NCBI GenBank assembly: GCA_024704765.1
Contig: JAKMXF010000120.1
Location: forward strand, 1 to 18,435
Origin: Oopsacas minuta
Lineage: Eukaryota; Animalia; Porifera
Reading direction: 5' to 3'
Length of the DNA stretch: 18,435 nt
In this document: piece after piece, positions 1 to 18,435 of the stretch
Layout of the letters: each line of letters begins with the position of its first letter
Position numbering within the stretch: position 1 is the first letter of the stretch
Position numbers and translations under genes: made by a program
Notes under the pieces: model-generated
What the model was told of the DNA's origin: nothing
Database searches by the model: none
Seen by the model: only the letters and a program-made list of their open reading frames with translations

Positions 1-309
1 AGTGATCCGTGTATGTTTGTGTTCAATTCAGATCACGTTCTAACCAACAGACTGATAACTAAAGGTGATGGCAAACAAACAAACAGTCCATTCTGTTTCG
101 ACATAGACAGAGACTATAACATCATTATGAGTGACTACTATAATGACTGTGTGTACGTATTCAATGAGGAGGGAGAACAGATACACAAGTTTGGGAAAAC
201 AGGTCGGGGTATCGGGGAGTTCATTAATCCATTTGGAATAGCACTAGACAACACAGGACACATTATAGTTGTGTGTCATAAGAAAACTAATTGTCTACAA
301 TTCTTTTGA
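1..309 (+). CDS. C-terminal part of an NHL-repeat (beta-propeller; TRIM71/BRAT/TRIM2-3-like) protein, 5'-partial
   Basis: Frame is open from base 1 (SDPCMFVFN...) to TGA at 307-309. Two NHL-type repeats: PFCFDIDRDYNIIMSDYYNDCVYVF and FGKTGRGIGEFINPFGIALDNTGHIIVV. Ends CLQFF*. Confidence 0.85.
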   Translation, partial: SDPCMFVFNSDHVLTNRLITKGDGKQTNSPFCFDIDRDYNIIMSDYYNDCVYVFNEEGEQIHKFGKTGRGIGEFINPFGIALDNTGHIIVVCHKKTNCLQFF

Positions 310-321
310 ACGATCTTTCAT

Positions 322-327
322 AATAAA
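322..327 (+). terminator. Candidate polyadenylation signal of the NHL gene
   Basis: AATAAA 12 nt after the NHL stop codon. The background is AT-rich, so a chance match is possible. Confidence 0.4.
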
Positions 328-493
328 ATAGCTAATTAGTATTAGAATCTACTTATTTCTATTCAATTACATTTGTTATTAGTAATTGCATAGAAGTGTA
401 CTATACTATTATCATGAATAAATTTTATTACAAAGGCATTGGAAGGAAACCAAATATATGTAAGTCCAACTGCCATAAGGCTAAACTAATATA

Positions 494-575
494 CAGTGGA
501 TCCCGCGCCGGTTGCAAGAACACTGGGTAAAAAACACGCTAGAATTAAGCACCATCCTGAAAACGGTTTTCATAC
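494..575. mobile_element. Degenerate family-A MITE fragment
   Basis: TA-CAGTGGAT...CAAGAACAC and ACCATCCTGAAAACGGTTTTCATAC, matching the 7983 copy (ACCATCCTCTGGAAAACGGTTCTCATATAC). Confidence 0.55.
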
Positions 576-725
576 AGATATCCTGGCTAGACCACCATGT
601 GGCACATCGATTTCGAAGTTTCCGACGAAAAACAATTGACGAAATAATAAAGGACAAAATTGCCATATGATAGCATACGGTATATTATTTCTAGTACTGT
701 TCTCAATTATAATTATTTTATTCAG

Positions 726-801
726 AACACTTGAGGGTTGAAGAGATAACTCGTAGATTGAAAGTAGCAGATTATGGCATTCCTCTAAATCCAGAAGACA
801 G
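726..801 (+). CDS. SF1: SF1 exon (76 nt), xHLRVEEITRRLKVADYGIPLNPEDR
   Basis: ttttattcAG acceptor at 724-725; GT at 802; phase 1 to 2. Confidence 0.9.
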
Positions 802-3800
802 GTTATTCTTATTAGTTATTGGTGTACTTGTCCCTATTCGGATAAGAGGTACACTCAGATTGTGTGTACTATTTGTTTCACGAAGTGTACGTCTTATCCG
901 AGTTATACTGTAACTCTTTAGAAAATTTGAGTTTTTGTCTGATATTCTGTGATTTCCAGAATTCCAGTAAAAACTAATATTGCAGCAATATTGCCCTCAA
1001 GGGCCCTAGTTTATACTATTTTGGAAAATTGGTGAAAGGAGAAAATTTATCATGTGGTTTCTAATCCCAGGTCTCCATCCCCTGAGCCTGAATATGGCAG
1101 AGACGGTAAGAGAGTAAACACGAGAGAAGTTCGTTACAAGAAGAAGATGGAGGATGAGAGGCATAGATTAATTCTAGAGAATCAGATTTTAAATCCAGAT
1201 TACAAGGCACCTATGGATTACAGGTATGTATTATTAATTAGAATTCTTCTTTGATTTATAAGCATTGAATAATATTTTTGTATATGATTAATTCGATTCA
1301 GCATGGAAACGAAAATCAGTATAAGTATTAACCGAACTACGTCATATCCGAGTATTCTTCCTATACGATGAGTACAAGAATATATAATCCGTTGTTGAGA
1401 AAGTACGTATTAAGCTGAGTACGTCCGAACCGACTTCTAATGCATTGCGTTTATTTTTGTTTAATTTCCATAAATTATAGACTCCCAGCTCAGAGATATC
1501 AAGAGAGGATAATGCTACCAACAGAACTACCTCCTAATACAAACTTCATAGGGCTAATTATAGGCCCGAGGTAAGGATATAGATTATAGTAATTACTAAT
1601 ATCAGGGACGAAACTAGGGAAGGTTCATGCCATAAGTAAAAAGTTAATTCCATATTTCTGTTCATGCTAAAGTTCATGGTTCACATCATGTTCTTGCAAT
1701 ATGTCAAAAGTAAATCTATGAACTTTGTTCATGACCTGCCAACACTGGACTTCAAAAAATCTAAAAATCCCAGAGAGTAGCTACACAACATCCATATGGC
1801 TCAGGCCTGCCCCTAGTTTCGTCCGGACTAACCACCTATTTTCCATTTAACTAACAAGCCTATTAACATAACAAATTTACACTAATCTATATGTAGGGTG
1901 CTTGGATCAATATAATGTCTATTGTAATTGTAAATTCTGTATTAACTCTCTATTCTCAGGTTTTAGACTTTCTGTATTTTTCTGTATTCTTAACTTTTTT
2001 TCGTTAAGGGGGAACTCTCTCAAGGAATTGGAGAAAAAGGTAGAAACAGACTCGACTAACTCATTTCTCTTTCAATTAACCTGTAGCTCTAGCTTAGTAT
2101 TAACAACATATACAACTGACGAACGAGCGAATGGTGACATCATCTGGATTACTCGATTACTTAGCCTCGAAAGATTTATTTTTCTTATAGCTCTTACCAT
2201 TTTAGCCATAATTATTATAGCTTTTGTGTATTAATATTCTTAGTAGGTTATTGTTCCATTTTGTTTTTCTTTCAACAGACTGGAACGAAAATAATGATCC
2301 GTGGGAAAGGCTCTAGCAAGGAAGGAAAGGTATTTTGAATAACTACCGTCAATTCAAGCTCAAGGGACATAGTAGTTCGATATAACCGATGGAATATATT
2401 TTATTTTGGGACCATATTTTTGGGACAATTTTAGACTTCGATATAACGGGAGGTGACTGTATAGGAGACTCTGATTTATGCTAATATAATTCGATACCCG
2501 AATTTCTCATTTCTAGTGTGCTGCTTATAAATCCCATGGAAATTCCTAACTTCTGGTAAAAGTAGCTCCGTCTTTGATATAGTTTTATATTTGTAGCTTG
2601 GGAAAGACGGACAACCAATGCCTGGAGAAGATGAAGCATTACATGCTCTCGTGAGTGGAAATGATCTCACAACTGTGAATGTAGCTGTCAAAAAGGTGAG
2701 TTAAATATGGGCGTACCGAGGGAGCGGGACATACCATAATCTACTTCTTTACGGTTAGATCAAAGACATTATTGCTGATGCAATACAGAATCCAGGAAAT
2801 GACAATGAATTGAAAAAGACTCAATTAACTGAGCTAGCCAAACTGAATGGAACATTCAAATTCGAGGACATGGTGAAGTGAGTTAATAAATAAACATTTG
2901 TATGTACATACTATTGTGTAAACTCCACGAATGCGGGCTGTGGAAACGGGGAACTAAATGGAGTGAAAAATACGGGGAATTTGCCACAAACGGAGAAACG
3001 GGGTAACATTTAAATTCAAACTTTCAGAGAATTCCTGAACATCATATTTCCTGTGTCTTGTATTTAGATGTCGTAATTGTGGATCAATAGACCACAATAC
3101 ATGGGATTGTCGTGAACAGAAGAACGTGACTGCACAGATACGTTGCTCTAATTGCGGTGGAATGGGACATATATCACTTGATTGTAAAGCTACCACCTTC
3201 ACTCCTCAAGAGAACCAGGCTAACATGGATAAAGAAGTTTGTAGAACTTACATAAGTACCGTATTTACTCGAACAGTAGCCTCCTTTAAATATTAAATTG
3301 GCGATTATAGACAATATCCTAGTGATTGGACGTAGCTTAGGAATTTCCTTCTATGTAATTATTCCACCATATAGAACTTATATAGAGCTCATATAGCCTT
3401 GAACTTCAAAACAACAGTAATTGACTACAGTCATCCCATTATATCGAAGCCCGAGGGACCGTGATTTTCTTGGTATAAGCGGAGTTGTCTATTTATTTTA
3501 ATTTCTATAGTACCAGACATTCCGTGCGTTGGTAGACAAAGAAATGGGTATAACAACTACGACAGCTGATCCAGTAGCACTCCCTCCAGTTCATGTACCC
3601 ATTGCACAACCACCTCATCAGGACCCAGGTAGAGACTACGGATCCCAGAGAGGGAGAGTGATGAGAGGACAGAGAGGGAGAGGTAGACCTGGATATGGTA
3701 GAGGAGATTTCGGAGGGTATAGACCACCGTATGATGGTTATGGATATACAGGAGGGTATGACCGACCTCCTGCACCTCATTCAGCCGTACCACCTCCAAA

Positions 3801-4620
3801 CTCTATCGTACGTATTCCTTATATGGATTTAATTTCTATTGTTTTAATATTGTCGAAATTTTGAGTCACTTGCATTAATCTAGCTCTACACATTTGTTAC
3901 TCTACTATGTTATTTTGTTATTATTTATAGACATCTGAGGATAATCCTGGAGGATTAACTCTCTACGATCCTAGTACTCAACCTAAGAGGAAGAGAGAGT
4001 GGGGAGAAGAAGGATACGGTAAGATATAAACAGAAATTTCTATCAAATACACTGAACTATTTATTGTAAAGTAGACTACGCGTAATTGGGTCGCTTCGGG
4101 ACTAATAATATCAGCTTTTGTATAAAAGCTTGAGTGGAAATATGTACAGTGAAACCGCCACAAACGAAGCCTGTAGAAAAGGAGAATTTCTGGAAACGGA
4201 ATGAAAAATATTATAAGTGTGAATTCCAAGCCTCATACAGATGAACCGCATTTTTCGGCGTCACTGGCAATCTGTTTGTGGAGCTTACACTGTACATGTA
4301 TGAATACATTCAAGTAGCATCTTTAGAATGTAAATGTACTGTGCTTTACTGAAGAATTTCTCATTACATTTTAAGAGATATTATATCTATGACCATTGTA
4401 CAATAAATCTATATAGGAACATACGGATACGAACAAGGTTACGATCAAGGGTATACACCAGCTTGGAATCCTTCTGGAGGCTACTACAGTCCTGGACAAT
4501 ATCCAGGACCAAGGAACACGTACCCAGGGTATCAGGACCCTAACTACATGTACCAACCTCCCCCACCCCCACCCCCTCCTGGGCATACTAGTGGACGGTA
4601 TTCTCAGTACGGATATCAGA
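726..4620 (+). CDS. SF1: Splicing factor 1 / branchpoint-binding protein, core exons (5'-partial)
   Basis: GT-AG exons 726-801, 1071-1223, 1481-1570, 2009-2039, 2279-2329, 2597-2695, 2759-2877, 3068-3236, 3511-3807, 3931-4018 and 4417-4620 splice in frame. They give HLRVEEITRRLKVADYGIPLNPEDR-SPSPEP (SPSP phosphosite helix), KH domain ([48 protein letters not shown]), QUA2 (LKKTQLTELAKLNGT), two CCHC knuckles, MDKEY and a low-complexity tail. Confidence 0.95.
836..910. mobile_element. Family-F MITE remnant (CGGATAAGACGTAC motif) in an SF1 intron
   Basis: The reverse complement of the right end plus TA, TACAGTATAACTCGGATAAGACGTACAC, is 27/28 identical to 18279-18306. Confidence 0.7.
1071..1223 (+). 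CDS. SF1: SF1 exon (153 nt), SPSPEPEYGRDGKRVNTRE...DY
   Basis: ctaatcccAG acceptor; GTATGT donor at 1224; SPSP motif. Confidence 0.95.
1481..1570 (+). CDS. SF1: SF1 exon (90 nt), start of KH domain to [10 protein letters not shown]
   Basis: ttatAG acceptor; GTAAGG donor at 1571. Confidence 0.95.
1603..1827. mobile_element. Degenerate TIR element (hAT-like) in an SF1 intron
   Basis: Perfect 14-bp inverted repeat GGACGAAACTAGGG (1606-1619) / CCCTAGTTTCGTCC (1811-1824). Internal GTTCATG repeats. No TSD found. Confidence 0.55.
2009..2039 (+). CDS. SF1: SF1 micro-exon (31 nt), [10 protein letters not shown]
   Basis: Long pyrimidine tract then ttAAG; GT at 2040. Completes the GPRG loop of the KH domain. 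Confidence 0.9.
2279..2329 (+). CDS. SF1: SF1 exon (51 nt), [17 protein letters not shown]
   Basis: tttctttcaacAG acceptor; GT at 2330; conserved IRGKGS.KEGK. Confidence 0.95.
2346..2459. mobile_element. TA-flanked MITE, family D (TTCGATATAAC motif), in an SF1 intron
   Basis: Right end GACTTCGATATAACGGGAGGTGACTG-TA. Related to copies at 3428, 4813 and 7143. Confidence 0.7.
2597..2695 (+). CDS. SF1: SF1 exon (99 nt), [19 protein letters not shown]...VKK
   Basis: ttgtAG acceptor; AAG|GTGAGT donor at 2696. Confidence 0.95.
2759..2877 (+). CDS. SF1: SF1 exon (119 nt), QUA2 region
   Basis: ttAG acceptor after a 63-nt intron; GTGAGT donor at 2878; IKDII...ELAKLNGT. Confidence 0.9.
3068..3236 (+). 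CDS. SF1: SF1 exon (169 nt), two CCHC zinc knuckles
   Basis: tatttAG acceptor; CRNCGSIDHNTWDC and CSNCGGMGHISLDC; ends NMDKE, GT at 3237. Confidence 0.95.
3257..3286 (+). mobile_element. Solo Tc1/pogo-type TIR fragment
   Basis: TA-CCGTATTTACTCGAACAGTAGCC. An inverted GAAATACGG-TA end occurs at 4646-4656. Confidence 0.45.
3428..3491. mobile_element. Family-D MITE remnant
   Basis: TA-CAGTCATCCCATTATATCGAAG matches the reverse complement of the 2459 end. Confidence 0.6.
3511..3807 (+). CDS. SF1: SF1 exon (297 nt), YQTFRALV... Pro/RGG/YG-rich
   Basis: atttctatAG acceptor; GTACGT donor at 3808; in frame with MDKE. Confidence 0.85.
3931..4018 (+). CDS. SF1: SF1 exon (88 nt), TSEDNPGG...PKRKREWGEEGY
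   Basis: ttatttatAG acceptor; G|GTAAGA donor at 4019. Confidence 0.85.
4147..4292. mobile_element. TA-flanked MITE, family B, in an SF1 intron
   Basis: TACAGTGAAACCGCCACAAA versus reverse complement of the right end TACAGTGTAAGCTCCACAAA (17/20 including TA). Confidence 0.75.
4417..4620 (+). CDS. SF1: SF1 exon (204 nt), Tyr/Gly/Pro-rich (YGYEQGYDQGY...PPPPPPPP...YGYQ)
   Basis: atatAG acceptor, phase 1 in. Consensus GTGAGT donor at 4621, phase 1 out. Confidence 0.8.
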
Positions 4621-4812
4621 GTGAGTTATTACACGAGTATATAGCGAAATACGGTAGAATTCAGTACAATTATTACATAATATTCGAATAGGAATTGTAT
4701 TATAATGAATGGAAACTACATTTCAAAGTTTAGACCCTGATCGTTAACTTCGCATAAGAGTAGTATTTACATGTGTAATATGTTGATCAGCGAAAATTAA
4801 CACAATATAATC

Positions 4813-4983
4813 TACTCAACTCCCCGTTATATCGAACACGGATATATCCAAATACCCGCTTATATCGAGGTCTGAATTTAAAATATGATCTCAAAGCAAT
4901 ATACATTTAATCTGCTATACAACAACTTATATTCGAAGTAATTATCGCGGTCCCTTGAGATTCAATAACGAGAATTGATTGTA
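4813..4983. mobile_element. Family-D MITE, between SF1 exon 4620 and the HIP1 stop
   Basis: 4826-4876 is 44/51 identical to the reverse complement of 7259-7309. Right end AATAACGAGAATTGATTG-TA. Confidence 0.7.
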
Positions 4984-5136
4984 TTATGGATTAAACAAAG
5001 AATATATAATTATAACCAATAATACTCAACTCATTCAATTCATATCTAAAGTCAGTACTGCAATAGAAATGAATTAAGAAACTAAAATGTATTACTCATT
5101 GTAAGATTCTTATATACAATTATTAATAGTATTATG

Positions 5137-7907
5137 TCAATTAATATCACCGGTTGCTCCCTCGCTAGTATGATATGTAGATTTTCGTAGGTTCATCAGT
5201 TTTAATCGCGCTTTTTCAAGCTTGCTTTCTAGCTCCAGCACATTGATAGACATATCTCTTTCCAACTTTTTCGCACGAACATATGATAAATTCGTGAAAT
5301 CGATCTCTTCGTTTTCCTCGATTTGGTGTGCTCCCACTTGTGCTGAGGCTATTACCTGGCCAACACATTCTGAAACTTTGCTAGAGGCTCCTTTCACATC
5401 TTTCAAACAACCACTCTCTTTATCTGCTTTTACTTGTGACGTCACAACTAACTGTACGGTACTAGCTGAAATATCCTTGGATACCACCATGAGCTCTTGG
5501 TATGAGGCCCTGCCATCCACACAGCGATCAGCTGTCTCCACCAGATAAGTAGCGCCCTGTCCTACGATCTTTGCCGCAGAAATAAGTCCCTCTGTCCATC
5601 GATGGTTCTTCCTATAGAACTCCTTTGAACTGTGTTCACCTCCCTCTGAAATGATTTCCCTCTGCAAATGTTTTGATTTCTCAATCAACAATTTTATCGC
5701 AGCCATTAACCCTGTACAAGCACCAAGGATATTCCCATTAACTTCAAGTTTAATACCACTTAACTTGTTTTTAGAAGCTTCTAGAATTTCCTGTATCCGT
5801 AACGCAGCTTGATCAACAGCTAAAGTAGTTTGAGCCATTTCCGCTTCAACTTGATCCTCGATTGTAGTTGTATCATCTTTTTTGAATTCACTCAATTCTC
5901 TTTCAAGCTGTTGTACACGTGTACTACTGTGTGTAAGTTCTGCCTCATATGTGGCTGTCTTATTCATGAACTCAGCTCGTACTGTCTCCAATTCATATAC
6001 TCTCATGCCTATTTTCTCCTCTAAATCACTACAGTTAAGATTCAGTGTATTTACTTCAGATTCAAGTTCACTTTGCCTTGTAGCACCTACTTCAGCAACT
6101 TCTAATACAGATTTTAACTGAGCTATTTCCTCTCTGTATTGTGCAAGCTCTCCTTCAGTGTTCATGCGTGACTCCTGCATTTCACTCTGTAGCAGAGATT
6201 CATGTTCATGTTTACTCTCCAACATTATTTGTAAATGTTGTAGTTGCCCTTCTAGTTCAGCGTTATCTTTGAGAGAATTCCCAAGTTCCTCATTCGCCTT
6301 GTTTAGGTTACTTTTCAATTGTCCGTGAGTTTTAAGAAGTTTGACATGTTCCTCTCTCAATTCAAAATACATCTTTTTAGCTTTTCTAGTGTTTCGTCCA
6401 ATTTTGCTTTTTGTTTATTCAAGGTTTCTTCCATTTTAGTTCTTTCACGCAAATTTTCAATTTCAAAGGTTAGTCTCTGTTTCTCCTCTAGAGCCTCATC
6501 CCTGGTCTTTTTCAGCTCATCAAGTGCAATTTTTAATTGTGTCAGTTTGGTCCCTAGTGCATGAATTTGTTTATCTTTTCTCTCTCCTCCTTCTTCCAAT
6601 TCCTCGAGTCTCTGTTTCAATTCTAAATTCTCCCTCAACAGCTGTTCGATAAGATCATCTTTCCCACTTTCATCCGGTATACTTTGCTCTGGGAGAGGTG
6701 GAGGGGGTAAGTTCTCGCTAATCGGTGACATTAGCTCCACTTCATTAATATTCTCTTCTACAACGAATATCGGTGGGTCGATAGACAATTCTCGTATCTT
6801 TGTTAGAGAACTGACATAACTAAGTGATTTTGATGAGAGTAGGAATTTTCTCATTGCATTGTAATGTCTGTAGTAACGTTCTCTGTGTCCTGCTAGCAAC
6901 TCAGCTGGTAGATTGGAATGTAGTAGTTGCATTACATGGTAACTAAGGTCGTAGATACCGGTTTGATCCTCAATAACAGGTACGAGAGGTGCTACTCTAC
7001 ACTGAGCTACCTGTGTGGTGTAACCTTTAGATGGGTCTAGCTCTCCGAAAATTGCACCTTGTAGAGATAGGAGAGCACTTTCATATTCAAGGATATCTAC
7101 CTCCATTTGGAAAAGATGATCTCCTGGAGAATAAATAATATACAAATAACCCTAAAATCCGTTACTTTACCTGGGATTATTACCAAACTAAAAATGACAT
7201 TTATGTCCACGTTGCCACGTATATGTTACTTTACTGTTTGGGACCATATTTGTACAGTTTCAGACTTCGATATGAGCGGGTATATCAATATATCCGTGCT
7301 CGATATTACCTAAGGTGACTGTAATGAATTCCTAATGGATCAACTCACCAGATGTGTATTGCACTTTAGCAAGCTCAATCTTGAAAGTTGAAGGTACAAC
7401 CGGGTACTTAACATGGAACTTAATCTTCTCAATAACAACTCTGAGATAAGTTAGACTCAGTTTATTATAACCTCCTTGGAACATAGCCCATCTCTTCTGT
7501 AGTGTATTCAAATACGATAAGTATTTAGTGCTACGTGAAATTGACTTAGCATGACCATCACGTAGAACTCTATGCAGTACATACATAGCTTTCCAACAAA
7601 CTAATGCTTGACTAGCTAAATCGTGTTTGCTAAGTGTTGTCCAGAATACGTTACAGCCTTGCTCCTTCCATGTAGCTATTATAATTGAACGAATATGTTT
7701 CTCTTTGGGAAGAGATTCCACTTTATTGTTTAGAAGTTTATCAATCGCTTCTTGAACTTCTTTTACCATTGAATCAGATATGATAACTTGTGTTGAGCTT
7801 GGTGGTCTGTATTGAGTCTGTAATGGTATGTCTATACCTACACCAGATTCTTGTCTTATCACTGCTCCATCTCTTTGGACTCTATCTCTATCACCATTGC
7901 TAGCCAT
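5137..7907 (-). CDS. HIP1: Huntingtin-interacting protein 1 / HIP1R / Sla2-family endocytic adaptor (ANTH, coiled coil, I/LWEQ-THATCH); about 848 aa once a 1-nt frameshift is corrected
   Basis: Exon 1 is 7907-7349 (agaATGG start; KEKHIRSIIIATW...CWKAMYVLHRVLRDGH ANTH; G|GTGAGT donor). Intron 7348-7124. Exon 2 is 7123-5137 (tctccAG acceptor; KDDLIEQL and coiled coil; FYRKNHRWTEGLISAAK, KADKES, VLELESKLEKARLKLMNLRK THATCH). Frame switch at 6374-6378. Confidence 0.93.
7143..7321. mobile_element. Family-D MITE filling most of the HIP1 intron
   Basis: Right end CTCGATATTACCTAAGGTGACTG-TA is clear. The left boundary (TA at 7141-7142) is approximate. Confidence 0.65.
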
Positions 7908-7982
7908 TCTATTACCAAACTATTATAATGAATAGAAGTATACATTCATTGGATCCGATTCAATCAAATGTTCGTTGACATA

Positions 7983-8210
7983 AAGTGGGTATCGCTTATA
8001 AGAACACCGTTATAAGAACCATCCTCTGGAAAACGGTTCTCATATACTCTTGTATACTTTACACGGGTTATTATAAGAACATATTTTTGACTCCCAAGGG
8101 TGTAGAGACATCGGAATCGGGCGATGAGTCAGCATAGCGGCCCACTTTATATTACTATGATAAGATGGGTTTCCTACTACCCTGGGGGTTCTTATAAGCG
8201 ATAATCACTG
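7983..8210. mobile_element. TA-flanked MITE, family A (TTATAAGAAC motif)
   Basis: TAAAGTGGGTATCGCTTATAAGAACACC versus the reverse complement of the right end TACAGTGATTATCGCTTATAAGAACCCC (24/28 including TA). Confidence 0.85.
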
Positions 8211-8341
8211 TACAATCTTAAAATGATCTTATAACTATCGCGGACAAGTAGGAGGGATGTCCTTGGGGGCTAATATTATAGTCAATATATTCCGAATCTA
8301 TCTGTGTTCCTTCGATTCATTTAGCCTAATTGAAAATATTA

Positions 8342-8435
8342 CAGTGAAACCTCCACAAATAGGGAAATGAGGTAGCATTTTTCGGCGTCTCTGATACCGT
8401 ATGTAGAGACGCCGAAAAATCTACCTCTGCCACTG
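8342..8435. mobile_element. 94-bp family-B derivative with an internal foldback
   Basis: TA-CAGTG...CACTG-TA. Left end matches 4145 at 19/20. Internal inverted repeat 8369-8392 / 8405-8427. Confidence 0.75.
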
Positions 8436-9192
8436 TATGTAGTAATTAATGACATTTTGCATACGTGCGATGAAGTTCAACTGTGGAACTATTTTTAAAC
8501 CAAACTCAATATAATTATTACACTAAAATGTCTTATCCATTACTCATCATATATACTACGAATACAATGCATACTACAGGTCCTATTCTATTTCATGGAA
8601 ACAATATAGATACCAACCTTAAGATCCTTAGGATATATGATTATATCGTAAATATCAAGTTTTATAAGATTATGAATTACATAGACATACATTTTAAATA
8701 CTCGGAAAATAGCACCATAATCTCTAAATATTATCAAGTAATACTCAGTTAGGTAATTAATGAGATTTATGTCGTCAATCCATAAAGCCTTACTGATTAG
8801 TAAAGATGATTGTAATATTAACCAGTGAATAGAAAGAAACTGTATACATTGTAATTGTAATTGTATTAGTTTATGTATGTGTTCATGACCTTAGCTCTTT
8901 TCCAAATAGCTGAGGGTCTCAATAACAAAACCAACTTGCAATCTGAATACTATTATAATGGGATACATCATAAGTACGCATGCCATACGTGATATGTGGT
9001 TGCCAGAGGGGACAATATTCGGTTACACGCTAGGGTAATGAATTATTCAATTAATTTCTGAAATTCAGATGTCGATATTTCAACTAAGTTTCATCCTATC
9101 TTTTTCCACTGACATTTTCATAAAAACTGCTGTATTATATTGATTTTAAAGCCATATATGGAAATACAATAAACTTTATGTATTGTCAACAG

Positions 9193-9590
9193 GTAGTAAG
9201 ACAAGTTGGCCAGCACCCACTCCCAACCCTCCTCCACCTGGAGCTACACAAGACAACAATACACATCAGTCACCACACTCAGATCAATATTACCAACCTC
9301 AACAACAAGCTAACTATCCTGCATATCCTCCTGGCACATACCAGCAACAAACAGCTCCACAGAAAACACAAGGTAACCCACTACCTGGAAATCCACAGCA
9401 ATCAGGCTATCCTACTGGTTATTATGCAAACAATCAACAACAACAACAACAATATCCAGCTAGTACAGCCTCACATAATGATCAGATTACAGTAACACTA
9501 GCTACTGCTGCTCCCCCTCTATCACAAACTCAAGGACAGCCCCCAAGGAGCGAGGCTCCGGTAGATAAGGGGTATAACTACGGAGCATGG
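9193..9590 (+). CDS. SF1: Internal Pro/Gln/Tyr-rich coding exon (398 nt), most likely a distal SF1 exon
   Basis: attgtcaacAG acceptor and TGG|GTAAGT donor at 9591. The only frame open from acceptor to donor starts in phase 1, matching the phase-1 SF1 donor at 4621 (A+GT=Ser). No ATG of its own in frame. Composition resembles an SF1 tail. That it is an exon is well supported; the SF1 assignment is inferred. Confidence 0.7.
9435..9452 (+). repeat. (CAA)6 microsatellite encoding polyQ
   Basis: caacaacaacaacaacaa within the 9193-9590 exon (QQQQQQ). Confidence 0.85.
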
Positions 9591-10064
9591 GTAAGTAATT
9601 GTGATAACATTATTATAAGAACCTGTTAATAAATTCGATTTTGATACAAAATATAATTTTGAGAACATGTGGACCCCAGATTGGAGACCGTTAGTCAAAC
9701 ACTAGCCATGGGCTCTTTAGGTTCTATGAGCTCTATGAACCCAAGCTGACTCAAAGTATTAACACTTCCATATATGGATATATAAACATAATATACAAAC
9801 CACAACAATATATTCTGGAAAACCAATATCATAATACGTAAATCGAGTTTAATGTAATTTAATGTCCTCAAATACTATAATTCTAGTAATTATATTAATT
9901 AATACGTCATATCAATATGCCTATTGGATTAAATACACTATTTTATCCACAAAAATAGATACAAAAAATCCTGGAAAAAACTTTTGTACTATTCTGTCCC
10001 AATTTGCTTAACTCTATTACTGCCTCAATGAAATTTAATAAGAATTTATTATTTTCATTTTCAG

Positions 10065-10070
10065 CAATAG
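10065..10070 (+). CDS. SF1: Probable terminal coding exon (CAA TAG) ending SF1 as ...GYNYGAWQ*
   Basis: Strong acceptor ttattattttcattttcAG, in phase 0 with the donor at 9591. Total modelled CDS is 1781 nt = 2 + 593 codons. Confidence 0.45.
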   Translation, partial: Q

Positions 10071-10478
10071 ACTAGACATAAGAAAAATACGTATCTGTGG
10101 TTGTAATTCATTCTTATAATTGTTTCAATTTCATCTGGCCATATTATGATCTGCGTATAGATATCATATAATAGTAAATTAGCGGGCAGACAGGCTTTCA
10201 TTTTTGCCATTTACCATATAATCGTTGCTATGTCTAAGAGAATTGTATGCTGCTTGTTGAACCAAATATTAATGATGTGAAATATATGTAATTGAATAAT
10301 TAACATAATTATCTAAGCTACAGTTGTATTTAGTTATAGATTTGGAGAGTTGAAAGGTGAATGTATTCGCCATAATGTCACCCACCTGATTTCGTAGTAT
10401 AAATGACTACAATACATTAATATTCATAGAAAACTAGTCGACTAATCTGATAATGAGTACCAATTTATCTAAACAGGT

Positions 10479-10527
10479 CATAGGCGGTCCCAGGATTTGG
10501 CAAATGCCCCGTTTTCTCCTGCCACTG
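10479..10527. mobile_element. Small hAT-type MITE remnant, same family as 11476
   Basis: GGCGGTCCCAGGATTT shared with 11476. Ends GCCACTG. Flanks AAACAGGT/AAAGGGGT (6/8). Confidence 0.5.
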
Positions 10528-11045
10528 AAAGGGGTATATATACACTCTTTAGGAAGGGGACAACACAATTAACGAATCAATAATATCGGTCTATAGACCT
10601 GGAGTGCAGCTAGAGACTTCACCACATTCAATTACCCTGACTAATGTAAATATTTTCACGCTCAAAAGGTGTGAAAATAATATAATATATAAATATGTAA
10701 TTTGGAAATCTAAGAAATAAGATTCTACATACCCAATTACCCATATGTTGAAACAAAATCTCTAGCATCAAATTGAATTGTAAATGTGTGATGGTGTAAT
10801 AATAGTGTAAATATACAATAGAGAACAGATCCTAAAATGCTCCCAAAATGAACTGTAAATACGTATATTAACCTATCGCTATATTTCGCAGAAAATCGTT
10901 AATAAGGATTAATTCTTAAAATACTGCAAATTCAATATTTAACTAATTGGTTCTAATAGCTTAACACAATAGTATTAATCATATGGCTATAGCTTTATAG
11001 TATATAATAGCTATTGCTTTGAAATATTAACGTAACATTTGTCTG

Positions 11046-11095
11046 CGGCTACAGAACTAACTTCACAGCAGGCTCACGGCTACAGAACTAACTTC
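11046..11095 (+). repeat. Exact 19-bp direct repeat
   Basis: CGGCTACAGAACTAACTTC at 11046-11064 and 11077-11095, with a 12-bp spacer. Confidence 0.9.
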
Positions 11096-11127
11096 TTCAA
11101 TTAGAACCATTTTGTTTCTTACATATA

Positions 11128-11312
11128 CAGTCGACTCCGGTCAATCGGACCACTTTTGTCCAGAGTAAAGTGGTCCGATTATCCGGAGTGTCCGATTAAC
11201 CGAAAAATGTTAAATATTCATCCTGGATTAGATTAGATTCCGTCCAGGAGAAAATGGTCCGATTAACCGAATTGTCCGATTAACCAGTGGTCCGATTAAC
11301 CGGAGTCGACTG
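11128..11312. mobile_element. TA-flanked pogo/Tc1-mariner-type MITE, 185 bp
   Basis: 27-bp TIRs CAGTCGACTCCGGT(C/T)AATCGGACCACT (26/27). TA on both sides. Five GTCCGATTA repeats. Confidence 0.92.
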
Positions 11313-11475
11313 TATAAGCTAATCAATTGATTTTTATACAGGTAATATTGTTTCAGGACAAATATTGAGAGTCATTTCCGGGGTAACACTATTAGTATAT
11401 ACTGGGCAGCTGGAACTTATTTTTAAAGATAGAGTAGTTCAATAGGCCTGTTGAGTACCTCTCATAACGTGCATA

Positions 11476-11547
11476 TAGGGGCGGTCCCAGGATTTTCAAA
11501 TCCGTGGAAAATGCTCCATTTGCCTCCCCCCTATAGAACCACCACTG
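11476..11547. mobile_element. Small hAT-type MITE (GGCGGTCCCAGGAT family)
   Basis: TAGGGGCGGTCCCAGG...AGAACCACCACTG. 8-bp flanks CGTGCATA/AGTACATA (6/8). Related ends at 10479 and about 16942. Confidence 0.55.
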
Positions 11548-12088
11548 AGTACATACCTCTGTTGCCATGGCAACATAGGTATGCCTCAATTCCCATCAGC
11601 ACCCTATGGTTTCAATGTGGTAAACTCTAAAATATATTTTTGCTATGAAATTCGTTACTTATGATGTGTTTAATTGCTTGTACACATTTACTTTCAATGT
11701 CTCTCCAATATATATCACATACTCTCCATAAGGAATACAGAAAGTATCCTTGTTGTAAAACGTATTAATGATAGCATCCAATTACTTTGGGTTCAAATAT
11801 CTTACATCTAAAGTATAATTTCATCACTAACCAGTATAATCATATCGATAAAGTATATAATATGTGACACAGATTGCCAGACATAAACATGAGCTACTTG
11901 TATATGATACTATAAAGATGAGAGTTATAAGAAGCAGAACGTCAATATAGCAGTTTATCTATATATTGAAAACCACGATTAGTATTTTCCACCAGCTTTT
12001 AAACTAAACAAAGAATGTTATTCACGTATGTATGTTAAGCTTTAAAAACTATAAAATGTTTGAAGTTTCATAAATCACAAGGTTTAAG

Positions 12089-12095
12089 TATAAAA
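12089..12095 (+). promoter_or_regulatory. Candidate TATA box of bZIP gene 1
   Basis: TATAAAA with an Inr-like TCAGATT 25 nt downstream (12114-12120), just before the ATG. AT-rich background. Confidence 0.3.
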
Positions 12096-12124
12096 ACTAA
12101 AAAGCAAGAATATTCAGATTAAAA

Positions 12125-12535
12125 ATGTCAAGATACCTAATGTTAAACAAACTACTCGGTTTGGACAGAAATGATTTGATTAGAAGACCGATAAAAGATC
12201 TGAGAAGGGAATTGAAGGCTAATTGCTATTTCTACGGGATTCATAATGTTAAGGAATTGTCTCTATTGCTTTCAAAGGAAAGAAGACGTGAAAAGAAAGT
12301 TATTTACTCATATCAAGAACGTCAAAGGATAGAAAATAAATCCAAAAATAACGAAGGAGAAATTGAAACGCTTGAAGAGCTAAAATTAACGCTAATAAAT
12401 GAGAAAATCCGACTTCAAGAAGAAATTAGTTTCTATCAAAATGAGATTAACCAAATAACCTCGGAATCTCAATTGATAATCGAAGGCTTGGAATTACTGC
12501 TACCCCATGACATCCTTGAGATATTAGATAATTAG
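12125..12535 (+). CDS. Single-exon divergent bZIP protein (Maf-like extended basic region, Fos-like zipper), 136 aa
   Basis: DLIRRPIKDLRREL resembles the Maf EHR. Basic region KERRREKKVIYSYQER. Heptad L83/L90/L97/Y104 in canonical bZIP register. Paralog at 16374. Confidence 0.75.
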   Translation: MSRYLMLNKLLGLDRNDLIRRPIKDLRRELKANCYFYGIHNVKELSLLLSKERRREKKVIYSYQERQRIENKSKNNEGEIETLEELKLTLINEKIRLQEEISFYQNEINQITSESQLIIEGLELLLPHDILEILDN

Positions 12536-13739
12536 AATCTACAAAGTAACACACTGGACTGCAAATACATAACTTTACTTTATGCTTTGACAAAAGCCGC
12601 ACACGCGAGTCTATTACTAAGGAGCTATACTGCTGCAATATTATTGCCAATAAAACACGCATTTTACCCAGCTCGATATGTTGTATTGTATTATGTTATA
12701 AATAGAGCAAAACTACAATATCGAATTATTAAATGTATACAGGGAATAATCCAGCTTTTCAAATCCAAACGGATAGAATGGGCTCCTTAAGGCAAGGGAA
12801 AGAGGAATAATAACTAAAAATTTCATCTTTTTGATTAAAATAGTACTCAAAATCGGAATTTTACGCATGAAAGAGGTCAAGAGCCAAATATCCCCAAGAA
12901 AAATAAATAATATTTTGATTGAACAAGCTAGCTAAAACCCCGACTGGACTGCATTTTACTTTTCTCGTGTCAAACCTATATGTAAGGTGTAAGAAAAATT
13001 TATATCAGCTGACATACATTAGCCTGTATAGCGTCGCATACCCATGTACAAGTTATGATTGTCTATATGATCACAAATTGTATTATTGAAAGTACACTTA
13101 ATTCGCTCTACGTAATTAGATTAATTAAAGCCAACTGTTGACGGAGTGTGTCCCTTTTCAGATACCGACCCGAACCCGAAACTGAACCTGAACCCCAGTC
13201 CTTGTAAGCTATCATTTTAGTAACAGCATATTCTTATGTGTCCACTTTATAACCTGACAATAATATTTGTACAAATATTAGTATTGTTAATATCATTACT
13301 GACCATAATTATATTTGAGTTTAGGACTTCTATGGTGTTATCGTAGGCTCTTTATAATCCTTATCAATGTAACACTACTCAAGTTGATACAAAGGTTAGA
13401 ACCGCTAGCACCCAATATTCAATTACCGAATACCGAATACAGAAGGCCGTTGATTAGGTTGGGGAAACATTTATGGCCAATAAGAAATAAGCTTCCCCAC
13501 TTTTAACGGTGATTGAATAGGGTTGGCTTAGCGAATATTCGAGAAAAGTTGAGATTTTTTAGAAAATTTTTTATTAGTATATAAGTGAGAAATTATGTCC
13601 TCTTTCATTATTTACAAAAAATGTTTCAAAAATCTCAAGGAATTCCACATATGCTACGTCATCAACACCTTGAAATTTTTTCCAAAAAACACAATTAAGC
13701 CCCCCTCCAAATTGAAAAGTTGTCTACGATCCTGGAATA

Positions 13740-13880
13740 CAGTGACCCCTAGGCGCAACTAGCCTCATGAGTCTGGATTGGGCAAAAATGACGTCATGCC
13801 CACCCACTCATAAAATCGCCAAATATTTGACCAAAAGGGTGGCCACTTGCTCACCTAGAATGGCCTAGTTGCGCCCATAC
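13740..13880. mobile_element. Probable MITE remnant
   Basis: TA-CAGTG start. Perfect inverted repeat GGCGCAACTAG (13752-13762) / CTAGTTGCGCC (13865-13875). Confidence 0.45.
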
Positions 13881-14045
13881 AGTTACCCTTCGATGATCAG
13901 AACTTATCGAGGCCCACAACCGAAAAATATTTATTCCAGCCTTCTGGATAATCTCAGGATAGGATGGTTTACTTGAGACCCCTATGACAAGGTGTTTTTA
14001 CCTAAATATGAATAGTGTTGTCACGATCATGAAAATACAAACATT

Positions 14046-14392
14046 CAGGGTGACCAGATGTCTTCGTTATAAAAAAAAGGACACTTTTCTATGATATACA
14101 AAGTATACGTAAATCAGAGAACATTGAACAATGACAATATATGCTAATTAATGAAAATTGGTATTACATCAATAGAGTAAGGGAATACAACAGAATTAGT
14201 AATATTGTTATCCAATATGTAATAAAAGTAGGTAAGAGTAATGAACCCGACTTATGAATTATAGATTCTGAAGAGAGAATCAATAAGGGTATACGATAAG
14301 TTACAATCCACTCTATGTATTTCCATGTAAATTAAAGAGTCATTAGAATCTAGAGTAAAAAAAGGGCAAAAAAAGGACGTCTGGTCACCCTG
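14046..14392. mobile_element. Non-autonomous hAT (Blackjack-like) element, 347 bp
   Basis: 17-bp TIRs CAGGGTGACCAGATGTC / GACGTCTGGTCACCCTG (16/17). Exact 8-bp TSD CAAACATT at 14038-14045 and 14393-14400. No ORF. Confidence 0.92.
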
Positions 14393-14502
14393 CAAACATT
14401 AGTTATATTAACAATGAATAATATACGAATAATTCTTTATCTTAGAATGAGTAATTACAGTATACTACTACCCTTACTATCCAAAGTTTACACAAGCTAG
14501 TA

Positions 14503-14824
14503 CAGTGGATGCCTGTTGTAAGAACATCGTCAGGAATTACATATAATGTTCTTATAACCGGCATCTGGTAAACAGAGGATATCGCTTATATGAACATAGT
14601 TGGGAATATCAAAATACGTTCTCATAACCAATGTATTCTTATAGCCTGCAAAAGTTGATCATTAATATATGAGAATTGTTTCAGAGGATTATTATAATAT
14701 CTAGTTTGTTCCAAACTGGAGTTCTTATATTCGACAAAAATTCAATAGAGAAGGATACAAAAGATTCTATAAACCGAGCTAGGGTTCTTATAGCCGGTAT
14801 GTTCTTATATTTATCTATCCATGG
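14503..14824. mobile_element. Degenerate family-A MITE
   Basis: TA-CAGTGGATGCCTGTTGTAAGAAC left end; many GTTCTTATA repeats; right end GTTCTTATATTTATCTATCCATGG-TA. Confidence 0.65.
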
Positions 14825-14844
14825 TAAGTAATTTGCAAATAAAG

Positions 14845-14906
14845 CAAGGTTGAAACCGGTTAAATCAACCGAATACCGAATATTGAACTATTCGGTTGCA
14901 GCCTTG
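14845..14906. mobile_element. 62-bp hAT-type mini-MITE
   Basis: 14-bp TIRs CAAGGTTGAAACCG / CGGTTGCAGCCTTG (12/14). Exact 8-bp TSD AAATAAAG at 14837-14844 and 14907-14914. Internal CCGAATA repeats. Confidence 0.8.
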
Positions 14907-16310
14907 AAATAAAGTCAAGTATTGATTATCAAATTGAATGAATGAAAGTAAGCGATGTCCTACAATATATAGTAATCCATGGTACTTTTTATCTAGAATT
15001 CGTATTAACCGACAGGATTAAGATTCTCATTGAAAATGTATTGAGAAATATCCTCTCTAGAACAATTAGATGAATTTATGCTCATATGACCATTCTGTAA
15101 ATTTGGATAATTAGTAATTACTGTCATTTTTGTATCTTAAAAATCGAAAATATTTCTCACTTATTCATAGCATTACGGTAATATGGAAATAAATTAATTC
15201 TAATTACAAGCAACTTCCCTTTCTTTATCGTTTAGGTCTTTTAAACACTTCAGGTGCCTCTTGTATCCTTTTAAATATATTATTGGTTATTTACCCATCA
15301 ATAGATGATTAAAATACTGATATCATCTTAGTATACATACGTATATCATCACGTAAAATCTCTGGTTACAAATCGTGTTTTCTTCTGCCCTCTGTATAAT
15401 CTAAATATTTAATTATGTGCAGACGAGTCTATTCTCTCAATTTTGGACCAAATTCTTATCTATTCAGTAATTATTATCGGTTCACTAAATTTATACAAAG
15501 GCATTTCTAATTTAATTAATATACACATTACTATGCATAAAGTATTACAGAATAGTCATATTTATCAAATAGGTTCAGATTATTTCAAGTTGAGAAGTGT
15601 ACTCATGCCCAAACAGGTATTTCCACCACATATTAGACTAAAACGGGGTGACGATAGGGCACTGAAATTTTGTGTTAGACAGGGAGAGCTAACTCTCTTA
15701 CATCTATGACAAACTAGGGAGGATAAGCGCTAACACTTCGGGTTCGATTCGCCTATAACCGTGACGATAACGTAACTTCATATTCTATACGTATTTCATG
15801 ACCAGTTAGACATCAAAATCTATTGCTCATTAATAACACAATATTATCTGAACTAATTTTTCATTTGACACGATATAAACCTAAAAATTCGTAAAGTTAG
15901 GCTGGAGCAAACATTTGCAGTCAATGCAAAGTGCAGTTATAATTCAAAATATATACGAAGATTTATAATATTTGGCTGAAACATATTAAGAAGGTAGAGT
16001 TACGGATTATTCGATGGTATTTCTGGTAAGATCTCTTTGGCCGTGTGGTTTAATATTCTAATTAATTAAAAATACCTAAAACCTATTATAATACCGAGTT
16101 TATAATAAGAACAGTCAATCAGCTTTGAGATAATTAACCCAAATATTTTTCCAAACTGAGGTGAGTGTTTCTGTTTCAGTTTAGCAATACTTACATATTC
16201 TAATAGTCTTCTCATAATACGTTTCAATATTCTTGCTAGCTAACCTGTCACGTTCTTATATGATTCAAATTAAATCTCTGAAACTAAAATGAGTTGAATA
16301 TCTTGAAAAA

Positions 16311-16318
16311 TATAAATA
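16311..16318 (+). promoter_or_regulatory. Candidate TATA box of bZIP gene 2
   Basis: TATAAATA 63 nt upstream of the ATG. AT-rich background. Confidence 0.3.
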
Positions 16319-16373
16319 GGTGGTTCTGTGAAGATTTTTGTAAAACGAACAAACTAACGAACAAACAATCAAA

Positions 16374-16790
16374 ATGGCAGTCAATACCCAAACACAAATT
16401 GAATTGATAAAGCAGCTAGCTGAGCAAGAAAGCTCAGTAAAAGAATCGAGAAAACAATTCAGAATGCTATGTAGCGAATTAGGCATAGAAGATGTAAGCA
16501 ACGCACTTAAACTCCTTTCAAAAGAAAGGAGAAGGGTAAAAAAGGCTAGATATTCCAGGGAGGAAAGAGAACGAAATAGCAATTACATGAAAACAACTGA
16601 AGTAGAGATCACTGGTCTGATAGAAAAGAAGGAAGAATTGGAAAATGAGAAAATTCAACTCCTAGATGAGATTGTAATGTATATGGGAAAAATGAGCAAA
16701 GATGATCAAATATCAGAAGAATCATTTTACTATGATGATTTTGAAGATACATATTCAGCTGATATAATGGAAATGTATAGCTCTATCTGA
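16374..16790 (+). CDS. Single-exon divergent bZIP protein, paralog of 12125-12535, 138 aa, acidic C-tail
   Basis: KERRRVKKARYSREER; L82/L89/L96/Y103. 32 of 57 residues identical to the 12125 ORF core by manual alignment. Confidence 0.75.
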   Translation: MAVNTQTQIELIKQLAEQESSVKESRKQFRMLCSELGIEDVSNALKLLSKERRRVKKARYSREERERNSNYMKTTEVEITGLIEKKEELENEKIQLLDEIVMYMGKMSKDDQISEESFYYDDFEDTYSADIMEMYSSI

Positions 16791-18280
16791 AGATAACTGA
16801 TCTCTTATTGCTAATCAAATTTGCTGCACTTTTAAACTGCTATTAGCTATTTAGGTTTATACAAGCATTGCACACTTATATAATGTATAATATTGAGTTC
16901 TATGAAATTCACATTTAAACGTATTAACCTTTGTAATTAATTAGGGGCGGATCCAGGATTGTGGGGGGAGCTTGGTGTTGTGAGCATTTGGATCGAATGA
17001 TTTCCAGATACGTGATATTAAAACGATAAAGGAAGAACATCATTAAATAATAGAATTACGCGAATTAATATTTAAAATATTTTCAATCTTCTTAGCTTAA
17101 TTAAATATTTAATATTTTTGTTTCAGCTCTACCGCCCGCATCAAGTTTACCTGTCACATGAATATTGTCATTATTGCACCATTTTATCAGTGAATTCAAC
17201 TACACAATATATTTACTAACTAACGGGCGAATAGAAGTGATTTTATCTTCACAGACCTCCTTTAACACGCTTTCATGAATTCCACTTTATATTATTATGA
17301 TGTCATGAAATAATGCGATATGATAATGAAATACCGCCCGCCCACATGCTTAGATGAACCAGCGTGTGGAACTGAAACAAGTTTCTCATTAACAGGGAAT
17401 AGTATAGATCGTTTTTTCATACTTGCCCCCAGCGGGACTTGCTCGTTACGCAACTGTATCCAAGTTCTATAATATTAATCATCATCCAGTGTATCAAAAC
17501 AGCTGAGTAGAAATAGTTTCATAATTAAGTAAAATAATTCCGCCCAGTATAATCTTTCTAGAACAATTCTGGAGAAATAATACCCAAAACGTAAGTACAC
17601 TTCATCATAAATAGTTCAAATATAAGAAAATACTTTCTTACTAATCAACAACACTTTATCTCTATGCAAAAAGAGATAAGTTATTTTGTTTATTAATAGA
17701 GACGTATACAAATCTAGGTTCCAATTCAGTAAACTTCGAACTTTTGAAAGGTCAAAGTTGCAACTCACCACACGAAAATATTAAAGTCACTATTCGGCAA
17801 TTAAGAAAATATCAGAAGTGAAAGTATTATACATCCGCTCTTTATCGGAAGTAACGTTTGTATATGTAACTTATCTTCTGTTGGCGTAAGTTTAGGTTCT
17901 GGCTAGAGTAGACCTGTTGATAAATTATTCAAACTTTTTTGACTAATTCCAATTTTTACGGATTATATTTTAAACTAACTAATCATATCAGATTTGTACA
18001 ATTGGTAGAATTTCACTGTTAGTACCTCAGACTTTAGGAGTAGTATTCGTAATTATATCAAGTCAGCGTCTTCTCATTATACTCATTACTGACATATTCA
18101 ACCTCGGTTTTGTGTGGACAGGAATGATTGTAGAAATATTCAAGAGGGGGACGACCGACCTGGTTTTTTGTAAAATATATTTATTTAATACCAAATTCAA
18201 ATACAGTACTTAGAATCTCGTAAATACTAACTTCCCACGTAGCCCACCATAGACAATGGTACTCTGTTGCATACCATATA

Positions 18281-18435
18281 CAGTAGAACTCGGATAAGAC
18301 GTACACTTGGTTAAGACGTACTATTTCTTATATCCCTAAATACAGTCATCATTATTTGTAATGCAAACATATTCGGATAAGACGTACACTCGGTTAAGAC
18401 GTACTAATTTCTGTTTCCCGAGGGGGTACGTCTTA
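18281..18435. mobile_element. Family-F TA-flanked MITE running off the right edge
   Basis: TA-CAGTAGAACTCGGATAAGACGTACAC. Four (G/T)TAAGACGTAC-type repeats. The window ends within the inverted copy GTACGTCTTA. Confidence 0.8.

Follow-up and report, generated by a model that had tools for sequence, protein, structure and literature searches.

Does the gene for splicing factor 1 (SF1) of the glass sponge Oopsacas minuta continue across a second gene that is transcribed in the opposite direction? The window analysed here is the whole contig JAKMXF010000120.1 (18,435 nucleotides). A sequence-only reading of this window had proposed that a HIP1/Sla2 gene is nested antisense in a long intron of SF1, and its statements about the sequence (a donor at 4620, an acceptor at 9193, a 398-nt exon, and 592 codons) were re-derived and are correct base for base. 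In the arrangement that I favour, with a probability of about 0.68, an antisense HIP1-like gene is nested in the 4.6-kb intron 11 of SF1, and splicing joins exon 11 to exon 12 across HIP1. SF1 would be the host, and the compact two-exon HIP1 gene would occupy most of the proposed intron (4621 to 9192 on the + strand, 4572 nt).

The proximal part of SF1 (splicing factor 1/BBP) consists of 11 coding exons on the + strand from 726 to 4620, with AG/GT boundaries throughout and an open frame. Exons 1 to 6 lie at 726-801, 1071-1223, 1481-1570, 2009-2039, 2279-2329, and 2597-2695, and exons 7 to 11 at 2759-2877, 3068-3236, 3511-3807, 3931-4018, and 4417-4620. Exon 11 ends with TAT CAG A/GTGAGT, a phase-1 donor at 4620. 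When the exons were joined by a script that counted stops and phases, the 13-exon model had an open frame of 592 codons. By Pfam, the exon at 1071-1223 carries the SF1-HH domain (PF16275, E = 1.1e-19) and the exon at 3068-3236 carries the zinc knuckle (PF00098, E = 4e-08), with two CX2CX4HX4C motifs visible. Single KH exons are too short to score; the precomputed domains of the 486-aa NCBI SF1 model are SF1-HH, KH_1 (weak), KH-I_KHDC4-BBP, and zf-CCHC. The protein resembles SF1/BBP in its helix-hairpin domain, its two CCHC knuckles, a putative KH-QUA2 region, and a C-terminus of low complexity in which Pro, Gln, and Tyr abound. Unlike in SF1/BBP, the N-terminal U2AF-binding part is absent from the window: an N-terminal exon or U2AF65-binding motif was found neither upstream of 726 nor in the matching parts of the related loci L002, L006, and L007. 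The N-terminal exon may lie outside the window.

The antisense gene was confirmed as a HIP1/HIP1R/Sla2-like gene (5137 to 7907, - strand), with an ANTH domain split between its two coding exons and an I/LWEQ domain. Coding exon 1 (7907-7349) and coding exon 2 (7123-5137) are separated by an intron (7348-7124). ANTH (PF07651) was scored at 1.3e-18 in exon 1 and at 3.5e-10 at the start of exon 2, and I/LWEQ (PF01608) at 3.3e-42 over the full length of the profile. The best named relatives of the protein are the HIP1-like proteins of Oscarella, Ixodes, and Capitella, and over its I/LWEQ part it shares about 51% identity with the HIP1-like proteins of other animals. Like the HIP1/HIP1R/Sla2 adaptors, the protein carries an ANTH domain at its N-terminus, an actin-binding I/LWEQ domain at its C-terminus, and a coiled-coil-like region in between. 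It differs in being shorter, at about 840 residues compared with 940-1140 for the other animal matches, and in having only two coding exons; the central domains PF27524 and PF16515, listed for other animal HIP1 proteins, are not among its precomputed matches. The two-exon structure is common to all related loci analysed (L002-L007). The coding region lies wholly inside 4621-9192, as it does inside the corresponding intervals of L002, L003, L006, and L007, and its end is 516 nt from SF1 exon 11, toward which it is transcribed convergently.

Exon 12 (9193-9590, + strand, 398 nt) encodes a P/Q/Y-rich peptide. Its acceptor, ttgtcaacAG/GT at 9192/9193, is in phase 1, and its donor, TGG/GTAAGT, is in phase 0. 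An in-frame ATG is absent from exon 12 of O. minuta, and none is conserved in the relatives; in every species, an in-frame stop lies 4-19 codons 5′ of the acceptor. Since this upstream stop is present in all species and the O. minuta exon has no Met, exon 12 cannot start a protein. The exon is kept in six loci at a size of 126-219 codons, with in-frame changes in the length of its poly-Q. The motif TVTLATAAPPL is invariant, and the terminal motif is NYGAW in five of the six loci and NYGAS in L006. The conserved blocks have a dN/dS of 0.02-0.24, and their dS is close to 1; as judged from these alignments, the exon 12 peptide is under purifying selection.

Is the same arrangement found in relatives? 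Six loci, drawn from five other sponge assemblies, keep the order of SF1 exons, antisense HIP1, P/Q exon, and bZIP. The full order and strands are covered in L002, L003, L006, and L007, and the HIP1 and exon 12 part in L004 and L005. SF1 exons occur in the same order (exons 2-11 in L002, 3-11 in L003, and 1-11 in L006 and L007), with amino-acid identities of 64-100% (51% for exon 11 of L006). The distance that corresponds to 4621-9192 is about 4.8-5.5 kb. However, the microsynteny of glass sponges is described as generally high in Francis et al. 2023 (PMC10282587), and the kept gene order is therefore weak evidence for a shared transcript. The phase-1 donor after exon 11 (A/GTGAGT or G/GTTAGT) is kept in L002, L003, L006, and L007, the phase-1 acceptor AG/GT of exon 12 is kept in L002-L007, and its GTAAG donor is kept in every locus that holds exon 12. 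The flanking introns do not align between species despite these kept sites and phases. By chance, phase compatibility alone is expected in one case out of three. From the sequence comparison, the related glass sponges most likely have the same nesting as O. minuta.

Beyond exon 12, a strong acceptor (tcattttcAG at 10064) precedes the putative last coding bases CAA TAG (Q and stop, 10065-10070, + strand). Exon 12 would add 132 residues to the low-complexity C-terminus of SF1 and then be spliced to a short, poorly conserved last exon; no syntenic alignment was found in the relatives between exon 12 and the promoter region of bZIP1. The further possibility that exon 12 serves as a 5′ exon for the bZIP gene was discarded: bZIP1 has its own TATA-like motif and in-frame stops upstream of its ATG in four species; exon 12 does not feed into bZIP1. 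A Pro-rich match upstream of exon 12 in L005 proved to be a pair of G15/C20 homopolymers and not an exon.

A rather unlikely alternative is that the exon at 9193-9590 is part of a separate gene, specific to sponges and encoding a small P/Q-rich protein. Such a gene would have its own promoter within HIP1 or a little way past it, and its 5′ exons would be short and evolve fast; SF1 would end after exon 11, and HIP1 would overlap or adjoin the small gene instead of being nested. Two gene structures speak for it. The NCBI model LOD99_11193 (8567-9629) has its own start exon of four codons (MHTT, 8567-8579, + strand). In P0005, a transcript ORF from Vazella, both splice sites of exon 12 are used. 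It is the only available transcript-derived ORF with this exon, but in it the exon follows another, start-codon-bearing exon that is peculiar to the species, and an SF1 body is absent. P0005 begins on the SF1 strand within the HIP1 intron, 2 kb upstream of exon 12, and is cis-spliced; thus, transcription of the + strand crosses the 5′ part of HIP1 in Vazella. The longest reported ORF of this transcript is 148 aa, and its 16-residue tail differs from the Q-stop proposed for O. minuta. A search of all loci for this tail, by exact 5-mers and by a BLOSUM scan, yielded nothing beyond weak matches in other reading frames of exon 11, which is Pro-rich.

Protein searches also bear on this alternative. 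With a length window that excluded full-length SF1, the matches to exon 12 were limited to genomic ORFs from related sponges, P0005, and a fish mucin of no relevance, and P0005 as a query returned the same kinds of sequence. An ESM Atlas search and a JGI metagenome scan with the exon 12 alignment gave no matches. The C-terminus was seen in no SF1 protein elsewhere within that search, which speaks for a separate gene. In this respect the distal exon is unlike SF1/BBP, as its motif TVTLATAAPPL...NYGAW is without a detectable counterpart outside these sponges, and since nothing matched there, homology of exon 12 to other SF1 C-termini cannot be shown.

Against a separate gene, the positions of the two proposed 5′ exons are not homologous, and even in close relatives neither exon is conserved. 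The 13-mer encoding MHTT is absent from L002, L003, L004, L006, and L007, and in L005 it is present without a GT donor; the exon at 8567-8579 is probably an artefact of a gene predictor that cannot nest genes. In the stretch from the HIP1 start codon to exon 12, a conserved non-coding block at 8695-8790 is the only part of 7908-9192 that aligns syntenically (in L002, L004, and L007), and no conserved ATG with a donor was seen on its + strand. This block may be a HIP1 promoter or an untranslated 5′ exon. Moreover, with a separate gene, the phase-1 donor that is conserved after exon 11 would lack any conserved acceptor. The proposal of nesting is supported in part. Synteny, the kept splice sites and phases, purifying selection, and the splicing seen in Vazella favour 9193-9590 as a real internal coding exon on the SF1 strand, with HIP1 antisense between it and exon 11; the junction of exon 11 with exon 12 is inferred.

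It is quite unlikely that the HIP1-like gene of O. minuta is instead a decaying pseudogene. In exon 2, an A run at 6382-6385 (- strand) is one base short for the frame, and the NCBI annotation divides HIP1 into two genes at this break. In five related loci, KLDETLEKAKKMYFELREEH is read in one frame within intact ORFs of 650-655 aa, and O. minuta needs a frame change exactly there. However, the break is the sole defect; both halves are otherwise open, with 54-86% protein identity to the five intact relatives. It also falls in a homopolymer of a PacBio-based assembly, which was polished with pilon, and an assembly error would explain it. This frame break and HIP1's own intron (7124-7348) are two features that were absent from the sequence-only reading.

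It is highly improbable that the acceptor at 9192 takes a trans-spliced leader and that exon 12 starts an independent mRNA cut from a longer precursor: a leader is reported for about 4% of long cDNA reads of Aphrocallistes vastus in PMC10282587, but the leader would have to supply the start codon, as exon 12 of O. minuta lacks an in-frame ATG and none is conserved among the relatives, and the Vazella transcript is cis-spliced to genomic sequence.

In the public annotation, the locus is split into four models, namely a truncated SF1, two halves of HIP1, and the orphan 149-aa protein LOD99_11193. The split results from a predictor that does not nest genes and from the one-base frame break of HIP1 in the assembly. 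The annotation was RNA-guided and was made with TopHat and BRAKER1/AUGUSTUS. One observation goes against the nest: this RNA-guided annotation, with introns of up to 5000 nt allowed, left exons 11 and 12 unjoined. The main gain of the analysis is the correction of four public O. minuta gene models, including LOD99_11193, which had been a 'hypothetical protein'.

Antisense genes nested in long introns are known from human genes, such as OMG, EVI2A, and EVI2B in an intron of NF1, and F8A in an intron of factor VIII. The sponge locus resembles these in having an opposite-strand guest in an overlong intron (4572 nt against a genome average of 341 nt), but its guest is a housekeeping gene of ancient origin and takes up most of the intron. 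The spare intron sequence beside HIP1 is about 0.5 kb on the 3′ side and 1.3 kb on the 5′ side, or about 0.4 kb there if 8695-8790 is a 5′ exon.

Nesting itself is already known in glass sponges. According to Francis et al. 2023 (PMC10282587), nested genes make up about 12% of the genes of A. vastus and are described as under-called in O. minuta, with 2432 against 83 counted; the low counts in some genomes are blamed on a disabled predictor option. Since nesting is this frequent in a sister glass sponge, the surprise value that the sequence-only reading gave to it was overrated. Like the nested genes of A. vastus described there, the HIP1-like gene is a compact gene wholly within a host intron, conserved between glass sponges, and missed or mis-split by annotation, as at the glassin locus; unlike them, it has a host junction that is deduced from comparison. 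Term searches of the available part of the same paper did not find the pair of SF1 host and HIP1 guest. What is new here is the conserved gene order, the orphan splice sites and their phases in relatives, and the use of the splice sites in Vazella. With this locus, the nested genes that the O. minuta annotation under-calls gain a well-conserved member, which bears on claims about glass-sponge gene content. Views on the origin or working of nested genes are unchanged by it.

Does the nesting have a function? If the long intron were left unspliced, SF1 would stop soon after exon 11, and a short and a long C-terminal isoform would both be possible; in three relatives, the retained donor after exon 11 gives a stop one codon later. 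Human SF1 has C-terminal isoforms by alternative splicing. That HIP1 expression is coupled to the choice of SF1 isoform, as had been suggested, is speculation. It is very doubtful that the nesting was kept because convergent HIP1 transcription decides between an SF1 mRNA that stops right after exon 11 and one that extends to the conserved distal exon. If true, such a functional nesting would mean that, across glass sponges, the C-terminal form taken by a core splicing factor is tied to how much of an endocytic adaptor is present. A locus with a housekeeping host and a housekeeping guest transcribed head-on could serve for testing transcriptional interference.

The 'transposon debris' that had been described after 4620 was borne out in part. 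A short interspersed repeat, without a class assignment, is present at 4826-4895; an inverted copy with 82% identity lies at 7237-7309 in the HIP1 intron, and another at 2405-2444 in an SF1 intron.

A HIP1-like gene nested antisense inside an intron of SF1 is the best-supported explanation of this locus of the glass sponge (Hexactinellida) Oopsacas minuta, with a probability of about 0.68. The anatomy described in the sequence-only reading holds. Between 726 and 4620 there are eleven SF1 exons, each bordered by AG and GT, and Pfam searches of single exons confirmed the SF1 helix-hairpin domain and a CCHC knuckle. The last of these exons (exon 11, 4417-4620) ends in phase 1 at ...TAT CAG A/GTGAGT. 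On the same strand, a distal exon (exon 12, 9193-9590) follows a phase-1 acceptor, ttgtcaacAG/GT at 9192/9193; its frame is open throughout, with abundant Pro, Gln and Tyr and neither Met nor start codon, and it ends in phase 0 at TGG/GTAAGT. The minus-strand ORFs between them carry ANTH and I/LWEQ domains (Pfam), and their named relatives are HIP1-like proteins of other animals; the two coding exons (7907-7349 and 7123-5137) are separated by an intron of 225 nt. Database searches were run on single exons or ORFs, and exons were joined in a local script only, where 13 exons gave 592 open codons, the number counted before. If intron 11 is retained or the transcript ends inside it, the O. minuta SF1 gains 23 non-conserved codons before a stop, while the same retention gives a stop after one further codon (GGT TAG) at three related loci (L002, L003, and L007). 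Thus, judging from the reading frames, short and long C-terminal forms of SF1 may both be available in principle; a role of HIP1 transcription in the choice between them would be speculative.

Is this arrangement kept in other sponges? When exon 12 was used as the query of an exhaustive HMMER search, four proteins were all that matched: the O. minuta model, a fish mucin of no relevance, and two ORFs of ENA assemblies. Within one of the ENA clusters is also P0005, an ORF derived from a transcript of the glass sponge Vazella pourtalesii (EukProt). An ESM Atlas search and a JGI metagenome scan with the exon 12 alignment gave no matches. Using exon 12 and HIP1 ORFs, I fetched contigs of six related loci from five assemblies: L002 and L003 (ERZ25071281), L004 (ERZ26869290; near-identical to Vazella), L005 (ERZ25072730), L006 (ERZ25766962), and L007 (ERZ25069837). 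In tblastn with single O. minuta exons, every locus has the same order and strands over the extent of its contig: SF1 exons, antisense HIP1, exon 12, and a bZIP ORF, the last not being on the short L005 contig. SF1 exons 2-11 are present in L002, 3-11 in L003, and 1-11 in L006 and L007, so that the SF1-HIP1 synteny is kept in these four; the short contigs L004 and L005 contain only the HIP1 and exon 12 part. In exon 12, O. minuta differs from every other locus by a synonymous divergence of about 1, and the others differ from one another by 0.3-1.7, which indicates that at least three deep lineages are sampled. An NHL-repeat gene lies beside SF1 in O. minuta (13-309), where the two share a strand, and in L007 (18398-19669), where they do not; it is absent from L006, and a MutS5-like gene abuts SF1 there (17072-17718). 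A search for an N-terminal SF1 exon in the O. minuta window and in the flank next to SF1 in L006 and L007 found none.

The splice sites are conserved, while the introns around them do not align between species. Each of the four loci that contain exon 11 keeps its phase-1 donor at an unchanged codon position (A/GTGAGT in L006; G/GTTAGT in L002, L003, and L007). At all six loci, exon 12 has a phase-1 AG/GT acceptor, an in-frame stop 4-19 codons upstream of it, and a GTAAG donor. Its length varies from 126 to 219 codons via in-frame poly-Q runs, while its start (...W....NPPPPG...DQYYQ...) and end (...D..TVTLATAAPPL.Q.Q...KG(Y/F)NYGA(W/S)) are kept. The dN/dS ratio is 0.02-0.24 in conserved blocks, which is biased low since the blocks were picked for conservation, but the saturation of silent sites beside unchanged residues is clear despite this choice. 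By these sequence criteria, exon 12 is a real internal coding exon, whose acceptor requires the phase-1 donor of an exon upstream. In some lineages exon 12 has large in-frame CAA/CAG expansions (minus strands of L005, 3240-3803; L006, 7595-8131; and L007, 6375-7016), reaching about 100 codons in L007; O. minuta has only six Gln in a row.

Which upstream exon is joined to exon 12? SF1 exon 11 has the only conserved phase-1 donor without a partner and exon 12 the only such acceptor; thus, the economical reading would be that the exon 11 donor is spliced across HIP1 onto exon 12. The main rival, a separate small gene using exon 12, is considerably less likely. Among the six related loci, only L005 has a copy of the four-codon first exon of the NCBI model (8567-8579), and this copy lacks the donor. 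Vazella P0005 begins with MHDKEARMVYENI-C-ASQSSW, and its first part is encoded at about 1955-1995 of L004, on the SF1 strand within the HIP1 intron; the phase-1 end of this 5′ exon, T/GTAAGT, is spliced precisely to the conserved exon 12 acceptor. Past GAW, the P0005 tail differs from the genomic read-through. Thus, P0005 proves that the exon 12 acceptor and the donor after GAW are used in a Vazella transcript, and that plus-strand transcripts traverse the 5′ part of HIP1. P0005 carries no SF1 body, its 5′ exon lacks conservation in L002, and the similarity of L007 ends before this exon. P0005 resembles the product of a species-specific cryptic exon or of a partly processed precursor, and could equally reflect an independent start, as a small gene would have. 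The sole conserved non-coding block in the interval from the HIP1 start codon to exon 12 (window 8695-8790; about 8600-8680 in L002, about 3545-3615 in L004, and about 13750-13830 on the reverse strand of L007; TACTCGGAAAAT.GCA...ATGTCGTCAA) contains no conserved plus-strand ATG followed by a donor, and may be a HIP1 promoter or untranslated 5′ exon. A trans-spliced leader received by the exon 12 acceptor is a weak proposal because exon 12 lacks a start codon, even though a leader has been reported in A. vastus. Between HIP1 and exon 12 of L005, at about 4085-4170 (4375-4460 on the reverse strand), a run of G15 precedes one of C20, and a C14 run comes 130 nt on; the contig coverage is 2x, and these runs are probably an assembly or sequencing artefact.

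As for the last SF1 exon, the acceptor at 10064 that would give Gln and a stop is present as proposed, but between exon 12 and the promoter region of the first bZIP-like gene (bZIP1), nothing aligns at the syntenic position in relatives. The 16-residue Vazella tail, TQTLPHPQPQSGFKPH, is not encoded in the 11.9-kb L004 contig, nor is it recognisable in the other loci. Thus, the Gln-stop exon is a candidate only, and the exon 12 transcripts have their last exon at a distance of over 7.4 kb, unless the Trinity contig is a chimera. The idea that exon 12 feeds the bZIP gene was rejected, as in-frame stops lie 2-16 codons upstream and a TATA-like motif, TATAAATAC, is conserved about 60-70 nt before the ATG (window 12035-12124; L002 about 13010-13125; L004 about 6380-6497). 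These features are consistent with an independent gene of one exon. L002, L003, and L007 retain both bZIP paralogues.

It was also found that the HIP1 frame is broken by one base, which the sequence-only reading had overlooked. The A run at 6382-6385 (minus strand) is one base short in O. minuta, while KLDETLEKAKKMYFELREEH is read in a single frame at five related loci, whose second-exon ORFs are intact (650-655 aa). An assembly error is considerably more probable than decay, since the assembly is PacBio-based and pilon-polished (O. minuta genome paper) and, apart from the break, each half is open and well conserved. NCBI splits the gene at this break into LOD99_11192 and a 362-aa I/LWEQ protein, annotated as separate genes.

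The chief use of the proposed SF1/HIP1 nest is annotation correction. The window is the entire contig JAKMXF010000120.1 (assembly GCA_024704765.1), and translated exon 12 retrieved the 149-aa "hypothetical protein LOD99_11193 [Oopsacas minuta]", 100% identical and on the 18,435-nt contig. The public models are an NHL fragment (1-309), SF1 (667-4691, 486 aa), the I/LWEQ protein (5137-6225, minus), an ANTH protein (6357-7907, minus), LOD99_11193 (8567-9629), and two small bZIP-like ORFs. According to the genome paper, genes were predicted by BRAKER1/AUGUSTUS, TopHat mapped the RNA with introns of up to 5000 nt allowed, and there are 1.59 introns per gene, 341 nt on average. A predictor without nesting must end SF1 by intron read-through and supply the distal exon with an invented start; the public models match this pattern, with the SF1 stop at 4689-4691 and an added distal start. 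Francis et al. (PMC10282587) already document such nesting as common and conserved in glass sponges: they count 2432 nested genes (12.4%) in A. vastus but only 83 in the O. minuta annotation, explain the low counts of some genomes by the annotation method and a predictor option, and state conservation for many nested genes.

Finally, "transposon debris" had been noted in the SF1 intron. A short repeat is indeed present there, at 4826-4895, with further copies in a second SF1 intron (2405-2444) and the intron of HIP1 (7237-7309), so that transposon debris is plausible. Another repeat, in the first visible SF1 intron (835-912), recurs at the contig end (18279-18435) as tandemly duplicated direct (76%) and inverted (92%) copies, and may be the reason why the contig stops there.
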